NCBI GenBank assembly: GCA_964500725.1 | Contig: CAZCNP010000006.1 | Coordinates: 3,634 to 67,633 of the forward strand | DNA from: an uncultured Gammaproteobacteria bacterium | GTDB taxonomy: Bacteria > Patescibacteriota > Microgenomatia > Daviesbacterales > UBA10151 | Length of the DNA stretch: 64,000 bases | Direction: 5' to 3' | In this document: piece by piece, positions 1-64,000 of the stretch | Layout of the letters: each line of letters begins with the position of its first letter | How positions within the stretch are numbered: position 1 is the first letter of the stretch | Made by a program: the position numbers and the translations under genes | The notes under the pieces: generated by a model | Databases searched by the model: none | What the model saw: the letters and a program-made list of their open reading frames with translations, nothing else | Told to the model about the DNA's origin: nothing

Positions 1-407
1 AAACTAAACTCCTCTCCATATGTAAGTCCTGCTCTTGATCCAGGAATATTGGCGCTGTTACCGATAGTTAAAACAGAATTTGCCTTGAAATATTCACTAG
101 CTACTAGAGCTGTCATTATCTTGGTAGTAGATGCATTAGGATAGGGGGTGTTGGCATCTTTTTGATATAAAATCGTGTCAGTTGTTAAATCTTTAATTAA
201 AACTGCCCGGGCGGAAAAACTTGGAACAGGTAAATTCTTGCTAACTGGTGGGATATTATATTTTTGAACACCAGCAATTTGAGAATTATTTTGAGGAATT
301 TGTCTAATAGTTATTAATTTGTCTGTAGAAACAACAACAAAAGGCGTAACAGTTGCAATAATTACAGCAAGCAAAATTAAACCGGCAGAATATAGATAAT
401 ACTTCAT
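1..407 (-). CDS. D-alanyl-D-alanine carboxypeptidase (PBP5/6-like, S11 peptidase), 5' part only; gene runs off the window start
   Basis: Minus-strand ATG at 407, no stop before position 1. Translation MKYYLYSAGLILLAV...ASTTKIMTALVASEY carries a signal/TM segment and the SxxK active-site motif (STTK). Confidence 0.55.
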   Translation of the reverse strand, partial: MKYYLYSAGLILLAVIIATVTPFVVVSTDKLITIRQIPQNNSQIAGVQKYNIPPVSKNLPVPSFSARAVLIKDLTTDTILYQKDANTPYPNASTTKIMTALVASEYFKANSVLTIGNSANIPGSRAGLTYGEEFS

Positions 408-429
408 GAAAAATATAGGACTAATTCTT

Positions 430-1788
430 TCAAGTTTTTTGAGAAAGCCTAATATCAACCCTTTCCATATCTCTTGGGAAAAGACTAGCCTCTCTCACAT
501 TAGAAAGATTCAGAACATGCATCGTCACTCGCTCCAGTCCAAAAGAGAATCCTCCTTCTGGGGGCATACCAAATTCAAAAGCCTGAAGATACATTTTAAA
601 ACTATCAGTATTCATTCCCCTACTTTTAATACTAGCGACAAGCTGCTGATAATCATTAATTCTCTGACTACCACTTAAAATTTCCAAACCCCTGAATAAT
701 AAATCATAACTTAGACTATATTCTGGATTTTGGGGATCTGGCATGGTGTAAAAAGGTTTTGCTGCAGTAGGAAAATGGGTAATAGTAACAAAATCACTAT
801 TATGCTTATTTCTGGACCATTTACATAAATCAATTTCATCCTGTGGGGTTAAATCTTTTTCCTTTCTATTATCGCGCCCAAATTCTTTATAGATAACCTC
901 TTGAGCTTCTCTTAAACTCAGTCTTGGAATTTTTCCTGAAAGCACTTTTTCAACACTAAATTCAGTTAGAGTATCTTCACATTCTTCCTCAGCCACTTTT
1001 AACATTTTAACTGCCACCCCTTCTAGTATATCTAACAAGTCTGTAAATTTAATAAAGCCCACTTCAATATCCATCTGAGTGCTTTCTGTTAAGTGTCTTG
1101 TAGTGACTGAGGGTTCTGCCCTGTAAGCTTTAGCTATTGTAAAAACTCTTTCAAATACTGGTATAAGCATTTGTTTATACAGTTGCGGACTCTGAGACAA
1201 ATAAGCTTTATGTTCAAAGTAATCTACCTTAAAAACTTCCGCTCCACCCTCAGTTGCTCCTGCCACTATTGTCGGCACAACAATCTCCGTACAACCTAAT
1301 TCATAGGCTGCTTGTCTAAATCCGGCAAGCAAACTTGATTGGACTTTAAAAATAGCCTTTACCTTAGGATGGCGCAAAGTAAGCGAGCGATAATCAAGAA
1401 GTGTAGGTAATTGCAAATCTAACTCTTTTGCTCCCATATCAAAAGGCAATTCTGCTGCCTCAGATAATACCTCAATATTTTCTGCAGAAATTTCAATCTC
1501 ACCTGTAGGAATATTCTTATTGACCAAATGCTCGGGTCTTTTATTAACTTTACCAGTTATACAAACTACATCTTGAGGGTGCAAATCCGGAGCTATTTCC
1601 TTGGTAGCTACTACCTGTATTACAGCTGACCTATCAGATACATCCAAAAATAAAATTTTCCCATGATCCCTTCGCACTTGTACCCATCCGTAAATATTAA
1701 CCTGCTCGCCAACTTTTTTATTACAATCTAAAATTAAGGTTCTATCCATATCCTCTGCATCATAACAGGAGCGTGTATAAATTGACAA
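430..1788 (-). CDS. aspS: aspartate--tRNA ligase, archaeal/eukaryal-type class II
   Basis: LSQSPQLYKQML, motif 2 FRAE...TRHLTE and motif 3 GGFSFGLERV fit AspRS rather than AsnRS. Track start is TTG at 1788; in-frame ATG at 1749 (MDRTLILD) is the more likely start. Confidence 0.8.
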   Translation of the reverse strand: MSIYTRSCYDAEDMDRTLILDCNKKVGEQVNIYGWVQVRRDHGKILFLDVSDRSAVIQVVATKEIAPDLHPQDVVCITGKVNKRPEHLVNKNIPTGEIEISAENIEVLSEAAELPFDMGAKELDLQLPTLLDYRSLTLRHPKVKAIFKVQSSLLAGFRQAAYELGCTEIVVPTIVAGATEGGAEVFKVDYFEHKAYLSQSPQLYKQMLIPVFERVFTIAKAYRAEPSVTTRHLTESTQMDIEVGFIKFTDLLDILEGVAVKMLKVAEEECEDTLTEFSVEKVLSGKIPRLSLREAQEVIYKEFGRDNRKEKDLTPQDEIDLCKWSRNKHNSDFVTITHFPTAAKPFYTMPDPQNPEYSLSYDLLFRGLEILSGSQRINDYQQLVASIKSRGMNTDSFKMYLQAFEFGMPPEGGFSFGLERVTMHVLNLSNVREASLFPRDMERVDIRLSQKT

Positions 1789-1815
1789 GATGCAGGCTAG
1801 ATGCTAAGATTTAAA

Positions 1816-2117
1816 TACAATTAAATATTTTAAATCCGTTAATCTGGAAGGTTGGAACCAGGTAGGAGAGCAAAAGTATGCTACAGAGGCAAAACTGTAA
1901 AAGATCAGCAACATGTGTCGAAGTTTCGGAGCATGTCATGAATAAGGTTAACTTATTCCTTTTTGACATCCCTGGCGACAGGGATTTTTTAATGGCAATA
2001 AGTTAATAAAACAAGGTGGCACCGCCTAATCTTGTAAGCAGAGCTTTCCTTTTGCTTTGCACAACATAGACCCTTGTTAGATTACGAAATATCGTAGTCT
2101 GACAAGGGCTTTTTTTG
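1816..2117 (+). promoter_or_regulatory. T-box-like leader RNA (copy 1): stem III hairpin, T-box sequence, antiterminator and intrinsic terminator
   Basis: ACAAGG-UGGCACC-GCC (2011-2026) resembles T-box consensus AGGGUGGNACCGCG. AACAAGG (2010-2016) can pair CCUUGUU (2072-2078), which overlaps terminator CCCUUGU(2071-77)/ACAAGGG(2102-08)+U7. Stem III at 1970-1983. Confidence 0.5.
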
Positions 2118-2148
2118 TGGCAGAAACAAAAGGGAGGAGGTGATATTG

Positions 2149-2484
2149 ATGACAAGATGTGATATGGAACAATTTAATGAATTACTAGGTCAGACTATAG
2201 CTACAATAAATGAGAGTACCCATACTGTAACTGGTATCAATCTAAATGGCCATCCCGAACAAAGAGGAGTATACAAAGGCTTAACAAGAGAAGGCGAAAT
2301 CATTTTGATCCAAGATACTCTTGTTAATTCTCCAATAACCAGAGGTATGATTATTAGAGATAAGGTTATCGTAAAAACAGTAGGCCTAGGAAGAAGTAGG
2401 ATTTTAAGAAAAATAACTGGTATAGATCTTATGAAAGGCTTTCTTGGATGTCAGCGATATTTTCAAACAAATACAGAAGGATAA
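2149..2484 (+). CDS. hypothetical small protein; N-terminus resembles an AbrB/MazE/SpoVT swapped-hairpin motif; paralog of 26616..26828
   Basis: RBS AGGGAGGAGG at 2131-2140 then ATG at 2149 (track starts at GTG 2140). N-terminal motif EQFNELLGQTIATI is shared with the other T-box-associated ORF (MRQFDQVGQTVPTI). Confidence 0.45.
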   Translation: MTRCDMEQFNELLGQTIATINESTHTVTGINLNGHPEQRGVYKGLTREGEIILIQDTLVNSPITRGMIIRDKVIVKTVGLGRSRILRKITGIDLMKGFLGCQRYFQTNTEG

Positions 2485-2520
2485 ATCAGAAAAAATATGT
2501 TAACATAGATTCATTCTTTT

Positions 2521-4359
2521 ATGGAAAACTTGGAGAAAATTGCAAAACTTATCAGGTATTTTATTTTAGTTTCTACCACTGAGGCAGGCTCGGGGCATGT
2601 TACATCATCTTTATCTGCAACAGATCTAATGACTGTTTTGTTATTTGATGGATTTTTTAAATTTGATGTAAAAAACCCTCAAAATCCAAATAACGATAGG
2701 TTAATCTTTTCCAAAGGCCATGCCTCCCCTCTTTTCTATTCTCTCTTTGCTGCAGCTGGAGCAATTACTGAAACAGAACTTAAAACATTAAGAAAATTTG
2801 GCAGTAGGTTAGAAGGACATCCTACTATGCTGTTTCCCTTTACCGAAGCTCCTACTGGCTCTTTAGGTCAAGGTTTATCTATTGGATTAGGCATGGCACT
2901 TTCTGCAAAATATCTAGATAAATTGCCTTTTAAAACTTATGTTTTGTTAGGAGATTCCGAGATGGCAGAAGGCTCTGTCTGGGAAGCAATTCAACTAGCT
3001 GCACATTACCAATTAGATAATTTAATTGGAATTTTGGACGTTAACCGTTTAGGCCAACGAGGGCAAACAATGTATGGTCACAATATTAAAGATTATGAAA
3101 AAAGAATTGCTGCATTCGGGTGGCAGACAATAGCAATCGACGGGCACTCGCTAAAAGAAATCCGAGGAGCTTTTAAAAAAGCTCAAGGTATGAAAGGTGT
3201 TCCAATAATGATTATTGCCAAAACTTTAAAAGGCAAAGGTATTTCGTTTTTAGAAGACAAGGATGACTGGCATGGCAAAGCTTTAAAACCTGAAGAGCTA
3301 GAAAAGGCGCTAGCAGAATTAGGTCCTATTGATAAAAAGCTTACAGGAAAAATAACCATGCCCCCTAAATTTAAAGATCAGAAATTAAAAGCTAAAGTTT
3401 CAACCCAAGATTCAAAAACGAACTACCAACTAGGAGAAAACATTGCTACTAGAAAAGCTTATGGAAATGCCTTAGTTAGAATTTATCCTCAATTTCCTAA
3501 CCTGGTTGTGTTGGATGCAGAAGTCTCGAACTCTACTTTTGCAGATATATTTAAAAAAGCTTACCCGGAGAGATTTTTTGAAATGTATATTGCAGAACAA
3601 AACATGGTCGGCACGGCTTTGGGTCTAGCAAGACAAGATAAGATTCCTTTTGTTTCAACCTTTGCTGCTTTTTTTAGCAGGGCTTTTGATCAGATTCGGA
3701 TGAGTCAATACGCAGATACTAATATTAAGTTTATTGGCTCTCATGCTGGAGTATCAATTGGTGAAGATGGCGCTTCTCAGATGGGTTTGGAAGATATTGC
3801 TATATTTAGAAGCCTATTAAATAGTGTTATTTTATACCCTTCAGATGCTGTTTCCACTGAAAAATTACTTACTGAAGCTGCCAAACACAAAGGAAATGTT
3901 TATATTCGCACTACCAGAAAAGACACTCCAATTTTATATCCAAATAACGAACAATTTCCAATTGGCGGGAGCAAGATTTTAAAAAGTAGTAATAAAGATC
4001 TTGTAACTGTAATTGGAGCAGGCATAACTCTACATGAAGCTTTAGCTGCATATGAACAACTAGCTAAAGAAAATATCTTAATTAGAGTAATTGATCTTTA
4101 CAGCATCAAACCTTTAGATATTAAAACTTTAGTAAAGGCATCACAAGAAACACAAGCAATTATTACCGTTGAGGATCACTTCGAGCAAGGAGGCATAGGT
4201 GAAGCTGTTTCTTCTACTCTTTCTGGTCATAAGACAAAAGTGTATTCCTTGGCAGTTAGAAAAATGCCAAGAAGTGGAAAACCAGCTGAGCTTTTGGAAT
4301 ATGAAGAAATATCTGCAAGTGCAATTATACAAAAAGTAAAAGAAATTATTGCATTTTAA
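2521..4359 (+). CDS. tkt: transketolase
   Basis: 612 aa with GHxxSxxS TPP-binding N-terminal motif (SGHVTSSLSATDLM), GDSEMAEG, and pyrimidine-binding and C-terminal domains. Confidence 0.9.
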   Translation: MENLEKIAKLIRYFILVSTTEAGSGHVTSSLSATDLMTVLLFDGFFKFDVKNPQNPNNDRLIFSKGHASPLFYSLFAAAGAITETELKTLRKFGSRLEGHPTMLFPFTEAPTGSLGQGLSIGLGMALSAKYLDKLPFKTYVLLGDSEMAEGSVWEAIQLAAHYQLDNLIGILDVNRLGQRGQTMYGHNIKDYEKRIAAFGWQTIAIDGHSLKEIRGAFKKAQGMKGVPIMIIAKTLKGKGISFLEDKDDWHGKALKPEELEKALAELGPIDKKLTGKITMPPKFKDQKLKAKVSTQDSKTNYQLGENIATRKAYGNALVRIYPQFPNLVVLDAEVSNSTFADIFKKAYPERFFEMYIAEQNMVGTALGLARQDKIPFVSTFAAFFSRAFDQIRMSQYADTNIKFIGSHAGVSIGEDGASQMGLEDIAIFRSLLNSVILYPSDAVSTEKLLTEAAKHKGNVYIRTTRKDTPILYPNNEQFPIGGSKILKSSNKDLVTVIGAGITLHEALAAYEQLAKENILIRVIDLYSIKPLDIKTLVKASQETQAIITVEDHFEQGGIGEAVSSTLSGHKTKVYSLAVRKMPRSGKPAELLEYEEISASAIIQKVKEIIAF

Positions 4360-4488
4360 TTATTACTGCTGTATAATTTTTTAATTGTTATGAATATATT
4401 AAAACAAAGCAACTATTTTTGGTTTTATTTTACTTCCCCAAGGGAGGCTAGCTAAGGCTATTTAAAAATAAGCCAAGAGCTTGTTAAA

Positions 4489-4512
4489 CCTCCCAATTAG
4501 GGAGGTTTTTTT
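4489..4512 (+). terminator. intrinsic terminator after tkt
   Basis: CCTCCC-AATTA-GGGAGG followed by T7. Confidence 0.6.
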
Positions 4513-4535
4513 GTGAGAAAAAAGAGAAAATAAAT

Positions 4536-5357
4536 ATGTACAAAGTTGAAAGAATAGAAAGAAGCGATATAATAAGGCCAGACGAGTTTGCTGTTGCCGG
4601 TGGCCCATGTGCAATAGAAACAGAAAAACAAGCTTTCGCTGTTGCACAGTCTCTTTACGAGATGGAGATACGGATATACAGAGGACAATTATGGAAACCC
4701 CGATCAAGCAGAGATAGTTTTCAAGGCATAGGGCTTGCAGGAATACCATGGTTGAATAGAATTAAAAGAGATTTCGGTATGGTTATTGCTACAGAGATTG
4801 TAGATAAAGACCAGATAAAACCAACCATTGATGTTGTAGACATACCATGGATTGGATCAAGAAATATGCAGAATTTCGAGTTATTAAAGGCTATAGCTGA
4901 TGATGGAACAAACCGACCTGTAATATTAAAAAGAGGCGCATCTGCAACAATTAAAGAGTGGTTACAATCCGCAGATTATATAGGCAGAGAAAGAGTTATA
5001 CTGTGTGAACGTGGAGTAAGAACTTCTACAGACTCAACAAGATACACTCTAGATTTAAATGGGGCTCTGGTGGCAAAACATGATCACGGAATGCCTGTAA
5101 TAGGCGACCCTTCTCATCCGGCCGGCCGTCGTGATTTAGTTTTACCCCTTGCTCGTGCCATTGTAGCCGCTGGGCTGGATGGAATGGTAGTAGAAATACA
5201 TACCAATCCCGAACAAGCCTTATCTGACAAAGATCAACAAATTACTCCTGAGACTTTTCGTGAAATGTTAAGACAAACACGAGCAATATATAAAGTGTTA
5301 AATCCCCCGGTTTTAAATGGCCATCATACTAGACTTTTATCACCTGCATTAGCATAA
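4536..5357 (+). CDS. 3-deoxy-7-phosphoheptulonate (DAHP) synthase, class I-beta type (KDO8P synthase cannot be fully excluded)
   Basis: 273 aa, KPRSS...FQGIGL and GDPSH motifs of the I-beta DAHPS/KDO8PS fold. Adjacency to pheA favours DAHP synthase. Confidence 0.7.
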   Translation: MYKVERIERSDIIRPDEFAVAGGPCAIETEKQAFAVAQSLYEMEIRIYRGQLWKPRSSRDSFQGIGLAGIPWLNRIKRDFGMVIATEIVDKDQIKPTIDVVDIPWIGSRNMQNFELLKAIADDGTNRPVILKRGASATIKEWLQSADYIGRERVILCERGVRTSTDSTRYTLDLNGALVAKHDHGMPVIGDPSHPAGRRDLVLPLARAIVAAGLDGMVVEIHTNPEQALSDKDQQITPETFREMLRQTRAIYKVLNPPVLNGHHTRLLSPALA

Positions 5358-5362
5358 TTTTT

Positions 5363-5446
5363 ATGAATATCAAACAACAACTTACCAATATACCAAATAA
5401 GGAATTCTTCTTTTTTACTCCGCCAAAGGACGGGGGTCATTCTTAA
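5363..5446 (+). CDS. candidate Phe leader peptide (27 aa): MNIKQQLTNIPNKEFFFFTPPKDGGHS
   Basis: Small ORF directly upstream of pheA with four consecutive Phe codons (TTC TTC TTT TTT, 5405-5416), ending just before the attenuator hairpins. Confidence 0.5.
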   Translation: MNIKQQLTNIPNKEFFFFTPPKDGGHS

Positions 5447-5498
5447 CATTTAAGTTAAGAATATCAAAGAGACACCCCCGCCCAAAGCGGGGTTTTTT
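5429..5498 (+). promoter_or_regulatory. transcription attenuator (antiterminator/terminator) of pheA
   Basis: Terminator CCCCGC(5476-81)-CCAAA-GCGGGG(5487-92)+U6. Alternative pairing CGGGGGU(5431-37) with ACCCCCG(5474-80) sequesters the 5' terminator strand. Confidence 0.5.
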
Positions 5499-5507
5499 AA
5501 TAAAAAT

Positions 5508-6443
5508 ATGATTAATGAAACAGAGTTAAAAATTAATGATCATCCAATAGTAGTAAAACTTGCTCAAGACAGAACAAAACCTAGAGTAGCTTGTTTAGGA
5601 CCAGCAGGTACTTACACAGAAGCAGCCAGATATGAATTATTAAAAGATCATCTGGATAGGATGGATCAAGAATTTCTCCCTGCCAATGCTAAAGTAGTCC
5701 AACAAGTAGAAGCAGGTGATTTTGATATTGGTATTGTTCCTGTTGAGAATGCCATTGAAGGAGACGTTGTTGAAGTCTTAAGAGAACTAAACCATACCAA
5801 AGAAACTACTATATTGGGAGAAACGATTTTAGGCATCGATCATATGCTAATCGGTCAACCAGGATCTAACACAGAAGAAATCCGTTCTCATCCTCAAGCA
5901 TTAGCTCAATGCAGAAGTTTTCTTTTAGAGAATTATCCTCAAGCAAAACAAGAACCATCGCTTAGCACCACAGCTGCTGTTGAGTATGCTTTACAACATC
6001 CAAGCACGACAGCAATTGCTGGCAGAAGAGCAGCTATAGTTTATAACCTGCCTATTTTGGCGGAAAATATTGGGGATGTTAAAGGTAATTCCACCCGCTT
6101 TTTAATATTGGGCAGAGGCGAAACTGAGCCCACAGGTCAAGATAGCACCGCTTTAATCTTCGTTCCGAGAGGAGACCGCCCAGGCATTTTAGCCAGATGC
6201 TTAACTGCCCTTGCTTCTTATGGAATTAATTTAACCAAATTAGACTCCCGCCCTACTGGAGTAATGAGAGAATATGCATTTTGGATTACTTTAGATGGTC
6301 ATATCAAAGATGAAATGGTCAGGCGAGGAATAGATGATTTAAGAGATACCTATTGTTCGTCATTAAGGGTACTTGGTTCTTATAGGAAAGCAGAACTACC
6401 ACAAGGGGCGAAAGACCCCGGAGCTATCAATAATAGTGGATAA
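5508..6443 (+). CDS. pheA: prephenate dehydratase (PDT catalytic domain plus ACT domain)
   Basis: 311 aa with PDT domain, C-terminal ACT domain and the TKLDSRP motif. Confidence 0.85.
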   Translation: MINETELKINDHPIVVKLAQDRTKPRVACLGPAGTYTEAARYELLKDHLDRMDQEFLPANAKVVQQVEAGDFDIGIVPVENAIEGDVVEVLRELNHTKETTILGETILGIDHMLIGQPGSNTEEIRSHPQALAQCRSFLLENYPQAKQEPSLSTTAAVEYALQHPSTTAIAGRRAAIVYNLPILAENIGDVKGNSTRFLILGRGETEPTGQDSTALIFVPRGDRPGILARCLTALASYGINLTKLDSRPTGVMREYAFWITLDGHIKDEMVRRGIDDLRDTYCSSLRVLGSYRKAELPQGAKDPGAINNSG

Positions 6444-6532
6444 CGGTAGATAAGATTTGCTAGATTGACAAATTGACACCTAAGAGTTATTCTATTATGA
6501 GCTAAGCTTAAAAGGCTTTGCTTTTTTCTTTT

Positions 6533-6634
6533 ATGTCAAAAGTTATTGTTGTAGATTTAAAAAAAGTTGAAATTTTAGTCAGCCTCCTTATTATGCTCCT
6601 TATTGGAGCATTTCTGGGAGGTCTTTTTAGATAA
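6533..6634 (+). CDS. candidate leader peptide / small hydrophobic peptide (33 aa): MSKVIVVDLKKVEILVSLLIMLLIGAFLGGLFR
   Basis: ORF covers segments 1 and 2 of the downstream four-segment attenuator. Run of Leu/Ile codons (CTC CTT ATT ATG CTC CTT ATT) at 6584-6604. No SD. Confidence 0.35.
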   Translation: MSKVIVVDLKKVEILVSLLIMLLIGAFLGGLFR

Positions 6635-6684
6635 AGTTTATCTAAAAGAAAGGAAATTAAGGCCTCCCAAATGGGAGGTTTTTT
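6582..6684 (+). promoter_or_regulatory. four-segment attenuator (two mutually exclusive hairpin sets) ahead of a three-gene hypothetical operon
   Basis: S1 CCTCC(6583-87):S2 GGAGG(6617-21)+UCUUUUU; S3 CCTCCC(6663-68):S4 GGGAGG(6673-78)+U6. S2 GGGAGG(6616-21) can instead pair S3 CCTCCC. Possible promoter TTGACA at 6473-6478. Confidence 0.45.
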
Positions 6685-6698
6685 ATTGGGAAAAGAAT

Positions 6699-7136
6699 AT
6701 GTCAACCATAGAACAAAGGAAACTATATTTAGGAAATACTGATAAACCTGATCCAACAGTATCTGCCCTTTTTGATAAAAGGGATCAATCTCGTGCGTCT
6801 ATACATCGAGAGCAAATAGCAACTAATCAATATGATCTAGCAGAAGAACGAAGACTTGCCAGAATAAAACGCAAGAGTAGAAAATCACATATTCGTCCCT
6901 CTTCGCCTATAAAAGAAGTTCAAACACCTACTATTGTTGAACCAATCGAAGACAGAATTGCTAGAATTGGTGCACTTAATGATTTGAGTTATGCGCTGGC
7001 TATGTTAAAAGCTGGAAGAAAATCAGGAGAGTTAAGCAGAAGAGAATTTACTGACTTACATCAAATTATTGCAGGTGATTACAGACAAAAACAAAGAGAA
7101 CATATGGAGCATATGTCTAAGAAAGGAGGAAATTAA
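6699..7136 (+). CDS. hypothetical protein (146 aa)
   Basis: ATG at 6699 (MSTIEQRKLYLG) after the attenuator. Track ORF from TTG 6603 runs through the terminator hairpins and is probably an over-extension. Confidence 0.5.
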   Translation: MSTIEQRKLYLGNTDKPDPTVSALFDKRDQSRASIHREQIATNQYDLAEERRLARIKRKSRKSHIRPSSPIKEVQTPTIVEPIEDRIARIGALNDLSYALAMLKAGRKSGELSRREFTDLHQIIAGDYRQKQREHMEHMSKKGGN

Positions 7137-7137
7137 A

Positions 7138-7440
7138 ATGACTTTAGAGTCAAAAAAAGGCACCACTTCACCTATCAATGGAGTAGATCCATCAAGCGTA
7201 TTTGATTATACTTTGCGAATTTATATTCCTATAGAAGAATATGAAGATCGCCTAGAAGAAGCACGCCAAGCTAGAGAGGCTACTGAAATAGCCTTAGCTC
7301 AAGAAATAGTTTCAAGACCATCTGCAAAACATACTACCACACAGGGAAGACGAAATGGTTACCATCGAAAAAATGGGGCAGAATCAACCCGTTTACAACA
7401 GCGGGGATCAATAAAAGGTTTTCAAACACCTAAACTATAA
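7138..7440 (+). CDS. hypothetical protein (100 aa)
   Basis: GGAGGA RBS then ATG 7138 (MTLESKKGTT); 2 nt after the stop of the previous gene. Confidence 0.5.
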   Translation: MTLESKKGTTSPINGVDPSSVFDYTLRIYIPIEEYEDRLEEARQAREATEIALAQEIVSRPSAKHTTTQGRRNGYHRKNGAESTRLQQRGSIKGFQTPKL

Positions 7441-7476
7441 CTTGATTAAAAGAATTTCTGAAAGGAGGTAAGTTTA

Positions 7477-7734
7477 ATGGTTGAAGCCATAAATGGAAAA
7501 AATCACCAACCTAATATGGAAAGAGTAAGCGAGGGGTTATTTGATGTAATTAGCGGCGGGGTAAGAGTTGCCCTAGAGTTAGGCCTTCTAACAACGGAAG
7601 GGCCTTACAGACCACAAGAAATGACTACAGCATTAGTTAGAAGAATGAGTGGCCAGAATATTGATGGTTTAGAAAGACAACTTCTAGATATTCAAAGAGT
7701 AATGTCTGTTCTTAGGCAAGTTTTAGATCCTTAA
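7477..7734 (+). CDS. hypothetical protein (85 aa)
   Basis: AGGAGGT RBS then ATG 7477. Third gene of the small operon. Confidence 0.5.
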   Translation: MVEAINGKNHQPNMERVSEGLFDVISGGVRVALELGLLTTEGPYRPQEMTTALVRRMSGQNIDGLERQLLDIQRVMSVLRQVLDP

Positions 7735-9289
7735 CCTTTAGTTGTAAGGTATTATTACCATTGTAGGTATCGAATTCTAAATTAAAAGCTAGGTCTACTG
7801 GTTGGCCAGATTTTAGTGTGGTAATTAAATCTCCCATACTAAAAGCAATAAAATTTATATCATCTGCTTTACCTTTTAGGTGTTTTCCATTTCCTACGGT
7901 CCTCGAATCTGCTATATGCATATTCTTGATTACAAAAACAGGTCTTTTATTGCCAAAGCCGAAGGGCTCAAGTTTAGCTAAATCAGAAACTAATTTTTTT
8001 GTAAGACTTTTGCTATCAACCTCAGCATCAATTTCTAAAACTCTCTCCTCTACTGGTAAATCAATTACAACCTTTTCCAACCTTTGTTTAAATACCTCTA
8101 TATGCTCTCTTAAAATAGAAAACCCTGCTGCTCCAGGATGACCTCCCACATCTATTAAAATATCAGAATGAGTCCTAATCATTTCAACAATATTTACTCC
8201 ATCAACCGAACGGGCAGAACCTTTACAGACTTCTTTTCCAAGAGAAATAGCAATTGCTGGACGGGAATATTCTTCGCAAACCTTTCCTGCAATCAAACCA
8301 ATTATTCCTGATGACCATTCTTTACTGGCTAAGACGTGAATCTTCTTTTCAGTATCAATAAATGTTTTTGCTTGCTCATAAGCTTCTGTTGTCATTTTTT
8401 GGCGGGTAGTATTAGTCTCACTTAGAAGCTGCGCCAATCTCTTTGCTTTGAATGGGTCTTTTGTGCAAAGCAGTCTTAAGGAATCTATCGCATGCTCCAA
8501 CCTCCCCATGGCATTTAACCTAGGTCCTATTATGTAACCTATTTCAAAAGAACCTATATCTCCAACTTTTACTCCTGCCTGATTAAGAAGCGCCAACAAT
8601 CCCAAATTAGCAGTTTTATTTAAAACCTTTAAACCCTCATATACAAATGCCCTACCTAAACCTACCAAAGGAATTAAATCGCAAACTGTAGCAATTGCCA
8701 CAAACTGCAAAAACTCCTCTTGCAGATCTTTTTTAATTAAATCCTTTATCAAACACCAAGCAACTCCAGCACCACACATTTTAGTTGAATGAACTATTGT
8801 AAAAGCTTCAGGCTTTTCTTTTTCTGGAATATGATGATCAGTGATGATTAAATCAATTTGCAAACTCTTGGCATATTTTGCGCTCTCAAAAGCCACAATG
8901 CCATTATCTACAGTAATTAAAACTGTGGCTCCATTATTTTTGGCAAAATCTATACCTATATTTGATAGCCCATACCCTTCTTTTTCTCTATGAGGAATAT
9001 ACGGCAGTACTTTTGCCCCAATTGATGTTATTCCTTTATACAAGATTGCAGAAGCACAAATTCCATCAGCATCATAATCTCCAAAAATTACAATAAGCTC
9101 TTCTTTTTGTATTGCCTTTAATATTCTTTTATGCGCTTGTTCAAGATTAGGAATCTGTAATTCCTCAGTATAATCCGAAATCCTTGGATAGAAAAATCTT
9201 TCCTGATCCTTCTTTGTTATTATTCCACGATTAATTAATAGCTGTTTTATTAAATCATCATTTTTCTTCGGTACTACTTTCCATTTCAT
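7712..9289 (-). CDS. recJ: single-stranded-DNA-specific exonuclease RecJ (DHH/DHHA1)
   Basis: DHH motifs (VIFGDYDADG, ITDHH) and DHHA1 GGHPGAAGFS. Confidence 0.85.
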   Translation of the reverse strand: MKWKVVPKKNDDLIKQLLINRGIITKKDQERFFYPRISDYTEELQIPNLEQAHKRILKAIQKEELIVIFGDYDADGICASAILYKGITSIGAKVLPYIPHREKEGYGLSNIGIDFAKNNGATVLITVDNGIVAFESAKYAKSLQIDLIITDHHIPEKEKPEAFTIVHSTKMCGAGVAWCLIKDLIKKDLQEEFLQFVAIATVCDLIPLVGLGRAFVYEGLKVLNKTANLGLLALLNQAGVKVGDIGSFEIGYIIGPRLNAMGRLEHAIDSLRLLCTKDPFKAKRLAQLLSETNTTRQKMTTEAYEQAKTFIDTEKKIHVLASKEWSSGIIGLIAGKVCEEYSRPAIAISLGKEVCKGSARSVDGVNIVEMIRTHSDILIDVGGHPGAAGFSILREHIEVFKQRLEKVVIDLPVEERVLEIDAEVDSKSLTKKLVSDLAKLEPFGFGNKRPVFVIKNMHIADSRTVGNGKHLKGKADDINFIAFSMGDLITTLKSGQPVDLAFNLEFDTYNGNNTLQLKVKDLKLA

Positions 9290-9341
9290 ATTACAAGGGA
9301 TACAATAACATCATGAATTATATCGCGTAGCGATACAAGAA

Positions 9342-10691
9342 GTGAATGATGAAATCATGAACGATTATACACTACCCAATGAGGTAAAAAATATTCTAGG
9401 AAAATTCAAAAAAGCAAAATTCCAAATCTATATTGTGGGAGGGGCGGTTCGTGACCTTTTGATGAAAAGAGAAGTAAATGATTGGGATTTTACTACAGAT
9501 GCCAAACCTGAGGAGATTTTAAAAATATTACCCAATGGCTTCTATGATAATAAATTTGGCACAGTTGGCCTAGAAAGCAAATTAGGAATTTTAGAAATTA
9601 CTACAATGAGAAAAGAAGGTCAATATAAAGACCATCGTCACCCAACAGAAATTGGCTGGACAAATAAAGTTGAGGAAGATTTAGCCCGAAGGGATTTTAC
9701 TATCAATGCTATCGCCCTTTCAGCTAATAATCAATTGGTTGATCCTTTTAATGGATTAAATGATATCAACAATAAAATAGTCAAAGCTGTAGGCAAACCT
9801 GTCAAACGGTTTGAGGAAGATGCGCTGCGTTTAATACGAGCTATCCGGATTGCCACCCAATTAGAGTTTGAAATAGAAGCAGATACCTTTCAAGCCATAA
9901 TAAAAAATGCTGAGTTAATCAAAGAAATCGCCTGGGAAAGAATTCGAGATGAGCTGTTTAAACTACTTTCATCTGATTACCCCTACCAAGGAATAATTAA
10001 ATTAAAAGAAGCAGGACTTTTGCAGATTATCTTACCTGAGGTAGAAAAATGTTTTGGTATTGTCCAAGAAGGGCCCAGACATGATCGAACTTACGATATT
10101 GGAATACACAGCCTACTTGCTTTAAAATATACTCCCTCTACTGATCCACTAGTAAGACTGGCTGCGCTTTTGCATGATATTGGCAAGGTTGATACTGTCA
10201 AAACTGATTCAACTGGCAATGTCACTTTTTATAATCATGACGTAGCTGGTGGAAAATTAAGTTTAGAAATTGCCAAAAGGTTTAATCTATCAAAAAAACA
10301 AACTGATAAATTATACCGCCTGGTTAGATGGCATCTGTTTACAGTAGATGAAAACCAAACTGACTCTGCCATTAGAAGATTTATTAAAAACGTAGGCATA
10401 GAAAATATTGAAGACATGATGGCAGTAAGGGTTGGCGATAGGTTAGGCGGCGGTACTCAAAAGGCTGTTTCTTGGAGAATGGAAAAATTTGAGCAGAGAA
10501 TTAAAGAGGTCTTAAAAAAACCCTTTTCTATTTCTGATTTAAAAATTAATGGCAATGATGTAATGCAAGCTTTGGAAATAAAATCTGGGCCTAAAGTTGG
10601 TAAAATTTTGCAAAAACTTTTTGATGAAGTATTAGAGGATGCATCAAAAAATAATCGGGAGTACATGCTTCAAAGAATCAAAACAATCTAA
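9342..10691 (+). CDS. cca: CCA-adding tRNA nucleotidyltransferase with HD domain
   Basis: Pol-beta NTase head IYIVGGAVRDLL and HD motif LLHDIGK. ATG at 9357 is an alternative to the GTG at 9342. Confidence 0.85.
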   Translation: MNDEIMNDYTLPNEVKNILGKFKKAKFQIYIVGGAVRDLLMKREVNDWDFTTDAKPEEILKILPNGFYDNKFGTVGLESKLGILEITTMRKEGQYKDHRHPTEIGWTNKVEEDLARRDFTINAIALSANNQLVDPFNGLNDINNKIVKAVGKPVKRFEEDALRLIRAIRIATQLEFEIEADTFQAIIKNAELIKEIAWERIRDELFKLLSSDYPYQGIIKLKEAGLLQIILPEVEKCFGIVQEGPRHDRTYDIGIHSLLALKYTPSTDPLVRLAALLHDIGKVDTVKTDSTGNVTFYNHDVAGGKLSLEIAKRFNLSKKQTDKLYRLVRWHLFTVDENQTDSAIRRFIKNVGIENIEDMMAVRVGDRLGGGTQKAVSWRMEKFEQRIKEVLKKPFSISDLKINGNDVMQALEIKSGPKVGKILQKLFDEVLEDASKNNREYMLQRIKTI

Positions 10692-10693
10692 AC

Positions 10694-11578
10694 TCAATGT
10701 CCTAACTTCTCTTCCCACCAAACAAGCATGGCTGTAGCATTAAAAATTGAAGAATAAGTACCAGAAATTATCCCTATTAAAAGCGCTATTACAAACCATC
10801 TTAAAGTGTCTCCGCCAAATAAAAGCAGTGCTAGCAACACAAACACAACTGTAAGAGAGGTGTTTAAAGACCTACCCAACGTTTGAACTACAGACAAGTT
10901 AGCAACATCGATAAATTTTTTACCTATATGCTTAGTTAAATTTTCTCTAACCCTATCAAAAACAACAATAGTATCATGAACCGAAAAACCAATAATTGTC
11001 AAAAGAGCTGTAACAAAAAGCGTATCTACTTCCACCCCAAATAATTTTCCAAATATGGCAAAGGCCCCAACTATTACTAAAATATCATGAATTAATGCTA
11101 CAACTGCAGTAATGCCAAATCTCCAAGAAGCGGTTGGTTTAGGTATTTTTCTAAAAGAGTAAGCAATATACAAAACAATTACCAAAGAAGCTAAACCTAT
11201 TGCTAAAATAGCTTTTTGCCTAAGCTCAGAGCCAACAACTGGGCCTACAAACTCCACTCTTCTTTCCTCCACTTTACCTAATTTGCTATTTAAATAAGCT
11301 TTTAATTTATTTATTTTTTCTTGCTCTACAGGCTTTGTTCTAATTATATAAACATTATCCGTAGAGGGTGTTATTGTGCCTACCTCAATTCCCTGAGAAG
11401 AAACTTGTTGTTTTAAATCATCTATATTAATTTTTTTATCAAATTTATACTCAAGTAGCGCTCCTCCGGTAAAATCTATCCCTAACCGAAGCCCAGAAGT
11501 AATTAAAAAATATAATCCGGGCAAAATAATCAGTAAAGAGAAAATAAAATACCAACCTTTATATTTCATTAAATTCAT
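10694..11578 (-). CDS. secF: protein translocase subunit SecF
   Basis: GIDFTGG motif and six TM helices. Confidence 0.85.
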   Translation of the reverse strand: MNLMKYKGWYFIFSLLIILPGLYFLITSGLRLGIDFTGGALLEYKFDKKINIDDLKQQVSSQGIEVGTITPSTDNVYIIRTKPVEQEKINKLKAYLNSKLGKVEERRVEFVGPVVGSELRQKAILAIGLASLVIVLYIAYSFRKIPKPTASWRFGITAVVALIHDILVIVGAFAIFGKLFGVEVDTLFVTALLTIIGFSVHDTIVVFDRVRENLTKHIGKKFIDVANLSVVQTLGRSLNTSLTVVFVLLALLLFGGDTLRWFVIALLIGIISGTYSSIFNATAMLVWWEEKLGH

Positions 11579-11592
11579 CTTTTAGACTCCTT

Positions 11593-11943
11593 TCACTTAT
11601 TAGAATGCTTATTTCTACTCGCTTGCTTAAAAGATTTCTTAATATCCGTATGCAACTCACTTTTCAAATCTTCAGCTACTTTTTTAATTTTATCTTCAAT
11701 ATTATTAATTTTATCACTTAAAAATTTCCAAGTCTGTTGATGATCATCCTGGCTTAGATGCTGCACAAAAACTCTTTTATCGCTATCTGAAAGCTCGGAA
11801 AAAATAGCATCCAAAATAGTATGGTGGATATTTGAATCTACCAGATGAGCAAGATGTTTCTTTTGCTCTGGTGGCAAACTCAATTTATCAAGTTCTATAA
11901 TAATTGATTCAGACTCTATTAAATGTGTGTAAAAATATTTCAT
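11593..11943 (-). CDS. hypothetical protein (116 aa) inserted between secD and secF
   Basis: ORF only; charged/helical C-terminus. Confidence 0.4.
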   Translation of the reverse strand: MKYFYTHLIESESIIIELDKLSLPPEQKKHLAHLVDSNIHHTILDAIFSELSDSDKRVFVQHLSQDDHQQTWKFLSDKINNIEDKIKKVAEDLKSELHTDIKKSFKQASRNKHSNK

Positions 11944-12812
11944 GCTTGTGATTTTACCTTTACTGGTCCCAAAGGAATTTTATCCTCTGGGTCGTCAATA
12001 AAAAAATATAATACTGCTCCTTTTCTAGGACCCTCCGCAAGTCCTAATATATCCATTACTTCTGGTGACCCTCCTAAATGTTTTCCTGTCCAATCAGTAG
12101 GTCCTGCATCACCAACAACAGCCACAACAGCCTGACCAGTCTTTGGATTTACCACGAGCATTTTTCGAAATTTATAGAAATCTCGAAACTTATTAAAATT
12201 TTCTGCAAATCCAGGAGATAAGAACGTTTGCACAGCTAAATAATAGCGTTCTTTAAGTTTGTCTTTTTCGCTAAAAGTCTCTTTTGTTGGGGCAAAATAA
12301 CCCCAAGCGCCCAAACCAGAGGCAATACCAGCATCAGAATATTTGGCAAAATCTGAAGTCGTATCAGCATGAGCATATAAATTATCACCCGGGTATCTGT
12401 ATAAATGCTGTTCACCTCCAATTAAACCATAATTCCTATTAAGTCTTATACCCCTTATTTCTGCTTCTACCTTAAAACCAAAATTACTAGATAACATATC
12501 AACAATTTCCTTTTCTTCTAATAAATTAAGAGGCCTTACTTCCTTAGGTAATTCATCCGATAAAGCTTGAGCCAGCAGTATATTTTGGTCATAGCCTTTT
12601 AAAGCATCATCACGGCTGACAAGCAAATTTGGAGCTGGCAACTGCTTAGGAACTGACAAAGAGAGCAAAACTAGTCCTCCCAAAGAACCAAGGGCCATCT
12701 GTTTCAAAGAATTCCCATGCTTTTCCCAAAACTTATTTTGGGAAGAGCTATAACGTTGTGCCCATTTCTTGCTTAAATATTCGTAATGCGGGTTTTTGCT
12801 GGTAAATTGCAT
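11940..12812 (-). CDS. RlpA-like double-psi beta-barrel (DPBB/3D-like) domain protein, secreted/membrane-anchored
   Basis: N-terminal hydrophobic segment. C-terminus VVNPKTGQAVVAVVGDAGPT...GGSPEVMDILGL resembles the RlpA/expansin DPBB signature V.V.DRGP...iDLS...LG. Confidence 0.4.
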   Translation of the reverse strand: MQFTSKNPHYEYLSKKWAQRYSSSQNKFWEKHGNSLKQMALGSLGGLVLLSLSVPKQLPAPNLLVSRDDALKGYDQNILLAQALSDELPKEVRPLNLLEEKEIVDMLSSNFGFKVEAEIRGIRLNRNYGLIGGEQHLYRYPGDNLYAHADTTSDFAKYSDAGIASGLGAWGYFAPTKETFSEKDKLKERYYLAVQTFLSPGFAENFNKFRDFYKFRKMLVVNPKTGQAVVAVVGDAGPTDWTGKHLGGSPEVMDILGLAEGPRKGAVLYFFIDDPEDKIPLGPVKVKSQA

Positions 12813-12823
12813 TTAATTTTTCC

Positions 12824-14167
12824 TTACTTGATCAGTAACTTTAAAAATGTTCTAGTCACAACATAACTTGTAAACATTGAAACCATGACCCCAATTGCTA
12901 AAGTTACAGCAAATCCCCGAATTAAGGATGTACCCATTATATATAAAATAAGTGCAGTAATAAGCGAGGATACATTTGATGCCCAAATGGATGACCAGGC
13001 TCTTTTAAACCCCAGATCTAAAGCTAAAGCTTGACTCTTACCCCACCGAATTTCTTCTTTCATTCTTTCAAAAATTAAGATATTGGCATCTACAGCCATT
13101 CCAATTGATAAAATAAAACCGGCGATTCCTGCTAAAGTTAAGGTAAACTGCAGCTGTGGAATGAAAAAACCAGTCTTAAAAATTGCCAGCACCAGAAGGG
13201 TATAGATAATTAAAGCTGCATCTGCCACCAACCCTAAGAAACCGTAATATACTGCCATATAAGAAACAACCACAAAAAGCCCAATCGCTCCTGCTATCAA
13301 GCTTTTATCTATGGATTCCTGGCCTAAGGTTGGACCGATAAAGCGCTGATTTATTAATTGAATTGGCACAGGCAATGCCCCAGCATTTAATTCTATTGCT
13401 AGGCTCTTAGCCTCCTCCAAGGTAAACTGGCCAGTTATTACAGCATTTCCACCAGCGATTTCCTGCTGAACAGTAGGCGCAGAAATTGGTTGATTATCTA
13501 AAAATATTGCCAAAGGTTTGCCAATATTCCTTTTGGTAATCTCAGCAAATTTTTTACTGCCTTCAGCAGTAAATTCAATCCCCACTTGCGGTCCTACTTT
13601 AGCTCCTTGTCCTGAATCAAAAGTTACCTGAGCTTTTTTTAGATCTGCTCCAGTAAGCCCAGTTGGTCTTGCAAATAAAATCACCGGCGCGCCTGATTTA
13701 GTAGCTTCAATCTGCTCATCAGTTAACTTATCAGGCATTTCTCTAAAATCCAATTGGGCAGTTTTTCCAACCAAACTTGCAGCAGAGGATGCATCTTTTA
13801 CTCCTGGCAACTCTACCAGAATTCTTCTTTGCTGACCTATCTTAGATGTCTGCACAACAGCTTCCGATACTCCATATAAATTAACTCTCCGCTCTATTAC
13901 GCTTCTTGCTGATTCTAAAGCGCTATCCCTATTTGGGAGTTCAATCTTGTCCATTTGTGTCTCTAAAATCAGTTCTGTTCCGCCTTGTAAGTCCAAGCCT
14001 AACTTTAAAGGAAATAGGCCAAAAATATTAATCTCTTTACCAAATGCAAAAATTGAGGGTAGCTGCTTAAATTTTGGAATATCTATCCATATGGCTAGGG
14101 TAGTTAGCAAGAGGATTACCCAAATTAGAATACGTGACTGCATGAAAAGATTATATACCAGCAGCAA
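12824..14167 (-). CDS. secD: protein translocase subunit SecD
   Basis: GLDLQGG motif and C-terminal SecD/F TM bundle. Confidence 0.85.
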   Translation of the reverse strand: MLLVYNLFMQSRILIWVILLLTTLAIWIDIPKFKQLPSIFAFGKEINIFGLFPLKLGLDLQGGTELILETQMDKIELPNRDSALESARSVIERRVNLYGVSEAVVQTSKIGQQRRILVELPGVKDASSAASLVGKTAQLDFREMPDKLTDEQIEATKSGAPVILFARPTGLTGADLKKAQVTFDSGQGAKVGPQVGIEFTAEGSKKFAEITKRNIGKPLAIFLDNQPISAPTVQQEIAGGNAVITGQFTLEEAKSLAIELNAGALPVPIQLINQRFIGPTLGQESIDKSLIAGAIGLFVVVSYMAVYYGFLGLVADAALIIYTLLVLAIFKTGFFIPQLQFTLTLAGIAGFILSIGMAVDANILIFERMKEEIRWGKSQALALDLGFKRAWSSIWASNVSSLITALILYIMGTSLIRGFAVTLAIGVMVSMFTSYVVTRTFLKLLIK

Positions 14168-14168
14168 C

Positions 14169-14759
14169 CTAAATTACCACGCTGGAAAGCAGATCTTCCT
14201 CATCTCCTATAATCATTATCTTAGGCTGGGTAATAACTCGCAAAATAAAAGGGTCGCGCCTTTTTACTCTAAAATTAAATTCTGCTTCATCCATAAAAGA
14301 ATAGTTTATTTCATTTTCTCGCCTGACTTGCTCATCAGCAATGATAGCTTGTAGTTCTGGTAAAACTATCTGGCCAACTACCAAAAGATCTACATTATCA
14401 GATTGCATAGACATATTTTTAAGATAACGGGTAGCAATCATGGCATATTTAATACGACCTAACTTTCCCTTATTTTTGATAATTGTTCCGCCCAACCCAG
14501 TTGATTTGGATACTAAGCTTAGTAATTCGTGATAATAGACGTAATCTTTACGAAATCGATAAAGCCTACGGTTTGCCCTCCATTCAGAAGAAACCATGCC
14601 ATATTTTTCCATTCTAGCAAGCTCACGCCTAACAGCATTAATTTCTTCATCAACCCTTCTAACAATTTCACGAACATGAAAAAGTACATCAATAGGTGAA
14701 GATAAAAAAAGTTGTAATATTTTTACCCGGACTCTTGAGACAAAAAGTTCCTCAAGCAT
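14169..14759 (-). CDS. hypothetical protein, possible winged-helix N-terminal domain
   Basis: REIVRRVDEEINAVRRELARMEKYGMV looks like a wHTH recognition region. No firm family assignment. Confidence 0.3.
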   Translation of the reverse strand: MLEELFVSRVRVKILQLFLSSPIDVLFHVREIVRRVDEEINAVRRELARMEKYGMVSSEWRANRRLYRFRKDYVYYHELLSLVSKSTGLGGTIIKNKGKLGRIKYAMIATRYLKNMSMQSDNVDLLVVGQIVLPELQAIIADEQVRRENEINYSFMDEAEFNFRVKRRDPFILRVITQPKIMIIGDEEDLLSSVVI

Positions 14760-14789
14760 ATTAATCCTCCTTTCCGGGCAGAGTTTTTC

Positions 14790-15971
14790 TTAGTAACTTA
14801 CCTTTGATCCCTCTGGGACGGTTTGGACCCAAATCTGACCTCTGTTAAATTCTAACTCCTTACCATTCTTATCTGTAAACTTGCTCCTTGCAGTTCTAGA
14901 AAGCTTACTCCACTTACCTTCTATCACATTACCATCTTGGAAAATTAAAGCCTTACCGCTTCCTTTTGTTCCGTAAAGAAGATGAACATTTCCTGGATAA
15001 CCGTCATTTGCATTAGATTCCCTCTGAAACTGGATAATTACAACTTTTGCGTCAAGTTGAGCTTTATTATTTAAATCTGTATGCGCAGACCCTCCGTTCT
15101 TTCTTTTATAGGAGTTAGCAGCAGAATCATAACTCCAAACAACTTCATAACCTGACTGGGATTCCCAAAAAGCAACTTTAATATTATTGGTTGTACCACC
15201 CGCTTTATCATCCTTAAATTTCCAAGGAACAAACTCTTCATCCCACCTTATTCCTGCTGAATCCGTTGCTGTCCAACCTCGTTTCGCTCCAACTTGCCAG
15301 AGCTTGGCAGTAGTAGAATACATTGTGTGCTCTGTAGCAACCGGATGGCCAAGCCTTTGGTAATCTCTCCAGAAAACTGGAAAACCAATACTAAATTGGT
15401 TTAAGTCTTTGACCTCATATTTTATGATCTGGCCTAAAGAATCAGCGGGACCAGGAGTATTTGCTCCTCCAACATGAGCATACAAACCATCATATTCTCC
15501 TAACCAATCAAGAAAGTATGTTCGAGCTGATCTAACTGGCCCAACTTGAACGTCAGCCAGATTACAGTAGAATAGAGCCATAAACCTAGTAATACCACCT
15601 TCTGCGACTGCTTCGTATACAATATCAGCTGAAGATAATCCTGATTGAGGCCTTGACTCTTTATGATTCTCAATCATGACAGCCAAAGGTCTTCTCTTAT
15701 TCCAAAAGTCTGCTGCTTTCTTAGTATGCTTGCTACCGTTTAACGGGCAACTTTCTGTTTTTGGTTCGTTTGGATCTTCAACTAAAGCATTAGAAGGGGT
15801 TGGTAATGATGAGATTAAATCAGCCTTACCAGCTGGGGTCTGACTTACTCCACTCAGTAAAGTATAAGATACGCTGGCTGAGGCACCATATACGACAACC
15901 CCCAATATAATTAAAGTTAGTATTTTTTGTAGTTTAGTTAAACCCCTAAAGATTGTTATAATTTTTTGCAT
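14790..15971 (-). CDS. DUF3048 (YerB-like) domain protein, secreted/lipoprotein-like
   Basis: N-terminal TM/signal. PLAVMIENHKESRPQSGLSSADIVYEAVAEGGITRFMALF matches the DUF3048 core as recalled from memory. Confidence 0.55.
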   Translation of the reverse strand: MQKIITIFRGLTKLQKILTLIILGVVVYGASASVSYTLLSGVSQTPAGKADLISSLPTPSNALVEDPNEPKTESCPLNGSKHTKKAADFWNKRRPLAVMIENHKESRPQSGLSSADIVYEAVAEGGITRFMALFYCNLADVQVGPVRSARTYFLDWLGEYDGLYAHVGGANTPGPADSLGQIIKYEVKDLNQFSIGFPVFWRDYQRLGHPVATEHTMYSTTAKLWQVGAKRGWTATDSAGIRWDEEFVPWKFKDDKAGGTTNNIKVAFWESQSGYEVVWSYDSAANSYKRKNGGSAHTDLNNKAQLDAKVVIIQFQRESNANDGYPGNVHLLYGTKGSGKALIFQDGNVIEGKWSKLSRTARSKFTDKNGKELEFNRGQIWVQTVPEGSKVSY

Positions 15972-15975
15972 TATT

Positions 15976-16449
15976 TTAGTTATTAACCATTGCTTTTTTG
16001 ATTACTAATTCCTCTTCTTTTGATAACTGATACCTCGTACTCTTACCAAAGCTTATCTCCTTGCTAAACATTCTTGTTCCTGACCGGGCATGCAAGCTGG
16101 TTATCACAACTCCACTTCCTTCTTTATTAAGCAAACACAAAGTAAAGCTTTGGTCTCCCCCAGTGTCATTATAAGGATTGTAACGCAAAAGTTCCACTCT
16201 TTGTATATGCTGCAATCCTTGTTGTCTAATTACCTCAAGCCCTTCTCCTAAATCATTAAGCTCACTTTTAAAACTTGCCACCGTCTCTATTATCTCTGTA
16301 AGCTTTTTTCTAAAATCTCTTTCCCCTGATTTAGGCAAAAGGATTTTAAAAAACTTATTTTGCTTTCTAGTAGTATAAGTTAAACCCACCAGCCAAATAA
16401 AAACTGCCGCTATCGCAACTATAGCGAAAACGGCCCCATCCGAATACAT
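15976..16449 (-). CDS. DUF4446-like small membrane-anchored protein
   Basis: N-terminal TM. YNPYNDTGGDQSFTLCLLNKEGSGVVITSLHARSG resembles DUF4446 as recalled from memory. Confidence 0.45.
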   Translation of the reverse strand: MYSDGAVFAIVAIAAVFIWLVGLTYTTRKQNKFFKILLPKSGERDFRKKLTEIIETVASFKSELNDLGEGLEVIRQQGLQHIQRVELLRYNPYNDTGGDQSFTLCLLNKEGSGVVITSLHARSGTRMFSKEISFGKSTRYQLSKEEELVIKKAMVNN

Positions 16450-16498
16450 ATGTTACTCTTTGAATATACTTGAAAACTTATTATATTGTCAACTATAT

Positions 16499-17179
16499 CT
16501 ATTCTTCAATATCAGTAAGTATTGTAGTTTTTGCAGGAGATTTAACATAAAAACAGGCGGGGAATTTTTTCTGATCTTTTTCTTCAAGCATTCTTTCAAG
16601 GATATCTCTCTTGCTTTCTCCAAAAACTAAAACTATAAATTCATCAATTTTGTCTAAAGCTTCAATAGTTAAAGTTATTCTACTTCCAAATAACCCATCT
16701 TTATCCTCATATCCTGCTACAAATTTAGTATGGTCATATTCTAAGTCTGGTTTTATACCAGCCGTATGTCCATCTGTTCCAATCCCCATTATTGCTACCT
16801 TTTTTGCAAAATTCTTTATAAAATCCCTAACTACTTTTTCATACTCCACTTGGGTCTCTTTCAAATTTCTATCTCTTAATATTTTAAAAATTGGAATCCC
16901 TGCATTTTCTAAATATCTTGTTAGCCCTGTATTAAAAATCATTTTTTCATTACTATTATCATGCATTTGCTTACCGAACCTCTCATCAATTAAGGCAACT
17001 GCACCAGGTTTTAAAGTGCTATTTTGGGCAATCAATTTATATAATAAACCTGGCGAACTACCTCCTGATAATAATAGCAACGTACCAGAATCTACGCCTT
17101 TTAACACTAGACTTAAAGCTTTTTCCGAAGCTTCTTGTTTATCTTGACACCTGATAATCTTGATATTTTTTCTGTTCAT
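16499..17179 (-). CDS. pgl: 6-phosphogluconolactonase (NagB/RpiA/Pgl fold)
   Basis: 226 aa with IMGIGTDGHTAGI motif typical of Pgl/DevB. Confidence 0.6.
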   Translation of the reverse strand: MNRKNIKIIRCQDKQEASEKALSLVLKGVDSGTLLLLSGGSSPGLLYKLIAQNSTLKPGAVALIDERFGKQMHDNSNEKMIFNTGLTRYLENAGIPIFKILRDRNLKETQVEYEKVVRDFIKNFAKKVAIMGIGTDGHTAGIKPDLEYDHTKFVAGYEDKDGLFGSRITLTIEALDKIDEFIVLVFGESKRDILERMLEEKDQKKFPACFYVKSPAKTTILTDIEE

Positions 17180-17268
17180 ATGTTCTCAATATAACACAAA
17201 ATTATTTTGACCTATAACAATAGGCTTGATTGGTGCTTGACAGGCTCGCTTTCACATGTTAGGCTCAA

Positions 17269-17553
17269 TTGAGCGTCGGTGCTTATATTGTAATGGCTAT
17301 CCAACAAACTAAGAAACAATCAGATTTGGAAAAACGCCTACAGCTGTTACGTAAACAAGTTTATGGCAAAGAATCTTCAAGTCAAAAAAACCACTACTCA
17401 TTTAACTCCTCCAACGAGACAAAAACTAGTGACATTACTTACCTTCGACACGACCTATTCAAAATTCTCACTTTCTCATCTATAGCCATTGGAATTCAAG
17501 TGATATTATTCTTTCTTTTGAAAAATCACATTTTGACTTTAAAACTGTTTTGA
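17269..17553 (+). CDS. hypothetical small protein with C-terminal TM helix
   Basis: Track start is TTG; ATG at 17293 (MAIQQTKK) is more likely. Perfect palindrome GCTCAATTGAGC (17262-17273) sits at or just before the TTG start. Confidence 0.4.
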   Translation: MSVGAYIVMAIQQTKKQSDLEKRLQLLRKQVYGKESSSQKNHYSFNSSNETKTSDITYLRHDLFKILTFSSIAIGIQVILFFLLKNHILTLKLF

Positions 17554-17571
17554 AGGGAGGTGAATTAAATT

Positions 17572-17712
17572 ATGGCACAAATGTATTGTGTTAAATGCCG
17601 CCAAAAAAGAGATGCTGAAAATGTACAAGAGGTAACTATGAAAAATGGTAAAAAAGCCTCAAAAGGTACTTGTCCAGTGTGTAGTACCTCTATGTTTAAA
17701 ATTGGTGGCTAA
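17572..17712 (+). CDS. small zinc-ribbon protein (46 aa, CxxC...CxxC), missing from the ORF track because it is under 60 aa
   Basis: GAAGGGAGGTG RBS, then ATG 17572 and TAA 17710. MAQMYCVKCRQKRDAENVQEVTMKNGKKASKGTCPVCSTSMFKIGG. Followed by a hairpin terminator. Confidence 0.5.
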   Translation: MAQMYCVKCRQKRDAENVQEVTMKNGKKASKGTCPVCSTSMFKIGG

Positions 17713-17751
17713 AAACCTGAATCCCTTAAAGTTTAAGGGATCACCATTTTG

Positions 17752-17789
17752 AAAAATCCCACAACGCCTTAGGCAAAGTGGGATTTTTC
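17752..17789. terminator. bidirectional intrinsic terminator (A-tract/hairpin/T-tract) shared by the zinc-ribbon gene and RNase P RNA
   Basis: AAAAATCCCAC...GTGGGATTTTT 11-bp stem flanked by A- and T-runs. An additional hairpin ATCCCTTAAA-G-TTTAAGGGAT lies at 17721-17741. Confidence 0.6.
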
Positions 17790-17791
17790 GT

Positions 17792-18068
17792 GGGTGCCTA
17801 GGAAGTTAGTAAGCCAGATTCTGTTTCTCGATGATCATTTATCTAACGCTCCTTACTTCAACAAATGGGCAAGCAGCCCTGTTGGTTCTAGGATTGCAGC
17901 GGGGAGGATTGCCACGTTTCACCCGAGCATGACCCCGGTTCGTCACTGTTGCTCTAACTAGGCCTTACGGCTTCCAGCTTATGCTGGACACCCTGCTCTA
18001 TGCTGTCTGGACTTTCCTCTTAAGTAGTTTAAAGCTTCTTAAGCGATCATCCTTCTTCCTAGGCAGGT
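17792..18068 (-). ncRNA. rnpB: RNase P RNA (bacterial type-A-like, compact, about 277 nt)
   Basis: Minus strand GAGGAAAGUCCAGACAGCAUAGAGCAGGGUGUCCAGC (CR-I) ... GGGUGAAACGUGG ... ACAGAAUCUGGCUUACUAAC (CR-V). P1 is GCCUAGGAAG/CUUCCUAGGC. Confidence 0.85.
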
Positions 18069-18079
18069 ATATTATACAA

Positions 18080-19066
18080 CTATACTCTTTTCTCTTCAAT
18101 TATTCGGGTTGCAACAATTTGTATAACTACAGTCATTGGGACCGCCAAAAGCGCTCCTGCTATACCCAATAGTCTGCTGCCTATGGCTATTGCAAGAATT
18201 ACCATCAGTGGGTTTAACCCAACTGCTCTTTTCATTACTTGGGGCACAATTAAATTATTCTCCAATTGCTGAATAATAAAATACATCGCAGCTACTCCTA
18301 AACTTAAAACCGGAGAAATAGTCAATGTTATAAGCACTGATGGTATAGCAGAAATAATTGGTCCAATAACTGGCACGACCTCTAGTATCCCCGCCACTAC
18401 TGCCAATGGTAAGGCATAAGGAACTCCAAGAATAAGTAGCCCTATATAAGTTAAACTTCCAATAATTAAGCTTAAAAAGAGCTGTCCTCTTAACCAATTA
18501 CCCAACTTTTCTTCAATTTGCACAATTGCCCGCTTTATTTTTTCTTCTCTACATACAAACAGAGATGCTAACTTATCTTCTAAGCTTTCCCTCTCCAGCA
18601 ATAAGTAAAATGTAACAACCAATAAAAAAATGATAGTTAAAAAGTTATCAAACAGGGATAAAGTAATTGAGAAAATATTTTTTGATAAATCAGACAATTG
18701 AGCCTGTAATACTGATTTATCAATTGCTGCAATCTCTAAGACCGAATCGAGATAAGGAGGCAGAGTCAAAATAAGCTTTCTAGTCTCATCCACTAATGGA
18801 GGAACTACAATAGCCAATAATGCCGACAGAATGCCTATTATAATAATGTAGGTAAGCGCAATTCCAAGAGATTTAGGAACTTTAAACCTATGCAAAAATT
18901 TCACTATAGGGAAAATAGCTGACATTAAAATCAAGGCTACAAACAAAATTATCAGAAGATCCAATATCAAATAGATTAACCATATCCCTAGAATAAATAC
19001 TGCCACAAAAATAATTGTTTTATGAGAAATATCAATTTTTCTATTCATACTTCCATATAATACCAT
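18080..19066 (-). CDS. AI-2E family transporter (PerM/YhhT-like permease)
   Basis: 328 aa with eight TM helices and the AI-2E family pattern. Confidence 0.75.
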   Translation of the reverse strand: MVLYGSMNRKIDISHKTIIFVAVFILGIWLIYLILDLLIILFVALILMSAIFPIVKFLHRFKVPKSLGIALTYIIIIGILSALLAIVVPPLVDETRKLILTLPPYLDSVLEIAAIDKSVLQAQLSDLSKNIFSITLSLFDNFLTIIFLLVVTFYLLLERESLEDKLASLFVCREEKIKRAIVQIEEKLGNWLRGQLFLSLIIGSLTYIGLLILGVPYALPLAVVAGILEVVPVIGPIISAIPSVLITLTISPVLSLGVAAMYFIIQQLENNLIVPQVMKRAVGLNPLMVILAIAIGSRLLGIAGALLAVPMTVVIQIVATRIIEEKRV

Positions 19067-20004
19067 TTGCTCATCAATTTCACTACTTTAGATTGATAAT
19101 TTTGATCGGTAATATCAAACCATTTAATATTTTTCTCTTTTTTAAACCAGGTAATTTGTCTGCGGGCATAACCATGAATTTTATTCTGCAGAATTTTAAT
19201 TAGTTCATCTTTATCTGAGATTCTCCCAGATATATAGTCTGCTAACACTCCATACTCTAATCCTAATTGCTTCATTCTCTGTAAAGCTAAACCCTTGCTG
19301 TGTAAATCCTTTGTCTCAGTTATCATACCTTGGTTTATCCTACTGATCACCCTTTCATCAATTCTTTGATATAAAATTTGTCTTGGAGCAGTCAAGCCAA
19401 TCTTTAAAATATTCCAGCTTTTCAATTTTGAGTCTAAAATGTTATTTTTTTTCTGTTTTTGTCCTCCCATTATTATTTCTATTGCTCTCAGAAGACGGCG
19501 AGGATTCTGTTTATCTGATTCATTAAGTTTATTCCATTTATCAGGAGAGATTTTTTTCATTTTTTTTTGTAAGCTCTCTCTAGACAACTTCTCTAGTTTT
19601 TTCCTTAAACTTATATTTATTGGAATTGTCAAAGAGGGAATCCCTTCCAGCAAAACGTTAAGATAAAATCCTGTTCCCCCCACTATAATTGGCAGCTTTT
19701 TTCTATTGCTAATCTCCTCGATTACCCTGCTTGCATCTTTTACATAATCTGCAACTGTGTATTGCTTATTTGGGTCTGCCACATCATACATCCAAATCTT
19801 TACCCCATCCAACTCCCAATAACCTTTGCTTTTTTTTACTTTTACTATCTGTCCTGGCAATTTGCCCGTCCCAATATCTAAACTTTTGTAAACTTGTCTT
19901 GAGTCACAAGCAACTAATTCTCCATCAAATTTCTTTGCCAAGCTTATAGCCAAATCAGTTTTACCAGTTGATGTTGGGCCTAAAACAATTAGTAATCTAT
20001 TCAT
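19045..20004 (-). CDS. miaA: tRNA dimethylallyltransferase
   Basis: P-loop LIVLGPTSTGKTDLAI and the ACDSRQVYK motif. Confidence 0.85.
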   Translation of the reverse strand: MNRLLIVLGPTSTGKTDLAISLAKKFDGELVACDSRQVYKSLDIGTGKLPGQIVKVKKSKGYWELDGVKIWMYDVADPNKQYTVADYVKDASRVIEEISNRKKLPIIVGGTGFYLNVLLEGIPSLTIPINISLRKKLEKLSRESLQKKMKKISPDKWNKLNESDKQNPRRLLRAIEIIMGGQKQKKNNILDSKLKSWNILKIGLTAPRQILYQRIDERVISRINQGMITETKDLHSKGLALQRMKQLGLEYGVLADYISGRISDKDELIKILQNKIHGYARRQITWFKKEKNIKWFDITDQNYQSKVVKLMSKWYYMEV

Positions 20005-20016
20005 TTTTTTATGCTA

Positions 20017-21120
20017 TTAAATTGCATATATATTTAATTTATTTATCATAATAACTCCCCAAGCATTAACAAGAATACTTAAGACCCAAAGAAGATAAAA
20101 TATTTTACTTGGCTTGTTACCAATACCGATAGCTAAAAGAATAAGCAGAAACGGCATAAAATCTTGAGCAAACCTATATCCAAATTGGGCAAACCCTACT
20201 CCTCCCCATAAAGAGACAACTAGTAATGTTGCAATTATCGCCACCCAGCATGCTACCGTCAACAATGATTTCTTTGCTTTGAAAATATAGATGAATGCCG
20301 GGCTAGTAAACCAGAGTGCTGTGCTATAAAGGGATGGAATTAAAAAAGGCCAGGTAGATTGGACTTGTGGTAGCCTTAAAAGAATTGCCTCTATATGTCT
20401 TGGGATATAGGCTATATTCATAAATCCCTGCTGGAAAATCGGATCGTTTACTATTCCAGGGATTAACTGGTAAGGAGATAGTGGACTAAAATTATTAAAT
20501 CTTAAAAAATTGTATAAAGCATCTAGTAAGAATCTTTTCTTACCAGATACCTCAAATAGCGCAAGTAAGAGAAAAAATAAAGCGGTAATATGAGCTATAA
20601 ACCAAGCTGATCCAACACTAGCTAAGTACCAATGGTTAGTTCCAAAAGCAAAGAAAATAGTAACAAAAAAAGAAGTTTTATTGGAAAAATTTAGCCTCTT
20701 AAATAACAAATAAACTAAAACTACGTTAATCGCGCCTAAAATAATTGAGAATATAGTTTGAGAGAAATATTGACCAAGTAAAAATACAGATGGCAATAAA
20801 ACTATTGCTGGCATTGGCGGATAGACAATATAATATTTGCCTCCAATAGCTATCAGCTCATTTAACCAGGAAGGATGATCTGTAATATACAGCTTTCCGT
20901 CAAGCAAGCTTGCTGAAAGTCTAGTAAAATAATTATATGGAGTTTCTCCAGGTGAGGATAATAAATAAATGAAAAGTGTTGCTAAAAAAATAATCACCAA
21001 GAGTTTCATATTATTTATTCTAATTTTACTTGGTTTAGTAATAAGGTTTCTACTATCTCCTTTACCTGGTTTCAAAATAGATGTTGACGACTGGTTTGCT
21101 TGGGCAGTTAGACTCAGCAA
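20017..21120 (-). CDS. polytopic membrane protein, possible GT-C-type glycosyltransferase or polymerase
   Basis: More than 10 TM helices. Start uncertain: TTG at 21120, or ATG at 21009 (MKLLVIIFLATLF). 5' end overlaps the divergent gene at 20969. Confidence 0.4.
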   Translation of the reverse strand: MLSLTAQANQSSTSILKPGKGDSRNLITKPSKIRINNMKLLVIIFLATLFIYLLSSPGETPYNYFTRLSASLLDGKLYITDHPSWLNELIAIGGKYYIVYPPMPAIVLLPSVFLLGQYFSQTIFSIILGAINVVLVYLLFKRLNFSNKTSFFVTIFFAFGTNHWYLASVGSAWFIAHITALFFLLLALFEVSGKKRFLLDALYNFLRFNNFSPLSPYQLIPGIVNDPIFQQGFMNIAYIPRHIEAILLRLPQVQSTWPFLIPSLYSTALWFTSPAFIYIFKAKKSLLTVACWVAIIATLLVVSLWGGVGFAQFGYRFAQDFMPFLLILLAIGIGNKPSKIFYLLWVLSILVNAWGVIMINKLNIYAI

Positions 21121-22207
21121 TTTTGATTTTGCCCACTTTTACTCCAAGGATGTTTTTACTGATTATACCCCTGGATACTTATATATTCTTAGTGTCCTTG
21201 GTTTTTTAAAGAATGTATTAATGCTGGAGAATAATTTTTTTTATATCATCTTAAAACTTCCTGCAATACTTTCTGACTTAATAATCGGAATATTTGTATA
21301 TCAAGAAATCAAAAAAATAGTTTCTTCAAAGATAGCTTTATTTGCCATGTTTTTAATTATATTTAACCCAGTAGCTATCTTTAACAGTTCTATTTGGGGA
21401 CAAATTGATAGTGTTTTATCGCTGTTGATGTTACTTACTGTTATTGCTTTAAGGAAAAATAATTTAATCGCCAGTTCAGCTTTTTTTGGACTGGCACTTT
21501 TAGTCAAACCACAAGCTTTAGCGCTAATCCCTTTATTAACGCTCTTTCTAATAAAACATTTTAATCTTGCTAACTTATTCAAACTAGCTGTACCTGGCAG
21601 TTTAGTCATTTTTGTCTTAACCTTTCCTTTCTTCCCCAATCAAACACTAATAAACCTAGCTCAACATATTGCCAAAACTGCAGGGGAATATCCTTATATT
21701 TCACTAAATGCATATAATTTCTGGGGGGGTGTAGGATTTTGGATCTCAGATCAAACAATTTGGAATAGCTTATCTTTTCAACAATGGGGGTATATTTTAT
21801 TTGCAATATATTGGCTTATAATAATCTATTTTTATTTTAGTAAAAAGATTTCCATTTATGCCTTAGCAACGCTTGCTACTTTAGGTTTTTTCTTTCTCCC
21901 AACTAAAGTTCACGAAAGGTACCTTTATCCTGCAATAATTTTTCTTATACTTCTTATTTCTCAATACAAATCTAAAACCCTGCTTATCTTAACCAGCGCT
22001 TTAAGCTTATTACATCTTTTTAACTTATATTACGTCTATGTTTACTACAATGAAGTTTACTTTAAATTACCAAAACTACTTTTTAACCCAATTTTTTATA
22101 ACTTTTTGGCTGAGCAAGCTAGGAGCTTATCATTGATTTCTACAATCATTTTTATTTTAATTAGTATTACTGTAATTAGTTATGAATTATCTCAAAAAAA
22201 AGATTAG
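20969..22207 (+). CDS. GT-C fold membrane glycosyltransferase (GT39/ArnT-like)
   Basis: GAGGA RBS 11 nt upstream. Polytopic, with VDDWF in the first periplasmic loop. Confidence 0.55.
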   Translation: MKSVAKKIITKSFILFILILLGLVIRFLLSPLPGFKIDVDDWFAWAVRLSNFDFAHFYSKDVFTDYTPGYLYILSVLGFLKNVLMLENNFFYIILKLPAILSDLIIGIFVYQEIKKIVSSKIALFAMFLIIFNPVAIFNSSIWGQIDSVLSLLMLLTVIALRKNNLIASSAFFGLALLVKPQALALIPLLTLFLIKHFNLANLFKLAVPGSLVIFVLTFPFFPNQTLINLAQHIAKTAGEYPYISLNAYNFWGGVGFWISDQTIWNSLSFQQWGYILFAIYWLIIIYFYFSKKISIYALATLATLGFFFLPTKVHERYLYPAIIFLILLISQYKSKTLLILTSALSLLHLFNLYYVYVYYNEVYFKLPKLLFNPIFYNFLAEQARSLSLISTIIFILISITVISYELSQKKD

Positions 22208-23402
22208 CTCAAAACAAATACTTATATTAATTCTGCTCCTGACTGCTTTCCTGCGCTTTTTTCGCCTAGATTTTCCTAACAAATACGTCTTCGATGAAGT
22301 CTATCATGCCTTCACCGCTAAAGAATATTTAGCAGGACACAAAGAGGCTTGGGAATGGTGGACAACACCGCCGCCTGGGGTAGCATACGAATGGACACAT
22401 CCACCTTTGGCTAAAGAAATAATGACTATATCGATGTTTATACTAAACACCCGAGAAACCTGGGCTTATAGATTACCAGGAGCACTACTTGGAATCCTGT
22501 CTGTTTATTTAGTTTACCTGCTAGGGCTTAAACTATTAAATAATCAAACTGCTTCCTTGCTAGCCGCGTTTGTCTTTTCTTTAGATGGATTAAATTTTGT
22601 TCAATCGCGTACAGGAATGAATGATATTTATTATGTTACCTTTTTACTGGGGAGTCTATTATTGCTGCTTAACAAAAGATTTATTCTTTCTGCAGTTTTA
22701 GCAGGACTTGCTCTTTCTTCTAAATGGGCAGCCGTTTATTCTTATCTGATATTTATTCCATTATTACTTTACAGTAAACAATACCGCTTCATTGGCTATT
22801 TTATAATCATTCCACCCATTATTTATTTTTTAAGTTATCTGCCATTTTTTCTACTTGGACATTCTCCGACACAATTTATACAACTACAACAACAAATGTG
22901 GTGGTATCATACCAGCCTTAAAGCTACTCATGATTATACTTCACCATGGTGGTCTTGGCCGCTCAATTTATATCCTGTTTGGTATTTTGTAGATTATCAA
23001 AAAGAAAGGGTTGCAAATATTTTTGCTTCCGGTAACCCAATACTTTTTTGGGTTGGCAGCATCGCCGTTATTCTAACTGTCATAGAATCAGTTAAGAAAA
23101 AAGTCATAAATCTATTCTTAATTTCTTTAGGATTTTTTGTATTTTGGTTACCATGGGCGCTTTCTCCTAGGATTATGTTTTTGTATCATTTCAGTCCTTC
23201 TATACCTTTCTTAAGCCTTGCATTAGGATATCAATTAAGTAATTTATTAAAACATAGAAACGAAAGAAGGCTAGCTTTTGTAATTCTTCTGCTGATAATT
23301 GTAACTTTTGCTCTGCTCTACCCCTTTATTACAGCTATTCATATTCCAAGGGAGTATGTTAAAGCATTCTTCTTATTTAATCTATCAAAAAATCCTTTTT
23401 AG
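22182..23402 (+). CDS. dolichyl-phosphate-mannose-protein mannosyltransferase-like (GT39/PMT family) membrane glycosyltransferase
   Basis: FDEVYHAFTAKEY (loop-1 DE motif) plus WTHPPLAKE; 406 aa polytopic. Confidence 0.7.
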   Translation: MNYLKKKISSKQILILILLLTAFLRFFRLDFPNKYVFDEVYHAFTAKEYLAGHKEAWEWWTTPPPGVAYEWTHPPLAKEIMTISMFILNTRETWAYRLPGALLGILSVYLVYLLGLKLLNNQTASLLAAFVFSLDGLNFVQSRTGMNDIYYVTFLLGSLLLLLNKRFILSAVLAGLALSSKWAAVYSYLIFIPLLLYSKQYRFIGYFIIIPPIIYFLSYLPFFLLGHSPTQFIQLQQQMWWYHTSLKATHDYTSPWWSWPLNLYPVWYFVDYQKERVANIFASGNPILFWVGSIAVILTVIESVKKKVINLFLISLGFFVFWLPWALSPRIMFLYHFSPSIPFLSLALGYQLSNLLKHRNERRLAFVILLLIIVTFALLYPFITAIHIPREYVKAFFLFNLSKNPF

Positions 23403-24181
23403 CTGCTGGCTGAAGAGTAATTTTTTAGAGCAAGTTCCCAGGCTTTATAAGAAAAATAAAATAAAATAAGGGTAAATGAAATTGCGTAAGCAATGAGCCC
23501 AGGAGAAAGTAGTCCCATTAAAGCTTTAGCTGGAAATGTCATCATAATACCCACAGGAATAATAAAAGTAATCAAACTTCTTATTGGTTCAACATAAACA
23601 TCAATAGGAACTCTACCCATCCCCACCAAATCTCTATAAACTAAAATTGCACTATCTATCTCAGTTGTTAATACTGCTAAAGATAGCACCAGTATATGAA
23701 AAGAAAGAATAATGAGAAACCCTAATAAGAGCATGAAGATATACTCACCAATATTTAATATATTGAGCGAATTTAATTTATTTACAAAATAAACAATAGC
23801 AGCAATTAGAGGGATTAACGTAATAAAATCCAACAAATCTGGTCCTGTTAGCAAAGATCTAAATAAAGGACTGATGGGTTTTATCAAATAAAAATCAAAC
23901 GTCCCAGATAAAACCTTGGGTCTAAATCTATAAACTTCACGAAATAGAAGTTGGGATAAAATATCTAGAAAATTAAAGGAGAGAAAAAATAATAAAACCT
24001 GATCTAAAGTATACCCTGCTAATACTTTTGTACTTTGTAATAAAATTACCAGTAAAAATATAAAGGTAGTAAACCTTAATATCTTTGCCAGCAAAAATAT
24101 TATTAGCCCCCACCTTATATTAAGTTGTATTTGAAAAGCAGCTGATGCAAATAACCACCAAAGTTTTAAATATCTTTTCAC
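23399..24181 (-). CDS. ABC-2 family transporter permease
   Basis: 260 aa, six TM helices, downstream of the ATPase. Confidence 0.6.
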   Translation of the reverse strand: MKRYLKLWWLFASAAFQIQLNIRWGLIIFLLAKILRFTTFIFLLVILLQSTKVLAGYTLDQVLLFFLSFNFLDILSQLLFREVYRFRPKVLSGTFDFYLIKPISPLFRSLLTGPDLLDFITLIPLIAAIVYFVNKLNSLNILNIGEYIFMLLLGFLIILSFHILVLSLAVLTTEIDSAILVYRDLVGMGRVPIDVYVEPIRSLITFIIPVGIMMTFPAKALMGLLSPGLIAYAISFTLILFYFSYKAWELALKNYSSASS

Positions 24182-24183
24182 TA

Positions 24184-24990
24184 TTAATTTCCTTCTGCGC
24201 TAAAATGACGAAATCCGCTACTAATCATTAGTTTCGTTAGAATAATAAGAGTTATAATCCAGGCAGAAATTATTGAAAACCCATACAAAATTTCTGCATT
24301 TCTCATTCCTCCTAAATATATTTTAGAAGGAAAATATATTAGATAAGGGAATGGTGTTATCATCAAAATATTAAATATTTCTCTTGGTAAGATATCTAAG
24401 GGAAACAATCCTCCACCTAAAGTTTCCAGTAATACCCCAATCAAAAATAATGGCCCCCAAGAATTTTCCATCCAAAAAGCTGTCAAAGAAATTAAAAAAT
24501 TTATACAAAAATAGATAACGAGCCCCCCAGCAATTGCAAAAATAAAATATGCTAAAACTTGTATATTTGTTTGAATTATAACTGCAGGCTTTAATAGAAA
24601 AACTAATACGGAAACTTCCCCAATATAAAATAGGATATTAAAAAGCTTATCAGCTATATCCCGCGCTAAATAATATTTTACAAACCCAAGTGGCTTTATT
24701 AAAAAGTTAACTACACTCCCACTATTTATTGAGTCTATTAAATCCGTTACTCTTGTAGATAAAACAATTGCCCGAATCAAAGCAGCAATTAAAATATAAG
24801 TCAGTATAGATGAAGCAGTGTAGCCGAAGATTTGCTTTTGAGACTGAAAAACACTCCACCAGATAAAATACACTAAAAGAAGTTGCATCACAGACCTAAA
24901 TCTCCACAAAACAAAATTAAGTCTATATATTAGATTTTGCTGCCAAGCTATTCTAAAAACAGATATATATTTACCCATCAGATTTACCAA
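24184..24990 (-). CDS. ABC-2 family transporter permease
   Basis: 268 aa, six TM helices. Confidence 0.6.
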   Translation of the reverse strand: MVNLMGKYISVFRIAWQQNLIYRLNFVLWRFRSVMQLLLVYFIWWSVFQSQKQIFGYTASSILTYILIAALIRAIVLSTRVTDLIDSINSGSVVNFLIKPLGFVKYYLARDIADKLFNILFYIGEVSVLVFLLKPAVIIQTNIQVLAYFIFAIAGGLVIYFCINFLISLTAFWMENSWGPLFLIGVLLETLGGGLFPLDILPREIFNILMITPFPYLIYFPSKIYLGGMRNAEILYGFSIISAWIITLIILTKLMISSGFRHFSAEGN

Positions 24991-25291
24991 ATACCCAAGG
25001 TGTTTCCTTTTTATCTTTTTGCACCTTTGGACGATACTTTAATATCTTGTTAACCCTTACCACAGTATCTGTCCCAACACCAACCATTTTTGCAATTTTT
25101 CTAACCGGTAACCCCTTCTCTAAGAGACTTCTAATTTGAAACCGGTTCCTTAGCATCTTCCATTCTGATAAGGTTAATAATTCCTTTAAAATTTCTGTTG
25201 GCACTTCAATATCTTTACCCTGCCCTGGCTTACTCACAGCTAAGTTACCTTTCTTCTTTATTACTGAATATTTGTCTGACGATATCCTCAA
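24971..25291 (-). CDS. TrpR-like YerC/YecD family HTH protein
   Basis: LTLSEWKMLRNRFQIRSLLEKGLPVRKIAKMVGVGTDTVVRV matches the YerC/YecD signature. Track start is TTG at 25291; GTG at 25239 would avoid the 47-nt overlap with the ATPase. Confidence 0.5.
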   Translation of the reverse strand: MRISSDKYSVIKKKGNLAVSKPGQGKDIEVPTEILKELLTLSEWKMLRNRFQIRSLLEKGLPVRKIAKMVGVGTDTVVRVNKILKYRPKVQKDKKETPWVFGKSDG

Positions 25292-26234
25292 TTGCAGGCT
25301 CTTCTATTGTAAGATCAGCAATTTCAAATTGAGATAAAAGCTGGCTGGTTTTATCAGCAATTTTGCTCTTTTCTACTTCCAGGCTTACCTGATCCTCAAA
25401 GTGTTGTACTATTTTACCAATATTTTTTAACTTATTTAAATCAAATCCTTCTCTTATATCAGCTTTTATTAACTTATAAGGCGCAAATTTATTAACTATT
25501 TTTTCTAACGAACCATCATATATTATCTTACCCTTATTAATAACAATGACCCTTTTGCAAAGCTTTTCTACATCTCCCATGTAATGAGAGGTTAGTATTA
25601 TCGTTGCTTTAAACTCTTCATTATAATCTTTTATAAAATCCCGCATATTTTGCTGAGCTATTACATCAAGACCTATTGTTGGTTCATCTAAAAATAAAAC
25701 CTTTGGAGAGTGAAGTAGTGCTGCTATCAATTCGCATTTCATCCTCTGCCCTAAAGATAGCTTTCTAACAGGAACCGTTAAAATATCCTCCACTCTGAGC
25801 ATTTCTGACAACTTCTTAACATTGTCTCTAAAAGATTCCTCATCAATTTCATAAATCTCCTTATTTAGAATAAAACTATCCATCGCAGGCAAATCCCACC
25901 ATAATTGATTTTTCTGACCCATGATTAAAGAAATATTTTTCTGAAATTCTTTTTCTCTTTTAAAGGGTTCTTTACCAAAAACCTCTATTTGTCCTGAGGA
26001 AGGATATAAAAGACCTGATAGAACTTTTAAGGTTGTTGTTTTGCCAGCCCCGTTAGGTCCAATAAAACCAACCAACTCTCCCTCTTCTATGGTAAACGAA
26101 ACTCCATCTACAGCTTTAACATCGCTGTATTTTCTACTTATTAAAGATTTTAAAGATCCTAACAGTCCTGGCTCTTTTTGAAATATAGAATAATACTTTT
26201 TTAAATTATTAACAGAAATAATAGATTTGGACAT
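25245..26234 (-). CDS. ABC transporter ATP-binding protein
   Basis: Walker A GPNGAGKTT, signature LSLGQRMK, Walker B LFLDEPT. Confidence 0.85.
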   Translation of the reverse strand: MSKSIISVNNLKKYYSIFQKEPGLLGSLKSLISRKYSDVKAVDGVSFTIEEGELVGFIGPNGAGKTTTLKVLSGLLYPSSGQIEVFGKEPFKREKEFQKNISLIMGQKNQLWWDLPAMDSFILNKEIYEIDEESFRDNVKKLSEMLRVEDILTVPVRKLSLGQRMKCELIAALLHSPKVLFLDEPTIGLDVIAQQNMRDFIKDYNEEFKATIILTSHYMGDVEKLCKRVIVINKGKIIYDGSLEKIVNKFAPYKLIKADIREGFDLNKLKNIGKIVQHFEDQVSLEVEKSKIADKTSQLLSQFEIADLTIEEPAIEDIVRQIFSNKEER

Positions 26235-26291
26235 AGTCTAATTTTAGTCTAGTAAGAAAATTAAAACAACAAAAGAAGACTTTTTTGGAGG

Positions 26292-26564
26292 TTATTTAAT
26301 TAATCTTTTTAAGGTTTTACCTGCAGTAAACCCTGGAGTTTTTTTGTTAGGGATTTGAATAGTTTCACCAGTTTGAGGATTTCTTCCTCTTCTTGCTGCT
26401 CGGGATCTTATCAGAAATGTACCAAACCCTGTAATAACTACCTTCTCTCCTCTTACCAAACCATCTCTGATTAAATTAAAGGTAGCATTGACTGCATCAA
26501 CTGAGGCTCTTTTTGTTAAATTTGCTTTCTTGGCAACTTTTTCTATTAATTCATTTTTTGTCAT
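26292..26564 (-). CDS. hup: DNA-binding protein HU
   Basis: MTKNELIEKVAKKANLTKRASVDAV...GFGTF...RAARRGRNPQTGE. ATG at 26564; the track version is extended at the 5' end. Confidence 0.85.
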   Translation of the reverse strand: MTKNELIEKVAKKANLTKRASVDAVNATFNLIRDGLVRGEKVVITGFGTFLIRSRAARRGRNPQTGETIQIPNKKTPGFTAGKTLKRLIK

Positions 26565-26615
26565 ATGAATATGGATAAATTTACCAAATGTTCTCCTGTT
26601 TAGCAAGCCCCAAAT

Positions 26616-26828
26616 CTATATTCCTTGCATCTTCTCTTTAAGTTTAAACTCCAGAAACTCTCTCACTCTTTTATCGGGTTGATCCTCTTTACCAAAGGCT
26701 TTAACTAATGCATAAGTAAATGTCTCAACTCTATCTGCAGGGACGCCCAATCTTTCCACCAAACTTTCAATTGTGGGAACAGTTTGACCAACCTGATCAA
26801 ATTGTCGCATTCCATTTCTTTCTAACAT
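26616..26828 (-). CDS. small AbrB/MazE/SpoVT-like protein (70 aa), directly downstream of T-box-like leader copy 2
   Basis: GAGGAGG RBS then ATG 26828 (track start 26849 abuts the terminator U-tract). MRQFDQVGQTVPTIESLVERLGV parallels AbrB RKVDELGRVVIPIELRRTLGI. Confidence 0.45.
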   Translation of the reverse strand: MLERNGMRQFDQVGQTVPTIESLVERLGVPADRVETFTYALVKAFGKEDQPDKRVREFLEFKLKEKMQGI

Positions 26829-26849
26829 TTTTCCTCCTCTCTTTGACAT

Positions 26850-27113
26850 AAAAAAGCCCTTGTAAATCCCTAAGATATTCTTAGAAACTTACAAGGGCCT
26901 TCAAAAGGCGGTGCCACCTTGCTTTAAGTTTTTACATAAAAAATCCTCCAATTACGGAGGAGTACTGTAGAAACTTAATCTTACAGCGCTCCGTTGCCGA
27001 CACGCTTATTGTATTTATACAGTTCAATTTCTGTCACAGTATTTCTTTGCCGACTGACCTGTGCAGCTTGTCTATTGCGATAGACTCAAACGCTTTTAAA
27101 ATATTTAATTGTT
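26850..27113 (-). promoter_or_regulatory. T-box-like leader RNA (copy 2) with canonical antiterminator (A1 / UGGNACC bulge / A2) overlapping an intrinsic terminator
   Basis: Minus strand CAAGG-UGGCACC-GCC-UUUUGAA-GGC-CCUUGU (26921-26891), then terminator GCCCUUGUAA...UUACAAGGGC+U6 (26898-26850). Stem III CCUCCGUAAUUGGAGG at 26959-26944. Confidence 0.55.
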
Positions 27114-27144
27114 GATAATAGTATAACAGGAGAAAGTTAGAGTG

Positions 27145-28500
27145 TCAAACAGTCATGGTACTTTCAGTATAACGTGTTTCTCTAACTGCTGTTATTTTAA
27201 CAGCTCCTGGCACCATTACTTCTTTAGAAATTCGCTCAGCTATATCATGAACAAGCTTTGGCAGCTCATCATCTGAAATTCTCTCTGGAATAACAATAAC
27301 TCTTACTTCTCTTCCTGCTTGCACTGCAAAAGCTTTCTCCACTGCATCAAAAGAATTAGCAATATTTTCTATATCACCCATTCTTTTTATATAATCTCCA
27401 ACATTCTCATGTCTGGCTCCGGGCCTTCCTCCAGATATAGAATCAGCAATATATACTAAGATTGACTCCACAGCAGAAAAAGGCTTATCTTCATGATGCT
27501 CTGCTATACAATTGATTACCTTCTCCGGCAGATTAAATTTCTTAGCAAGCTGTACTCCTTTTTCAACATGAGTACCTTCATCTCCTTCTGTCACAACTTT
27601 TCCTATATCATGTAGCAAGCATCCAAGCCTTACCACATTCACATCTGCTCCAATCTCCTTTGCCAAAGCAATACCAATTTGGGTTTCCTCTTGAGTATGC
27701 AAAATTAAATTCTGTCCATAAGAGTATCTGTATTTAAATCTACCAATAATATCAATAAGCTCTACTGGCAAATTATAAACTCCTACATCATGACACAGCT
27801 TTTCTCCTGCCTCTCTCATTAACTTGTTAATATCCTCTTGCGTTTTTTCAACAATTTCTTCTATTCTTTGAGGTTGAATTCTGCCATCTTCCATCAACCT
27901 TTCTAAAGAAACTTTGGCAATCTCACGCCTTACTGGATCAAAGGAAGAAAGTATTAAAGTATCTGGAATTTCATCATCCATTACTACATCAACACCTGTA
28001 GCCTGCTCAAAAGTTCTCACATTTCTACCTTCTTTACCAATAATCCTGCCTTTCATTTCTTCATCAGGCAGTTTTACTTTTGAGGTAGTAAACTCTGAAA
28101 TATAATCTGTAACTCCATGTCGCATTGCATCTGCTAAAATATCTTTAGCTTTTTCATCAGCCGTTATTTTTATTTCTTCCTCAGCTTCTTTAATCTTTTT
28201 GGAAATTTCACCAGCAAGTTCCTGGTCTAAATTTTCCAAAAGAATCTTTTGAGCTTCATCTTTTGATAAGGAGGAGGCTTTTTCTAGTTTAGAAACTAAC
28301 TCTTTCCTTGTTTTCTCAAGTTGCTCTAATTTATCATCAATTAATTTTTGTTTTTCAGAAATTTGCCTTTCTCTTTCTTCTAAAATACCTTCTCTTTTTG
28401 CTAGCTCTGCTTCTTTCCTAACAAAATCTCCTCCTGCTGAAGGACTAGTTTGTTGATATGATTGCTGGCTAGACGAAATCGGCTTAAATGTTCTCTGCAT
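27145..28500 (-). CDS. rny: ribonuclease Y (KH + HD domains; no N-terminal TM)
   Basis: N-terminal coiled-coil region, KH domain, and HD motif LLHDIGK. Confidence 0.8.
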   Translation of the reverse strand: MQRTFKPISSSQQSYQQTSPSAGGDFVRKEAELAKREGILEERERQISEKQKLIDDKLEQLEKTRKELVSKLEKASSLSKDEAQKILLENLDQELAGEISKKIKEAEEEIKITADEKAKDILADAMRHGVTDYISEFTTSKVKLPDEEMKGRIIGKEGRNVRTFEQATGVDVVMDDEIPDTLILSSFDPVRREIAKVSLERLMEDGRIQPQRIEEIVEKTQEDINKLMREAGEKLCHDVGVYNLPVELIDIIGRFKYRYSYGQNLILHTQEETQIGIALAKEIGADVNVVRLGCLLHDIGKVVTEGDEGTHVEKGVQLAKKFNLPEKVINCIAEHHEDKPFSAVESILVYIADSISGGRPGARHENVGDYIKRMGDIENIANSFDAVEKAFAVQAGREVRVIVIPERISDDELPKLVHDIAERISKEVMVPGAVKITAVRETRYTESTMTV

Positions 28501-28617
28501 ATTTGTTTTGGAAAAATCAGAAAAAAGCCTTCAATTACTCGAAGCTTAGAGGGAGGATTAAATTGTTGAGAATTATATTCATCATTATTTACTCACCCTA
28601 TCTGATTCTCTAGTTAG

Positions 28618-28646
28618 ATTATATTACTTTCTTACGTGTTTTTCAA
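28618..28646 (-). promoter_or_regulatory. candidate sigma70-type promoter for rny
   Basis: Minus strand TTGAAA (28646-28641), 17-nt spacer, TATAAT (28623-28618). Confidence 0.4.
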
Positions 28647-29291
28647 TTGATCTGAAATTATCTTTCGGGCTATTTCATAATCAAATCCTTTTCTGAGTAA
28701 AAATTCTATTGATTTTTGGTAAAGTTTTTTCGGATCTAAGTTCTTCCAATATTTCAACTTCTTTCCCAAAGCTTGCTTTGCTAACTCCTCTTCACTGTTA
28801 ACTCTTAACTGTTCACTGATAACTTCTTCTATAATTTCTTTATCTATTCCTTTTTGATAAAGCTCTGCTTTTATTGCCCTTATTCCTTTTTGTTTACTTT
28901 TTCTCCGAGCCTGTACCCAAGCTTTAGCAAATTCTAAATCATTAACCATTCCTTTTCTCTTTAAAGTTTCTACTAGAGCATCTATTGTTAGCTCACTAAT
29001 CTCTTCTTTTTCTTTAACTTTTGCTTCCAGATTTTTAATTTTAAAGTAATCTCTAACTTCTTTTTCTGAATGTTGCCTTAAAGCAAACCAGCGATACATT
29101 CTCTCCATCAACTTACCTACTTCTGCTTCAAATAATATTTTTTCTAAGTCCTCTGGACTTATAACCTTTCCTACTACCAATCTTCTATTAACTACTAAAT
29201 CTTCATCTACCCCAAAGGCAAATTCACCATCTAGGAAAATGTTAAACCTTTTAGGATTTTTCTTTTGAGGTTCTACCTGAGTAATTTTCAC
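28632..29291 (-). CDS. recX: recombination regulator RecX
   Basis: Immediately downstream of recA. Helical-repeat protein with W/Y-rich RecX pattern. Confidence 0.7.
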   Translation of the reverse strand: MKITQVEPQKKNPKRFNIFLDGEFAFGVDEDLVVNRRLVVGKVISPEDLEKILFEAEVGKLMERMYRWFALRQHSEKEVRDYFKIKNLEAKVKEKEEISELTIDALVETLKRKGMVNDLEFAKAWVQARRKSKQKGIRAIKAELYQKGIDKEIIEEVISEQLRVNSEEELAKQALGKKLKYWKNLDPKKLYQKSIEFLLRKGFDYEIARKIISDQLKNT

Positions 29292-29312
29292 CGGAAAGAT
29301 TATACTAAATTA

Positions 29313-30377
29313 CTAATCAGCTTCTTCTAAAGACCCTTTTTCTTCTTCTTGGCCTACTACAATTTTTTCCTTACCCTTTTTTTGTTTACTCCAAGCATCT
29401 CTAACTTCTTTTTCTAACTTTTCAGCTTCTTTTTTATTCTCTTTTAAGTAGGCCGACGATGCAGCTCTCCCTTGTCCCAGCATCTTTTCACCCCATCTTA
29501 TAAATGCTCCAGATTTAGTGATAATCCCAAGCTCTATGCCTACATCAAGAAGTTCTCCTTGGTGTGATATACCATCTTCGTTCATATCGAACTCTGCAAT
29601 TCTAAATGGGGGAGCCACTTTATTTTTCACCACCTTTACTCTATGTCTTGAACCCACTACCAGATCCCCTTCTTTAATATTTTCAATCTTCCTAATATCT
29701 AGCCTTACAGAAGAATAGAACTTCAGAGCCAGCCCTCCTGGAGTAGTTTCAGGATTACCAAACATCACTCCAATTTTTTGCCTTAGTTGGTTAGTAAAGA
29801 TAACAATTGTATTAGTATTAGAAACAGCTCCTGTTAATTTTCTTAAAGCTTGAGACATTAAACGGGCCTGCATACCCATGACAGAATCACCCATTTCTCC
29901 TTCTAACTCAGCTCTGGGAACTAGGGCTGCTACAGAATCTATCACCAAAACATCTATTCCACCTGAACGGATTAAAGCTTCAGCAATTTCTAGGGCTTGC
30001 TCACCAGTGTCTGGTTGAGAAATTAACAAATCATCTAAATTAACTCCAATCTTTTGTGCTCTTTGAGGATCTAAAGCATGCTCTGCATCAACAAATGCAG
30101 CTGTCCCTCCTTTTTTTTGAGCTTCAGCAATTACATGAAGGCAAACGCTGGTTTTCCCACTAGCCTCGGGGCCGAAAATTTCAATAATTCTGCCTTTTGG
30201 CAAACCGCCAACACCTAAAGCTAGATCTAGGGCAATAGAACCAGTAGGGATTGTTTCTGTAGTAAACTTTTCAACCCGCTCACCCAAACGCATGATAGAA
30301 CCTGTTCCATATTGTTTTTGAATTTGTGCCATAGCTGTGGAAATTGCAGCTTTTTTAGCATCATCATTTTGGGCCAT
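29313..30377 (-). CDS. recA: recombinase RecA
   Basis: GPEASGKTS Walker A and RecA L1/L2 regions. 354 aa with acidic C-terminal tail. Confidence 0.95.
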
Positions 30378-30566
30378 ATATTAAAGATACCAAATATTTC
30401 CCAAAGGTCAATACCCCAAAATTATCCTGTTTGGATGTATGGATACATGTCGGGGATGGGAGAATTAAACTCCCGATTCCGCACCCCCAGCGCGGCGTGT
30501 TGTCACTATACTAATCCCCGTAGCTGCCTAGTATTTTATCACTGCTGCTTATATAATTCCATTTAT

Positions 30567-30836
30567 ATGAAAAAGCATTTAAATATTAGAATTCACGGCT
30601 TAGTTCAGGGAGTATTCTTTAGAGCTAGCGCTAAAGAACAAGCTGAAAAGCTAAACATCACAGGTTTTGCCAGAAATGAATCAGATGGTTCAGTTTATAT
30701 TGAAGCAGAAGGAGAAGAACAGAATTTAGATAGATTTATAAAATGGTGTAATACTGGGCCATCCATGGCTCAAGTAGAAAAAGTAGATACTTCTGAAGGC
30801 TTATTAAAACAATTTGAGGGTTTTGAGATTCAGTAA
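30567..30836 (+). CDS. acyP: acylphosphatase
   Basis: ATG at 30567 (MKKHLNIRIHGLVQGVFFRASAKEQA). VQGVFFR and GFARN motifs. Track ORF is extended upstream into intergenic DNA. Confidence 0.8.
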   Translation: MKKHLNIRIHGLVQGVFFRASAKEQAEKLNITGFARNESDGSVYIEAEGEEQNLDRFIKWCNTGPSMAQVEKVDTSEGLLKQFEGFEIQ

Positions 30837-30839
30837 AAA

Positions 30840-31952
30840 TTAGACTATCTTTTCCCAGGGGAATTCATCACGGCCAAAGTGCCCGTAGCTGGCTGTTGGA
30901 AGATATATTGGCCTTTGCAAATCTAGGCCTTTTAAGATTCCTGAAACTGATGTATCTAAGATTTTCTGCATGAAAGATAAAATCACTTTGTGAGATTTTT
31001 TATTAGTTCCAAAAGTTTCAACATCCTGCATGGTAGGGCTTTTTGCTCCAATAAAATAAGCAAGTCTTACCTCTGCCCTGTCTGCCAGTTTTGCAGCAAC
31101 TATGTTTTTTGCCAAAAACCTGGCTGCATATGCTCCAGACCTGTCTACTTTTGTTGGATCTTTTCCAGAAAAAGCCCCTCCACCAACCCTAGCGTATCCT
31201 CCATACCCATCAACAACTATTTTTCTACCAGTTAGGCCACAATCAGAAGCAGGACCACCATTATGCCAAACCCCTGTCCCATTAACTATTAATTGATCCT
31301 TTTTAATTTTAAATCCATAAACATCTAAAACAGGAATTACTACGGACTCATATATATCATCTTTAACTTGACTTAATTTAACAGATTCCTCGTGCGGGAT
31401 AGCAATTACTACTTGAGTTACTTTATAAGGCTTTCCATCTCTATACTCAATTGTAACTTGGGATTTCCCATCAGGTCTTAAATATTTAATTATTTTCTCT
31501 TCTCTGGCCTGATCCATTCTTTTTGTTAAAGAATGAGCCATAGCAATAGGGAGGGGCATCAAGCTAGCTGTTTCTGTGCAGGCATATCCAAACATCATTC
31601 CTTGATCTCCAGCTCCTTTTTTATCTACACCAACTCCAATTTCAGGTGATTGCTCGTGAAGATGAACTTCCAGGGGAGATTTATCAGAAAAATTATAGTT
31701 AGAATCTGTATAACCTAATCTCCTAATTTGTTGTCTTGCTACCTCGGCAAAGTCTACTTTAGCATTAGCAGTAATTTCTCCGGAAATGATTACCCTATTA
31801 AAACCAGCCAGCACCTCACAAGCAACATGGCCAAACCTATCCTGAGTTAAAACTGCATCTACAATTGCATCAGAGATTGCATCGCAGATTTTATCTGGAT
31901 GACCAGAGCAAACTGATTCTGATGTAAAAGTTGTAATACCGTTACTTTTCAT
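30840..31952 (-). CDS. metK: S-adenosylmethionine synthetase
   Basis: ATG 31952 (MKSNGITTFTSESVCSGHPDKICD). Track start 32015 lies inside the riboswitch/terminator. Confidence 0.9.
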   Translation of the reverse strand: MKSNGITTFTSESVCSGHPDKICDAISDAIVDAVLTQDRFGHVACEVLAGFNRVIISGEITANAKVDFAEVARQQIRRLGYTDSNYNFSDKSPLEVHLHEQSPEIGVGVDKKGAGDQGMMFGYACTETASLMPLPIAMAHSLTKRMDQAREEKIIKYLRPDGKSQVTIEYRDGKPYKVTQVVIAIPHEESVKLSQVKDDIYESVVIPVLDVYGFKIKKDQLIVNGTGVWHNGGPASDCGLTGRKIVVDGYGGYARVGGGAFSGKDPTKVDRSGAYAARFLAKNIVAAKLADRAEVRLAYFIGAKSPTMQDVETFGTNKKSHKVILSFMQKILDTSVSGILKGLDLQRPIYLPTASYGHFGRDEFPWEKIV

Positions 31953-32095
31953 AAAAAAACCTCTCAAACTATATGAGAGGTTTAAAGTTTTCCTGTACCA
32001 GACGGTACGGGACACATCTTCCTCTCAGGAATCTGGCACCTTAGGCTTTAAGGTTGCCGGCGTCCGGTAAAACCGGAGCACTCTTGATGTATTTT
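31953..32095 (-). promoter_or_regulatory. SAM-I (S-box) riboswitch with terminator, upstream of metK
   Basis: Minus strand AUCAAGAGUGCUCCGG...CCGGCAACC...AAGGUGCCAGAUUCCUGAGAGGAAGAUG. Terminator CCUCUCA...UGAGAGG+U7 at 31980-31953. Confidence 0.8.
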
Positions 32096-32139
32096 TTATT
32101 GCGTTTGCAACAAGCTTGTCTTATTTAACCATAACTAAT

Positions 32140-33540
32140 TTACTTTGACAAGTCCTCAAATTTAGCATGTTTTTTGATAACTTCCATTACTTTCTTTTTC
32201 TTTTCTTCTACAATTCCATCGGCCTCTGCCTCAATATTAAGCCTAAGCAGCGGTTCTGTGTTAGAAGACCTTAAAGACAATCTCCAATCAGCGAAGGTAA
32301 TGGCTACCCCATCTAGCTCATTAACCTCTCCATCAACAAATTCCGTTTTAATAATATCAATTATTTCAGGAGCATTCTGCACTTTAAAGTTAATTTCTCC
32401 TGATTCATGACTTCTCTTAATATCCCCAATTACTTCTGACAAAGTTTTATTCTCTTCACTTAAGGTCTTTAACACAATCAAAATAATTGGCAGCTGTGAT
32501 TCAGCATTACCTGTTTCTCTAAAAAAGTAATGTGCTGATGATTCACCAGCAAAAATTGCTCCTGTTTCATGCAGTTTTTCAGTAATAAAGGCATGACCAA
32601 CTTTTGTAATTACGAAAGTTCCACCCAATTCCTCAACAATTTTTTGAGGAGTTAAGATATAACGAATATCAGCTATTACTTTCTCGCCTGTATGTTTTCT
32701 CAACAAATCCCTTGCTACTAAAGCAGTGATATGAGATGCAGGAACAGTCTCTCCTTTTTCATTAATAAAAAACAGCCTATCTCCATCACCATCTGTGGCA
32801 ATTCCTAAATCAGCCTTTTCTTCAATAACCTTTTTCTGTAAATCAGCTACATTCTCCGGCTCCAAAGGATCAGCAGGATGCGCTGGGAATGTTCCATCCA
32901 ACTTAAAATTCATTTTTACTAGCTCACCTGGAATATGTTTAAATAACTCCTCAATATACAAAGCTGCCATAGCATTTGCTGTATCAGCGACTACTTTTAA
33001 AGGCTTTATTTGAGGGTTACCTGCAATTCTTAAGGCATTTTTAACCTCATCAACTACCATACCCTCTTTTTTGGTAATTTGCCCTCCACTTTTACTTTCA
33101 ACTTTTACCCCTGCCAAAGCCAAGTTTTTAATCTCCTCCATGCCGGTACTTTTACCAATTTTTATCAAGCCTTGAGGAGTATACTTTACAATTTTTAAAC
33201 CATTATAATCTTTAGGATTATGCGAGGCTGTTATCTGAATTCCACTGTCATATTTACCACTAAATACAGCAAAGTAAAATGTTGTAGTTGAAACAAGCCC
33301 TAAATCAATAACCTGGGCACCTAGATCAACTAGGGTGCTACTTAAAGCTTGAAAAATGGCTGGGGAAGAGAGTCTCATATCTTGTCCCACAACTACTGAT
33401 AAAGACTCTTTATTTGGAGTTTGATCTAAAAGGAATTTATAGATAGCTTTAGTAACAGGAATGACATTTTCTTCATTTATCTCAGAAGGGTAAATTCCTC
33501 TTATATCATAGCTTTTGAAAATCTTGGAAGGTATATCCAT
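32140..33540 (-). CDS. phosphoglucomutase/phosphomannomutase family protein
   Basis: Active-site TASHNPKDYNG, Mg loop DGDGDR, and four-domain architecture. Confidence 0.75.
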   Translation of the reverse strand: MDIPSKIFKSYDIRGIYPSEINEENVIPVTKAIYKFLLDQTPNKESLSVVVGQDMRLSSPAIFQALSSTLVDLGAQVIDLGLVSTTTFYFAVFSGKYDSGIQITASHNPKDYNGLKIVKYTPQGLIKIGKSTGMEEIKNLALAGVKVESKSGGQITKKEGMVVDEVKNALRIAGNPQIKPLKVVADTANAMAALYIEELFKHIPGELVKMNFKLDGTFPAHPADPLEPENVADLQKKVIEEKADLGIATDGDGDRLFFINEKGETVPASHITALVARDLLRKHTGEKVIADIRYILTPQKIVEELGGTFVITKVGHAFITEKLHETGAIFAGESSAHYFFRETGNAESQLPIILIVLKTLSEENKTLSEVIGDIKRSHESGEINFKVQNAPEIIDIIKTEFVDGEVNELDGVAITFADWRLSLRSSNTEPLLRLNIEAEADGIVEEKKKKVMEVIKKHAKFEDLSK

Positions 33541-33594
33541 AAACAGTAAAACTTACTATAGCTAATCTTGAAACTAAATTCAACTAGTTGAAAA

Positions 33595-33984
33595 TTACCT
33601 CTTTGGAGATTGTTTTTTGGCTCTGGCTTTTTGGGCATTACCATATTTTCTTCTCTCTTTTGCTCTAGCATCACGGGTCAACATGCCTTCTTTTTTTAAA
33701 GTAGTTCGGAGTTCTGGACTAATTTTTGCAATAGCTCTTGCGATACCATGAATAACTGCCCCCAGTTGTGCAACCTGCCCCCCGCCCTCTACTTTTACTG
33801 AAATTGTGTATTTACCTGAAGTTTTGGTAATATCTAAAGGTTTATAGTATTGTTTTTGGGCAACTAAACCTAAAAAGTATTCTGAAACAGGCTTTCCATT
33901 AACAGTCAGCTGACCATTACCTTCTGATAACCTAACTCTAGCTATAGCTTCTTTTCTTCTACCTACTGTAGCAATTGTATTCAT
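33595..33984 (-). CDS. rpsI: 30S ribosomal protein S9
   Basis: GRRKEAIARV ... ends KR. Confidence 0.95.
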   Translation of the reverse strand: MNTIATVGRRKEAIARVRLSEGNGQLTVNGKPVSEYFLGLVAQKQYYKPLDITKTSGKYTISVKVEGGGQVAQLGAVIHGIARAIAKISPELRTTLKKEGMLTRDARAKERRKYGNAQKARAKKQSPKR

Positions 33985-34376
33985 TATTTTGCCTCTCCTG
34001 CAAAAACTTTTAACTTTTTAATCATCTGCCTGCCCAGTTTATTATGAGGCAACATTCCCTTTACTGCATGCTCAATAATAGATTCAGGCTTTCTTAAAAG
34101 CACTTTATCAAAGGTTTCTACCTTTAATCCTCCTGGGTAACCAGAGTGGCGGGTATAAACCTTATCTTGCATCTTTTTGCCTGTAACTTTAACCTGGCTG
34201 GCATTAGTTACCACTACGTAATCTCCTGCATCTAGATAAGGCACAAAACTAGGTTTATTTTTACCCATTAAAATCTTGGCAATTTCGGTTGCTAGTCTAC
34301 CTAAAACTTTTCCACCAGCATCTATTGTATGCTTTTCTCTTTTTATATCTTTTGCTGATACTACATTAGTACTCAT
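33984..34376 (-). CDS. rplM: 50S ribosomal protein L13
   Basis: Conserved L13 N-terminus. Confidence 0.95.
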
Positions 34377-34858
34377 ATTTTCTTCCTTGAAGATGCTTTT
34401 ACTTTTTTGACTGCTTTTTTAGCTGGAGCTGCTTTTTTTTCTGCTGGTTTTACCTCAACTTTTTTTTCTTCTAACTGTTTTAATTCTTTTTTAAGGGGTT
34501 TCAACTGCTCCGCTCCAATCAAGCTCATCTTAACAATATTGGTTTGATCACCTTGTCTTGGACCAATTCTCACAACCTTAGTATAACCAGAGGTTCTATT
34601 TCCCAACTTAGGAAGAACTTCCTTAACTAATCTATCTTGCAAGTCCTTATCTACAATATAAGACCTTAATTTCCTTGGGGTATTTTTACCTTTTGCTGAA
34701 GTAATAATTTCATCAACTAAACCTTTTATTGCTTTGGCTTTAGTTTCAGAAGTCTGAATAGTGCCATGCAGAAAAAGAGACTGCACTAATGTTTTAAAGA
34801 GTGCTTGGCGTTGACCTTCGTTTCTTCCCAGGTGTTTACCATAAACCCTATGCCTCAC
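34373..34858 (-). CDS. rplQ: 50S ribosomal protein L17 (with Lys/Ala-rich C-terminal extension)
   Basis: [20 protein letters not shown]. Confidence 0.9.
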
Positions 34859-35753
34859 TAAGAGTCAACCCCCTCTCAACTAGCTTATCCGATATTAAAC
34901 TGATTGATTTGGCACCTAAATTCTTAGCCTTTAAAAGCGCTGTACGAGGAGTATTAATCAAATCCTCAATAGTATTAATTTCTATAGCTTTTAGGGCATT
35001 GGTTATTCTAACTGGCAAATCAAGTTCTTCAATAGTAAGTTTTAAGGTTTCCTCAGAAATCTTAGGTCCTGCATCTTCTACCACTTCTTCTTGATCTGGT
35101 TCATAAACTTTACGGAAAGAATCCGATAAGATTTTAGCAGCTGCATTAACAGCCTCAAGCGGAGAAAGAGCCCCTGTAGTTGTGATGTCTAAAGTTAATT
35201 TATCAAAATCTGTTCTTCTTCCAACTCTAGTAGGCTCTACGTTGTAATTTACTGACAAAACTGGACTAAACAAAGCATCTATAGGCATAACACCAATATC
35301 ATTTCCTTTGCGTTCCTCAGCCACAGAGTAACCTTTACCCTGAGCAGCTTCCAGTTCAATATTCAATTTAGATTTTGCATCTGTTAAAGTAGCGATGTGT
35401 TGCTCAGGAGTAACAACTTCTCCATCTCCTTCTATTTCCAGATCTTTAGCTTTAATCTCTTTTTTACCAGAGGCTTTAAGAGTAAGCTTAATTGGTTTGT
35501 CAGAGAAAACATTCAAACGAATCTTTTTAATATTTAAGATAATCTCAATTACATCTTCTAAAACTCCCTCTATTGCTGAAAATTGATGGGCTACTCCGTC
35601 AATCTTGACAGAGGTGATAGCTGACCCTGGCAGAGAAGCCAGGAGCACTCGTCTTAAACTATTACCCAAAGTGTGACCAAAACCTGCCTCAAGAGGCTCT
35701 ATGGCTACAGTTGCAAAATTTTCTCTTTCATCTAACGTTTTCACTTTAAACAT
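34848..35753 (-). CDS. rpoA: DNA-directed RNA polymerase subunit alpha
   Basis: N-terminal domain motifs and alpha-CTD. Confidence 0.95.
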   Translation of the reverse strand: MFKVKTLDERENFATVAIEPLEAGFGHTLGNSLRRVLLASLPGSAITSVKIDGVAHQFSAIEGVLEDVIEIILNIKKIRLNVFSDKPIKLTLKASGKKEIKAKDLEIEGDGEVVTPEQHIATLTDAKSKLNIELEAAQGKGYSVAEERKGNDIGVMPIDALFSPVLSVNYNVEPTRVGRRTDFDKLTLDITTTGALSPLEAVNAAAKILSDSFRKVYEPDQEEVVEDAGPKISEETLKLTIEELDLPVRITNALKAIEINTIEDLINTPRTALLKAKNLGAKSISLISDKLVERGLTLSEA

Positions 35754-35761
35754 AAATTTCC

Positions 35762-36364
35762 TTATCTTGAATAATACTCTACAATCAACTGCTCATCAAC
35801 TAATTGTTCCATCTCATCCCGTTCCGGAATTCTTAAAACCTTGCCTACGGTAGCTTGCTTCTCAAGCCATCCTGGCAAGGTCTGAGATTCCTCTAAACTC
35901 TTTTTAACCTGTGTATTATCTCTCATTTTATCAGAAATTTCAATAGTCTGATCTACACGCACCTGGAAGGAGGGAATAGTCATTTTTCTGCCACTTACTT
36001 TGATATGTCCATGACTGACCATTTGCCTGGCTTCTGCTCTGCTAGCAGCAAACCCAAGCTTATAAACGACATTGTCTAACCTTGTCTCCAAAGCTTGCAG
36101 CAATGCGAGACCTGTTGCGCCTTTGACTTTTGAGGCAGCATCAAAATATTTCTTAAACTGTCTTTCCAAAAGACCAAAAATTCTTTTGGCTTTTTGTTTT
36201 TCTCGCAGTTGCAAACCATAATCTGATGTTCGGCGCCTTCTACCTAAACCATGCTGACCTGGTGGTATAACTCCTTTTCTTTCCAAAGCCTTTGCATCTT
36301 TTGCAAAAAGCGCTACTCCTTCACGTCTTGATAATCTTCTTTTAGGACCAGTATATCTTGCCAT
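35762..36364 (-). CDS. rpsD: 30S ribosomal protein S4
   Basis: [16 protein letters not shown]. Confidence 0.95.
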   Translation of the reverse strand: MARYTGPKRRLSRREGVALFAKDAKALERKGVIPPGQHGLGRRRRTSDYGLQLREKQKAKRIFGLLERQFKKYFDAASKVKGATGLALLQALETRLDNVVYKLGFAASRAEARQMVSHGHIKVSGRKMTIPSFQVRVDQTIEISDKMRDNTQVKKSLEESQTLPGWLEKQATVGKVLRIPERDEMEQLVDEQLIVEYYSR

Positions 36365-36759
36365 TAGACTCTTCTCCTTTTCTTAGGTCTTGGGCCGTTA
36401 TGCGGGATAGGTGTAACATCAGCAATCATTGTGATATTAATACCTGCCCCTCTTAAAGCTTTTATAGTTGCATCCCTGCCTGGCCCTGGACCTTTAATAT
36501 AAACCTCAACTGCACTAATTCCAATTTCCTTACCTTTTTGCGCCACTTTTTCCATTGCAGAAATAGCAGCAAAAGGAGTAGCTTTTCTAGCACCTTTAAA
36601 ACCTGATGCACCAGATGTTCCCCAAGTTAACACATTACCTGAAGTATCTGTTAAAGTAACTAGAGTGTTATTAAAAGTTGCAGTAACATACACTCTGCCT
36701 GCGCTAATCTTTTTTTCCACTTTTTTTACAGCTTTTGTTTTGATTTGTCTTTTAGCCAC
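36364..36759 (-). CDS. rpsK: 30S ribosomal protein S11
   Basis: S11 core. Confidence 0.95.
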
Positions 36760-37156
36760 CTTTTCCTCCTTCTCCTGTCTTGGCTACCACTTCTTTTCTA
36801 ACAGTTCCAACAGTCTTTCTTTTACCTCTTTTGGTTCTAGCGTTAGACCTGGTTCTTTGGCCCCTTGAAGGCAAACCTTTGCGATGCCTTAAACCTCTAT
36901 AGCTGCCAATTTCTTCAAGTCTTTTAACATTTTGCTCAACCTCTTGCCTTAAATCTCCTTCTACTTTAAATTGCTCAATTGCTTTTTGTATTTTATTTAC
37001 TTCTTCCTCGGTTAGATCTTTTATTCTTTTTTCTGGGGCTACTTGTGATTGGGCGATTATTTTAATCACATTTGAGCGCCCTATCCCAAAGATATAGGTT
37101 AAGCCGATATCAACTCTTTTATTTTCTGGTAAATCTACTCCTGCAATTCTTGCCAT
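36752..37156 (-). CDS. rpsM: 30S ribosomal protein S13
   Basis: [10 protein letters not shown]. Confidence 0.95.
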
Positions 37157-37159
37157 ATT

Positions 37160-37276
37160 CTATCCTTGCCTTTGTTTATGTCTTGGATCACGTGGGCAAA
37201 TTATATATAACATACCCTCGCGTTTAACAACTTTACAAAATTTGCACCTAGTTTTTATTGATGCTTGTACTTTCAT
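37160..37276 (-). CDS. rpmJ: 50S ribosomal protein L36 (38 aa; not in the ORF track)
   Basis: [38 protein letters not shown]. Start overlaps the infA stop by 1 nt. Confidence 0.9.
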
Positions 37277-37521
37277 TATTTTAGTCTAAACGTAATCCTT
37301 CCTTTGTCCAAATCATACTTTGGACTCATTTCTATTCTTACCCGATCACCTTCTAAAAGCCTTATATAATGCATTCTCATCTTACCCGAAATATGACACA
37401 AAATTATGCGTCCAATAAGCTCAGGCACATCAACACTTCTATCAATCTCTACCCTAAATAAAGTATTCGGCAAAACCTCTTTAATTTTACCTTCTACTTC
37501 AATAACGTCTTTAACATTCAT
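37276..37521 (-). CDS. infA: translation initiation factor IF-1
   Basis: ATG 37521 ([25 protein letters not shown]). Carries an internal approximately 9-aa insertion relative to E. coli IF-1. Confidence 0.85.
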
Positions 37522-37585
37522 AAGCAGTTTAGGCCACAAGATATTTTATCAGACCTAGCTTCATATTACAACCCATAGGGTTGCT

Positions 37586-38350
37586 TTATATTTTTCGCCA
37601 GTCAGTTAATACCTCAGCCTTCTTTTCTCCCGCAATTACAGTCATCTCAAACAATCCTCCCCAAGACTTATCTGAAGAAAAAAAAGTCCAACCATCTTCT
37701 CCCAAAATCACATCTGGGCTTCCTTTAGTATAAATTACTTCTATTGCTAAAGTCATGCCGCTTTTTATTACTGGCCCAGTTCCAGATACTCCAACACCAG
37801 GTATTTCTGGATCTTCATGTAAGCTTCTTCCTACCCCATGCCCGACCAAACTTCTGACTACACTATAACCTGCCCCTTCAACTTTAGATTGAATGGCATG
37901 GGATATATCTCCGATTCTGTTGCCATCTACAGCTTGGTCTATGCCTAACCACAAAGCTTCTTCTCCTACTCGCAAAAACCTCTCTTTTTCCTTATCTTTA
38001 CCTACTAACACACTCCAGGCGCAATCTGTATGCCAACCTTTATACATAACTGCCAAATCAACGCTTACTAAATCTCCATTTACAAATTTTCTATTGGTTG
38101 GTATTCCGTGCACCACTTCATCGTTTACTGTAATACAAGTGGCATAATTGTATCCAGGTACAGTTTTATATGATAAATCCCCCCCTTGTTTATAAATCTC
38201 TTTTTCGACTGCTTTATCAACATCAATCTCTGAAACATCTGCCTTAACTGACTCCATCGCTCTTTTCAATGCCCTCGCTGAAATTTCACCTGATCTATAC
38301 ATCAGTTTCAGTTCATATTGATTTCTTGATTTCATCTTGAACCTTTTCAA
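37586..38350 (-). CDS. map: type I methionine aminopeptidase
   Basis: Metal ligands in DLVSVD, HGIP, and HGVGRSLHE. Confidence 0.9.
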   Translation of the reverse strand: MKRFKMKSRNQYELKLMYRSGEISARALKRAMESVKADVSEIDVDKAVEKEIYKQGGDLSYKTVPGYNYATCITVNDEVVHGIPTNRKFVNGDLVSVDLAVMYKGWHTDCAWSVLVGKDKEKERFLRVGEEALWLGIDQAVDGNRIGDISHAIQSKVEGAGYSVVRSLVGHGVGRSLHEDPEIPGVGVSGTGPVIKSGMTLAIEVIYTKGSPDVILGEDGWTFFSSDKSWGGLFEMTVIAGEKKAEVLTDWRKI

Positions 38351-38843
38351 TATCTCCTAATCCTTTAATTTCAACCAATTTGCCACTTTTTCGATAATGA
38401 TCTAGCAAAGCTGCAGTTTGTTTGTAATATAAGTCTAGGCGTCTTTTGATAAGTTCATAAGTATCATCTGCTCTACCCCTATTTAAAAGTCTTTTAATAA
38501 CTTCTTCCTCCGGAACATCTAGATAAATTACTTTATCAAAACCAGGATCGAAAATTTGTTGCTGCTCCACAGTTCTAGGATAACCATCCATCACAAACCC
38601 ATTTTGACAATCTTCCTCGCTCAATCTCTTTTTAACCACCTCTGCAGCTGTTTGATCATCTACCAGATGGCCTTGCCCTACAATGTTTCTGATCCTTTGC
38701 CCTTCTGGGCTATCTTCTTGTGATAGTTTTCTAAAAATATCACCTAAAGCAATCTTAGGTAAGTTTAAAAATTCTGCCAATAGATCTGCCTGGGTGGATT
38801 TACCGGAACCTTGAGGACCAATGAGTAGTATTTTCATAATCAT
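38313..38843 (-). CDS. adk: adenylate kinase (short form)
   Basis: P-loop GPQGSGKST; 176 aa. Confidence 0.9.
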
Positions 38844-40132
38844 CTTTTGGTAAATACCTCATAACTTCTTTCAATCAACTTACTCTCAAATTGCTTGGCT
38901 GTATCTAAAATGACTGATACTACAATTAAAAGTCCTGTTCCTCCCAATACTAAGGTTTGCAGGCCAGTAACCGAGGAGGCAATTGAAGGCAACACTGCAA
39001 TTGCTCCCAAAAAGAGCGCTCCAGCTAAAGTAATTCTTACCATAATATAGTTTAGAAAAGCTGCAGTCTGAGTACCAGGCCTGATTCCTGGAATAAATCC
39101 GCCATATTTTTTTATTTCATCTGAAACTTTAGTAGGATTAAAAATTACGGCTGTATAAAAAAAAGTAAAACCAACTACTAAAATAAAGTAAGTTGCATTG
39201 TATACAAAACTATTTGGATTAAAGTTCGTAGTTAAAAATCTACCAATAGAAGCTAGTTGTTGCTGAGGTAACCCAGCCAAATATGAACCGGCAAACGAAG
39301 GCACCAGCACTAACGAAACAGCAAAAATAATTGGGATCACTCCAGCTTGATTAACTCTTAAGGGAAGATAGGTCTGGGCTCCAGCTCCTCCCTCCCGGCC
39401 TCCTGTAAACCTTCTGGCATAAGCTACCTGAATCTGCCTCCTACCTTCATTTATAAATACCACTCCTGCCACCACCAGCACAGACAAGGCTGTAAAGATT
39501 AAAATATTTAACATCTGAGTTTGATCTACTACTGAGGCGGTTTGGGTTAATACAATCGGAACTCTGGAAACAATTCCAGCAAAAATCAGCAGAGAGATTC
39601 CATTACCAATACCATACTCCGTAATCAGCTCACCAATCCACATCAGGAAAATTGTTCCAGCAGTCATCCCTACAATAATGGCCATAATTTGCAAAGGGGT
39701 AACCTGAGTAATAATCCCCTGGTTTTTAAGCAATACAAACATTCCAATTGCCTGCAAAATTGCCAAGGGCACAGTTAAGTATCTGGTGTATTGATTGATA
39801 AGCTGTCTGCCCATCTCACCTTCTTTGGATAAAGCTTCCAGTTTTGGACTAATCATAGTCAAAAGCTGAAAAATTATTGAGGCATTAATATAAGGATTAA
39901 GACCTAAAGAAATAACTGAGAAGTTAGCCAGTGTTCCTCCGGAAAAAATATCCAAAAGCCCTAAAAATTGATTAGATGAGAAAAGTTCCTGCAATCCCTG
40001 CAGCTCTACCCCAGAAACAGGGATATGCGCGGCAATTCTAAAAATAATAACTAGGATAATGGTGACAATAATTTTTCTTCGCAGCTCTGCGATTTTGAAG
40101 GCATTTATAATCGGAGCAAAGATATTAGGCAT
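38840..40132 (-). CDS. secY: preprotein translocase subunit SecY
   Basis: Ten TM helices and SecY signature. Confidence 0.95.
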
Positions 40133-40565
40133 TTTCTACTTTCCCACCCGCTTTTTCAATCTTTTTTTGGGCAGATCCTGAAACAGGAAGTTTAATTGTT
40201 AATGCAGCAGATATCTCCCCTCCACCTAAAATTTTTACTCCTTTTGCTGCATCTTTGGCGGAAATAATTTTTACCTCAAGCAGCTTTGCCATGTCAACAA
40301 CTTCTTTACCTTTGAAAATATTGAGCTGACTAAGTGTTAAAGTTTTTGGCTTTGCTGATATTTTTGGATTACCCTTTCCCCGTCTTAAAGGTAATTTTCT
40401 GTAGAGCGAAAGACTGCCGGTGAAAGTAGCTGGAATTGTGCCTCTGGCTTTTTGACCTTTAGTTCCACGTCCAGCAGTTTTTCCCTTACCAGAGCCCAAA
40501 CCCTGTCCAACTCTTTTTTTAGTTTTTGTTTTTACTTTTAATAATTGATGTAGTTTCATTTCCAT
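40125..40565 (-). CDS. rplO: 50S ribosomal protein L15
   Basis: [22 protein letters not shown]. Confidence 0.9.
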
Positions 40566-40999
40566 ACCTTTCTTAATTTACCTAATGCCTCCAAGGTAGC
40601 ATAAACATTAGAAGCTCTGTTTTTAGTACCCAATATTTTGGAGACAATATCATGTATCCCGGCAGCCTCTACCACAACCCTGACTGCTCCACCAGCGATT
40701 ACTCCTGTACCCACTGGAGCAGGCTTTAACAATACTTTGGCTGCGCCATTTTTTATAAATACTTGGTGGGGGATAGTTCTTCCTTTTAAAGGCACCTCAA
40801 TTAAATGTTTTTTTGCATAAGACGTAGCTTTCCTGACTGCAGACTGCACCTCGGCTGCTTTTCCTAAGCCTACTCCTACCTTTCCTTTTCTGTCTCCTAC
40901 CACTACCAAAACAGACAGGGATCTTTTATCCCCACCTTTAGTTTTTTTCGATACTCTGTTAACCTGAACTACTCTTTCAAAAAACTCCTGTGGTTCCAT
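40556..40999 (-). CDS. rpsE: 30S ribosomal protein S5
   Basis: S5 dsRBD and C-terminal domain. Overlaps the rplO start, so there is no L30 gene between them. Confidence 0.95.
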   Translation of the reverse strand: MEPQEFFERVVQVNRVSKKTKGGDKRSLSVLVVVGDRKGKVGVGLGKAAEVQSAVRKATSYAKKHLIEVPLKGRTIPHQVFIKNGAAKVLLKPAPVGTGVIAGGAVRVVVEAAGIHDIVSKILGTKNRASNVYATLEALGKLRKVWK

Positions 41000-41334
41000 T
41001 AAAATTCTAAACCTCCTTCTCTTGCGCCTTTACTAAGCTCTGCTATTCTACCATGGTATAAAAATCCTCCCCTGTCAAATACTACTTTTTTTACTTTTAA
41101 TTTTAAGGCTTTCTCAGCCAATTGTTTACCTACCTCATAGGCCTTTTTTGTTTTTTGCACTTTTGCTAGCTTAAGATCGTTTGTAGCTGCTAAGGTTTTA
41201 CTGGCTTGGTCATCAATAATTTGGGCATAGATATGTTTGCCAGAACGAAATACTGCCAACCTTGGGCGGTCTTTAGTTCCAACTATCTTTTTTCTCACTT
41301 TTTGATGTTTTCTTTCCCTTAACTCTTTTATCAT
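40999..41334 (-). CDS. rplR: 50S ribosomal protein L18
   Basis: L18 core. Confidence 0.9.
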
Positions 41335-41349
41335 AATATTTTAGATTTA

Positions 41350-41916
41350 TTATTTACCTCCTCCAGCTGCGCCAGTTCCTACTTTAGCACTCTTACCTAC
41401 TTTCTTTCTGATATACTCTCCTGCGTATCTTATTCCCTTACCCTTATACACATCTGGCACTCTGACTTTTTTAACATTAGCAGCTACTTGTCCAACCAGC
41501 TGCCTGTCTATCCCCGATACTTTAATCTTAGTATTTTCTACTACCTCAAAAGTTACCCCTTCCGGAGCAACTACCTCAACAGGATGAGAATAACCCACAT
41601 TTAGTATTAGCTTACTTCCCGCTGCCTGAGCCCTAAATCCCACCCCCACTAGCTCTAAATCTTTACTCCATAAACTTGTCACCCCTGTTACCATGTTGGC
41701 AATAAGACTGTTTGTTAAACCGTGTAAAGCTTTTACTCTTTTTTGCTCACTGCCTCTTTTGACTATAACTTTACCTCCTTCAACTTCTACCTCAATCGAA
41801 GGATCCACGCTTAGTGTTAAAGTACCTTTTGGTCCGTTGACACTAACCATCCTTCCAGTTTTTGAAACCGTAACTCCTGCAGGTATATCAATCAGTGCAT
41901 TTCCTATTCTACTCAT
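41350..41916 (-). CDS. rplF: 50S ribosomal protein L6
   Basis: MSRIGNALIDIP. Confidence 0.95.
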   Translation of the reverse strand: MSRIGNALIDIPAGVTVSKTGRMVSVNGPKGTLTLSVDPSIEVEVEGGKVIVKRGSEQKRVKALHGLTNSLIANMVTGVTSLWSKDLELVGVGFRAQAAGSKLILNVGYSHPVEVVAPEGVTFEVVENTKIKVSGIDRQLVGQVAANVKKVRVPDVYKGKGIRYAGEYIRKKVGKSAKVGTGAAGGGK

Positions 41917-41923
41917 ATGTTGT

Positions 41924-42298
41924 TTACCAAACTAAGGCAACTACCTCTCCTCCTACTTTTGATTTGCGTGCATCAGTATCAGTCATAAGACCCTTAGGAG
42001 TGGAGATAATTGCAACACCTAAACCATTTAGCACTGATGGCAACTCTTTGACTCCTTTATAGATTCTCAAGCCCGGCTTAGAAACTCTTTTAACATCAGT
42101 TAATGCTGGGATTCTGGAGTTGTATTTCAAGGTAACTACAATTTCTCTTTCTTTTTTATCAGCACTTTCAAGATACCCTTCTTTTTTCAAAAGCTCTGTT
42201 AGTTTCCAAACTAGGTTGGAAAATCTTAATGGAACCGTAGTTTTACCTACTTGGTAACCATTTTTTATTCTAATTAATGCATCAGCAACGGTATCCAT
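41924..42298 (-). CDS. rpsH: 30S ribosomal protein S8
   Basis: MDTVADALIRIKNG. Confidence 0.95.
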   Translation of the reverse strand: MDTVADALIRIKNGYQVGKTTVPLRFSNLVWKLTELLKKEGYLESADKKEREIVVTLKYNSRIPALTDVKRVSKPGLRIYKGVKELPSVLNGLGVAIISTPKGLMTDTDARKSKVGGEVVALVW

Positions 42299-42301
42299 TT
42301 T

Positions 42302-42481
42302 TTACCAGCTCGCTTTCTTCACACCTGGCAATAGACCAAGATGCGCCAATTCTCTAAAACAGAGCCTGCAAAGTCCAAATTTCCTGATGTATCCTCGTGG
42401 TCTACCACATCGCATACAGCGGCTTTTCTTTTGAACTTCATATTTAAAATTATCTTTAACAATATTACTTACTTTAGCCAT
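42302..42481 (-). CDS. rpsZ: 30S ribosomal protein S14 type Z (59 aa, zinc-binding; not in the ORF track)
   Basis: [59 protein letters not shown]. Confidence 0.9.
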
Positions 42482-42572
42482 ATTAGTCGCTCCGCTCCAA
42501 TGTATAATTGAAAATGTAAAATGTAAAATTATTTTTCATAGTTTTTAATTGTAAATTGTACATTGTAAATTA

Positions 42573-43112
42573 TTAATTTCTAAATGGCATTCCTAAATAT
42601 TCCAACAGCTTTCTGCCTTCCTCTTTAGTCTTTGCAGTAGTTGCAATAGTAATTGCCAAACCCCTTGTTTTATCTACACTCTTATAGTCAACCTCAGGAA
42701 AAATAATCTGTTCCCTCAAACCAATATTTAAATTTCCATTACTGTCAAAAGAGTTAGGAGAAATACCTTTAAAGTCCCTAACCTTAGGCAAAACAATATT
42801 AACTAACTTATCTAAGAAAGCATACATTTTATCACCTCTTAAAGTCACCATCATCCCAATAGGTTGACCTTTTGAAACTTTAAAAGAAGCAATTGATTTT
42901 TTAGCCTTAGTAACTACAGGGTTTTGACCAGCTAGTTGAGATAAATAAACTTTTACCTTATCTAACACCCCGGCATTTTCTTTAGCCTCGCCCAAACCAA
43001 TACTAATAACAGCCTTTTCCACCGTTGGAACTGCCATACTATTTTTAAAACTAAACTCTTTTTGCAATTTTTCTCTAACTTCTTTTAGATATTTTTCTTT
43101 AAGCCTTTGCAT
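42573..43112 (-). CDS. rplE: 50S ribosomal protein L5
   Basis: L5 core. Confidence 0.95.
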
Positions 43113-43422
43113 TGGTTATCTCCTTTTTGCACTTATGACAAACTCTTACTTTTTCATTTCCTACTAACTTAAATCCTACTCTGGTAACTTTATTGCAGTT
43201 AGGACAAATTAAAGCAACATTTGATATATCCATAGGTTTAGGGATATCAATAATCCCACCCTGCATATCTTTGTACTTTCTAACATGCCTTTTGTAAAGA
43301 TTTGCCCCGCCAACAAAAATTTTACTTTCTTTGCCTCGCACATGTTCAACCTTGCCTTCTTTGCCTCGATCTTTACCTAAAAGTATTTTTACCTTGTCAC
43401 CTTTTTTTATCTTCATTACCAT
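43099..43422 (-). CDS. rplX: 50S ribosomal protein L24 (C-terminal CxxC...CxxC zinc-ribbon-like tail)
   Basis: [20 protein letters not shown] ... [12 protein letters not shown]...VCHKCKKEI. Confidence 0.9.
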
Positions 43423-43784
43423 ACCTCCTGGGCAAGTGAAATAATTTTTGTATAGCCTGCATCTCGCACTTCTCTGGCAATAGGACCAAAAATACGAGTA
43501 GCCCTTAAATTCCCATCATTATCAATGATAACGCCTGCGTTATCATCAAACTTGATATAGGAACCATCAACCCTTCTTACTTCTTTTTTAGTCCTGACAA
43601 TGACAACTTTTACTATCTCATGATCTTTTACCTGTCCATTAGGATCTGCTCCTTTAACCACCCCGACCACTTTTTGTCCTAAAGTAGCCTTTCTTTTGCC
43701 TGATCCTCCTAAAGGCTGAATCACAGCAATTGATTTTGCTCCACTATTGTCTGCAACTGTTAATCTTGTTCTGTGTTGAACCAT
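43416..43784 (-). CDS. rplN: 50S ribosomal protein L14
   Basis: [17 protein letters not shown]. Confidence 0.95.
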
Positions 43785-43786
43785 AC

Positions 43787-44188
43787 CTATTTAGTCTCCT
43801 TTTTCTTTCTAGCCTGCTTTTTTGGCGCTTCAGAAATTTCTTTTACCGGTTCTGCAGAAGCTTCCTGAGCGACTATTTCTTTTTGATCTTCTTTCTCTTC
43901 CGGCATTACTTCAGCTATAACTTTTTCAGCTGCTTCTTTTTGTTGCGCTTCGACAATTTCTGCTAAGTTTTTACCTACTACTTTGACAATGCTCCAATGT
44001 TTATTTTTCGAAATTGGTCTTACCTTGACTATTTCCACTATATCTCCCATCTTTACCCCAATTGAATCATGAACCAATATATTTTTAGATCTTAAGAAAG
44101 TCTTTTTATATAAAGGATGTACTGCTACCCTTTCTATTAAAACTGTAGCTGTTTTTTGAGCTTTTGCTGATATGACTCTTCCTATCAT
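43787..44188 (-). CDS. rpsQ: 30S ribosomal protein S17 (with roughly 50-aa acidic/Lys-rich C-terminal extension)
   Basis: S17 OB-fold, then the tail [23 protein letters not shown]... Confidence 0.9.
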
Positions 44189-44466
44189 TTTTTCTCCTTT
44201 TCTACTTTAGACCCTGTGGTTACTTTTTTGGTCTCTGTTTTGCTTTCAGCTTTTGACTCCAATTGAGCTAGCAACTCTTTTTGTCTGATCATAGTCAAAA
44301 TCTGAGCTAAATCTTTTTTCTTTTTTGCAATCACTTTGACATCTTTTAGCTTTTTCATATTTTTATCCAAAACCAAAGCAGCAATTCCTTCTCTCAAAGG
44401 TTTTACTTTAAGCTTTAATTGCTCTAAATCTAATCCTTTAATTTCTACAAATTCGTTTTTTTTCAT
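44185..44466 (-). CDS. rpmC: 50S ribosomal protein L29 (C-terminally extended)
   Basis: L29 helical core plus Lys-rich tail. Confidence 0.85.
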
Positions 44467-44876
44467 ATTCTCTCCACAAATTTAGTATCTACTGGCAACT
44501 TATGTGAAGCAAGTCTCAATGCTTCTTCTGCTATTTCTTTGGCAACAGCTCCCATCTCAAATATTAAGCTACCTGGTTTTACCACTGCCACATACCCTTC
44601 CACATCACCTTTTCCAGAACCCATTCTAGATTCAGCAGGATGTTTGGTAATTGGCTTATCAGGAAAAACTCTAATCCAAATACGTCCACCTCTTTGGGTA
44701 AAATGAGCCATAGCTCGCCTGGCTGATTCCAGCTGTCTGGCTGTAATAAACCCAGCCTCCATTGATTTTAGACCAAAAGCACCAAAGGCTAAGCTGTTTC
44801 CTCTGGTAGCTACACCACCTCTGGTGCCTTTAAAAGTTTTTCTATATTTAGTTCGTTTTGGTTGTAGTAGTGCCAT
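44463..44876 (-). CDS. rplP: 50S ribosomal protein L16
   Basis: L16 core. Confidence 0.95.
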
Positions 44877-44877
44877 A

Positions 44878-45519
44878 TTATATCTCCACCTCTCCTTTGT
44901 TAATCCAAACCTTTACTCCGACATACCCAGATTTAGTCAAAGCAGGGTAAGCTGCAAAGTCTATATCAGCTCTGAGTGTATGTAAAGGCATAGATCCAGC
45001 AGCTTTCCACTCTCTTCTTGCAATTTCAGCTCCACCAATTCTACCAGACAAAACAACTCTGACTCCTTTTGCTCCAGACCTCATTGCTCTTTCGATTGCC
45101 TGATTCATCACTCTTTGTGCAGGCAATCTTCTAGCCAATTGTTCCGCTACTGATTGAGCAACTAAATAGGCAACAGCGTCTGCTGACTTTAACTCCATCG
45201 GAGCCACCTCTAAACCGTTATCGCTTTTGATTTTTAATTCCTTCATTAAATATTTTTTAATTTCAGTTAAACCTGTTCCGCCTCGTCCAATTAAGACTCC
45301 GGGGCGGGAAACATAAATTAATACTTTTAATTTATTAACAGCTCTTTCGATTTCAACAGAACCAATACCTGCTTTGGCTAATTTTTTCATCAAAAGATCG
45401 CGAATCTTTAAATCCTCCAAGACATATTGTTGGTACTTTGCGCCACGAGCAAACCATCGGGACTTCCAAGTTGCCCCTATGCCCATTCTAAAACCTACTG
45501 GATGTATCTTTTGTCCCAT
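44878..45519 (-). CDS. rpsC: 30S ribosomal protein S3
   Basis: [13 protein letters not shown] and KH domain. Confidence 0.95.
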
Positions 45520-45914
45520 TATTTTTTCTCCTTTATTTCTGTTTTTTCAGTCTTAACATCAGTTTTGATTTTTGAATTTTGAATTTTATCATCCGTTAGG
45601 ATGATCTTAATATGGCTCATTCTTCTTTTATATGGTTTAACCCTTCCTCTGGTACCTGCTCTGAAACGGCGCATCTTTGTACTTTCATTTATTTCAATTT
45701 TCTGAAAAATAATCTTTTGCAAATTCACACCTTGTTGTTTGGCATTTGCTAACACTGTTTGTATTGCCTTTTGCAAATCACGGGCTGCAGCTTGCGGTGT
45801 AATTTCCAAAACAGAGATTGCCTTTTCAGGGGCCATTTTTCTTACCATATCAGCCACCAACCTAAGTTTTCTAGGGCTGGTATGCATATATTTTTGTATT
45901 GTCGTAATTTCCAT
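45519..45914 (-). CDS. rplV: 50S ribosomal protein L22
   Basis: L22 core. Confidence 0.9.
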   Translation of the reverse strand: MEITTIQKYMHTSPRKLRLVADMVRKMAPEKAISVLEITPQAAARDLQKAIQTVLANAKQQGVNLQKIIFQKIEINESTKMRRFRAGTRGRVKPYKRRMSHIKIILTDDKIQNSKIKTDVKTEKTEIKEKK

Positions 45915-45920
45915 ATAATT

Positions 45921-46205
45921 TTATGTCTTTGCTGTACTTTTCTCTGTTACCTTTCCATGACCTCTAAATATTCTGGTAGGAGCAAATTCGCCTAATCTGT
46001 GTCCTACCATTGATTCGCTTACATACACTGTTACAAAGTTTTTACCTTGATGAACCAAAAAAGTATGTCCCACAAACTCAGGTGGAATTTGTGATTTCCT
46101 GGCCCAAGTTTTAATTGGGTTTTTTGGACCACTAGCCTTTTGGGCTTGCACTTTTTTCATTAACTTTTCATCAATAAACGGTCCTTTTTTTGTTGATCTT
46201 GCCAT
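45921..46205 (-). CDS. rpsS: 30S ribosomal protein S19
   Basis: [12 protein letters not shown]. Confidence 0.95.
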
Positions 46206-46966
46206 TATTTTCTCCTTTTAACTATATATTTACTTGTCCACTTCTTTTTATTTCTGGTTTTACCGACAGCAGGACGGCCATATTTGGTCATTGGTCTTTT
46301 TCTTCCAATTCCGCTTCTTCCTTCTCCTCCTCCATGAGGATGAGAATCAGGATCCTGAGCCACACCTCTGACAGTTGGTTTAATACCCATATGACGGGAT
46401 CTGCCCGCTTTTCCTAAAACTCTTTGCCTGATTTCTTCATTACCTAAAACACCAACTGTTGCCATCGACTCCAAAGGAACCATTCTAACCTCTCCTGATG
46501 GCATTTTCAAATGGGCAAATTCTCCCTCTTTGGCAAGCAATTGTATAGCCATTCCAGCGCTGCGCCCTAATTGCCCGCCTCGGCCAGGTCGGAGCTCCAC
46601 ATTATGCACCAAAGCTCCAACTGTTATATTTTTAAGCTTCATGCTATTGCCAGTCTTTGCCTCAACTTTATCTCCAGAAATAACTTTATCTCCAAGGGAA
46701 ATTCCTTTTGGAGCCAAAATGTATCTGTATTCACCGTCTGCATATTTTATAAGGGCAATATCAACATTTCTGTTAGGATCGTATTCTAAAGAGGCTACCT
46801 CACCCGAAACCCCAAACTTATCTCTTTTAAAATCAATTTCTCTGTAGTATCTCTTGTGCCTTCCTCCCTGGCCACGAACAGTCACCACTCCTCCAGAGCG
46901 TCCTGAATGCTTTTTTAATAATCTTTTTAGTCCTCTTGTGCCGTTAACAGACAATGCTTGATTCAT
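46205..46966 (-). CDS. rplB: 50S ribosomal protein L2
   Basis: L2 core and GGGEGR motif. Confidence 0.95.
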
Positions 46967-46967
46967 A

Positions 46968-47396
46968 TTATTTGCCAGTAATAACCTTTCTTTGGGTTGT
47001 TGGGGCAGCCCCTACTGCGCTTTTTTCTACTTTAACTTTAGTTCTTCCTAAAATATCTTTCTTCTCTTTCAATTTTATTGGTTCTCCTTCAGCTGTTGTG
47101 ACTGTTACCTCTTCTTTTGGTGTTTCAAAAATGGCAATCTTTTGACCCCTCCCAACTTGAACTAAAGCTTTTTTCAAACCTGATGTTTTAAAAGTTTTTC
47201 TCACTCTTTTCTGCGATTTTGTTTTACCTTTTACGTTTATTACTTTGACTTTTAAAACTTTCACATTAAATCTTTGGGCCACTTCTTTTGCAACTTGTGG
47301 TTTAGTAGCATCTTTGTCTACCTCAAAGGTGTATAAACCACCTTGAGCTAGTTTCATAGATTTTTCAGTAATAAGAGGTTGTTTTATAATAATCAT
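46968..47396 (-). CDS. rplW: 50S ribosomal protein L23 (C-terminally extended, 142 aa)
   Basis: N-terminal L23 fold plus roughly 45-aa extension. Confidence 0.85.
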   Translation of the reverse strand: MIIIKQPLITEKSMKLAQGGLYTFEVDKDATKPQVAKEVAQRFNVKVLKVKVINVKGKTKSQKRVRKTFKTSGLKKALVQVGRGQKIAIFETPKEEVTVTTAEGEPIKLKEKKDILGRTKVKVEKSAVGAAPTTQRKVITGK

Positions 47397-48094
47397 TTTT
47401 GCGCTCCTTTAACAGCCTTAACCTTACCAGCTGCAGATTCTTCTGCTGGCTTGCCAATTTTTTCCACTGCTTCTTTAGCAATAAATAGGAAGTTATGCTT
47501 TAAAACCTCATAAGCATTAATTAAGTTCACAGGCAAAACATTTATTCCTGGAATATTTCTGGCAGCCCTTACCACATTATCTTGCTTTTCTCCAGTCACA
47601 ATTAAGGCGCTAGTTTGTTTTTTATCTCCTTTGTATACACTGGTTAATATTTTGGCTACCAAACCAGCCATTTCTTTAGTCTTACCTGAAGCTTTATCCA
47701 AGCCAGCTAAACCGATGGTATTTTGTTCAGCTGCTTTGGCAGAAAGGGCTGCAATGAGAGCAGCTTTTTTCATCTTTTTTGGCAAATCTAATCTGATTTT
47801 TCTAGGTTTAGGACCAAACACAATACCTCCACCAACAAATATAGGGGCACGAATTGCACCATGTCTTGCTCTACCAGTTCCTTTTTGTCTATAGATTTTG
47901 GCGGTAGAACCTACAACCTCACCGCGAGTCTTTGTGGAAGCGTTCAAGCTTTTTTGATTAGTTAGATAAACTCTGGCTGCTTGGGCTAATAAATCTTTAT
48001 TAACTTTTTGGCCAAAAATTTCTTTTGGTAAAGCCAAAGTCCCAGTTTCTTTACCTGTTAAAGAATAGACAGGAATGGATAAATTAACTGGCAT
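47393..48094 (-). CDS. rplD: 50S ribosomal protein L4
   Basis: L4 core. Confidence 0.9.
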   Translation of the reverse strand: MPVNLSIPVYSLTGKETGTLALPKEIFGQKVNKDLLAQAARVYLTNQKSLNASTKTRGEVVGSTAKIYRQKGTGRARHGAIRAPIFVGGGIVFGPKPRKIRLDLPKKMKKAALIAALSAKAAEQNTIGLAGLDKASGKTKEMAGLVAKILTSVYKGDKKQTSALIVTGEKQDNVVRAARNIPGINVLPVNLINAYEVLKHNFLFIAKEAVEKIGKPAEESAAGKVKAVKGAQK

Positions 48095-48797
48095 TTTCTT
48101 TTGACTCCTCTTGCTTTTGTTCTACGGAAACATTTTCTTGGTTTTCTTCTGGTTTTTCCTCAGGTGGAGGAGTATAACCTTTCACTCTTCCTAACTTGGT
48201 TACTGTTACCAACCCGCCTACTGGTCCAGGGACTGCGCCTTTTACTAAAAGTAGATTATTTGCTCTATCAACACCTACTACTTCTAAATTCTTAACGCTC
48301 ACTGCCTCTGCTCCCATGTGTCCTGCCATCTTTTTGCCTTTATAAACTCTACCTGGGGTAGTACCAGAACCAATAGCACCTGGGGCTCTTAGTCTATCTG
48401 ACTGACCGTGGGTCTTTGGGCCACCATGAAAACCATGACGTCTGACTCCGCCTTGAAAGCCTTTACCTTTGGAAATGCCACTTACTTTAACTGAGTCTCC
48501 TCTAGAAAAAACCTGGTTCAGTTTAATTTCTGTTCCAGGTTTTAAATCTTGTTGTTCCTCTGTTGCCTTAACTTCTCTAAACCATCTAATCTTTTGGTCA
48601 AGACCAGCTTTTTTGGCATGTCCAATTTGAGGTTTTTTAACAGACTTTTTAGTACCAAACCCGAGTTGGACAGAAGCTGGATTAAGTTGGGTAACAAAAT
48701 TTGGAGAAATTTCCACCGCAGTTGCTCCCACCCTTCTGCCACGGGAATCATATGTGCTGGTCATTTCCTTTTTAATTCCTAATAAGCTATTTATCAT
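48084..48797 (-). CDS. rplC: 50S ribosomal protein L3 (acidic C-terminal extension)
   Basis: Probable ATG 48797 (MINSLLGIKKEMTSTY; compare E. coli MIGLVGKKVGMTRIF). Track start 48842 is an upstream extension. Confidence 0.9.
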   Translation of the reverse strand: MINSLLGIKKEMTSTYDSRGRRVGATAVEISPNFVTQLNPASVQLGFGTKKSVKKPQIGHAKKAGLDQKIRWFREVKATEEQQDLKPGTEIKLNQVFSRGDSVKVSGISKGKGFQGGVRRHGFHGGPKTHGQSDRLRAPGAIGSGTTPGRVYKGKKMAGHMGAEAVSVKNLEVVGVDRANNLLLVKGAVPGPVGGLVTVTKLGRVKGYTPPPEEKPEENQENVSVEQKQEESKENAS

Positions 48798-48948
48798 ATT
48801 TAATCCAACAAAAAGAGTGAGGCCCATTACTGGAACTCTCACTCAGTATTTCGCTTTTTCGAACCGCCGTATCGTTTTTAGACGCGCGATCTACTGAAAA
48901 TCTAACTAATGTTAAATTAACCTGACTTTAATGTCATGCTCTCAAGAG

Positions 48949-48978
48949 ATTCTAACACAAGCTCATGCCTAAATGCAA
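48949..48978 (-). promoter_or_regulatory. candidate promoter for rplC and downstream genes (S10 operon split here)
   Basis: Minus strand TTGCAT (48978-73), 17-nt spacer, TTAGAAT (48955-49). Confidence 0.35.
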
Positions 48979-48996
48979 GCTAGCTTAAATAGGGTA

Positions 48997-49026
48997 TTGA
49001 CATTAGGGTTTTATTAGGGTATAAAT
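48997..49026 (+). promoter_or_regulatory. candidate sigma70-type promoter for the DUF3276 gene
   Basis: TTGACA (48997-49002), 17-nt spacer, TATAAAT (49020-26). AAGGGGGTG RBS precedes ATG 49070. Confidence 0.5.
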
Positions 49027-49069
49027 ATTTTTAGGTACGAGTAACTTAGGAAGGGGGTGAGCAAAAGAT

Positions 49070-49303
49070 ATGGAAAAGAGTAACAGACAAACTGTCAAAT
49101 CCTCAATGCTTCGAGCAGGTAAAAGAACTTTCTTTTTTGATGTAAAGGTAGCCTCAAATAGTAAGAAGTATCTAAAAATTACTGAATCAAGCTTTGAAGG
49201 AGAAGGTAAAGAGAGAAGATATAATTCTTTCTTGCTTTGGCCAGAAAATTTAACTGATTTTCAACAAAGATTAACAGAAGTCAGTAGTGTTCTGGTTAAG
49301 TAA
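49070..49303 (+). CDS. DUF3276-like (PUR-alpha-like) small nucleic-acid-binding protein
   Basis: RAGKRTFFFDVK...KYLKITES...ERRYNSFLLWPE. Inserted on the opposite strand between rpsJ and rplC. Confidence 0.55.
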   Translation: MEKSNRQTVKSSMLRAGKRTFFFDVKVASNSKKYLKITESSFEGEGKERRYNSFLLWPENLTDFQQRLTEVSSVLVK

Positions 49304-49327
49304 TCTAAATGCACGCCGGCGTGCAAG

Positions 49328-49636
49328 TTACATCTTAACTTCAATGTCAACTCCTGCTGGAATTTCAAGATGCATTAGGGAATCTATAGTTTTTGGAGTG
49401 GGTTCGACAATATCAATCATTCTTTTGTGAGTTTTTATCTCAAATGCTTCTCTGGAATTTTTATCTGTATGAGGAGAAGTTAAAACTGTGATTTTTTGAG
49501 TTTGTGTAGGAAGGGGGATGGGACCAACAATTTTAGCTCCCGTTCTAAGGGCTGTATCCAATAAGGACTCGCAGGTGTTGTCTAACACCCTATGATCATA
49601 ACTTTTTAGTTTTACTCTAATTCGTCCTCTTGGCAT
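49328..49636 (-). CDS. rpsJ: 30S ribosomal protein S10
   Basis: MPRGRIRVKLKSYDHRVLD. Confidence 0.95.
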   Translation of the reverse strand: MPRGRIRVKLKSYDHRVLDNTCESLLDTALRTGAKIVGPIPLPTQTQKITVLTSPHTDKNSREAFEIKTHKRMIDIVEPTPKTIDSLMHLEIPAGVDIEVKM

Positions 49637-49733
49637 AATCGGAGTCCGGTTCTACCGGACGAGATCGCTTGCAAAAAATGTCTAAATGACATTTTTTGAC
49701 AAGGGCACTACCTTTCAATGTGCATTATACACT

Positions 49734-49754
49734 AAAAAAGGGGCTTTCGCCCCA
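49734..49754 (-). terminator. intrinsic terminator after tuf
   Basis: Minus strand GGGGCGAAAGCCCC followed by U6. Confidence 0.6.
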
Positions 49755-49775
49755 ATTTAAACTTACTAAAAACCC

Positions 49776-50960
49776 TTAAGCAATAATTTTAGTTATTACT
49801 CCAGCTCCAACAGTTTTACCACCTTCTCTGACAGCAAAACGAAGGCCTTCTTCCATAGCAACTGGGGTTATAAGTTTTCCTTTAACATTAACTGTGTCTC
49901 CTGGCATAGCCATTTCAACCCCTTCAGGAAGCTGGACTTCACCAGTCACATCTGTAGTTCTAACATAAAACTGTGGTCTGTAACCTTTGAAAAATGGGGT
50001 ATGTCTTCCACCTTCTTCTTTTGAAAGAACATAAACTTCAGCTTCAAATTCAGAGTGAGGTGTAATTGAACCTGGTTTGGCCAAAACCTGCCCCCTTTCA
50101 ACATCAGTCTTTTCAATACCTCGAAGCAATATTCCAGCGTTATCTCCAGCTTGGCCTTCATCCAACATTTTGTGGAACATCTCAATTCCAGTTACCACAC
50201 TTTTCTTTGTAGGTCTAATTCCAACAATTTCTATTTCTTCATTAACTTTTACTCTTCCTCTTTCAATCCTTCCAGTAACAACTGTTCCCCTGCCTTTAAT
50301 AGAGAAAACATCCTCAACAGCCATCAAAAAAGGCTTATCCACATCTCTTACTGGAGTTGGAATCCATTCATCAACTTTGTTCATTAACTCTTCAACAGCC
50401 TTTACTGCCTCTGCATCACCTTCTAAAGCTTTTTTAGCAGAACCTCTAATTATTGGGGAATTTGGATCATATTCATATTTTTTAAGCAAATCTCTTACTT
50501 CTTCTTCAACCAAATCCAGAAGTTCTGGATCATCAACCATATCAACTTTATTGAGGAATACTACAATTGCTGGGACTCCTACCTGACGGGCTAAAAGTAA
50601 ATGCTCTCTGGTTTGAGGCATTGGTCCATCTGGAGCAGAAACAACCAAAATTGCTCCATCAGTTTGAGCAGCACCAGTAATCATGTTTTTGATGTAATCT
50701 GCATGACCAGGCATATCTATATGAGCATAGTGTCTTTTTTCAGTTTCGTATTCTTGGTGAGAAATATTGATTGTAATACCGCGGGCTTTTTCCTCAGGAG
50801 CATTATCAATCTGATCAACTGATCTTTTTTCTGCAAGCCCTTTAGCAGCCAATACATTAGTAATTGCTGCAGTTAAGGTTGTCTTACCATGGTCAACATG
50901 ACCCATGGTTCCAACATTAACATGTGGTTTACTTCTATCAAATTTTTTCTGATCTGCCAT
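49776..50960 (-). CDS. tuf: elongation factor Tu
   Basis: [15 protein letters not shown]-type motifs; 394 aa. Confidence 0.97.
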
Positions 50961-51048
50961 ATTTTTACCTCTAAAATCCAGCTAGCTCAGCTGGAACATT
51001 TATAATGTACCGTATTTGCAAAATAAATGCAATAGTTAAATTTTGATG

Positions 51049-51300
51049 TTATTTGTAAACTCCTTGTCTATGCTCAACTTCAACTACTGTTAAAATATTC
51101 TCCTTTGTAGAAAAAATATAAATTACTCTGTAAGGCCAAGCATAAAGTTTGTATTGTCCTGCAAATTCACCCTTCAATTTTTCTCCAGCAAGCGGGTTAC
51201 TGGCTAATTTTTCAATAGCTTTGGCGATTTTCTTTTTAGCAGCTACTGGCAATTTTAAAAAAGACTTCTCAGCTGTCTTGGTAAAAATTACTTGCACCAT
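51049..51300 (-). CDS. type II toxin, RelE/ParE/YoeB family
   Basis: 83 aa. Overlaps the upstream antitoxin gene by 1 nt and has a RelE-like C-terminal pattern (..YRVIY....ILTVVEVEHR). Confidence 0.65.
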   Translation of the reverse strand: MVQVIFTKTAEKSFLKLPVAAKKKIAKAIEKLASNPLAGEKLKGEFAGQYKLYAWPYRVIYIFSTKENILTVVEVEHRQGVYK

Positions 51301-51563
51301 TAGAGACCCGCTTTTTTCTTAACCTCTTCCCAGGATACTACTCTGCCTTTTTTAATATCTTCGAGTCCCTTTTTAATCCCCATCACTAGTTTTTTATCAG
51401 ACATCACTTCCATGGTAGCCTCCCAGGAAGCAAGCTCTTCAGCGCTTATCAAAACAGCTTTTGTCTCACCTTTATTGGTAATAGCAATCTTTTTGCCACT
51501 GGAGGCCTCTTCAAGTAAATCATACAATGTATTTCGTGCGGTTGTTGCAGAAACTGTAATCAT
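51300..51563 (-). CDS. type II antitoxin, Phd/YefM family
   Basis: 87 aa. MITVSATTARNTLYDLLEEA...KAVLISAEELASWEATMEV is a typical YefM/Phd N-terminus. Confidence 0.7.
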   Translation of the reverse strand: MITVSATTARNTLYDLLEEASSGKKIAITNKGETKAVLISAEELASWEATMEVMSDKKLVMGIKKGLEDIKKGRVVSWEEVKKKAGL

Positions 51564-51617
51564 AAATTAACTGTACGCTTTTACGTACGTCTTGTCAAGA
51601 AGTAAATTTAAAATGAA

Positions 51618-53756
51618 TTAATGCTCAACTCTACCAGTAAAGCCTGAAGTTTCAATAATCTTTTGAGTAATATTTGAAGGCACTGGTTCATAGTGGTCTG
51701 CTTCCATATAATAGGTAGCTCTTCCTTGAGACATAGACCTTATAGCTGTTGCATATCCATGCATTTCTGCCAAAGGCACTAAAGCCATAACTACCCTGGC
51801 ATTACCTCTTGTTTCAGAAGATAAAATTTGAGCCCTTTTTGAAGACAGATCACCAATTATTTCTCCCAAAAATTCCTCAGGGGTGGTTACTTCCACCTTC
51901 ATAATAGGTTCAAGTAAAATCATATCTGCTTTTTTAGCTGCCTCAGACAAACCTAAAGAAGCAGCAATCTTAAAGGCTATCTCAGAGGAATCAACATCAT
52001 GGAATGAACCATCATAAACAGTAACTTTAATATCTGTTACAGGGTAGCCTGCCAAAATACCTGTATCTTCTTTTTCAATAACACCCTTTTCAATAGGAGG
52101 AATAAATTCCCTGGGAATAGCTCCACCCACAATTGCTGAGACAAATTCCCTGCCCTGTCCACGGGGCAGAGGTTCAATCTTGAGTAAACAATGGCCATAT
52201 TGACCACGTCCACCAGTTTGTCTTATGTATTTACCCTCACCTTCTGCAAATTTGGTAATAGTTTCTTTATAAGCAACTTGAGGCTGACCCACATTTGCCT
52301 CCAGCTTGAATTCTCTTTTCATTCTGTCAACCAGAATTTCAAGCTGTAGCTCGCCCATTCCAGCAATAATAGTTTGGCCAGTTTCAGCATCTGATTTAAC
52401 CCTAAAGGTTGGATCTTCTTCAGCTAGTCTTTGCAAGGCAAATCCTAATTTTTCCTGGTCAGATTTTGTTTTTGGCTCAATTGCCAAGGAAATAACTGGA
52501 TCAGGGAAGGAAATAGATTCTAAAATAATTGGAGCTGACTCGTCACACAAAGTATTACCCGTAATCGTGTCTTTTAATCCTACTGCTGCCACAATTTCTC
52601 CCGCGAAAGCCTCATCAATTTCCTCTCTATCATTAGCATGCATTAAAAGAAGTCTTCCGACTCTTTCGTTGACTTGCTTGGTAGAGTTATAAACGTAAGA
52701 ACCGCTCTTTAATGTTCCTGAATAAACTCTTATATAGGTCAACTTACCTACATGAGGGTCAACTTGAATTTTAAATGCCAAAGCAGCTAAAGGAGCGGCA
52801 GGATCACCCTTTCTTTCTTCTGACCCGCCTGTTTTTGGATTTATTCCACTTGTAAGATACACATCCTGAGGGGAAGGTAAATATTCAACAACAGCATCAA
52901 GCATCGGTTGAACACCTTTGTTCCGCAGAGAAGATCCAGCAAAAACTGGTACAATTTTGTTGGCAATAACAGCCTTTCTTAAGGCTTCTTTGAGCTCTGT
53001 AACTGTAATCTCTTCTCCGTTTAAATACTTTTCCATCAACACATCATTAGATCCTGCAATCTCTTCTACTAGTTTCTCGCGAGCAGCCTTAACCTCATCT
53101 GCCATCTCAACAGGAATTTCCACTTCATTAAACTTAGCGCCTGTTTGATCACCCTCCCAAATCAATGCTTTTTGAGTTAATAAATCTACTATGCCTTTAA
53201 AATCATTTTCTTTGCCTATCGGAAGATTGTAGGCTATAGCATTTGCTCCTAACCTGTCTCTCGCCGATTGAATAGTAGCTTGGAAATCAGCTCCTACTAC
53301 ATCCATTTTGTTAGAAAAGGCAATCAAAGGAACCTTATATTTATTAGCCTGTCTCCAAACTGTTTCTGTTTGAGACTGAACACCAGACGAAGAATCCAAA
53401 ACAATTACAGCTCCATCTAAAACCCTTAGAGACCTTTCTACTTCAGCTGTAAAATCAACGTGGCCTGGGGTATCAATTAAGTTAATTCTAATTTCATTAC
53501 CTTCAAAAAGTCCTCTTTTGACTGTCCAAAAAGCAGTGATAGCTGCAGAAACAATAGTAATTCCTCTTTCTCTTTCCTGCTCCATCCAGTCAGTAACTGT
53601 GGTTCCTTCGTCAATATTTCCAATTTTATAAGTTCTACCGGTGTAAAATAGAATTCTTTCTGTTGTGGTAGTTTTCCCAGCATCAATATGGGCAATAATC
53701 CCAATATTTCTAATTCTATCAAGCGGGAAGTCCCTTTTAGTCTTTTGTATAGCCAT
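51618..53756 (-). CDS. fusA: elongation factor G
   Basis: AHIDAGKTT and five-domain EF-G; 712 aa. Confidence 0.97.
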
Positions 53757-53983
53757 TATTTTCCTCCCTTTTCTAAATCTCTAATTATCTTTTTTATCTC
53801 TTCAATCCTAACTCTAGCAGTCTCTGCATCCTCTATGGCCATAGTATAGGCTGCATTTTCAGAAAGATCCCCTTCTTGGGCTGCCTGACCTTTTTTAAGG
53901 TAAATTGCCTCTAGATCACTCTCCAACTGCTTTAAGTTATCCTTCCACATTTTCAATTTTTCTTGTCTTAATTTGTCATCCAT
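53756..53983 (-). CDS. GreA N-terminal coiled-coil domain-only protein (about 75 aa)
   Basis: GDLSENAAY...[15 protein letters not shown] matches the GreA/GreB NTD signature. No FKBP-like CTD. Stop overlaps the fusA ATG (TAATG). Track start is TTG 54025; ATG 53983 sits just after a terminator hairpin. Confidence 0.55.
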
Positions 53984-53993
53984 ATTTTTTAAC

Positions 53994-54019
53994 AAAAAAC
54001 CTCCCTCAAACTTGGGAGG
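53994..54019 (-). terminator. intrinsic terminator-like hairpin between rpsG and the greA-N/fusA unit
   Basis: Minus strand CCUCCC-AAGUUUGA-GGGAGG followed by U6. Confidence 0.5.
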
Positions 54020-54044
54020 CCACAAGTAGATATTGTACTATGAA

Positions 54045-54248
54045 TTAGTCTACGTTTCCAGCAGCAATGGCTGCACGGTCACTTCTGACAATATCTGCAG
54101 GATTTAATACTCTAGCCAAAATTGCAGCTGAAATAGGATCCATACGCTCAAAAGCATCAAGCCTATCTACAATATCAGATCCATCAAGAATTCCCACCGC
54201 CGCTGCTAAATCTACTATTGGTCTTAAAACAGAATTTTCTACTGCCAT
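54045..54248 (-). CDS. hypothetical Ala-rich small protein (67 aa); weak support
   Basis: ORF only. No SD, but composition is protein-like. Located between rpsG and the terminator. Confidence 0.25.
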   Translation of the reverse strand: MAVENSVLRPIVDLAAAVGILDGSDIVDRLDAFERMDPISAAILARVLNPADIVRSDRAAIAAGNVD

Positions 54249-54283
54249 ATACTTATATTACCACCCGAAGTCAAGAGAGAAAT

Positions 54284-54760
54284 TTACCAGCGGAAGTGAG
54301 AAAATGCCCTATTGGCATTTGCAATTTTTTGAGTATCTTCTTTTTTCTTTATTGCCAGTCCAGTATTATTGGCAGCATCCATTAATTCTGCTGCCAGCTT
54401 TTTATCAAATGAATGATATTCTTTATTGGATTTTGATCTTGCTCCAGCTAAAATCCATCTGATTGCCAAGGCTTCTTTTCTATCACCACGCACTTCAACA
54501 GGCACTTGATAAGATGCCCCTCCTACTCTCCTTGGCCTTACCTCCATCTTTGGAGAAACATTTGCTATAGCTTTTTCCAAAACAGCTAGTGGCTCTTGTT
54601 TGGATTGTTCTTTTATTACCTCTAAAGCCTGATAGACTAATTTTTCTGCCACTGATTTCTTACCACTTACCATAATTTTATTAATCATTCTATTTATCAG
54701 CTTTGAGCCATAAACAGGATCTTCAACTAATATTCTTTTTTCTGCTTTTTTGCTTCGCAT
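54284..54760 (-). CDS. rpsG: 30S ribosomal protein S7
   Basis: S7 core. Confidence 0.95.
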   Translation of the reverse strand: MRSKKAEKRILVEDPVYGSKLINRMINKIMVSGKKSVAEKLVYQALEVIKEQSKQEPLAVLEKAIANVSPKMEVRPRRVGGASYQVPVEVRGDRKEALAIRWILAGARSKSNKEYHSFDKKLAAELMDAANNTGLAIKKKEDTQKIANANRAFSHFRW

Positions 54761-54781
54761 GCTTTTATCTACTCCTAAACT

Positions 54782-55246
54782 TTATGCTGTTGGGGCTGCT
54801 GGTTGTGGAACTGCTGCAGCTCTTGGCGCCGGCCCGCCGCCACCCTTTTTAGTACCATATCTTGATCTGCCTCGTTTCCTGCCTACCACACCTGCTAAAT
54901 CAAATTTACCTCTGACTAAATGATATTTAACTCCAGGCAAATCTTTCACCCTGCCACCTCTTACTAAAACTATTCCATGCTCTGCCAAAGAATGTCCCTC
55001 TCCTTGAATATAGGCTGTTACCTCAGTTCTGTTAGACAACCTTACCCTGGCTACTTTTCTCAAAGCTGAGTTAGGCTTTTTAGGAGTCATTGTTTTAACC
55101 AAAGTTACCACGCCCCGTTTTTGTGGATTAAAATCTTGAGTGTACCGTCTATCTTTAGCATTAAAGCTGCGTCGCAGAGCTGTAGCTTTAATCTTTTTTG
55201 CTAAATTTTTTCTACCTTTTCTTACCAATTGATTAATTGTAGGCAT
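54782..55246 (-). CDS. rpsL: 30S ribosomal protein S12 (internal insertion and Gly/Pro/Ala-rich C-terminal tail)
   Basis: [11 protein letters not shown] ... [10 protein letters not shown] ... plus tail [20 protein letters not shown]. Confidence 0.95.
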
Positions 55247-55248
55247 CT

Positions 55249-58200
55249 TTAACTTTCCATCTTAGCCCTTTCTGTACTAGTTGGGATAAGTCGGCCAATT
55301 ATAACATTTTCTTTCAAACCAATCAGCTTATCAACCTTGCCTGAAATAGCTGCATCTGACAGTACTGAGGTAGTTTCTTGGAATGAAGCAGCAGAAAGGA
55401 AGCTTTCTGTTTGCAGAGAAGCCCTGGTGATTCCTAAAATTACCACCTCTGCTGTTGCAGCTTCGCCACCGCTTGCCAATACCCGTTTATTTTCCTCTTC
55501 AAAACGGATTTTATCCACAATTTCACCCGGCAGCAGATTGGTATCTCCTTGAGTTTCTACCCTGACTTTATCTGACATTTTTCTAACTATTACCTCAAAA
55601 TGCTTTTCGTTAATAGGCACACCTTGAGATTCGTAAACTGATCTTACTTCATCAACAATATAGCGTTGCGCTGATCTTAATCCCTGAATCCTTAAGATTT
55701 CTTTGACATCAATATGGCCTGAGGCTAAAATTGTTCCTGCATCAATCAGTTGGCCTTCCTCAACTAGTAATGCTGAGGTAGCAGGGATAATATATTCTCT
55801 TTCTTCGTGTGGCTTTTGTGTAGTTTTAACCCTAACTCTGGTTCCGAGCTCAGTTTCTAATACTGAAACCTTACCAGCAATCTCTGACATTGGAGAGGCC
55901 ACCTTAGGAATACGGGCTTCAAATAATTCTTCCACTCTTGGTAAACCTTGAGTAATATCCAAACCAATAATTCCTCCTGTGTGGAAAGTGCGCATGGTAA
56001 GTTGTGTGCCTGGCTCACCGATTGCTTGAGCAGCTACTACCCCTACAGGGGTACCAATTTTAACAAGTTGTCTGGTAGTCAAATCAAAACCATAACAGGT
56101 GCTACAAATCCCGTAGCGGGCTTCACAAGTCAAAGGCGAACGGGCGGAGACTTTGGTTACTCCTGCTTTCAAAATCTGAGAGACAACCTCTTCAGCTAAA
56201 AAGACACCTTTTTTAATCATTACTTTTCTAGTTTTTGGTTCTAAAATATTATCTGCTACCATTCTACCCAAGAGTTTCTCTCTGGCTGTAGTAAAGCTGT
56301 TTTTGGATAAGTCGTAGTCTAATGATAGATCAGTTCCGCAATCCTCTATTCTAACAATGACATCATGCGCAACATCAACCAGTCTTCGGGTCAAATAACC
56401 TGCATCAGCTGTTTTCAAAGCTTTATCTGCCACACCTTTTCTGGCTCCTCTAGCTGAAGTAAAGTATTCAAATACTGACAAGCCTTGTCTGTAATTTGAT
56501 TTAGTGGGTAGGTCAACAATTTTTCCTGTTGGATCAGTAGATAAACCTCTCATAGCAGAAAGCTGTTTTGCTTGATCTCTAGATCCTCTTGCTCCTGCCT
56601 CAACCATCATTCTGATTGGATTTTGCATACCTAAGTAGTCCCAGGTAGCGTTTGCCAGCTCTTCTGTGACTTTAATCCATACCATTTGTGAAAGCTGGGA
56701 TTTTTCTTGTGGAGTAATTAAACCTTTGGCTGTATTTGCCTCGATCTTTTCAATCTCTTGAACAGCCTTATCTAAATATTCCTGCTTATTAGGTACCACT
56801 TTTGCATCAAAGATAGAAATTGAAATACCAGCAATAGTGGCCCCCCAAAAACCGATAGTCTTAATGTTATCAATAAGCTCAGTAGCTTTTTCTTTACCTA
56901 AAGACTCCATAGCTTTGAGGATAATATCTCTAATGGTAAATCCTTTGATAACCGAGTTGATAAACTGCATCTTTTCAGGCAGCACCTGATTAAACAAAAT
57001 TCTACCCACAGATGTTTCGATAACCTCATTATTAATTCTCGTTTGGATTTTTTGTTGAACCCTAATTTTACCCAAGGCAAAAGCACGAACAGCATCTTCT
57101 GGAGTAATAAAGAATTTAGGTTTATCATTTCCGCTGTTCTCCTCCAGCGAGGTTAAGTAATAACATCCTAAAGCCATCTCTCTATTTGGTACGGTAATTG
57201 GCTGGGCATTAGCAGGACCAAAAATATTTTCTTTGGCCATCATCAAATTTTTGGCCTCTTCTTGAGCCTTAGTGGATAAAGGCACATGGATTGCCATTTG
57301 ATCTCCATCAAAATCAGCATTAAACCCTGCGCAAATACAAGGATGGATCGCGATAGCATTACCATCAACCAAGACCGGGTAGAATGCCTGAATACCCAAC
57401 CTATGCAAAGTAGGAGCACGGTTGATTAATATTGGGTGGCCAGTAATAATTTCTTCCAAAATATCCCAAACTTCAGAAGGTCGAAGCTCCAAAACATTTT
57501 TTGCACCCTTTACATTAGATGCCAAACCTCTGGCTATCATTTCCCTCAAAACAAAAGGCTTAAACATTTCCAAAGCCATCTCTTTAGGAAGTCCTACCTG
57601 ATCCAGTCTTAATCTTGGTCCAACAACTATAACTGATCTTCCTGAATAATCCACTCTTTTACCTAACAGATTCTGCCTAAATCGCCCTTGCTTACCGCGT
57701 AACATATCTGACAGAGAACGCAGAGCGTGAGCCACCACCGGACCGCCCCGTCTTGAAGTTCTAGATGAAGCATCAATCAAGCTATCAACAGCTTCTTGTA
57801 ACATTCTTTTTTCATTTCTTAAAATTATCTCCGGAGCGCCAAGATTAATTAATTTATTCAAACGGTTGTTTCTATTTATAACTCTTCGGTAAAGATCATT
57901 CAGGTCTGAAGTAGCAAACCTGCCTCCTGGCAGTTGTACCATTGGTCTTAAATCTGGAGGTAAGACTGGCAAAACACGCAACACTAACCAGTCGGGATTA
58001 ATTCCTGACGAACGCATTCCTTCAATTACTCTCAATCTTTTAGTAGCTTTAATATGTTTTTGTCCTGTGGATTTTCTAACCTCTTCCCTTAAATTGGCAG
58101 CCAGTTTATCCAGATCTAACTTTTGCAGAATGTCCAGCAAAGCTTCTGCTCCCATGCCAACCTTAACAAAATCTGAAACTCCATATTCTGAGAGCTTATA

Positions 58201-58941
58201 GTACTCTTCCTCTGACAATAGCTTCATAGGCACTACAGATTTAACAAGATCAGAAACTACCTTATAAATTCCTTCCAACTGACCACTTTCTATTACTAAA
58301 CCGTCTCTCATCTTTTGAATTGCGCGTCTACCTTTTAGTTGCATCTCAGAAGCTTCTAGTTCAAATTTTTCTTTTTCCAATTTCTTCTTCAGGCCTTCAA
58401 TATCTTTTTTCAGTTGAGCCTCAAAACCTTTAATATTCTTTTCCAGATTCGCTTTAGCTTCCTCCTGCTTTGCTTGTAAATCTTTTTCTAACTTTTGCAA
58501 AGCTTCAGTTTTACCATTTGGATCAATAGCAGTAACCACATAAGAGGCAAAATAAACCACCGCTTCTAAATTCTTAGGAGAAATATCCAATATCAAAGAA
58601 AGTTTTGAAGGAGCGCCTTTAACAAACCAGCTATGGGCAACTGGCGCAGCCAAAGTAATATGACCCATCCTCTCGCGTCTGACTTTACTTTGGGTAACCT
58701 CAACTCCACATTTATCACAAATCACACCTCTGAACCTAATTCTTTTGTATTTACCACAATAACACTCATAATCTTTAGTTGGACCAAAGATATTTTCTGA
58801 AAACAATCCATCTTTTTCTGCTTTTAGGGTTCGATAATTTATAGTTTCTGGTTTCGTGACTTCACCAAAAGACCAGCTTCTTATTTGTTCTGGAGAAGCA
58901 ACTGTCAATCTTAGTGATTCAAAATCTAGTAAATCATTCAT
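55249..58941 (-). CDS. rpoC: DNA-directed RNA polymerase subunit beta'
   Basis: Zn finger CxxC...CxxC and NADFDGD; 1230 aa. Confidence 0.97.
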
Positions 58942-61900
58942 TTTGTCTCCTTTTCTTCCATCTGAGCACTTGCATCTATTACTTCAAAAGAGCTATCTGG
59001 AGCTTCCAGTTCTGCTTCCTCGGCAGTCGACTTCATCCCCAAAGCCTCCCCCAGTTGAGCTACTTCTGCAGTAATTTCTTTTTTCTCTTCTGTCTCCTGG
59101 ACCTCTTGCACAATCTTGGCTCCCAGAGTCTCCACATTTAGATTTAGAGCCTGCAATTCTTTGACCAAAACCTTAAAAGATTCTGGAATCAAAGCTTGAG
59201 GAATATCAATTCCTTTAACAATGGCTTCAAAAGCCTTTGCCCTACCAACCACATCATCTGATTTAATAGTCAACATTTCTTGTAAAATATTGGCAGCTCC
59301 ATATGCTTCTAGCGCCCAAACTTCCATCTCTCCCAAACGCTGACCTCCCATTTGGGCCTTACCGCCAAGTGGCTGTTGAGTAACTAGGGAGTAAGGACCA
59401 GTGGAACGAGCGTGAATCTTTTCTTCCACCATGTGGATCAATTTCAAGATGTAATTTATGCCTACAACAATAGGATTTCCGAATGGCTCTCCTGTTCTAC
59501 CATCATAAAGTTGAGTTTTACCGTCAGCAGAATAACCAGCTTTTTTAAGCTCTTCGATTAACTTATCTTCAGGGATTTTCTCAAAAACAGGAGCAGCTAT
59601 CTTATATCCTAATTTCTTGCCGGCAAATGCCCAGTGAGTTTCCAAAAGCTGCCCTAAGTTCATTCTGGATAAAACTGATAGGGGAGAAATAATAATATCA
59701 ATAGGTGTACCGTCTTTAAGATGAGGCATATCAGCAACTGGTACTATTCTGGAAATAACTCCCTTATTACCATGACGGCCAGCTAATTTGTCTCCGGCAG
59801 TCACTTTTCTAAGCTGCGCAACTTTGACTTTAATTCTCATCAATGTCCCTGTATCAAGCTCATCTCCTTCATCACGCGAAAGAATTTGCACCCCAATTAC
59901 TGTGCCTCGCTCGCCATGAGGAACACGAAGCGATGTGTCTCTAACTTCTTTGGCTTTTTCTCCAAAAATGGCTCTAAGTAGTCTTTCCTCAGCAGTAAGC
60001 TCTGTTTCTCCTTTAGGCTGGACTTTACCTACCAAGATATCATTTGGCCCTACTTCTGCTCCAATTCTGACAATTCCTTTATCATCCAAATTTACCAAAG
60101 CCTCCTCTGACACATTTGGAATATCGGAAGTAAGCTCTTCTGGCCCTAATTTAGTCTCTACTACATCAACCTCATATTCTTCAATATGAATTGAGGTTAA
60201 AACATCATCTTTAACTAATCTATCTGAAATAACAATAGCATCCTCATACCCCAAACCATCAAAACTCATGTAAGCAATCAACAAATTCTGACCTAAAGCT
60301 AACTCCCCATTTTCGCAGGCTGCGCCATCAACTAATAAATCACCTTTTTTCACTTTATTCCCCACATTTACTACTGGTCTTTGAGAATAGCAAGTGCCTT
60401 GAGGTGAATGAACGAACTTTTTAATATCAATTTTAATTTCTTCCTTTTTGGTCTTTAAGATAATATTTTTTCCGTCTGCATATTTGATTACCCCGTCATC
60501 AGAAGCTCTAACTACTCTGCCCATATTATCAGCAACTACTCTTTCCATACCTGTACCAGAAATAGGCGCAGAAGGTCTGAGCAGGGGAACTGCCTGACAC
60601 TGCATTTGGGTACCCATCAAAGCTCTGTTGGCATCATCATTGGCCAAAAACGGAATCAAAGATGCTGAGGTACCAAAAATTTGTTGTGGGGAAATATCAA
60701 TTAGGGAAATATCTTTAGTCGGACCTTCAAAAAAGCTACCTTGATAACGGGTTGGGACTCTATCATCCAAAATATATCCTTTATCGTCTATACTTATAGT
60801 TGCCTCAGTAATATGATAGTCCTCCTCATCATCTGCAGTCAGATATGTTACCTCATCAGTTACCTTAGGTTTATCTTTTTGCATTACCACTTTTCGGTAT
60901 GGCGTTTCCAAGAAACCATATTCGTTAATTCGGGCATAAAGAGCCAGATAGGTAACCAGTCCTATGTTTTGACCCTCAGGGCTTCTGATAGGATCAATTC
61001 TACCGTATTGAGAATGATTAATATCACGAACTGAAAAAGAAGCTCTATCCCTGGTAATCCCACCTGCTCCCATAACAGAAAGTCTTCTTAAATGATCTAG
61101 TTCAGACAAAGGATTTACCTGATCTAAAATTGATGAAAGTTGGGAAGAACGGAAAAACTCATTAATTGCAGCAATGACTGGTTTAGCATTAATCAAACCT
61201 CCAGGTGAAACTTCTTGATCAACAGCGGTTAAACTCATTCTTTCCTTAATAATACGCTCAAGTCTTAAGACTCCAATTCTAAAAGCATTCTGTTGAACTA
61301 ACTCTCCTGCGCATCTGACACGTCTGTTTGCCAGATGATCTATATCATCCAGCCTTCCTTCCCCTTTGCTTAACTTAATTAGGTATATTAAAGTGGCAAT
61401 AATATCTTCTTTGGTTAAAATCCAATTTTCAGGTACATTAGGTAAATCTAAATTCAATCTTTTGTTAACTTTATATCTACCAACCTTTATAAGGTTATAT
61501 CTTCTGGGGTTAAAAAACATTCCATCAAGCAAAGCTTTTGCATTATCTAAGACTACTGGATCCCCTGGGCGCATTTTTCTAAAAATTTCCAAAAGCGCTT
61601 CCTCTGTATTAGCAGTTGGATCTTTAGCAAGGGTTGTCTCAATAAATTTATCCTCACCGTTATCAACATCTTTAAATAAGTTGGCAATTGACTCATTATC
61701 AGAAAAGCCTAAAGCACGAAGTAGTGTGGTAGCGGCAAATTTCCTTCTTCTATCAATTTTAGCTGTTAATACTCCACCTCGGGTGATAGAAAATTCCAAC
61801 CATGATCCTCTGTAAGGACGAATCTCTGCCGAGAATAGTCTTCTTCCAGTAATTGGATCATCAGATGCTTGGAAAAATACTCCTGGTGAGCGGACTAGTT

Positions 61901-62306
61901 GATTAATGATAACCCTCTCTACACCATTGATAATAAATGTACCTTTATCAGTCATCTGAGGAATATCGCCTAAAAAGACATCTTGTTTGTATCTTTGTCC
62001 TGTTTGTTTGTTAGTTAAAATTGCCTCAATTTTTAAAGGAGCATCATAGGTGATACCTTTTTCTTTAGCTGCCTCAGAAGTATACTTAGCTTTACCGAAA
62101 TAAAAAGACCCTAGCTCTAGGGTCCAATTTTTGCCTGTAAAATCCTCAACAGGAGAAATTTCTTTTAAGACTTCAGCGATTCCAGTTTGCAAAAACCAAT
62201 TGTATGAGTCTAATTGAATTTGAATTAAATTAAGTTCAGGAACTAAAAAAGGTGCTTTGCTCCAATATTTACGTATATTTGTTACATTAGATGCGCTAAT
62301 CGACAT
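58938..62306 (-). CDS. rpoB: DNA-directed RNA polymerase subunit beta
   Basis: 1122 aa with conserved rif-region and active-site blocks. Overlaps rpoC (ATGA). Confidence 0.97.
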   Translation of the reverse strand: MSISASNVTNIRKYWSKAPFLVPELNLIQIQLDSYNWFLQTGIAEVLKEISPVEDFTGKNWTLELGSFYFGKAKYTSEAAKEKGITYDAPLKIEAILTNKQTGQRYKQDVFLGDIPQMTDKGTFIINGVERVIINQLVRSPGVFFQASDDPITGRRLFSAEIRPYRGSWLEFSITRGGVLTAKIDRRRKFAATTLLRALGFSDNESIANLFKDVDNGEDKFIETTLAKDPTANTEEALLEIFRKMRPGDPVVLDNAKALLDGMFFNPRRYNLIKVGRYKVNKRLNLDLPNVPENWILTKEDIIATLIYLIKLSKGEGRLDDIDHLANRRVRCAGELVQQNAFRIGVLRLERIIKERMSLTAVDQEVSPGGLINAKPVIAAINEFFRSSQLSSILDQVNPLSELDHLRRLSVMGAGGITRDRASFSVRDINHSQYGRIDPIRSPEGQNIGLVTYLALYARINEYGFLETPYRKVVMQKDKPKVTDEVTYLTADDEEDYHITEATISIDDKGYILDDRVPTRYQGSFFEGPTKDISLIDISPQQIFGTSASLIPFLANDDANRALMGTQMQCQAVPLLRPSAPISGTGMERVVADNMGRVVRASDDGVIKYADGKNIILKTKKEEIKIDIKKFVHSPQGTCYSQRPVVNVGNKVKKGDLLVDGAACENGELALGQNLLIAYMSFDGLGYEDAIVISDRLVKDDVLTSIHIEEYEVDVVETKLGPEELTSDIPNVSEEALVNLDDKGIVRIGAEVGPNDILVGKVQPKGETELTAEERLLRAIFGEKAKEVRDTSLRVPHGERGTVIGVQILSRDEGDELDTGTLMRIKVKVAQLRKVTAGDKLAGRHGNKGVISRIVPVADMPHLKDGTPIDIIISPLSVLSRMNLGQLLETHWAFAGKKLGYKIAAPVFEKIPEDKLIEELKKAGYSADGKTQLYDGRTGEPFGNPIVVGINYILKLIHMVEEKIHARSTGPYSLVTQQPLGGKAQMGGQRLGEMEVWALEAYGAANILQEMLTIKSDDVVGRAKAFEAIVKGIDIPQALIPESFKVLVKELQALNLNVETLGAKIVQEVQETEEKKEITAEVAQLGEALGMKSTAEEAELEAPDSSFEVIDASAQMEEKETK

Positions 62307-62433
62307 TTGTAGATGGCCTTTTTATCCTGTTAAGCAGTAACAGGAGTCAATCAACAAAAGGAAGCATACGTATCCGTACGCCTCCATTTTTTGTATTGAA
62401 TTATGTTAAATTTAGCATAAATGATCCTCTTAG

Positions 62434-62808
62434 TCAAGTAGTCAAAAGTGGGGACAAAAAGTATGCTCGAGCTTCTCTTTCATCCTGCTTCATTTGTCTT
62501 ATAAGATCATTCGCGGATCTAAATTGCTGATTTTCGCGAATCTTCTTAATTAATTTAACAGATATCCAATGATTATAAATATTCTGGTTGAAATCCAGAA
62601 TATAAGTTTCTGATAAGAACTTTTTTTCATCAAAAGTTTTAACTGTACCAATAAAAGTAAGTGAAAAATATATGTTATTTTTAATTTTAGTTTTGGAAAT
62701 ATATACACCTTCTGGAATTTTTTTACTTAAATTTACATTAGCTGTAGGAAATCCTAATTTTTTTCCTCTAAGATTTGCTTTTCTGACTTTCCCCCAAAAC
62801 CTATACAT
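62434..62808 (-). CDS. riboflavin kinase (monofunctional; RibF C-terminal-domain-like)
   Basis: GKVRKANLRGKKLGFPTANV matches the flavokinase signature. Confidence 0.6.
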   Translation of the reverse strand: MYRFWGKVRKANLRGKKLGFPTANVNLSKKIPEGVYISKTKIKNNIYFSLTFIGTVKTFDEKKFLSETYILDFNQNIYNHWISVKLIKKIRENQQFRSANDLIRQMKQDEREARAYFLSPLLTT

Positions 62809-62809
62809 A

Positions 62810-63766
62810 TTATGGATTATTGGCTACATTTTGGTCATGTTCTTCCAAAGTTTTAGCATAATATGAGTTTCCTTTTAAATTATGATAATAATATAAATAA
62901 GGAGTATTTGGATTAGCATTAGCCACCGCTTCTAAAGAAGACAGCGAGGGATTAGCAATAGGGGCAGGCGGTAAACCCTTATATAAATAGGTATTAAAGG
63001 GGGATTCTATTTTTTTATCCTCTAGGGTTAAATGCCTTTTCCACCAGCTTTTTTCTTGTGGTTGATATCCTAGAATATATTGCAGGGTAGCATCAGCATT
63101 TAAACCCATATCAATCTTAAACCTTTTCAGCAATATACTAGCCACCTCTGTTCTAACTTTGTCTGACCTGGCTTCCCTCTCAACAATCGAGGCTAAAATT
63201 ACTCCTTGGGCTTCAGTTAATCCTTTAGAACGAATTTGCAACCTCAACTCCTCTGTAAATCTTTTATCAAATGTCTTTTTTAAAATATTTACAACATATT
63301 CTACAGTTGCCTCTTTAGGGAACAGATAGGTATCAGGAAACATATATCCTTCTTTGGCAGTTTTTAGAAATTCTTTTTTGTCAATTTTTAGCTCTTTATT
63401 TAATTTATCTGCCATCTCCTCAATACGCCAACCCTCAATTAAAGTCACCCAAATATCTTCACTGCCTGTTTGCAAAGCTTCTATTAACTTAGGCACAGAC
63501 ATTGAGGGAGAAAGCTTATGAGATCCCGCCTGGAGTTTACTTGTTAAATTATTCTGTTTGACATAAACTTTAAATACCAGTTCTGACCTGATCAAACCCT
63601 CATCTTTTAATTTTTTGGCAATAGTAGAAACCCCAGCCCCTTTTTCTATAACAAAAACTTTAGAAGACGCATCAGTTGAAACTGCAGATAATTGAGCATC
63701 CCACCAACCTCTTATCAAAAAGAATAAAATTATCAAAATTAAAAAACCCCAAATTATTTTTTTCAT
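62810..63766 (-). CDS. mltG: endolytic murein transglycosylase MltG (YceG-like)
   Basis: N-terminal TM and PFNTYLYKGLPPAPIANP YceG motif. Confidence 0.8.
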   Translation of the reverse strand: MKKIIWGFLILIILFFLIRGWWDAQLSAVSTDASSKVFVIEKGAGVSTIAKKLKDEGLIRSELVFKVYVKQNNLTSKLQAGSHKLSPSMSVPKLIEALQTGSEDIWVTLIEGWRIEEMADKLNKELKIDKKEFLKTAKEGYMFPDTYLFPKEATVEYVVNILKKTFDKRFTEELRLQIRSKGLTEAQGVILASIVEREARSDKVRTEVASILLKRFKIDMGLNADATLQYILGYQPQEKSWWKRHLTLEDKKIESPFNTYLYKGLPPAPIANPSLSSLEAVANANPNTPYLYYYHNLKGNSYYAKTLEEHDQNVANNP

Positions 63767-64000
63767 TGACTCGGTAAGGAATCCAAATAATCCTGTAAAA
63801 TTATAGCAGCAGCAGTATCATCATTGATATGGCGCTTAAGCTTAGGAGTATTGAGCTTAATTAGTTGATCAAGCGCTCTTTTGGAGGATAAAGTTTCATC
63901 AGCAGACGTAACATCAAATCCTCTTTTTTTCAAAGCATTAACAAATCCATTAATATATTTACCAATTTTGCCTTCTGGCAAGCCAATAATTATTTTTTGG
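63763..64000 (-). CDS. ruvX: Holliday-junction resolvase-like RuvX/YqgF (3' part; gene starts beyond the window end)
   Basis: IIGLPEG...SSKRALDQL...DDTAAAIILQDYL. The frame stays open to position 64000. Confidence 0.7.
   Translation of the reverse strand, partial: QKIIIGLPEGKIGKYINGFVNALKKRGFDVTSADETLSSKRALDQLIKLNTPKLKRHINDDTAAAIILQDYLDSLPSQ

Follow-up and report, generated by a model that had tools for sequence, protein, structure and literature searches.

The locus and its genes

The DNA analysed is a 64,000-nucleotide stretch (hereafter, the window) of a Daviesbacteria genome. On its forward strand, the element at 1782-2116, which includes a predicted promoter and a leader called here copy 1, is followed by a small ORF (2149-2484) and by the genes for transketolase (tkt, 2521-4359), DAHP synthase (4536-5357) and prephenate dehydratase (5508-6443). 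The three enzymes score above the NCBIfam cut-offs, and the operon spans 2521-6443 (+) past the small ORF. The latter encodes 111 amino acids, is preceded by the SD sequence GGAGGAGG at 2133-2140, and is an orphan, its sole match being itself (HY383_00775). A sister leader of the same class, copy 2, is on the minus strand at 26849-27148, and was recognized by its promoter, 5'-terminal 18-mer, match to covariance model R1 (see below) and fold.

The small ORFs following the two leaders had been regarded as paralogs. BLASTP does not sustain this (E 9.5), as the common part is an N-terminal motif, M-QF...GQT--TI-ES, of about 17 residues. Searches for homologues of both ORFs returned self-matches only. 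With a profile made from four ORFs of the copy-2 type, only six clusters were retrieved; the family of the copy-2 ORF is tiny and located after Arg-type leaders. Small ORFs of no assigned function follow several leaders. None of 80 transketolase loci analysed for synteny (three from Daviesbacteria) features a T-box core or any likeness to the leader, which is thus not conserved together with tkt. The locus is identical in sequence in its Logan strain variants (L085, L087, L088).

Identification of a compact T-box class

At the gathering threshold, Rfam reports no match at either leader. The check by cmsearch envisaged in the original prediction failed, since the T-box model RF00230 yields 19.3 bits at copy 1 (E 0.041) and 24.7 bits at copy 2 (E 0.0015; the top match, yet sub-threshold), far under the curated gathering score of 93. 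These low scores were counted against a Trp T-box, and the occurrence of T-box matches at both loci in its favour. Similarly, 0 of 20 related leaders reach the gathering score. Rfam matches being sub-threshold only, membership had to be established by another route. The covariance model R1 was built from the 5' domains only of six related leaders, all from other metagenomes; this domain had no part in the retrieval of the six. R1 assigns 122.3 bits (E 2.6e-28) to copy 1, on par with leaders preceding trpE or trpS, and 39.9 bits (E 4.8e-8) to copy 2 (26971-27097, minus strand). The next best match within the window has 16.8 bits, and nothing else is convincing.

Base pairing is maintained throughout the family. 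In alignment A2 (seven Trp-type leaders, copy 1 included) 90.8% of the cells are paired, vs 27-48% with slid partners, and 20 pairs exhibit changes on both sides, a figure reached by none of 500 shuffles. In alignment A5 (35 distinct sequences) 93.9% are paired, with compensatory changes in 22 of the 23 pairs (0/500 shuffles). A mixed-specifier MAFFT seed, A3, was left out of the model because its stem I alignment was unreliable. Judged from these sequence data, copy 1 is a compact T-box variant, common in contigs from low-GC groundwater metagenomes.

Promoter and 5' end

A sigma-70-type promoter (TTGACA, 17 nt, TAAGAT with TG extension; 10/12 matches) is predicted at 1782-1810 (+). This layout recurs in copy 2 (TTGACA-17-TATACT, 27148-27120) and in many relatives. 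The strong predicted promoters directly upstream of both leaders were counted in favour of T-boxes.

The 18-mer ACAAUUAAAUAUUUUAAA (1817-1834, +) begins 7 nt past the -10 box. As originally reported, the sequence ACAATTAAATATTTTAAA is exact at 1817-1834 (+) and 27095-27112 (-); these are its only two occurrences in the window, where 0.13 chance matches with up to two mismatches are expected. It had been surmised to be the promoter, the transcript start or a protein operator, and indeed it sits at the predicted start. The 18-mer is identical in L094, and the core ACAAUU(A/G)AAUA occurs in L123, L164, L167, L148, L116, L106 and L136. By position and recurrence it is the putative conserved 5' end of the transcript, found also in other members of the class. 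The notion of a general promoter-proximal motif was discarded, as in the window the 18-mer and its exact core are confined to the two leaders, and matches with one mismatch are at chance level. A pairing partner for the 18-mer was sought in the stem III U-run and in the GAAUAAG linker, and nothing consistent between both copies was found.

Stem I and the specifier codon

Stem I is short (1835-1867, +), and both its helices carry compensatory changes. A basal helix pairs UCC (1835-1837) with GGA (1865-1867), replaced by AGC/GCU in L120; an internal loop, GUUAA / UA, occupies the K-turn position; an upper helix, formed by UCUGG (1843-1847) and CCAGG (1858-1862), is capped by the 10-nt apical loop AAGGUUGGAA (1848-1857). 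The K-turn strands around the 3-bp basal helix read UUGA...GA in most members, UUAA...UA in copy 1 and UUGA...AA in copy 2. The G-A/A-G tandem, represented by GA/GA in most relatives, is therefore absent from copy 1, which has AA/UA instead. AA/UA is also found in an independent lineage that precedes tRNA-Trp (L091, L143, L099). The platform contacting the tRNA elbow (long stem I, AG bulge, distal loop) is absent, and 74 positions of the Rfam model are deleted in the alignment to this part.

The candidate specifier codon is UGG (Trp) at 1853-1855, with two adenines, A1856 and A1857, on its 3' side. Among relatives, loops with UGG precede trpS (L089, L170), trpE (L107, by Pfam; L127, L132, L151, L167, L175 and L183, by sequence), trpB (L187) and tRNA-Trp genes (L091, L124, L149, L171, L148); the apical loops found before these genes have one triplet in common, UGG, with a purine after it. 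As loop codons match downstream genes in relatives, copy 1 most likely reads Trp. The rule extends to other amino acids. CGC loops precede argF (ornithine carbamoyltransferase; L093, L182), argH (argininosuccinate lyase; L106, L131) and argB (acetylglutamate kinase; L198), CCU or CCC loops (CCC in L194) precede proS, and UAC loops tRNA-Tyr (L098, L153, L177). Arg, Cys, Pro and Tyr versions share one codon register, towards the 3' end of the loop. The UGG of copy 1 precedes genes of the aromatic pathway, taken as a match between codon and targets. One of their products, prephenate dehydratase, is a Phe-branch enzyme and no obvious target for a Trp sensor, and this was counted against Trp.

The UGGN of the T-box bulge provides a second clue. 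Where a tRNA gene is adjacent to the leader (n=15), UGGN and the discriminator form 12 Watson-Crick and 3 U-G pairs, with no mismatches. The three relatives which pair UGGU with G73 by wobble only were counted against. The UGGC of copy 1 (see below) implies a G73 discriminator for its partner tRNA, and G73 is found in the tRNA-Trp of L120, L124, L149 and L171. tRNA genes of this genome were looked for in the window, in 10 kb past one end and up to the contig end at the other, and none was found.

A loop of 10 nt hosts several overlapping triplets, and GGA occurs in nearly all Trp-type loops. A functional T-box reading from AAGGUUGGAA another tRNA, as tRNA-Gly by GGA/GGU or tRNA-Leu by UUG, is quite improbable nonetheless: leaders with a loop of the copy 1 type precede trpS, trpE, trpB or tRNA-Trp, and gly or leu genes in no case, and the Arg, Cys, Pro and Tyr versions keep the codon in the same register. 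Moreover, bacterial tRNA-Gly has U73 and tRNA-Leu A73, and UGGC calls for the G73 carried by the tRNA-Trp of the four relatives.

From stem II to stem III

Stem II (1869-1882, +) is a short hairpin, AGCA-AAAGUA-UGCU, containing the AGUA motif. All 4 pairs change on both sides in alignment A5; stem II measures only 4-5 bp here. It is followed by stem IIA (1883-1898, +; ACAG-AGGCAAAA-CUGU, then AAAAG, resembling the F-box CUGUAA), the helix of which covaries. A IIA/B pseudoknot partner is evident in copy 2 (AUUG 27028-27025 with CAAU 27011-27008), and a IIB partner also in L094, L106 and L103; the search for it in copy 1 and in Trp-type relatives gave none consistent. Next comes P4 (1911-1936, +), an extra hairpin specific to the class, ACAUG-UGUCG...CGGAG-CAUGU, in which five outer and two inner pairs all covary, and after it the conserved linker GAAUAAG (1940-1946, +).

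The extended stem III (1948-2006, +) includes a base helix, made by UUAACUUAUUCC (1948-1959) and GGCAAUAAGUUAA (1994-2006), with compensatory changes in L173 and L182, and an apical hairpin plus U6. The hairpin predicted to precede the T-box sequence was located at 1968-1985, with the U6 run at 1985-1990. Hairpin and U-run occur in 27 distinct leaders. We propose that they make up a pause site, which would give the tRNA time to bind. The hairpin plus U6 is terminator-like in its own right, a feature counted against a T-box.

Antiterminator and terminator

Exact copies of the T-box 15-mer, CAAGGTGGCACCGCC, are present at 2012-2026 (+) and 26907-26921 (-), as first noticed, and no shuffle reached the observed count; both loci carry the T-box sequence AAGGUGGCACCGCC. 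The putative antiterminator (2010-2078, +) comprises helix A1, the T-box bulge, helix A2 and an insert. Folding of 2008-2080 recovers the A1 helix originally drawn, AACAAGG (2010-2016) with CCUUGUU (2072-2078), around the insert hairpin. The bulge, UGGCACC, is 7 nt long (2017-2023), with UGGC at 2017-2020. In A2, GCCUA (2024-2028) pairs with UAGAC (2067-2071) with one C-A mismatch; copy 1 is alone, among seven aligned leaders, in having a non-pair at the second A2 position (pair 213/258). An insert with a hairpin of its own, GCAGAGC...GCUUUGC, had been described and is there, but its length had been overestimated: the distance from GCC to CCCUUG is 44 nt, not 47, and the insert spans 38 nt (2029-2066), with the hairpin formed by 2038-2044 and 2054-2060. 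Inserts in the A2 loop are found also in L167 and L127, where they are unrelated to that of copy 1, and are absent from its nearest relatives, L120 and L173.

The predicted intrinsic terminator (2071-2116, +) has the architecture anticipated for it, 17 pairs at 2071-2108 followed by C and by the U7 run at 2110-2116. Its 5' arm (2071-2078) overlaps the 3' arms of A1 and A2, and the two folds are mutually exclusive. The computed energies are -48.2 kcal/mol for the terminator vs -20.2 for the antiterminator segment in copy 1, and -38.8 vs -10.6 kcal/mol in copy 2. By folding, copy 2 forms a canonical antiterminator (A1, 7-nt bulge, A2), and copy 1 a 7-bp A1. The expression platform of both leaders is a 17-20-bp hairpin followed by U6-7, with no SD sequestrator; the SD of copy 1 (2133-2140) is located outside the switch.

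The degenerate K-turn, the C-A mismatch and the 38-nt insert in A2 suggest that copy 1 could be a weakened switch. Taken to the extreme, copy 1 might be a decaying or non-functional relic, having kept the shape of a T-box and lost tRNA-dependent antitermination, with the terminator damping expression constitutively. To the AA/UA for GA/GA substitution in the K-turn and the non-pair in A2, unique among the seven leaders, one may add the orphan nature of the ORF just downstream. We deem this improbable, although less so than the reading of another tRNA. An independent model scores copy 1 at the level of leaders before trpE and trpS, and helices, UGG codon, UGGC, promoter and terminator are all intact. 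The AA/UA variant recurs in the lineage preceding tRNA-Trp, inserts in the A2 loop are not exclusive to copy 1, and in glyS T-boxes of staphylococci the insert carried by A2, stem Sa, is functional (PMC9177973).

Least probable of all is a protein-operated attenuator, in which the 18-mer or GAAUAAG repeats would be the target of an RNA-binding regulator or of the small ORF's product. Both sequences are conserved and lack an assigned pairing partner, and small ORFs do follow several leaders. Yet the match of UGGN to the discriminator, the tracking of genes by codons and the geometry of the T-box bulge would be left unexplained, and the ORF of copy 1 has no relatives.

With considerable confidence, we thus interpret the 1782-2116 (+) element as a promoter plus the leader of a T-box riboswitch that attenuates transcription, is specific for tRNA-Trp and controls the small ORF-tkt-DAHP synthase-prephenate dehydratase operon. 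The sequence elements, the covarying helices, the family codons tracking downstream genes and the mutually exclusive folds back this reading, which brings to copy 1 the binding of tRNA and, in this genome, specificity for Trp as presumed properties. The core of the original prediction is upheld, namely that of a T-box leader in which antiterminator and terminator compete, with a stem III and an A2 insert.

The sister leader

On the minus strand, copy 2 features the 18-mer (27112-27095), exactly matching that of copy 1, stem I (27085-27070; GUCUA-UCGCAA-UAGAC, with CGC at 27079-27077), stem II (27063-27035), stem IIA (27034-27019), P4 (27006-26985), stem III plus U6 (26961-26944), UGGC (26916-26913) and the terminator (26899-26855). 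The alignment of the two leaders, set as a check, extends well beyond the two exact blocks. They share the ACAG...CUGU hairpin, GUGUCG...CGGAGC, the terminator, the first codons of the ORF, and stem III with compensatory changes.

Stem I of copy 2 matches GUCUAC-CGCA-GUAGAC of L131, L123 and L160. CGC was chosen as specifier because it is the sole triplet common to three stem I variants preceding arg genes. Copy 2 most likely senses tRNA-Arg via CGC, with the same mode of action as copy 1. Other candidate specifiers, GAA-A-UAC-U (Tyr) from the second hairpin and, from the first, GCA or CAA, were rejected for CGC. The two elements had been described as copies of the same leader. They are related and belong to the same class, but are different switches, carrying UGG (Trp) and CGC (likely Arg), respectively.

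A model for the probable Trp switch

Transcription would start at about 1817. The nascent RNA would fold the short stem I, the apical loop of which may offer UGG (1853-1855) to the anticodon of tRNA-Trp, with stem II and stem IIA adjoining stem I as in Class III T-boxes. In the latter, the anticodon stem-loop is gripped by stems I and II jointly, an elbow-binding platform being absent. The pairing of uncharged tRNA would stabilize the weak antiterminator (A1, 2010-2016 with 2072-2078), blocking the far stronger terminator (2071-2116), and RNA polymerase would read into the operon. Charged tRNA-Trp could not stabilize the antiterminator, and transcription would stop at the U7 run.

Relation to known T-boxes

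As in Class I T-boxes (RF00230; e.g., tyrS of Bacillus subtilis), UGGN lies in a 7-nt bulge between A1 and A2, an antiterminator opposes an intrinsic terminator, and stem III, stem II with AGUA and stem IIA with the F-box-like CUGUAA are present. Most members of the present class also have a 5' K-turn strand of the AAAGCGUUGA type, and the targets are similarly aminoacyl-tRNA synthetase and amino-acid biosynthesis genes. In contrast to Class I, stem I spans about 33 nt rather than about 90, and the codon is in the apical rather than in an internal loop. AG bulge and distal loop are missing, and hence the platform of interdigitated T-loops that contacts the tRNA elbow. The P4 hairpin, the GAAUAAG linker and the conserved 5'-terminal ACAAUUAAAUA are additional.

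By architecture, the leaders resemble Class III T-boxes of actinobacteria (Nocardia farcinica, Mycobacterium ileS). There, too, stem I is short and devoid of elbow-binding motif, and the specifier is carried by the apical loop (cf. the hexaloop UCGCAA of copy 2). Stem I of Class III is directly followed on its 3' side by stem II with stem IIA/B; the present leaders have stem II and stem IIA there, with a IIB partner evident in copy 2. The Class III apical loop has 5-6 nt (PMC10482949), that of copy 1 has 10. Class III T-boxes are described as mostly translational, acting by SD sequestration, Ile-specific and actinobacterial (PMC10482949, PMC7583486). The present leaders differ in that they end in a strong intrinsic terminator, occur in a Daviesbacteria genome as well as in numerous contigs of low GC from groundwater, and have a range of amino acids that includes at least Trp, Arg, Pro, Tyr, Phe and Cys.

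Transcriptional T-boxes have been stated to need a long stem I with elbow-binding motif, the decision being kinetic, and short stem I's to go with slower translational control (PMC7583486, PMC10482949). The stated requirement (PMC7583486) was counted against our reading of copy 1. Many natural leaders combining short stem I's and strong intrinsic terminators challenge the elbow-platform rule, and at about 90-250 nt they are compact test cases for how tRNA is captured fast enough. It is conceivable, though we put it at a little under an even chance, that Daviesbacteria and other low-GC groundwater organisms, probably CPR/Patescibacteria, have a widespread T-box class of their own, terminating co-transcriptionally without elbow platform, a lack maybe compensated by the stem III pause and by ACAAUUAAAUA, P4 and GAAUAAG. 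According to the same tentative view, the leader would be placed, in many genomes, directly before the gene of its own ligand (tRNA-Trp, tRNA-Tyr), and uncharged tRNA would control tRNA synthesis. The tie to tRNA genes, seen at the class level, suggests a feedback on tRNA supply.

In the Daviesbacteria genome, Trp would be the signal for the genes of transketolase, DAHP synthase and prephenate dehydratase, and probably Arg that for a small HTH-like protein, and perhaps for an HU/ABC cluster, at copy 2. As threshold-based Rfam annotation reports no T-box here or in the 20 related leaders, amino-acid regulation is missed in these streamlined bacteria; a class-specific model would recover the missed leaders.

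Parallels are found in other T-boxes as well. The staphylococcal glyS T-box (PMC9177973) carries an extra lineage-specific hairpin in the A2 part, as copy 1 does at 2029-2066, but lineage, amino acid and sequence are different, and the insert of copy 1 is not kept in its nearest relatives. L132 and L162, relatives of minimal size (about 88 nt), have a single-stranded linker in place of the stem II domain, as in Class II T-boxes of the glyQS type, which have no stem II. Unlike Class II, L132 and L162 are also without a long stem I, and both leaders of the window keep stem II.

Membership of the T-box family

At the gathering score, the Rfam T-box model RF00230 has no match anywhere in the window. 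Copy 1, the leader found at 1782-2116 (+) between aspS and ORF 2149, fails the Rfam check proposed for it, as it scores 19.3 bits (E 0.041, 1830-2054 (+)) against a threshold of 93 bits; copy 2, the sister leader at 26849-27148 (-), reaches 24.7 bits in a sensitive search (E 0.0015, 26890-27117 (-); same threshold). The Rfam alignment covers the T-box and antiterminator, an F-box-like CUGUAA and an AGUA element, and most of stem I is deleted. By Rfam's criterion the leader is a non-member, and comparative evidence was therefore sought. Synteny gave none, as all of the 80 tkt loci surveyed in other genomes, 3 of them from Daviesbacteria, lack such a leader. Metagenome contigs were scanned with a pattern made of the blocks exact in both leaders (T-box core, terminator arms and U-run), and at least 120 stretches were retrieved, about 0.1 being estimated by chance. 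Part of them are ordinary long-stem-I T-boxes of gut metagenomes; many reside in low-GC (0.33-0.45) groundwater contigs, and closely resemble the leaders of the window. None of 20 such groundwater-type loci reaches the Rfam T-box threshold.

Since these matches had been chosen by their 3' domain, a covariance model, R1, was restricted to the 5' domain (K-turn strand to GAAUAAG), and built from six leaders of other samples, without window sequence. Run on the whole window with filters off, R1 hits copy 1 with 122.3 bits (1832-1949 (+), E 2.6e-28) and copy 2 with 39.9 bits (26971-27097 (-), E 4.8e-8), the next best match, inside rny, scoring 16.8 bits. Among the 80 metagenome loci listed, 34 further sites match R1. 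The comparative evidence argues that the region is a real T-box riboswitch, whose ordinary function would be amino-acid-responsive attenuation. Its form is compact, and absent from the Rfam catalogue.

Secondary structure and known classes

In copy 1, a basal helix (UCC/GGA; all three pairs are exchanged in locus L120, AGC/GCU) is followed by an internal loop, UUAA...UA, which is a K-turn UUGA...GA in most members, and by stem I (UCUGG/CCAGG) with the apical loop AAGGUUGGAA. Stem II (AGCA-AAAGUA-UGCU), stem IIA (ACAG-AGGCAAAA-CUGU), the class-specific hairpin P4 (1911-1936) and the conserved linker GAAUAAG come next. Neither an AG bulge nor a distal loop is found in copy 1. The base helix of an extended stem III (1948-1959 with 1994-2006) covaries in L173 and L182, and a U6 run, the antiterminator and the terminator follow stem III in this order. 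The stem III hairpin anticipated before the T-box was indeed called in the scan, at 1968-1985 plus U-run, and likewise in copy 2.

The proposed helices are 90.8% paired across seven aligned Trp-type leaders, copy 1 among them; sliding the partners lowers this to 27-48%. In twenty pairs both sides vary (9.8 ± 1.9 in shuffled alignments), and none of 500 shuffles equals the observed value; the antiterminator helices A1 and A2 are invariant here because they were fixed by the search pattern. In a model-based alignment of 35 distinct 5' domains, which leans toward the proposed structure because it was fitted to the model, the fraction of paired cells is 93.9%, and compensatory changes are seen at 22 of 23 pairs (0/500 shuffles). 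Likeness between the two leaders extends beyond the exact blocks, as they align over their whole length, and changes in stem III and terminator are compensatory.

Four T-box classes are distinguished in PMC10482949: in I and II, mostly transcriptional, stem I is long and carries an elbow-binding motif; in III and IV it is short or intermediate and lacks this motif. Class III has its specifier in an apical loop of 5-6 nt, requires stem II, and is "mostly" translational (PMC10482949). The leaders described here have a Class III-like 5' half, yet end in an intrinsic terminator, with P4, GAAUAAG and a conserved 5' end as additional elements. Truncated stems I are recorded in TBDB for some class I matches (PMC7778990). 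A full-text literature search of incomplete coverage, so that an earlier description may exist, retrieved no paper linking T-boxes to CPR, Patescibacteria, Saccharibacteria or Microgenomates.

Stem III (1968-1990; 26961-26938 (-)) is a GC-rich hairpin plus U6, scored as an intrinsic terminator just 5' of the T-box. As 27 distinct leaders have this feature, a programmed pause may be encoded there. CUUAUU (1953-1958) can pair either with the linker GAAUAAG (1940-1946), forming a small hairpin, or with a second AAUAAG 3' of stem III (1997-2002), giving the base of the extended stem III. Covariation in L173 and L182 is seen for the latter pairing, and the alternatives could represent a folding intermediate or a switch.

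Specifier and tRNA identity

Judged from the loci compared, the triplet in the apical loop follows the identity of the genes downstream. UGG plus purine precedes trpS (L089 and L170, TIGR00233 above cut-off), trpE (L107 by Pfam; L127, L132, L151, L167, L175 and L183 by the same N-terminal sequences), trpB (L187), and tRNA-Trp genes starting 5-15 nt past the terminator (L091/L099/L143, L124, L149, L171, L148). CGC plus purine is the sole triplet common to the loops GU-CGC-GA, C-CGC-AG and, in copy 2, U-CGC-AA; CGC is found before ornithine carbamoyltransferase (L093, L182), GNAT plus argininosuccinate lyase (L106, L131) and acetylglutamate kinase (L198). L194, with a CCC loop, lies before a proS that passes the curated cut-off, and the CCU loops of L092 and L095 appear, from N-terminal sequences only, to precede proC and proS. 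UAC is found before tRNA-Tyr (L098, L177, L153). L207 (loop GU-UGC-GA and UGGA, leader ~230 nt 5' of its T-box) fits a Cys identity; U73 is expected in tRNA-Cys. L136 (308-432) and L101 (125-246), with the apical loop AAAGAUUCC, fit Phe.

The N of the UGGN bulge pairs with the discriminator (base 73) of the adjacent tRNA in 15 of 15 cases (12 Watson-Crick, 3 U-G, no C-A). Lineages being redundant, this support is suggestive rather than strong (one-sided p estimated at ~0.02-0.07).

UGG at 1853-1855 together with UGGC thus marks copy 1 as a predicted Trp T-box. Stem I of copy 2, GUCUA-UCGCAA-UAGAC, matches GUCUAC-CGCA-GUAGAC of L131, L123 and L160, one C-G pair being replaced by U-A in a compensatory manner, and copy 2 is probably an Arg T-box. 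The two had been described as the same T-box-like leader, which holds for the class, not for the switch.

Antiterminator, terminator and conserved 5' end

The terminator of copy 1, as expected, was called in the scan, a 17-bp hairpin (2071-2108) followed by C and U7, and so was that of copy 2. When 2008-2080 is folded, both the proposed A1 pairing (2010-2016 with 2072-2078) and the hairpin of the insert form; the insert in A2 measures 44 nt from GCC to CCCUUG, not 47. In A2 of copy 1 there is a single C-A mismatch, and an insert hairpin of 38 nt. Inserts occur at the same site in L167 and L127, and staphylococcal glyS T-boxes have a functional A2 insert (PMC9177973). Both the K-turn and A2 of copy 1 look slightly weakened. 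The 3' domain of copy 2 folds alone into a textbook antiterminator (A1, 7-nt bulge UGGCACC, A2; -10.6 kcal/mol), the terminator being favored once the downstream arm is included (-38.8 kcal/mol); the corresponding energies of copy 1 are -20.2 and -48.2 kcal/mol. Such an arrangement is expected of a switch whose antiterminator has to be stabilized by the 3' end of uncharged tRNA. Control would be at transcription, since the SD sequence lies outside the switch.

The two shared blocks were located as originally predicted: exact copies of the 15-mer CAAGGTGGCACCGCC lie at 2012-2026 (+) and 26907-26921 (-), and those of the 18-mer ACAATTAAATATTTTAAA at 1817-1834 (+) and 27095-27112 (-), the only two of the 18-mer in the window (0.13 matches are expected by chance at up to 2 mismatches). 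Near-consensus promoters, TTGACA-17-TAAGAT in copy 1 and TTGACA-17-TATACT in copy 2, both end 7 nt 5' of the 18-mer, which is accordingly the predicted RNA 5' end, one of the roles already envisaged. In L094 an identical ACAAUUAAAUAUUUUAAAGC lies downstream of a -10 box, and ACAAUU(A/G)AAUA occupies the same place in L123, L164, L167, L148, L116, L106, L136 and others, with differing specifiers. The window has no exact core outside the two leaders, near matches being at chance level (12 versus 7.5 ± 2.8). Recurrence across the class, and confinement to leaders in the window, point to a class-wide 5'-terminal element under selection, not to the leftover of a recent duplication. No consistent pairing partner was found for the 18-mer, which may act as part of the initially transcribed region, make a tertiary contact or bind a protein. 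At 1782-1788 the leader -35 (TTGACA, +) overlaps back to back a candidate aspS -35 (TTGTCA, -, 1788-1783), from which an almost leaderless aspS would start at 1749.

Gene neighborhood

The window was assigned to Candidatus Daviesbacteria (assembly GCA_016198315.1, contig JACQIW010000012.1). Copy 1, with aspS divergent upstream, is followed by a 111-aa ORF (2149-2484), an orphan for which no relatives were found, then by the predicted transketolase, DAHP synthase and prephenate dehydratase genes, all three exceeding NCBIfam cut-offs. Copy 2 is flanked by rny and a 70-aa ORF (26616-26828 (-)), beyond which HU, an ABC ATPase, a YerC/TrpR-like gene and two ABC-2 permeases follow. The two small proteins had been called paralogous, a view that BLASTP does not sustain (E 9.5); they share ~10 identities across ~17 N-terminal residues, where the DNA is similar too. 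Relatives of the copy-2 ORF follow three other Arg-type leaders (L182, 2e-11; L093, 9e-8; L094, 1.5e-5), directly 3' of the T-box in every examinable case, and precede ornithine carbamoyltransferase in two of the three. The family counts only six clusters in a profile search of a 5.8-billion-protein database, and one relative comes from Rifle 'ACD' aquifer data. In the copy-2 protein, the segment LGVPxDxV is HTH-like, and Sigma70_r3 is matched weakly (E 0.15).

The YerC/YecD TrpR-related gene (24971-25291 (-)), which lies 3' of copy 2 and HU among the ABC-transporter genes, matches Pfam Trp_repressor above cut-off (47.6 bits) and the NCBIfam model below it (28.6 versus 42.2 bits). The transketolase (2521-4359) is 66-78% identical to proteins on Nitrospirota/Thermodesulfovibrionia-, Deltaproteobacteria- and various Patescibacteria-labelled contigs, which suggests that this type of tkt has spread horizontally; some labels ('Gammaproteobacteria' co-assembly bins) may be wrong. 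The RNase P RNA (17794-18062 (-)) is only 269 nt long and scores 125 bits on the bacterial type A model, several helices being deleted relative to the model.

Leaders before tRNA genes, and minimal forms

Several leaders of the class have their 3' end 5-15 nt upstream of a tRNA gene that matches their own codon, tRNA-Trp or tRNA-Tyr (L091 6236-6385, L124 4156-4300, L149 2407-2564, L171, L148, L098 4476-4623, L177, L153 210-363). Given this position, the tRNA would be made only by readthrough of the switch sensing it. No paper on T-boxes upstream of tRNA genes was found in the full-text search, whose coverage is incomplete.

Minimal T-boxes of ~88-120 nt, made of a short stem I, linker and antiterminator/terminator, lack stem II, IIA, P4 and stem III (L132 5733-5853 (-), L162 1338-1462, L151, L090, L155, L157). 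Those of L132, L162 and L151 lie upstream of trpE, that of L090 upstream of a membrane-protein gene and then a trpS-like gene. Asp/Glu/hydantoin racemase-family genes are first or second after Trp-/Tyr-type leaders in L188, L120, L199 and L125, PF01177 being confirmed only for L188 and the others assigned by similar N-terminal sequences. In L188 and L120 the racemase-family gene is immediately followed by a trpS-like gene.

What the first reader, a model, noticed from the sequence alone, without database searches (positions are those of the whole stretch)
2149..2484. New T-box-associated small-protein family: two paralogs with an AbrB/SpoVT-like N-terminal motif (second copy at 26616-26828)
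The two ORFs directly downstream of the two leaders share an N-terminal motif: MEQFNELLGQTIATI versus MRQFDQVGQTVPTI.

The differences fall mostly at synonymous or third-codon positions, which argues for protein-level conservation. The motif resembles the swapped-hairpin DNA-binding signature of AbrB/MazE/SpoVT (RKVDELGRVVIPIE).

The C-terminal regions differ (111 versus 70 aa). A duplicated regulatory RNA plus a homologous small putative DNA-binding protein looks like a conserved module, possibly an amino-acid- or tRNA-responsive transcription factor or an autoregulated pair.
Basis: partly seen in the sequence, partly recalled or inferred. Interest (0 to 1): 0.7.

Follow-up and report, generated by a model that had tools for sequence, protein, structure and literature searches.

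The report
Two T-box-controlled uncharacterised small proteins
Two small genes just behind tRNA-sensing RNA switches in a Daviesbacteria (CPR) genome are real, conserved proteins of unknown function from two unrelated families, not AbrB-type DNA binders, and their shared opening motif is the least conserved part of them.

Summary
Both ORFs exist as described: 2149-2484 (+, 111 aa) and 26828-26616 (-, 70 aa). Each is the first cistron behind a promoter, a T-box leader with terminator, and a strong SD.

The shared N-terminal motif is real (p about 1e-4 by shuffling). The interpretation mostly fails:
- Pfam, NCBIfam, PDB, PHROG and PADLOC give no AbrB/MazE/SpoVT signal.
- The ORF2 model is three helices, with the motif in a coil.
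- The 'GQT[IV].TI' string is absent from all relatives.
- In the ORF1 ortholog pair, the motif region evolves at dN/dS about 0.95.
- Profile-profile comparison finds no relation between the two ORFs (prob 0.2%).

Part of the idea survives. Each ORF belongs to its own small, unannotated family that recurs behind T-boxes of one specificity:
- ORF1 family: 8 sequences. Four of the five members with known context sit behind Trp (UGG) T-boxes.
- ORF2 family: 5 sequences, all behind Arg (CGC) T-boxes. Three of the four relatives sit upstream of argF (two directly, one with a 150-aa ORF between).

This genome has lost trpE-A and argF from these operons but kept the small genes. Function is unknown. 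The nearest analogy is T-box-induced anti-TRAP.

The T-boxes themselves are unusual: an ultrashort Stem I combined with an intrinsic terminator.

The parts
1782..1810 (+). Promoter of operon 1 (TTGACA, 17 nt spacer, TAAGAT, TG-extended), divergent from aspS
   Evidence: The same promoter sequence is conserved upstream of the T-box in L084 and L090.
1835..1867 (+). Ultrashort Stem I of T-box leader 1: K-turn-like base, 5-6 bp helix and terminal loop AAGGUUGGAA. The proposed specifier UGG (Trp) is at 1853-1855, followed by A
   Evidence: Across 22 loci with this loop, 93.5% of cells pair and 6 of 7 pairs show compensatory changes. In the window copy the K-turn GA..GA is replaced by AA..UA.
1817..2116 (+). 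T-box leader 1. T-box sequence AAGGUGGCACCGCC at 2013-2026; terminator 2071-2108 plus a U-run
   Evidence: Rfam T-box 19.3 bits, E 0.066. Terminator. Alignments to leader 2 and to the L082 leader. Relative to the ortholog in L213, the antiterminator loop carries a 36-nt insertion.
2149..2484 (+). ORF1: 111-aa first cistron (SD AGGAGGTGAT at 2134-2143). Member of an unannotated family of about 110-120 aa
   Evidence: Homologs are P0123-P0126, P0128, P0129 and the L193 ORF. Invariant residues: Q55, T57, G79, G97, F98, C101.
2521..6443 (+). Downstream genes of operon 1: transketolase, DAHP synthase and prephenate dehydratase-ACT
   Evidence: In relatives, trpEGD(C/F)BA lie between the same T-box and tkt.
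27120..27148 (-). Promoter of operon 2 (TTGACA, 17 nt spacer, TATACT)
27066..27093 (-). Ultrashort Stem I of T-box leader 2: GCGUUUGA, then helix GUCUAU, loop CGCA, helix AUAGAC, then AAGC. The proposed specifier CGC (Arg) is at 27079-27077, followed by A
   Evidence: L082 has GUCUAC/GUAGAC, a compensatory change. CGCA or GUCGCGA loops precede argF, argS and argH in other loci.
26849..27113 (-). T-box leader 2. T-box sequence at 26920-26907; terminator 26899-26855 plus a U-run
   Evidence: Rfam T-box 24.7 bits, E 0.0022. Terminator. 77% nt identity to the argF leader in L082.
26616..26828 (-). ORF2: 70-aa first cistron (SD GAGGAGG). Member of an unannotated family of 67-97 aa predicted to be three helices
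   Evidence: alignment A4.
26593..26613 (-). Remnant of the 3' end of argF (ornithine carbamoyltransferase), directly after the ORF2 stop codon
   Evidence: Homology to L082 resumes at L082 position 1284, which lies inside the last 21 nt of argF.
23399..26564 (-). Genes downstream of ORF2: HU, ABC ATPase, TrpR/YerC-like protein and two ABC-2 permeases

Best explanation
ORF1 and ORF2 are genuine protein-coding first cistrons of two T-box transcription-attenuation operons in a Candidatus Daviesbacteria genome.

Leader 1 reads tRNA-Trp through a UGG triplet in the terminal loop of a truncated Stem I. Leader 2 reads tRNA-Arg through a CGC triplet in the same position. When the cognate tRNA is uncharged, the antiterminator should form instead of the terminator. 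The transcript then extends into a strongly SD-led small ORF and on into the downstream genes.

The two ORFs belong to two separate, lineage-restricted and unannotated families. The ORF1 family is tied to Trp T-boxes. The ORF2 family is tied to Arg T-boxes and normally sits in front of argF. In this genome the biosynthetic genes have been deleted (trpE-A in operon 1, argF in operon 2), but the small genes were kept.

The N-terminal motif they share is not a DNA-binding signature. It lies in the most weakly constrained part of the proteins. It is best explained by the T-box leader, translation start and first roughly 20 codons behaving as one module that was copied or converted between the two loci of this genome.

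Most likely role (inferred, not shown): small starvation-induced accessory or regulatory proteins specific to the Trp and Arg pathways, acting through protein-protein contacts in the way T-box-induced anti-TRAP does in Bacillus.
For: T-box identity:
- Both leaders carry the conserved T-box sequence and mutually exclusive antiterminator and terminator helices.
- Stem I hairpin covariation: 93.5% of cells paired, 6 of 7 pairs compensatory, 0 of 500 shuffles as high.
- The loop triplet matches the regulated genes with no cross cases. UGG precedes trpE in 8 loci and trpS in 5. CGC precedes argF in 4 and argS in 1.
- The same promoter plus a Trp T-box precedes trpE in L090.

Coding status:
- ORF1 has 6 significant relatives among 1.84 billion representatives; the best is E 1.6e-18.
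- Its ortholog P0123 sits in the same slot between T-box terminator and tkt.
- dN/dS is 0.45 overall and 0.28 for codons 73-111. The C-terminal GFLGCQRYFQTN is identical although dS is about 1.
- The ORF2 family has 4 relatives at 29-39% identity with a conserved core (LGVP.DRV ... FLEFK), each the first ORF after a T-box.

Separate families: hhalign probability 0.1-0.2%.

Gene loss.

Module idea:
- DNA similarity between the two loci runs from the -35 box to about codon 20 and then stops.
- The ORF1-ORF2 N-terminal score is 38. ORF1 against its own family scores 21, and ORF2 against its own family scores 16-20.
- An 'MVE[RK]' / GAAAGA start recurs in first cistrons of three different families.
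- Published analysis concludes that T-boxes propagate as semi-independent modules (PMC2494555).

Analogy: anti-TRAP is a small protein induced through a Trp T-box (PMC10327191).
Against: - No function has been shown. No fold or family match gives a hint.
- The ORF1 structure model is unusable (pLDDT 36.7).
- All four ORF2 relatives and one ORF1 relative (L193) were retrieved by a T-box DNA pattern, so their T-box association is circular. Only P0123, P0124 and P0125 were found independently. Of these, P0125 sits next to a TrpR/YerC-like gene with a sequence gap where a leader could lie.
- ORF1 evolves fast: 46% aa identity where tkt is 86% and HU is 100%.
- The window's leader 1 has a degenerate K-turn and a 36-nt insertion in its antiterminator, so it may no longer switch.
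- DNA identity in the shared 5' coding tract is only about 55-65%. A conversion event, if real, is old, and chance cannot be fully excluded (0.24% of real N-terminus pairs).
- The 'M..E[RK]' enrichment used a pattern chosen after seeing the data.
Confidence: 0.6

Rival explanations
1. First reader's reading. ORF1 and ORF2 are paralogs of one new family of AbrB/MazE/SpoVT-like DNA-binding regulators. The shared N-terminal motif forms the swapped-hairpin DNA-binding element.
For: There is a 12-14 residue string resemblance to RKVDELGRVVIPIE, and a real above-chance similarity between the two N-termini.
Against: - No hit to AbrB/MazE/SpoVT in Pfam or NCBIfam at E<=10, nor in PDB profile searches.
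- The ORF2 model (pLDDT 78.6) is three helices, with residues 1-19 in a coil.
- The G-x-T-[IV]-x-T-I part is absent in every relative of either ORF.
- dN/dS is 0.95 over ORF1 codons 1-25.
- hhalign finds no relation between the two families.
Confidence: 0.03
2. Translated spacer. What matters is that a ribosome loads at a strong SD immediately after the terminator and carries translation into the downstream genes, giving coupling and protection of the readthrough mRNA. The peptide products are largely dispensable, which explains the fast, family-poor evolution.
For: - Different, unrelated small ORFs occupy the same slot: a 57-aa ORF in L084 and several other small-ORF clusters behind T-boxes.
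- L082 and L090 do without a small ORF.
- The stop codons of ORF2-family genes abut or overlap the next start codon.
- The N-terminal part of ORF1 evolves near neutrally.
- The conserved purine-rich start region is shared across families.
Against: - Family-level conservation of specific residues persists at saturated synonymous divergence. Examples are GFLGCQRYFQTN, QDT and the invariant Cys in ORF1, and LGVP..V and FLEFK in ORF2.
- Each family is specific to one amino-acid specificity.
- Both genes were retained in the window genome after the adjacent biosynthetic genes were deleted.
Confidence: 0.2
3. Decay products. The ORFs are non-functional leftovers created when trpE-A and argF were deleted, and they are on their way out.
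For: - Both operons in this genome have lost their biosynthetic genes, and a 21-nt argF remnant is visible.
- Leader 1 shows a degenerate K-turn and an insertion.
- The word-indexed search of 5.8 billion proteins found only self hits.
Against: - Neither ORF resembles TrpE, other Trp enzymes or OTCase in any frame (TrpE N-terminus).
- Both have full-length homologs elsewhere that coexist with intact argF or other genes.
- The ORF1 ortholog is intact with dN/dS<1.
Confidence: 0.07

Closest known systems
Anti-TRAP (rtpA/yczA) of Bacillus subtilis
   Same: A small protein whose synthesis is switched on through a tRNA-Trp-sensing T-box leader. It acts as a pathway-specific regulator (PMC10327191; PMC2494555). 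ORF1-family genes are likewise small genes inside Trp T-box operons.
   Different: There is no sequence relation: Pfam scans of ORF1, ORF2 and their relatives return nothing. From my own knowledge, anti-TRAP is a 53-aa zinc-binding, Cys-rich trimer that targets TRAP. ORF1 has a single conserved Cys and is about 110 aa. No TRAP gene was seen, and the phylum is CPR. An Arg-specific counterpart like ORF2 has no known parallel.
AbrB/MazE/SpoVT swapped-hairpin DNA-binding domain (PF04014)
   Same: Only a short string resemblance at the N-terminus.
   Different: No profile hit. The motif region is predicted as coil or helix rather than a beta-hairpin. The motif is not conserved in relatives.
Actinobacterial T-box riboswitches with 'ultrashort' Stem I (ileS type; Sherwood et al. 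2015, as reviewed in PMC7583486)
   Same: Stem I is truncated and lacks the distal tRNA-elbow platform. In the long form, a Stem II and a IIA/B-like region with an F-box-like CUGUAA sit between Stem I and Stem III.
   Different: The actinobacterial leaders control translation by sequestering the SD. The review states that transcriptional T-boxes generally require a long Stem I. Here an intrinsic terminator follows, and a roughly 135-nt short form lacks Stem II and Stem III altogether.
Canonical T-box leader (Rfam RF00230)
   Same: The 14-nt T-box sequence, the antiterminator with a UGGN bulge, the competing terminator, the K-turn at the base of Stem I, and a specifier matching the regulated genes.
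   Different: Scores are 19-27 bits against a gathering score of 93. There is no AG bulge or distal loop platform.

Membership tests
AbrB/MazE/SpoVT (swapped-hairpin) | Significant match to the family profile (Pfam PF04014 and relatives, NCBIfam, or solved AbrB/MazE/SpoVT chains) | tested here: not met
   No such hit at E<=10 for either ORF, for family members, or in PDB profile searches.
AbrB/MazE/SpoVT (swapped-hairpin) | Beta-alpha-beta swapped-hairpin fold beginning at the motif | tested here: not met
AbrB/MazE/SpoVT (swapped-hairpin) | Signature (G-R-x-x-[IV]-P-like hairpin) conserved among orthologs | tested here: not met
   'GQTIATI' and 'GQTVPTI' are absent from all 7 ORF1 relatives and all 4 ORF2 relatives. 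dN/dS is 0.95 over ORF1 codons 1-25.
One common family for ORF1 and ORF2 (paralogy) | Detectable homology beyond the first roughly 20 residues | tested here: not met
   BLASTP E=11. hhalign A5 against A4 gives probability 0.1%, and A6 against A4 gives 0.2%.
T-box leader (RF00230) | Rfam gathering score | tested here: not met
   19.3 and 24.7 bits against 93.
T-box leader (RF00230) | Conserved T-box sequence inside an antiterminator that competes with an intrinsic terminator | tested here: met
   AAGGUGGCACCGCC is followed by CCCUUGU...ACAAGGG plus a U-run in both leaders. The same layout occurs in more than 120 metagenome loci.
T-box leader (RF00230) | Stem I with a K-turn and a specifier triplet that matches the regulated genes | tested here: met
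   Covariation of the hairpin. UGG goes with trpE and trpS, and CGC with argF, argS and argH, with no cross cases. The window's leader 1 has a degenerate K-turn.
T-box leader (RF00230) | Distal Stem I platform (AG bulge and distal loop) that binds the tRNA elbow | tested here: not met
   The Stem I helix is 4-7 bp and capped directly by the specifier loop.
T-box leader (RF00230) | Readthrough dependent on uncharged tRNA | not testable with these tools
   Needs in vitro transcription with tRNA-Trp and tRNA-Arg.
Anti-TRAP | Sequence match to the anti-TRAP family or its zinc-binding Cys motifs | tested here: not met
   No Pfam or NCBIfam hit. The ORF1 family has one invariant Cys, and ORF2 has none.

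The most novel reading that the evidence does not exclude
The ORF1 and ORF2 families are amino-acid-specific, T-box-induced regulators: functional analogues of anti-TRAP for Trp and, for the first time, for Arg. Candidate-phyla-radiation bacteria would use them to couple tRNA charging to enzyme, regulator or transporter activity. They are delivered by a previously undescribed class of transcriptional T-boxes that work with an ultrashort Stem I.
Probability: 0.25. Interest if true: 0.75.

Novelty: new variant of a known kind. Interest (0 to 1): 0.5.

Why it matters
T-box regulons are normally made of tRNA synthetases, biosynthetic enzymes and transporters. The only well-known T-box-controlled small regulator is anti-TRAP.

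This locus shows two unannotated small-protein families that ride as first cistrons on Trp- and Arg-specific T-boxes in CPR bacteria. They are retained even after the neighbouring biosynthetic genes were lost. That makes them candidates for starvation-signalling proteins in organisms whose regulation is almost unknown.

The leaders also combine an intrinsic terminator with a Stem I too short to reach the tRNA elbow. The field's review literature treats this combination as atypical. These leaders fall far below Rfam's threshold, so they are missed by standard annotation.

Tried and rejected

2. The motif as a relic of the TrpE N-terminus. Daviesbacteria TrpE starts MKNLLKIKISQKPTYIKF and lacks the motif. 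Rejected.

3. ORF2 as a replacement for argF. Revised: relatives carry both the small ORF and argF. The window simply lost argF, and L082 lost the small ORF.

4. ORFs as remnants of trp genes or OTCase in other frames. tblastn found nothing.

5. P0127, a 4421-aa hit. It is a DUF11 repeat protein and the match is spurious.

6. The L214 281-aa protein as a fused relative of ORF1 or ORF2. hhalign and shuffle tests were not significant. Only a roughly 24-nt 5' coding stretch is shared with ORF2.

7. PHROG and PADLOC (phage or defence origin). No hits.

8. The word-indexed homolog search returned only self hits for both ORFs. This wrongly suggested orphans until the exhaustive HMMER search and the T-box-anchored metagenome scan found relatives.

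9. The genome-contig scan with tkt found no T-box or ORF1 relative next to tkt in 80 species representatives.

Full report
**What is there**

The window is part of contig JACQIW010000012.1 of a Candidatus Daviesbacteria MAG.

At 2149-2484 (+) lies a 111-aa ORF preceded by a perfect 10-nt SD. At 26828-26616 (-) lies a 70-aa ORF preceded by GAGGAGG.

Each ORF is the first reading frame after the same three elements:
- a sigma-70-type promoter (1782-1810; 27148-27120);
- a leader of 265-300 nt;
- a long intrinsic terminator (2071-2108; 26899-26855).

Downstream of ORF1 come transketolase, DAHP synthase and prephenate dehydratase. Downstream of ORF2 come HU, an ABC ATPase, a TrpR/YerC-like protein and two ABC-2 permeases.

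**Are the leaders T-boxes?**

Rfam does not call them at its threshold. T-box scores are 19.3 and 24.7 bits against a gathering score of 93. The defining parts are nevertheless present.

- **T-box sequence.** AAGGUGGCACCGCC sits in an antiterminator whose 3' side is also the 5' arm of the terminator.
- **Stem I shape.** In these loci Stem I is reduced to a K-turn-like base (GCGUUGA ... GAGC) and a 4-7 bp helix capped by a conserved loop.
- **Covariation.** For the AAGGUUGGAA-type loop, 93.5% of cells pair and 6 of 7 pairs show compensatory changes. None of 500 shuffles reaches the observed covariation score, and slid controls pair at only 18-58%.
- **Specifier matches the genes.** UGG-containing loops precede trpE (8 loci) or trpS (5 loci). 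CGC-containing loops (CGCA or GUCGCGA) precede argF (4) or argS (1). argH markers also occur downstream of CGC-type leaders (L187; L113 by eye). No case is crossed.

Leader 1 therefore carries a Trp specifier (UGG, 1853-1855). Leader 2 carries an Arg specifier (CGC, 27079-27077). tRNA-dependent switching is inferred, not shown.

**Comparative context**

Operon 1:
- In a Daviesbacteria relative (L090), the same aspS-divergent promoter and a short Trp T-box drive trpE-G-D-CF-B-A-tkt-aro genes. Other relatives also have trpA directly before tkt.
- The window and its sister species (L213, tkt 86% aa identical) have no trp genes in that place. They carry an ORF1-family gene between terminator and tkt.
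- A third lineage (L084) has an unrelated 57-aa ORF in the same slot.

Operon 2:
- A relative with an identical HU protein (L082) has the orthologous leader (77% nt). There it is followed by argF and then HU.
- The window retains only the last roughly 21 nt of argF after the ORF2 stop codon.
- Metagenome loci show what is probably the older layout: T-box(CGC), then a small ORF2-like gene, then argF. These are L160, L095 and L187. In L187 a 150-aa ORF, probably a GNAT acetyltransferase (not checked against Pfam), lies between the small gene and argF.
- So the window lost argF, and L082 lost the small gene.
- No OTCase or trp genes occur elsewhere in the 64 kb.

**Are the ORFs real genes, and of what family?**

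The word-indexed search found only self hits. More sensitive searches did find relatives.

ORF1:
- It has six significant relatives among 1.84 billion representatives (E from 1.6e-18 to 6e-4, 39-47% identity), plus one in the T-box loci (L193).
- The eight-sequence alignment has invariant Q55, T57, G79, G97, F98 and C101. It also has a nearly fixed C-terminal GFL.C.RY motif.
- Against its ortholog P0123, dN/dS is 0.45 (dS about 1.0). The neighbouring tkt gives 0.10, and HU has no amino-acid changes.
- By segment, dN/dS is 0.95 for codons 1-25, 0.40 for 26-72 and 0.28 for 73-111.

ORF2:
- It has four relatives of 67-97 aa at 29-39% identity. They share a core: LV..LGVP.D.V ... aLG ... FLEFK.

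No member of either family hits Pfam, NCBIfam, PHROGs, PADLOC or any PDB sequence.

Contexts found independently of the T-box pattern:
- P0123 lies between T-box terminator and tkt.
- P0124 is the second gene of a short Trp T-box operon.
- P0125 lies next to a TrpR/YerC-like gene, with a sequence gap upstream.

**The shared motif and the AbrB idea**

The two N-termini do resemble each other more than chance. The score is 37, with p about 1e-4 by shuffling, and it is matched by 0.24% of real N-terminus pairs. DNA similarity between the loci runs from the -35 box to about codon 20 and then stops.

There are 3 synonymous against 6 non-synonymous codon differences, plus 2 indels.

The two halves of the motif behave differently:
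- 'EQF..LL' is a conserved N-terminal feature of the ORF1 family, present in four members.
- 'GQT[IV].TI', the part that looks like AbrB, occurs only in the two window ORFs. It is absent from the ORF1 ortholog and from every ORF2 relative.

ORF1 and ORF2 score 38 against each other at the N-terminus. Against their own families' N-termini they score only 16-21.

The two families are unrelated by profile-profile comparison (probability 0.1-0.2%).

Two are met: no AbrB fold, and the motif does not recur. The third, lack of coding signal, is not met.

**How the motif most likely arose**

T-box leaders are known to spread as semi-independent modules (PMC2494555). Here the module seems to include the SD and the first codons.
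- Starts such as ATG-GTA-GAA-AGA (MVER/MVEK/MLER) recur in first cistrons of the ORF2 family, in the ORF1 ortholog P0123, and in an unrelated 281-aa gene in L214.
- That L214 gene also shares GAAAGA..GGAATGNNACAATTT with ORF2.
- The 'M..E[RK]' start is found in 13.6% of first cistrons against 3.0% of control ORFs. The pattern was chosen after seeing the data, so this is only indicative.

The extra 'GQT..TI' similarity is confined to this genome. It lies in a region that otherwise drifts almost neutrally. I read it as an old exchange (gene conversion or recombination) between the two leader-proximal regions. Chance is not fully excluded.

**Function**

This part is inference. Several observations argue that the products matter:
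- Both families are kept under purifying selection in their cores.
- Each is tied to one amino-acid specificity.
- The ORF2-family gene's stop codon abuts or overlaps the start of the next gene, which is argF in L160 and L095.
- Both survive in a genome that deleted the neighbouring biosynthetic genes.

The closest known logic is anti-TRAP, a small regulator induced through a Trp T-box (PMC10327191). There is no sequence or compositional relation to it.

A rival is that translation of a leader-proximal ORF is what counts, rather than its product. Support for this comes from unrelated ORFs occupying the same slot, and from relatives that lack one.

**Side finding**

These leaders pair an ultrashort Stem I with an intrinsic terminator. 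A roughly 135-nt short form has no Stem II or III at all. The review literature associates ultrashort Stem I with translational actinobacterial T-boxes and says transcriptional ones generally need the long Stem I (PMC7583486). I found no paper on T-boxes in CPR/Patescibacteria in the library.

The window's own leader 1 has a degenerate K-turn (AA..UA in place of GA..GA). Relative to its ortholog, it also has a 36-nt insertion and a mismatch in the antiterminator. It may be losing function.

**Verdict**

- The AbrB and paralog interpretation is not supported.
- The idea of T-box-associated small proteins is supported, but as two distinct uncharacterised families.
- Interest is moderate for the proteins. 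It would be higher if their regulatory role or the unusual T-box class is borne out.

Noticed in passing
window 1817-2116 (+) and 27113-26849 (-); loci L082, L084, L090, L091-L210, L213, L214: A class of T-box leaders, abundant in groundwater and CPR metagenomes, has an ultrashort Stem I (K-turn plus a 4-7 bp helix, with the specifier in the terminal loop) yet ends in an intrinsic terminator. A roughly 135-nt short form lacks Stem II and Stem III. All score far below Rfam's T-box threshold (19-27 bits against 93).
   Followed up: partly
window 1835-1867 and 2027-2070: The window's Trp leader deviates from its relatives. The K-turn GA..GA is replaced by AA..UA. There is a 36-nt insertion in the antiterminator loop, and a G-to-A change weakens the inner antiterminator helix relative to L213. 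The switch may be decaying after loss of the trp genes.
   Followed up: partly
window 2116-2521 compared with L090 3540-10000; window 26593-26613 compared with L082 378-1304: There is lineage-specific gene loss inside T-box operons. trpE-G-D-CF-B-A are missing between leader and tkt. argF is deleted except for its last roughly 21 nt.
   Followed up: yes
window 24971-25291 (-); L215 3-215; L082 2499-2810: A TrpR/YerC-like gene sits inside the ABC-transporter operon downstream of the Arg-type T-box and ORF2. Another TrpR/YerC-like gene lies directly upstream of an ORF1-family member (P0125) in L215. A functional link between these small proteins and YerC-like regulators is possible but untested.
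   Followed up: no
L214 142-987; L160, L095, L096, L213 ORF starts; window 26828-26790: The first codons after the SD (ATG GTA GAA AGA ..., giving MVER/MVEK/MLER) recur in first cistrons of three unrelated protein families behind these T-boxes. The L214 281-aa gene shares GAAAGA..GGAATGNNACAATTT with ORF2. This is either a conserved translation-start module or a shared ancestral 5' end.
   Followed up: partly
L084 3886-4059; loci L106/L173/L184, L109/L178, L148/L201, L175/L194, L166: Several other small ORF clusters of 57-135 aa, none with an obvious similarity to a known family, are the first ORF after T-box terminators. L084 has an unrelated 57-aa ORF in the slot that ORF1 occupies. L166 has a LysW-like carrier protein ending in EDWGE.
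   Followed up: no
window 2149-2364 compared with 2365-4044 (against L213): Divergence from the sister species is mosaic. The terminator is 94% nt identical. The 3' third of ORF1 plus tkt is 83% identical. The SD-proximal spacer and the first roughly 72 codons of ORF1 are too diverged for blastn, and include a roughly 100-nt indel.
   Followed up: partly
window 17794-18062 (-): The RNase P RNA (bacterial type A) is compact at 269 nt, with several helices deleted relative to the 367-position model. This is typical of reduced CPR genomes.
   Followed up: no
window 6603-7440 (+): Two overlapping ORFs (177 and 123 aa) downstream of pheA have no Pfam hits. It is unknown whether they belong to the T-box operon.
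   Followed up: no

Follow-up and report, generated by a model that had tools for sequence, protein, structure and literature searches.

The element that lies downstream of the DAHP synthase gene and upstream of pheA in the window (the whole stretch of DNA analysed, 64,000 nucleotides) is very probably a ribosome-mediated, leader-peptide attenuator that ties the transcription of pheA to the supply of charged tRNA-Phe. The analysis showed that the sequence elements of such a switch are present and conserved and that switching is thermodynamically plausible. A previous sequence-only reading of this DNA had proposed classical attenuation following the logic of E. coli pheL-pheA, and this proposal is supported in silico by conservation, by geometry and by the co-variation of the RNA segments.

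Analysis of the sequence upstream of pheA revealed a 27-codon ORF (leader ORF 2) with a run of four Phe codons, the stretch CGGGGGU (5431-37) complementary to ACCCCCG (5474-80), and a GC-rich terminator with a U6 tract that stops 9 nt short of the pheA ATG (Table 1). The helix formed by the two complementary stretches overlaps the terminator hairpin and represents the antiterminator. These elements had all been described in the sequence-only reading, and so had the flanking genes, whose identities as DAHP synthase and pheA were confirmed by Pfam and NCBIfam. That reading had not listed segment 1, the spacer hairpin, the lack of a Shine-Dalgarno sequence and promoter for the leader ORF, nor a second attenuator present before the DAHP synthase gene. 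Since segment 1 pairs with segment 2, the pheA element has the complete 1:2 / 2:3 / 3:4 set of helices, together with the spacer hairpin and the U-run. The spacer hairpin (5439-62) is predicted to bring segments 2 and 3 together.

Table 1. Coordinates of the features of the aro-phe unit in the window.
Feature	Position	Strand	Details
Putative sigma-70-like promoter of the aro-phe unit	-35, 4349-4354; -10, 4372-4377	+	TTGCAT, 17-nt spacer, TATAAT; assigned by match to the consensus only
Leader ORF 1	4390-4455	+	MNILKQSNYFWFYFTSPREAS; Tyr-Phe-Trp-Phe-Tyr-Phe, 6 consecutive aromatic codons at 4414-4431
Attenuator 1, whole	4432-4512	+	model R1: 65.3 bits
Attenuator 1, segment 1	4432-39	+	ACUUCCCC; hairpin with GGGAGG of segment 2
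Attenuator 1, segment 2	4442-48	+	GGGAGGC
Attenuator 1, spacer hairpin	4449-83	+	
Attenuator 1, terminator	4486-4512	+	AAACCUCCC-AAUUA-GGGAGGUUU plus U-run
DAHP synthase gene (called aroF)	4536-5357	+	type I-beta, 273 aa; Pfam DAHP_synth_1, 1.3e-57; NCBIfam TIGR01361, 275 bits (cutoff 267.75)
Leader ORF 2	5363-5446	+	27 codons + TAA; encodes MNIKQQLTNIPNKEFFFFTPPKDGGHS
Regulatory Phe codons of leader ORF 2	5405-5416	+	TTC TTC TTT TTT (FFFF)
pheA attenuator, segment 1	5417-5424	+	ACUCCGCC; pairs with segment 2, and with segment 4 in untranslated full-length RNA
pheA attenuator, segment 2	5428-5437	+	GGACGGGGGU; 3' arm of 1:2 hairpin, 5' arm of antiterminator
pheA attenuator, spacer hairpin	5439-47/5454-62	+	AUUCUUAAC-AUUUAA-GUUAAGAAU; perfect 9 bp, includes leader stop codon (5444-46)
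pheA attenuator, segment 3	5474-5482	+	ACCCCCGCC; common to antiterminator (with segment 2) and terminator (with segment 4)
pheA attenuator, intrinsic terminator	hairpin 5476-5492; U6 5493-5498	+	CCCCGC-CCAAA-GCGGGG; -11.0 kcal/mol
pheA (prephenate dehydratase with C-terminal ACT domain)	5508-6443	+	Pfam PDT + ACT; NCBIfam NF008865, 233.6 bits (cutoff 219)

The minimum free energy (MFE) of the 153-nt pheA leader region was significantly lower than that of shuffled sequences (-35.5 kcal/mol vs -21.5 ± 3.5 kcal/mol in 200 shuffles, z = -4.0), and the MFE fold included the 5431-37:5474-80 helix. The antiterminator duplex, with 12 bp and -17.9 kcal/mol, the same value as that computed for E. coli pheL, was stabler than both the terminator (-11.0 kcal/mol) and the 1:2 hairpin (-8.4 kcal/mol).

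The levels of pairing expected for different positions of the leader ribosome were determined by masked folding, in which a 28-nt ribosome footprint was kept unpaired and nascent RNA was represented by a transcript whose segment 4 had not yet been made; the model is an equilibrium one. With the ribosome at F15-F18 of the pheA leader, the probability of segment 3 being paired upstream in the nascent RNA was 0.87-0.89, and that of the terminator in the full RNA was 0.00-0.29. For a ribosome placed at the stop codon, the corresponding values were 0.13 and 0.91. The RefSeq sequence of E. coli pheL, used as a positive control, showed the same behaviour, both in nascent RNA (0.88 and 0.15 for the stalled ribosome and the ribosome at the stop codon, respectively) and in full RNA (terminator probability of 0.00-0.43 at F6-F11 vs 1.00 at the stop codon). 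Furthermore, placing the ribosome at the stop codon gave a high terminator probability in 14 of the 15 related leaders described below, most of which lost it at some aromatic codon. The geometry in these models lets the antiterminator prevail during a stall at the Phe codons, and the terminator when the ribosome has reached the stop codon. This agrees with the earlier proposal that stalling frees segment 2 and that a ribosome at the stop covers it, and in the comparison of terminator and antiterminator states suggested along with that proposal the favoured state changed with ribosome position.

It has to be noted that, in the complete pheA leader RNA at equilibrium, segment 4 was still partly paired when the ribosome was stalled (P 0.52-0.99). 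In the window aro leader, no switch was observed in the complete RNA at equilibrium (terminator probability of 0.92-0.96 in every state), and switching appeared only in the nascent-transcript model. These data indicate that the model needs kinetic, co-transcriptional control. When the RNA is not translated, a helix of segments 1 and 4 can enclose the 2:3 helix, as also in E. coli; segment 4 thus stays paired beside the U-run, so that readthrough would need a ribosome positioned on segment 1.

The genes flanking the element form a unit in the order promoter, aromatic leader, DAHP synthase gene, Phe leader and pheA, with the putative promoter located 12 nt upstream of the leader ORF 1 ATG. This order places a check specific for Phe after a general aromatic one. 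The pheA product shares 100% identity with a protein named from Candidatus Daviesbacteria, and the Pfam and NCBIfam domain search revealed no chorismate mutase domain in the pheA product. The sequence-only reading had judged the lineage to resemble the Candidate Phyla Radiation (CPR), which this identity bears out; its further remark that leader-peptide attenuation is not expected there was an impression, since nothing forbids attenuators in such bacteria. No clear Shine-Dalgarno sequence precedes pheA in the window. Similarly, no Shine-Dalgarno sequence was found upstream of the leader ORF 2 ATG, and the best candidate for an internal promoter of the pheA leader, TAGACT-17-CATAAT, scored 9/12, had a -10 box ending 4 nt from the ATG and was rejected. 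Lacking its own Shine-Dalgarno sequence and a credible promoter, leader ORF 2 must rely on the aro transcript and is probably translated through reinitiation, which is plausible because its ATG lies 5 nt past the stop codon of the DAHP synthase gene.

According to the proposed mechanism, transcripts would start at the 4349-4377 promoter and pass through attenuator 1, with its Tyr-Phe-Trp-Phe-Tyr-Phe codons, and then through the DAHP synthase gene. The ribosome ending DAHP synthase (stop codon 5355-57) would most likely reinitiate at the AUG at 5363 and translate the 27-codon leader. Under scarcity of Phe-tRNA this ribosome would stall at the Phe codons, with its footprint covering segment 1; the free segment 2 would pair with segment 3 once this is made, helped by the spacer hairpin, and with segment 4 unpaired and no terminator formed, RNA polymerase would enter pheA. 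With ample Phe-tRNA, the ribosome would reach the stop codon, cover segment 2 and melt the spacer hairpin, and segments 3 and 4 would form the terminator, with transcription ending at the U-run. For RNA that is not translated, in which segment 4 would be paired beside the U-run in either the 3:4 or the 1:4 helix, termination would be expected. Translation of the leader, reinitiation, stalling, termination at 5498 and readthrough are all steps that we infer.

An ordinary, possibly partial, intrinsic terminator in the intergenic region upstream of pheA might give a similar picture, with the FFFF ORF being a chance product of a T-rich tract and the G5/C5 pairing a by-product of the GC hairpin. 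The Phe run is short (4 codons) and T-rich tracts are common in this genome of 36% GC. In fact, aromatic-rich small ORFs starting with ATG are not by themselves unusual in the AT-rich window, in which 27 were found vs 24.6 expected from shuffles, and the absence of a Shine-Dalgarno sequence from leader ORF 2 also favours a chance origin. On the contrary, the combination of an ATG ORF, an aromatic cluster and a terminator within 110 nt was found at 2 sites in the window, namely before the DAHP synthase gene and before pheA, and at none in 30 dinucleotide shuffles. Application of this filter to 169 fetched loci (0.94 Mb) recovered the Daviesbacteria-type loci and only 3 other sites, that is, 3 spurious matches in about 150 unrelated pheA loci.

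Related loci were retrieved through a pheA-based search followed by fetching of the contigs; 4 close relatives were found in genome contigs and about 3 in metagenome contigs, and the rest were mostly unrelated pheA loci. An aromatic-rich leader ORF with a terminator was present before pheA and/or the DAHP synthase gene in 16 loci, which are not independent samples and whose pheA products, where the leader is borne, share 47-84% identity. The leader peptides read MNNLRKFFYFFFAFRKEGGLV (L001), MNLIKTWNFYFYFTFQKGGGLLG (L002), MNLRSNLYFWFNFTFRKEGGLLG (L003), MVTKSNTFRTWFFFSS (L004), MKQYSNVTIFGFFFTFA (L081), MQKSGKTFLFFFTFA (L082), MTNQRRLFSFFFTFRKEGGLLG (L088), MQKPVGRINWFFFTFA (L161), MQKPVGRINLFFFTFA (L165), MKSAVNVFWFRYFSFTFRKEGGLN (L166), MNFNKFTWFKYFTFTFRKEGGLK (L169) and MKNISQTSYFWFYFSS (L171), and partial copies were found in L172 and L173, where the contig ends inside the leader. 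Locus L164 shows the same two-tier layout as the window, with MNTIRKNYFWFYFTSPREVS, homologue of leader ORF 1, followed by MINKKTKNNFFFTPPKDGDLS, homologue of leader ORF 2; the aro leaders of the window and L164 differ by an in-frame indel of one codon. The N-termini of the leaders vary in sequence and length across loci, and what is kept is the frame with its aromatic run, as well as the RNA segments, including a GC-rich hairpin with a U-run of at least 5 U in all 15 related leaders. Leaders preceding operons with a DAHP synthase gene all mix Trp, Tyr and Phe, and the window leader that precedes only pheA is pure Phe. In L172, a bare terminator with no leader ORF was observed between the DAHP synthase gene and pheA.

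A leader ORF with a terminator was present in every Daviesbacteria-type pheA/DAHP synthase locus with available upstream sequence, with a single exception. This locus, L163, whose pheA product is 75% identical, has a T-box (78.1 bits, E 2.4e-17) instead of the leader before pheA-pheS-pheT, which may be taken as an independent sign of Phe-responsive attenuation at pheA. The conservation check proposed with the sequence-only reading thus revealed no orthologues without a Phe run or without the alternative pairing, this T-box locus excepted. No leader was found in distant pheA loci of other lineages, with about 40% identity (L083-L086, L174).

These loci also bear on the possibility that the hairpins act post-transcriptionally, by affecting the stability or processing of the mRNA or by occluding the region where ribosomes bind to pheA, in a form of translational coupling or attenuation. 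Such an action would fit the position of the hairpin and U-run, which end 9 nt before the ATG of a pheA gene with no clear Shine-Dalgarno sequence. However, a run of U6-U8 follows the hairpin in all 16 loci, as is typical of intrinsic terminators, and the relatives carry the GGAG ribosome-binding site of the structural gene past the U-run, where it is not sequestered, so a post-transcriptional role appears highly improbable.

Comparison of the loci also revealed that the RNA segments of the attenuator change in concert. At least four segment flavours were found (GGGAGG/CCUCCC, GCGGAGG/CCUCCGC, CGGGGG/CCCCCG and GGGAGU/GCUCCC), with all four segments changing together. The duplex formed by the segments 2 and 3 of the same locus averaged -12.7 kcal/mol vs -10.3 kcal/mol for cross-locus combinations (permutation p = 5e-5, the loci being related and not independent samples). 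The 2:3 helix extends 4-10 bp past the terminator arm. The flanks outside both hairpins were complementary within each locus only (-5.4 vs -2.7 kcal/mol, p = 2e-5, non-redundant set), which supports a conserved spacer stem joining segments 2 and 3. Between the window and L164, the pair G5436-C5475 of the 2:3 helix is replaced by A-U, and two pairs of the spacer hairpin are changed on both sides in a compensatory manner.

Column-wise covariation was determined on the alignment given by R1, a covariance model built from the Daviesbacteria leaders. The 1:2 and 3:4 helices showed 84.7% paired positions and 37 double-change cells in this model-fitted alignment, a level reached by 0/500 shuffles. 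On the other hand, the 2:3 helix in fixed columns of the same alignment, in which two registers are mixed, was 71.8% paired, and 245/500 shuffles were as high. This result is explained by the existence of two leader classes that pair in registers one column apart, and for this reason the per-locus duplex energies with cross-locus permutation were used instead. An alignment of 16 leaders with MAFFT followed by RNAalifold placed segments 3 and 4 out of register and recovered only 11 pairs.

The same architecture was observed with other amino acids. Ile-rich leaders (e.g. MLISIKEIIEIIITSQKGGLAR) precede the citramalate synthase gene in L001 (TIGR00977, 459 bits) and the homologous citramalate synthase gene in L173. 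In addition, a conserved Leu-rich ORF (MSKV...LL..LL.G.FLGGLFR) followed by a terminator is present 3' of pheA, both in the window (6533-6684) and in several relatives. The amino acid of the leader matches the pathway in two independent cases, which strongly supports sensing by the ribosome. This dependence of leader composition on the regulated pathway, together with the recurrence of the ORF, the in-frame aromatic run and the four-segment layout in 16 loci despite diverged sequence, the locus-specific complementarity of segments 2 and 3 and the absence of the full combination from shuffles, is hard to reconcile with a chance ORF beside an ordinary terminator, even if the bare terminator of L172 is of the kind that explanation predicts; we consider it very improbable.

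The switch might also be real and yet be set by a trans-acting factor, either an RNA-binding protein or an uncharged tRNA in the style of TRAP, PyrR or T-box systems, with the ORF being irrelevant. T-boxes sense uncharged tRNA directly, via RNA-RNA contacts. The lineage does use T-boxes, as in L163, and a weak T-box-like element was observed at positions 1830-2054 of the window; moreover, the driver of the switch cannot be read from the structure alone. Search of region 5250-5600 with Rfam, however, revealed no T-box (RF00230) match at E <= 10 and no other riboswitch signal. What has been kept in the leaders is an open frame with aromatic codons just 5' of segment 1 and with a stop codon at which a terminating ribosome would cover segment 2, and this conserved placement of frame, codons and stop is a signature of ribosome sensing. 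The Ile and Leu versions swap the codons and keep the architecture. Altogether, control by a trans-acting factor appears improbable.

Regarding known systems, the pheA leader region gave no Rfam match at gathering thresholds. The score of the Rfam model Phe_leader (RF01859, gathering score 55) was 18.2 bits (E 1.3) for the pheA leader (5386-5501), which by this score is not a member of the family, although it is predicted to function like one. The same model scored 51.1 bits (E 4.9e-7) for the window aro leader (4397-4514), also below the gathering score, and 27-44 bits for the relatives. Reciprocally, model R1 scored 33 bits (E 3e-4) on E. coli pheL, so that sub-threshold matches between E. 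coli pheL and the Daviesbacteria leaders occur in both directions. Both E. coli pheL-pheA and the pheA leader of the window contain an ORF with a Phe run that is followed by the 1:2 and spacer hairpins and then by a terminator, the 5' arm of which can also pair with segment 2. The motifs UUUUUUACCUUCCCCUGAAUGGGAGG...GGCCUCCC...UUUUUU of E. coli pheL are very similar to UUUACCUUCC..GGAGG..CCUCCC of the Daviesbacteria leaders, and the peptides end alike (FFFTFP* and FFFTFA*, respectively). There are also differences, since the window pheA leader has G5/C5 segments in place of the GGGAGG/CCUCCC of the E. coli type, and has 27 codons with 4 Phe vs the 15 codons with 7 Phe of pheL. Unlike pheL, it lies within an operon and has neither its own Shine-Dalgarno sequence nor promoter. 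The window PheA lacks the chorismate mutase domain of the enzyme regulated in E. coli, and the hosts are a CPR bacterium and a gammaproteobacterium, respectively. T-box leaders (RF00230) lead to the same outcome as this type of attenuator, which is readthrough of a terminator at low tRNA charging.

A parallel to leader ORF 1 is given by the aroR-aroF system of Corynebacterium glutamicum, in which, according to the summary of Neshat et al. 2014 given in a passage of PMC11802643, a Phe-Tyr-Phe leader precedes the DAHP synthase operon and stalling raises transcription. The resemblance of aroR to the YFWFYF leader of the window (4390-4455) is one of description, as given in that passage. In comparison with aroR as described there, the window has a second, Phe-specific attenuator in the same operon, and the Daviesbacteria leader adds Trp. 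For Proteobacteria and Actinobacteria there are published accounts of classical attenuators (PMC1183508, PMC1262725), and our literature search found no paper on leader peptides or attenuation in CPR/Patescibacteria.

The mechanism itself is a textbook one, well understood in bacteria, and the conceptual surprise is modest; its significance would lie in the extension of classical attenuation to the CPR, where gene regulation appears to have been little studied, apparently as a whole family of leaders. The mechanism needs a tight coupling of transcription and translation, and its operation would therefore imply such coupling in Daviesbacteria. The data also indicate that the few genes of amino-acid biosynthesis retained in these bacteria (DAHP synthase, prephenate dehydratase and citramalate synthase) are actively regulated and not relics. 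The leader family may be used to annotate regulated operons in CPR genomes, and it hints at the roles of uncharacterised genes located behind leaders of the aromatic, Ile or Leu type. An extra aromatic leader was observed in L003 before a gene with no Pfam match; this gene and the one behind the Leu-rich ORF of the window, for which Pfam also gave no match, showed no similarity to each other.

A broader, tentative and at present rather doubtful interpretation is that Candidatus Daviesbacteria, a CPR lineage whose genome is reduced, runs a set of aromatic, Ile and Leu leader-peptide attenuators on one RNA scaffold, with a general aromatic sensor followed by a Phe-only sensor within a single operon; that leader ORFs with no Shine-Dalgarno sequence are translated either by reinitiation or from mRNAs that are leaderless or nearly so; and that the module is ancient or horizontally spread, not convergent. 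The closeness of the scaffold to the Rfam threshold of the enterobacterial Phe leader would, in this interpretation, point to such a module and not to convergence. Regarding the mode of translation, the stand-alone leaders of the relatives start 6-15 nt after the -10 box, and their mRNAs may be leaderless.

A second leader-peptide attenuator was predicted at window positions 4349-4512, 5' of the DAHP synthase gene; its components are listed in the table below. This aro leader reached 51.1 bits with the Rfam Phe_leader model, against a gathering score of 55. Together, the aro leader and the pheA leader constitute a two-tier attenuation system within a single operon. In the window, the gene behind the YFWFYF-type leader encodes a 273-aa type I-beta DAHP synthase (4536-5357), and in the close relatives L164 (216-1304) and L166 (5939-7024) a leader of the same type precedes the gene for a 361-362-aa DAHP_synth_1 protein. 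The DAHP synthase gene seems to have been swapped, with retention of the leader.

Predicted attenuator components in the window and Ile-rich leaders in related loci (L handles)
Feature	Position	Sequence or context
Aro leader, promoter	window, within 4349-4512	TTGCAT-17-TATAAT
Aro leader, ORF	window 4390-4455	MNILKQSNYFWFYFTSPREAS; aromatic run Tyr-Phe-Trp-Phe-Tyr-Phe
Aro leader, 1:2 hairpin and spacer hairpin	window, between promoter and terminator	
Aro leader, terminator	window 4486-4512	
T-box-like element, strong terminator	window 2071-2108	
Leu-rich unit, promoter	window 6465-6493	TTGACA-17-TATTCT
Leu-rich unit, ORF	window 6533-6634	MSKVIVVDLKKVEILVSLLIMLLIGAFLGGLFR
Leu-rich unit, motif	window 6581-6587	AGCCUCC
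Leu-rich unit, motif	window 6616-6623	GGGAGGUC
Leu-rich unit, hairpin, then terminator	window, terminator 6659-6684	
Ile-rich leader	L001 1101-1223	before citramalate synthase
Ile-rich leader	L173 1739-1849	before citramalate synthase
Ile-rich leader	L082 1675-1796	
Ile-rich leader	L169 about 2315-2430	
Ile-rich leader	L166 about 2225-2337	

The start signals of stand-alone leaders were compared in nine related loci (L001, L003, L081, L082, L088, L161, L165, L166 and L169) and at window position 4390. No Shine-Dalgarno sequence was found at any of these leader ORFs. Their starts lie 6-15 nt past the strong -10 box of a promoter that fits the consensus at 9-12 of 12 positions, and this placement suggests that the corresponding mRNAs are leaderless or nearly so. 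A GGAG site was usual at the structural genes located behind these leaders.

Other arrangements were observed around pheA in related loci. In L163, whose pheA is 75% identical to that of the window, the pheA-pheS-pheT genes are preceded by a T-box (5724-5924; 78.1 bits, E 2.4e-17) instead of a leader peptide, so that two different attenuation mechanisms serve the same gene in one lineage. Unlike the window, with its Phe leader, L172 has no leader ORF separating pheA from the DAHP synthase gene, and only a terminator-like hairpin followed by U6 was found there (885-925), starting 8 nt past the stop codon, a different solution at the equivalent position. An additional aromatic leader, MDNNHKTSYWFFAFV, identical in L167, overlaps the 3' end of pheA in L003 (3929-4039) and has its own terminator; its position upstream of a 205-aa ORF without Pfam match suggests that this ORF is tied to aromatic amino-acid supply.

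Ile-rich leader peptides, such as MLISIKEIIEIIITSQKGGLAR and MYSSDIIEIIITSRKGGCS, were also found on the same RNA architecture as the aromatic leaders. The citramalate synthase of L001 matched TIGR00977 with 459 bits, and the leaders of L082, L169 and L166 are followed by uncharacterised genes or small ORFs and transketolase.

A third attenuator-like unit lies 3' of pheA in the window (6465-6684), ahead of an ORF (ATG 6699 to 7136) with no Pfam match. Peptides homologous to its Leu-rich product occur downstream of pheA in L001, L002, L161, L165, L169, L172 and L173, and the unit may be a Leu attenuator or encode a small membrane peptide.

In addition, the window contains a T-box-like element (1830-2108) scoring 19.3 bits, far under the Rfam gathering score of 93, with a very short stem I and the motif AAGGUGGCACCGC. 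Downstream of it lie a small uncharacterised ORF with its ATG at 2150 and, at 2521-4359, the transketolase gene. One speculative reading takes UGG-A, located in the loop of this short stem, as a possible Trp specifier.

Finally, a class A RNase P RNA was identified on the minus strand (17794-18062; 125 bits). With only 269 nt vs 367 positions in the model, this RNA is reduced, consistent with a CPR genome.

Follow-up and report, generated by a model that had tools for sequence, protein, structure and literature searches.

A predicted leucine-sensing leader-peptide attenuator upstream of three genes of unknown function in a CPR bacterium

Described attenuators and their relation to the Daviesbacteria element

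Leader-peptide attenuation, in which a ribosome stalling on particular codons of a short leader ORF decides whether transcription stops or reads on, has been studied mainly in Proteobacteria. In the enterobacterial pheL-pheA attenuator (Rfam RF01859, Phe_leader) a leader ORF is combined with alternative 1:2 and 2:3 helices and a 3:4 terminator, and in the ilvGMEDA (ilvL) and leu (leuL) operons of E. coli leaders of about 30 codons are dominated by Leu/Ile/Val codons. The ilvL peptide has 32 residues, about half of them Ile, Leu, or Val, so that a hydrophobic, transmembrane-like appearance is normal for such leaders. Classical attenuators upstream of amino-acid genes have also been predicted by comparative genomics in Actinobacteria and other phyla (PMC1262725; survey cited in PMC4833913); however, we found no paper describing such attenuators in candidate-phyla-radiation (CPR) bacteria/Patescibacteria.

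We analyzed a 64,000-nt stretch of DNA from a Candidatus Daviesbacteria MAG (contig CAZCNP010000006.1 of assembly GCA_964500725.1), henceforth referred to as the window, in which the region 6465–6698 had been predicted from sequence alone to contain a four-segment attenuator with a Leu/Ile-rich leader ORF. The element has the same four-segment logic as Phe_leader and nearly the same terminator words, the consensus terminator of the model being aGCCuCCcaAccgGGaGGCuUUUUU, which aligns to GGCCUCCCAAAUGGGAGGUUUUUU in the window. However, the element scores only 26.1 bits against Phe_leader (6571–6688; gathering score 55), a score that comes mostly from the terminator, and it differs from Phe_leader in having a Leu-rich leader of 33 codons, an extra inner hairpin and the hairpin H2, in lacking a Shine-Dalgarno (SD) sequence, and in preceding orphan genes. 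No Rfam family matches the region at the gathering score, and at E values up to 10 no leader family other than Phe_leader appears; matches to isrK, gltS, ncr1575, and others are at chance level. In contrast to the ilv and leu operons, the downstream genes are not branched-chain amino-acid biosynthesis genes, and leader mRNAs of the type described here are near-leaderless or carry a 5' hairpin instead of an SD sequence. Compared with the attenuators predicted in Actinobacteria and other phyla, the family considered here appears to be modular, with a shared 3' cassette and exchangeable leaders, and a large share of its members appear to regulate small, fast-evolving proteins of unknown function. 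In translation-attenuation leaders of the ermC/cat type a sequestered SD sequence is freed, and S4 (GGGAGG) of the present element is likewise an SD-like word sequestered by S3. In 40 of 111 family members an AUG that opens the downstream gene directly follows the U-tract at SD distance, and in these the terminator hairpin could also mask the ribosome-binding site. However, this fraction of 36% is about what chance in-frame placement would give, and in the window the gene starts 15 nt after the U-tract with only a weak GGGA upstream. Because a U-tract terminator is present throughout, we regard transcription termination as the primary reading.

Anatomy of the leader and the downstream genes

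All sequence features of the original prediction are present, and all parts described here are on the forward (+) strand. The window contains two overlapping TTGACA hexamers. The original prediction placed the possible promoter at 6473–6478, but the hexamer that is conserved in homologs is that at 6465–6470, which is followed by a 17-nt spacer and the -10 sequence TATTCT (6488–6493), giving a sigma-70-type promoter (6465–6493) that scores 10 of 12 in a consensus scan. The block ATTGACAA aligns between the window and the loci L009, L090, and L092 (L numbers denote loci used for comparison), and in 26 of 26 homologous leaders with enough upstream sequence we found a perfect TTGACA, a 17-nt spacer, and a -10-like hexamer that is TAnnnT in 23 of the 26. 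A second promoter-like site, TTGAAA-16-TATTAT at 6567–6594, is not conserved in homologs. The promoter is followed by a stem-loop (6499–6523) at or near the 5' end of the leader transcript, which is present in the MFE and centroid folds, and by a U-rich linker (6524–6532) up to the leader AUG without an SD sequence. Ten of 26 homologs have a comparable hairpin plus A/U-rich linker between the -10 and the ATG, at 30–68 nt, whereas the other 16 have only 6–15 nt, so that their leader mRNA is near-leaderless. We rejected the pheA terminator as the sole explanation of this hairpin and its U-run because similar hairpins lie downstream of the -10 in nine other leaders; it may nevertheless insulate against read-through from pheA or stabilize the 5' end.

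The leader ORF (ATG 6533 to TAA 6632–6634) consists of 33 codons plus the stop codon, encodes MSKVIVVDLKKVEILVSLLIMLLIGAFLGGLFR, and is not called in the NCBI annotation. The four words are S1, GCCUCCU (6582–6588); S2, GGGAGGU (6616–6622) followed by CUUUUU; S3, CCUCCC (6663–6668); and S4, GGGAGG (6673–6678) followed by U6 (6679–6684). Folding with RNAfold gave an energy of -46 kcal/mol with z = -4.3 against shuffled sequences, and the arrangement GGGAGG..CCTCCC..GGGAGG occurs twice in the window against 0.00 expected in 100 shuffles. The fold contains three hairpins. H1 (6582–6622; -24.2 kcal/mol) is two-tiered, with the outer helix S1:S2 enclosing an inner hairpin (6593–6599 with 6605–6611), and is the anti-antiterminator and a probable pause hairpin. 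H2 (6624–6648) is an 11-bp A/U-rich hairpin whose 5' arm contains the leader stop codon. The intrinsic terminator T2 (6659–6684; -14.8 kcal/mol) has the S3:S4 stem, extended to 10 bp, with the loop AAAU and the U6 tract. The inner hairpin of H1, H2, and the 5' hairpin had not been noted in the original prediction. The predicted complementarity of S2 and S3 is real and longer than reported, comprising 8 bp (6616–6623 with 6661–6668) including one G.U, and encloses H2.

The first of the three downstream genes (6699–7136) encodes a protein of 145 aa, and its ATG lies 15 nt after the U-tract, leaving no room for its own promoter. NCBI calls a 177-aa product from TTG 6603 running through the terminator, which is probably a mis-set start. 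The 145-aa protein is a near-orphan: a word-indexed search found only the protein itself, a full HMMER search over 1.84 billion representatives found one relative at 35% identity, there are no Pfam, PHROGs, or NCBIfam hits, and a single-sequence AlphaFold model had low confidence (pLDDT 68, pTM 0.32). The second gene (7138–7440) encodes 100 aa, has a strong SD sequence (AGGAGG 7124–7129), and its product shows weak similarity to small proteins that follow the same type of leader in L009 and L011. The third gene (7477–7734) encodes 85 aa, its end overlaps the end of the convergent recJ (7712–9289, minus strand), and its product shows weak similarity to the 93-aa protein that follows an Ile-type leader in L094. 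The three proteins and their counterparts after other Leu-type leaders have no family assignment, and ten larger proteins encoded after Leu-type leaders gave only one Pfam hit, GCS2.

Conservation of the unit and sister elements

To determine whether the unit is conserved, we searched for homologous leaders; a scan for close relatives with pheA alone found nothing usable, and an alignment-based scan was needed. Daviesbacteria relatives whose pheA is 70–74% identical keep the promoter, ORF, H1, H2, and T2 downstream of pheA, while the gene after the element differs. Interestingly, the locus of the single relative of the 145-aa protein, L221, carries an almost identical leader, MSKVISIDLKRVENLVSLLLVLLIGAFLGGLFR, directly upstream. 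The leader is therefore far more constrained than the gene it precedes, and the linkage between them is conserved. The unit also occurs away from pheA, for example in L008 (22–174) and twice in L099.

The whole unit is conserved in 27 homologs, with covariation in all helices including the antiterminator. S1:S2 is 93% paired, H2 is 93% paired with changes on both sides at four pairs, and S3:S4 is 99.5% paired. All 27 sequences fold into the same two-tier H1 although the inner stems differ in sequence, for example GUGCUCC/GGAGCGC, CCUAC/GUAGG, and AGUGG/CCACU. The antiterminator S2:S3 is 92.6% paired with compensatory changes at three pairs, namely G-C to A-U in three sequences, U-A to C-G in six, at a position of S2 that has no counterpart in S4, and A-U to G-C in one. 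No shuffle of 500 reaches the observed values, and slid controls give 43–60% paired. In a variant, L180, S2, S3, and S4 have changed together to GGGGG/CCCCGC/GCGGGG. When S1 is masked (fold of 6612–6690), the antiterminator becomes the MFE structure in the window, at -23.7 kcal/mol against -21.8 kcal/mol for H2 plus terminator. However, the two states are nearly isoenergetic, and with S4 present and S1 masked the antiterminator is the MFE in only 10 of 27 homologs, whereas the terminator remains the MFE in 17. The switch must therefore rely on co-transcriptional kinetics, and the argument rests on covariation and on the order of synthesis.

The ATG and an open frame are conserved in all 27 homologs. 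The stop codon lies 11, 15, or 18 nt after the first base of S2, although two reading frames are used across S2 (...GGLFR* or ...GRSF*) on the conserved nucleotides GGGAGGTCTTTTTAGATAA; this placement is as expected if a terminating ribosome masks S2. Codons 14–24 (ILVSLLIMLLI: five Leu, three Ile, and one Val; 6572–6604) form the predicted stall zone, in which a ribosome would cover S1 and leave S2 free, assuming a footprint of about 15 nt upstream and 12 nt downstream of the A site. Three-base periodicity is present in this zone only: entropy by codon position is 1.08/0.58/1.22 bits, indicating that the second-position U (hydrophobic NUN codons) is selected, whereas N-terminal codons show almost no codon-position signal (1.16/1.05/1.25 bits). 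The homologous leaders carry 5–13 Leu, but some Leu codons (CUC CUU) follow from the words CCUCCUU and GCUCCUU, and part of the Leu richness may be a by-product of structure.

Elements of the same design carry leaders that match the downstream amino-acid genes. Two lie in the window (4390–4513 and 5363–5498), where MNILKQSNYFWFYFTSPREAS precedes DAHP synthase (4390–4513) and MNIKQQLTNIPNKEFFFFTPPKDGGHS precedes pheA. The aromatic-leader element at 4397–4514 scores 51.1 bits against Phe_leader, also below the gathering score, and sisters in L088 and L008 score 44 bits. Elsewhere, Ile leaders precede HMGL-like citramalate/isopropylmalate synthases, Thr leaders precede an amino-acid kinase (aspartokinase-like) and a class II aaRS (ThrRS-like), a Cys leader precedes a cysteine-metabolism fusion (PALP plus Cys/Met-PLP), and aromatic leaders precede DAHP synthase and an aminotransferase.

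Proposed mechanism and its implications

On the basis of these data, we consider it likely that the element is a ribosome-mediated transcription attenuator that senses how fast a Leu-rich, partly Ile/Val-rich, leader ORF is translated and gates expression of the three orphan genes at 6699–7734, provided that the leader is translated, as its AUG lacks an SD sequence and lies 39 nt after the -10 behind a hairpin. In this model, transcription starts at about 6499, and H1 followed by its U-run forms behind the polymerase and probably pauses it until a ribosome translating the leader melts H1. If Leu-tRNA (and Ile/Val-tRNA) is plentiful, the ribosome runs to the stop codon, where it covers S2 and the 5' arm of H2, so that S3 pairs with S4 and transcription ends at the U6 tract. 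If no ribosome loads, S1:S2, H2, and S3:S4 all form and transcription also terminates. If the ribosome stalls on codons 14–24, it holds S1 but leaves S2 free to pair with S3, stacked on H2, before S4 is made; the terminator cannot form, and the polymerase reads into the 145-, 100-, and 85-aa genes. That limitation of Leu (or Leu/Ile/Val) is the signal, and that the three genes benefit from being induced under that condition, is inferred. The downstream genes have no recognizable link to Leu/Ile/Val metabolism, a link that is usual for such attenuators but not mechanistically required.

The same switch could instead report general translation stress, for example ribosome-targeting antibiotics as in ermC/cat-type leaders, a nascent-chain-dependent arrest, or simply ribosome availability. 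In line with this, the downstream genes are not amino-acid genes, the N-terminal motif MSK..(I/L)D(L/F)(K/R) recurs within the Leu-type subfamily, and the SD-less leader, near-leaderless in most homologs, could be sensitive to initiation capacity. We consider this unlikely because the cognate leaders of the sister elements argue for amino-acid sensing as the mode of the family, the N-terminal codons show almost no codon-position signal, and the only strongly selected codon feature is the second-position U in the stall zone. The alternative given in the original prediction, a small membrane peptide followed by a protein-dependent terminator, and the related possibility of an independent gene for such a peptide with downstream genes expressed by other means, are also disfavored. 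Although the element has a canonical promoter, a strong terminator, selected hydrophobic codons, and a hydrophobic stretch of about 19 residues that could span a membrane, the C-terminus is read in two frames on conserved nucleotides, the N-terminal half evolves almost neutrally at the peptide level, and S2:S3 covaries, which a stand-alone gene does not need. Moreover, the next gene starts 1–25 nt after the U-tract in most copies, identical architecture serves non-hydrophobic leaders of 16–25 residues before biosynthetic genes, and no Pfam or NCBIfam family matches the peptide.

A small hydrophobic peptide encoded on a highly structured mRNA built from SD/anti-SD-like words is also reminiscent of a type I toxin-antitoxin module. 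This is very unlikely given the unconserved frame of the C-terminus, the invariable presence of genes in the same direction abutting the terminator, and the occurrence of several copies per locus with non-hydrophobic sister leaders; no conserved antisense promoter or RNA was seen, although without a systematic search for a conserved minus-strand promoter, and the minus-strand hairpin at 6678–6663 is simply the reverse of T2. Finally, the element lies directly downstream of pheA, and CCTCC/GGAGG words are common in this genome (110 occurrences against 88 expected), but a mere pheA terminator region or a chance arrangement of such words is effectively refuted by the comparative data, as the full arrangement is not expected by chance and the unit has its own conserved promoter and occurs away from pheA.

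More tentatively, and with somewhat less than even likelihood, Daviesbacteria and related CPR bacteria carry a large, modular toolkit of leader-peptide attenuators in which a common 3' part (S2, H2, and an S3:S4 terminator) is combined with leaders specific for at least Phe/Tyr/Trp, Ile, Leu, Thr, and Cys, and possibly Met, His, and Ser, often translated from near-leaderless mRNAs. In this reading, the Leu-type branch defines a starvation-induced regulon of small, rapidly evolving, Leu-poor proteins of unknown function, which could be a nutrient-stress or host-interaction program in organisms thought to depend on other cells for amino acids.

The family offers compact, sequence-defined amino-acid sensors, and it corrects an annotation in that the 177-aa gene call should be read as a 33-aa leader plus a 145-aa gene. 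The Leu-type switches point directly at a set of unannotated small proteins whose expression is predicted to respond to leucine starvation, giving a testable handle on the function of CPR orphan genes. A large, diversified family of such switches in CPR bacteria would show that these reduced, uncultured organisms couple transcription and translation, that they monitor individual amino acids, and that they use this information beyond biosynthesis.

Anatomy and genomic context of the element

The window comes from a Candidatus Daviesbacteria MAG (GCA_016198315.1, contig JACQIW010000012.1), in which genes for transketolase (2521-4359), DAHP synthase (4536-5357), and prephenate dehydratase pheA (5508-6443) are followed by a 255-nt spacer, three small genes (6699-7136, 145 aa; 7138-7440, 100 aa; and 7477-7734, 85 aa), and a convergent recJ. 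All sequence features listed in the original prediction, which had read the spacer as a leader ORF with four pairing segments in the geometry of ribosome-stalling attenuation, are present. We found that the MFE and centroid folds of 6570-6692 (-46 kcal/mol, z = -4.3) contain a two-tier hairpin, H1, in which segment S1 (6582-6588) pairs with segment S2 (6616-6622) around an inner hairpin (6593-6611), an 11-bp hairpin, H2 (6624-6648), whose 5' arm holds the leader stop codon, and a terminator, T2, formed by segments S3 and S4 (6659-6682) with U6 at 6679-6684. S2 is complementary to S3 over 8 bp (6616-6623 with 6661-6668). The word arrangement GGGAGG..CCTCCC..GGGAGG occurs twice in the window, against 0.00 expected, and the other occurrence (4442-4505) turned out to be a sister element.

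The NCBI annotation of this MAG calls a 177-aa product from TTG 6603 (6603-7136) that runs through S2, H2, and the terminator, and it misses the 33-aa leader. A 145-aa product from ATG 6699, which was also chosen by another gene caller, fits the comparative data.

To determine whether the element is conserved, we examined relatives whose pheA is 70-74% identical. Loci L009, L090, and L092 from these relatives carry the same unit downstream of pheA, comprising ATTGACAA, a 17-nt spacer, a -10, an ORF (MSKVISVDLKRVENLVVLLAVLLTGVLLGRFF or MSKSLSLNLKRIEVLLGLLLVLLTGALLGRSF), H1, H2, and the terminator; however, the following gene is different in these relatives and encodes a 74-80-aa orphan. Another relative, represented by locus L008, lacks the unit downstream of pheA but has a copy about 3 kb upstream.

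Sister elements and their downstream genes

A profile of the unit found further copies and, more informatively, shorter sister elements with the same 3' architecture but different leaders. Most hits carry a short ORF that ends just after S2 and contains a run of one kind of residue. We then searched representative downstream genes against Pfam and found that the leader NYFWFAYFTP (locus L105) precedes a DAHP synthase, YYWHY (L198) a class I/II aminotransferase, EEIIIGIIT (L146) an HMGL-like synthase, NTTTTTT (L179) a class II aaRS with an HGTP anticodon domain, KKTTKTT (L126) an amino-acid kinase, and VCCITPE (L157) a PALP plus Cys/Met-PLP fusion. In L008, MLISIKEIIEIIITSQKGGLAR precedes a 530-aa protein that, judged by eye and without a Pfam scan, resembles citramalate/isopropylmalate synthases. 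Among the metagenome contigs (loci L101-L220), the same architecture carries leaders with runs of Thr (TTTTTT), Cys (CCC, VCC), Ile (IIIEIII), and aromatic residues (YFWF, YYWHY), a second Leu type (CLLLSKRL), and possibly Met (MMM), His (HHH), and Ser (SESSS). Many Ile-type and second-Leu-type leaders also precede small proteins of unknown function.

Notably, the window itself holds two sister elements. The first (4390-4513), upstream of DAHP synthase, has the leader MNILKQSNYFWFYFTSPREAS (4390-4455), the S1:S2 words CUUCCC/GGGAGG, and a terminator at 4487-4512, and it scores 51.1 bits against Rfam Phe_leader, just below the gathering score of 55. The second (5363-5498), upstream of pheA, has the leader MNIKQQLTNIPNKEFFFFTPPKDGGHS (5363-5446) and the terminator CCCCGCCCAAAGCGGGG plus U6 (5476-5498), which uses CCCCGC/GCGGGG words instead of CCUCCC/GGGAGG. 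In another Daviesbacteria genome (L010:3930-4040, the same as L096), an aromatic leader (MDNNHKTSYWFFAFV) downstream of pheA overlaps the pheA stop codon and is followed by S2/S3/S4 words that all changed together, to GCGGAGG/CCUCCGC/GCGGAGG, in front of a 202-aa protein of unknown function. The pairing of leader bias with downstream pathway in the sister elements is the strongest argument that the architecture works as an amino-acid-responsive attenuator in this lineage.

Most family members also have a conserved spacer, UUUUUUU-AUGGAAAAAAUAUG, following the terminator (e.g., L099:1859-1870 and L008:175-190). In 40 of 111 copies the first AUG opens the downstream gene, which puts S4 (GGGAGG) at Shine-Dalgarno distance, whereas in the others the gene starts 11-25 nt further on; the window has AUU in place of the first AUG.

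The window contains further leader-like regions that score below the Rfam gathering scores. A T-box-like leader (1830-2054, plus strand), which contains AAGGUGGCACCGCC and is accompanied by a terminator at 2063-2117, lies upstream of a 111-aa ORF and transketolase but scores only 19.3 bits against a gathering score of 93. A second T-box-like region (26890-27117, minus strand; 24.6 bits, gathering score 93) has a UCCUCC/GGAGGA hairpin plus U-tract at 26961-26944. A SAM-I/IV-like riboswitch (31975-32095, minus strand; 34 bits, gathering score 41.1) with a terminator at 31981-31959 lies upstream of the 391-aa ORF at 30840-32015, and its expression platform also repeats the terminator's 3' arm upstream (GAGAGG...CCUCUCA...UGAGAGG).

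Conservation of the Leu-type leaders

We next aligned 27 distinct leaders of the same Leu-rich type as the element studied here. All 26 with enough upstream sequence have a perfect TTGACA, a 17-nt spacer, and a -10-like hexamer, which fits TAnnnT in 23 of the 26. In 16 of them the ATG lies 6-15 nt after the -10, so that the leader mRNA is near-leaderless, whereas in 10, including the window (39 nt), a hairpin plus an A/U-rich linker is inserted there. Initiation on this leader, which lacks an SD, is inferred.

Across the alignment S1:S2 is 93% paired, H2 93%, and S3:S4 99.5%. The antiterminator S2:S3 is 92.6% paired, with compensatory changes at three pairs (G-C to A-U in 3 sequences, U-A to C-G in 6, and A-U to G-C in 1); covariation is seen in all helices, including the antiterminator. 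No shuffle of 500 reaches these values, and slid controls give 43-60%. Interestingly, the U-A to C-G change involves the base after GGGAGG in S2, which has no equivalent in S4, so this covariation is specific to S2:S3. One copy (L180) changed S2, S3, and S4 together, to GGGGG/CCCCGC/GCGGGG. All 27 sequences fold into the two-tier H1 although the inner stems differ widely in sequence; pausing of the polymerase at H1 and its U-run is inferred. In the window, the full leader prefers H1 + H2 + T2 at -46.0 kcal/mol, whereas with S1 masked the MFE is S2:S3 at -23.7, against -21.8 for H2 + T2. At equilibrium this preference holds in only 10 of 27 homologs, so the order of synthesis (S3 before S4) must matter.

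Because the ORF could encode either a regulatory leader or a membrane peptide, we examined how it is conserved. The stop codon lies 11, 15, or 18 nt after the start of S2 in all 27 sequences; however, the frame across S2 differs, with 17 sequences ending in ...GGLF(R/K) followed by the stop, 9 in ...G(R)SF, and 1 in ...GGLFRF, all on the conserved nucleotides GGGAGGTCTTTTTAGATAA. What is conserved is, therefore, RNA sequence and stop position, not the peptide. Entropy by codon position is nearly flat for codons 2-13 (1.16/1.05/1.25 bits), whereas in codons 14-24 it is 1.08/0.58/1.22, so second-position U (Leu/Ile/Val/Met/Phe codons) is selected exactly where a stalled ribosome would cover S1 and leave S2 free. 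That periodicity shows translation-level selection but on its own does not separate a regulatory leader from a membrane peptide. The frame change, the S2:S3 covariation, the abutting downstream genes, and the non-hydrophobic sister leaders do separate them.

Regulated genes and comparison with known attenuators

The 145-aa protein is a near-orphan whose only relative (35% identity) sits at locus L221 behind an almost identical leader and the same post-terminator spacer. Genes after Leu-type leaders are clusters of two to four small proteins without family assignment, with one exception, a GCS2-like protein, and some of these proteins are weakly related between loci. As a set (51 proteins, 7152 residues), they are depleted in Leu (6.95% against 10.44%), Ile (6.45% against 8.62%), and Val (6.17% against 7.32%), and enriched in Arg and Pro, compared with long ORFs of the window. 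This would suit proteins made during Leu/Ile/Val shortage, but it may simply reflect their hydrophilic nature; that Leu (plus Ile/Val) is the signal is inferred, as is the physiological purpose of the switch.

The main interpretation in the original prediction, that of a ribosome-stalling attenuator, is supported, and in its proposed mechanism the element works like the classical trp/phe/leu/ilv attenuators. It is not a member of any Rfam family at threshold, although the aromatic sisters come close to Phe_leader at 44-51 bits. Comparative surveys of such attenuators exist for Proteobacteria, Actinobacteria, and other phyla (PMC1262725, PMC4833913), but in the literature searched we found no paper linking leader-peptide attenuation to CPR, Patescibacteria, or Daviesbacteria. 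Although the mechanism itself is already known, the element differs from described attenuators in three respects: the lineage in which it is found, the modular family to which it belongs, and the unknown, fast-evolving targets of the Leu-type branch.
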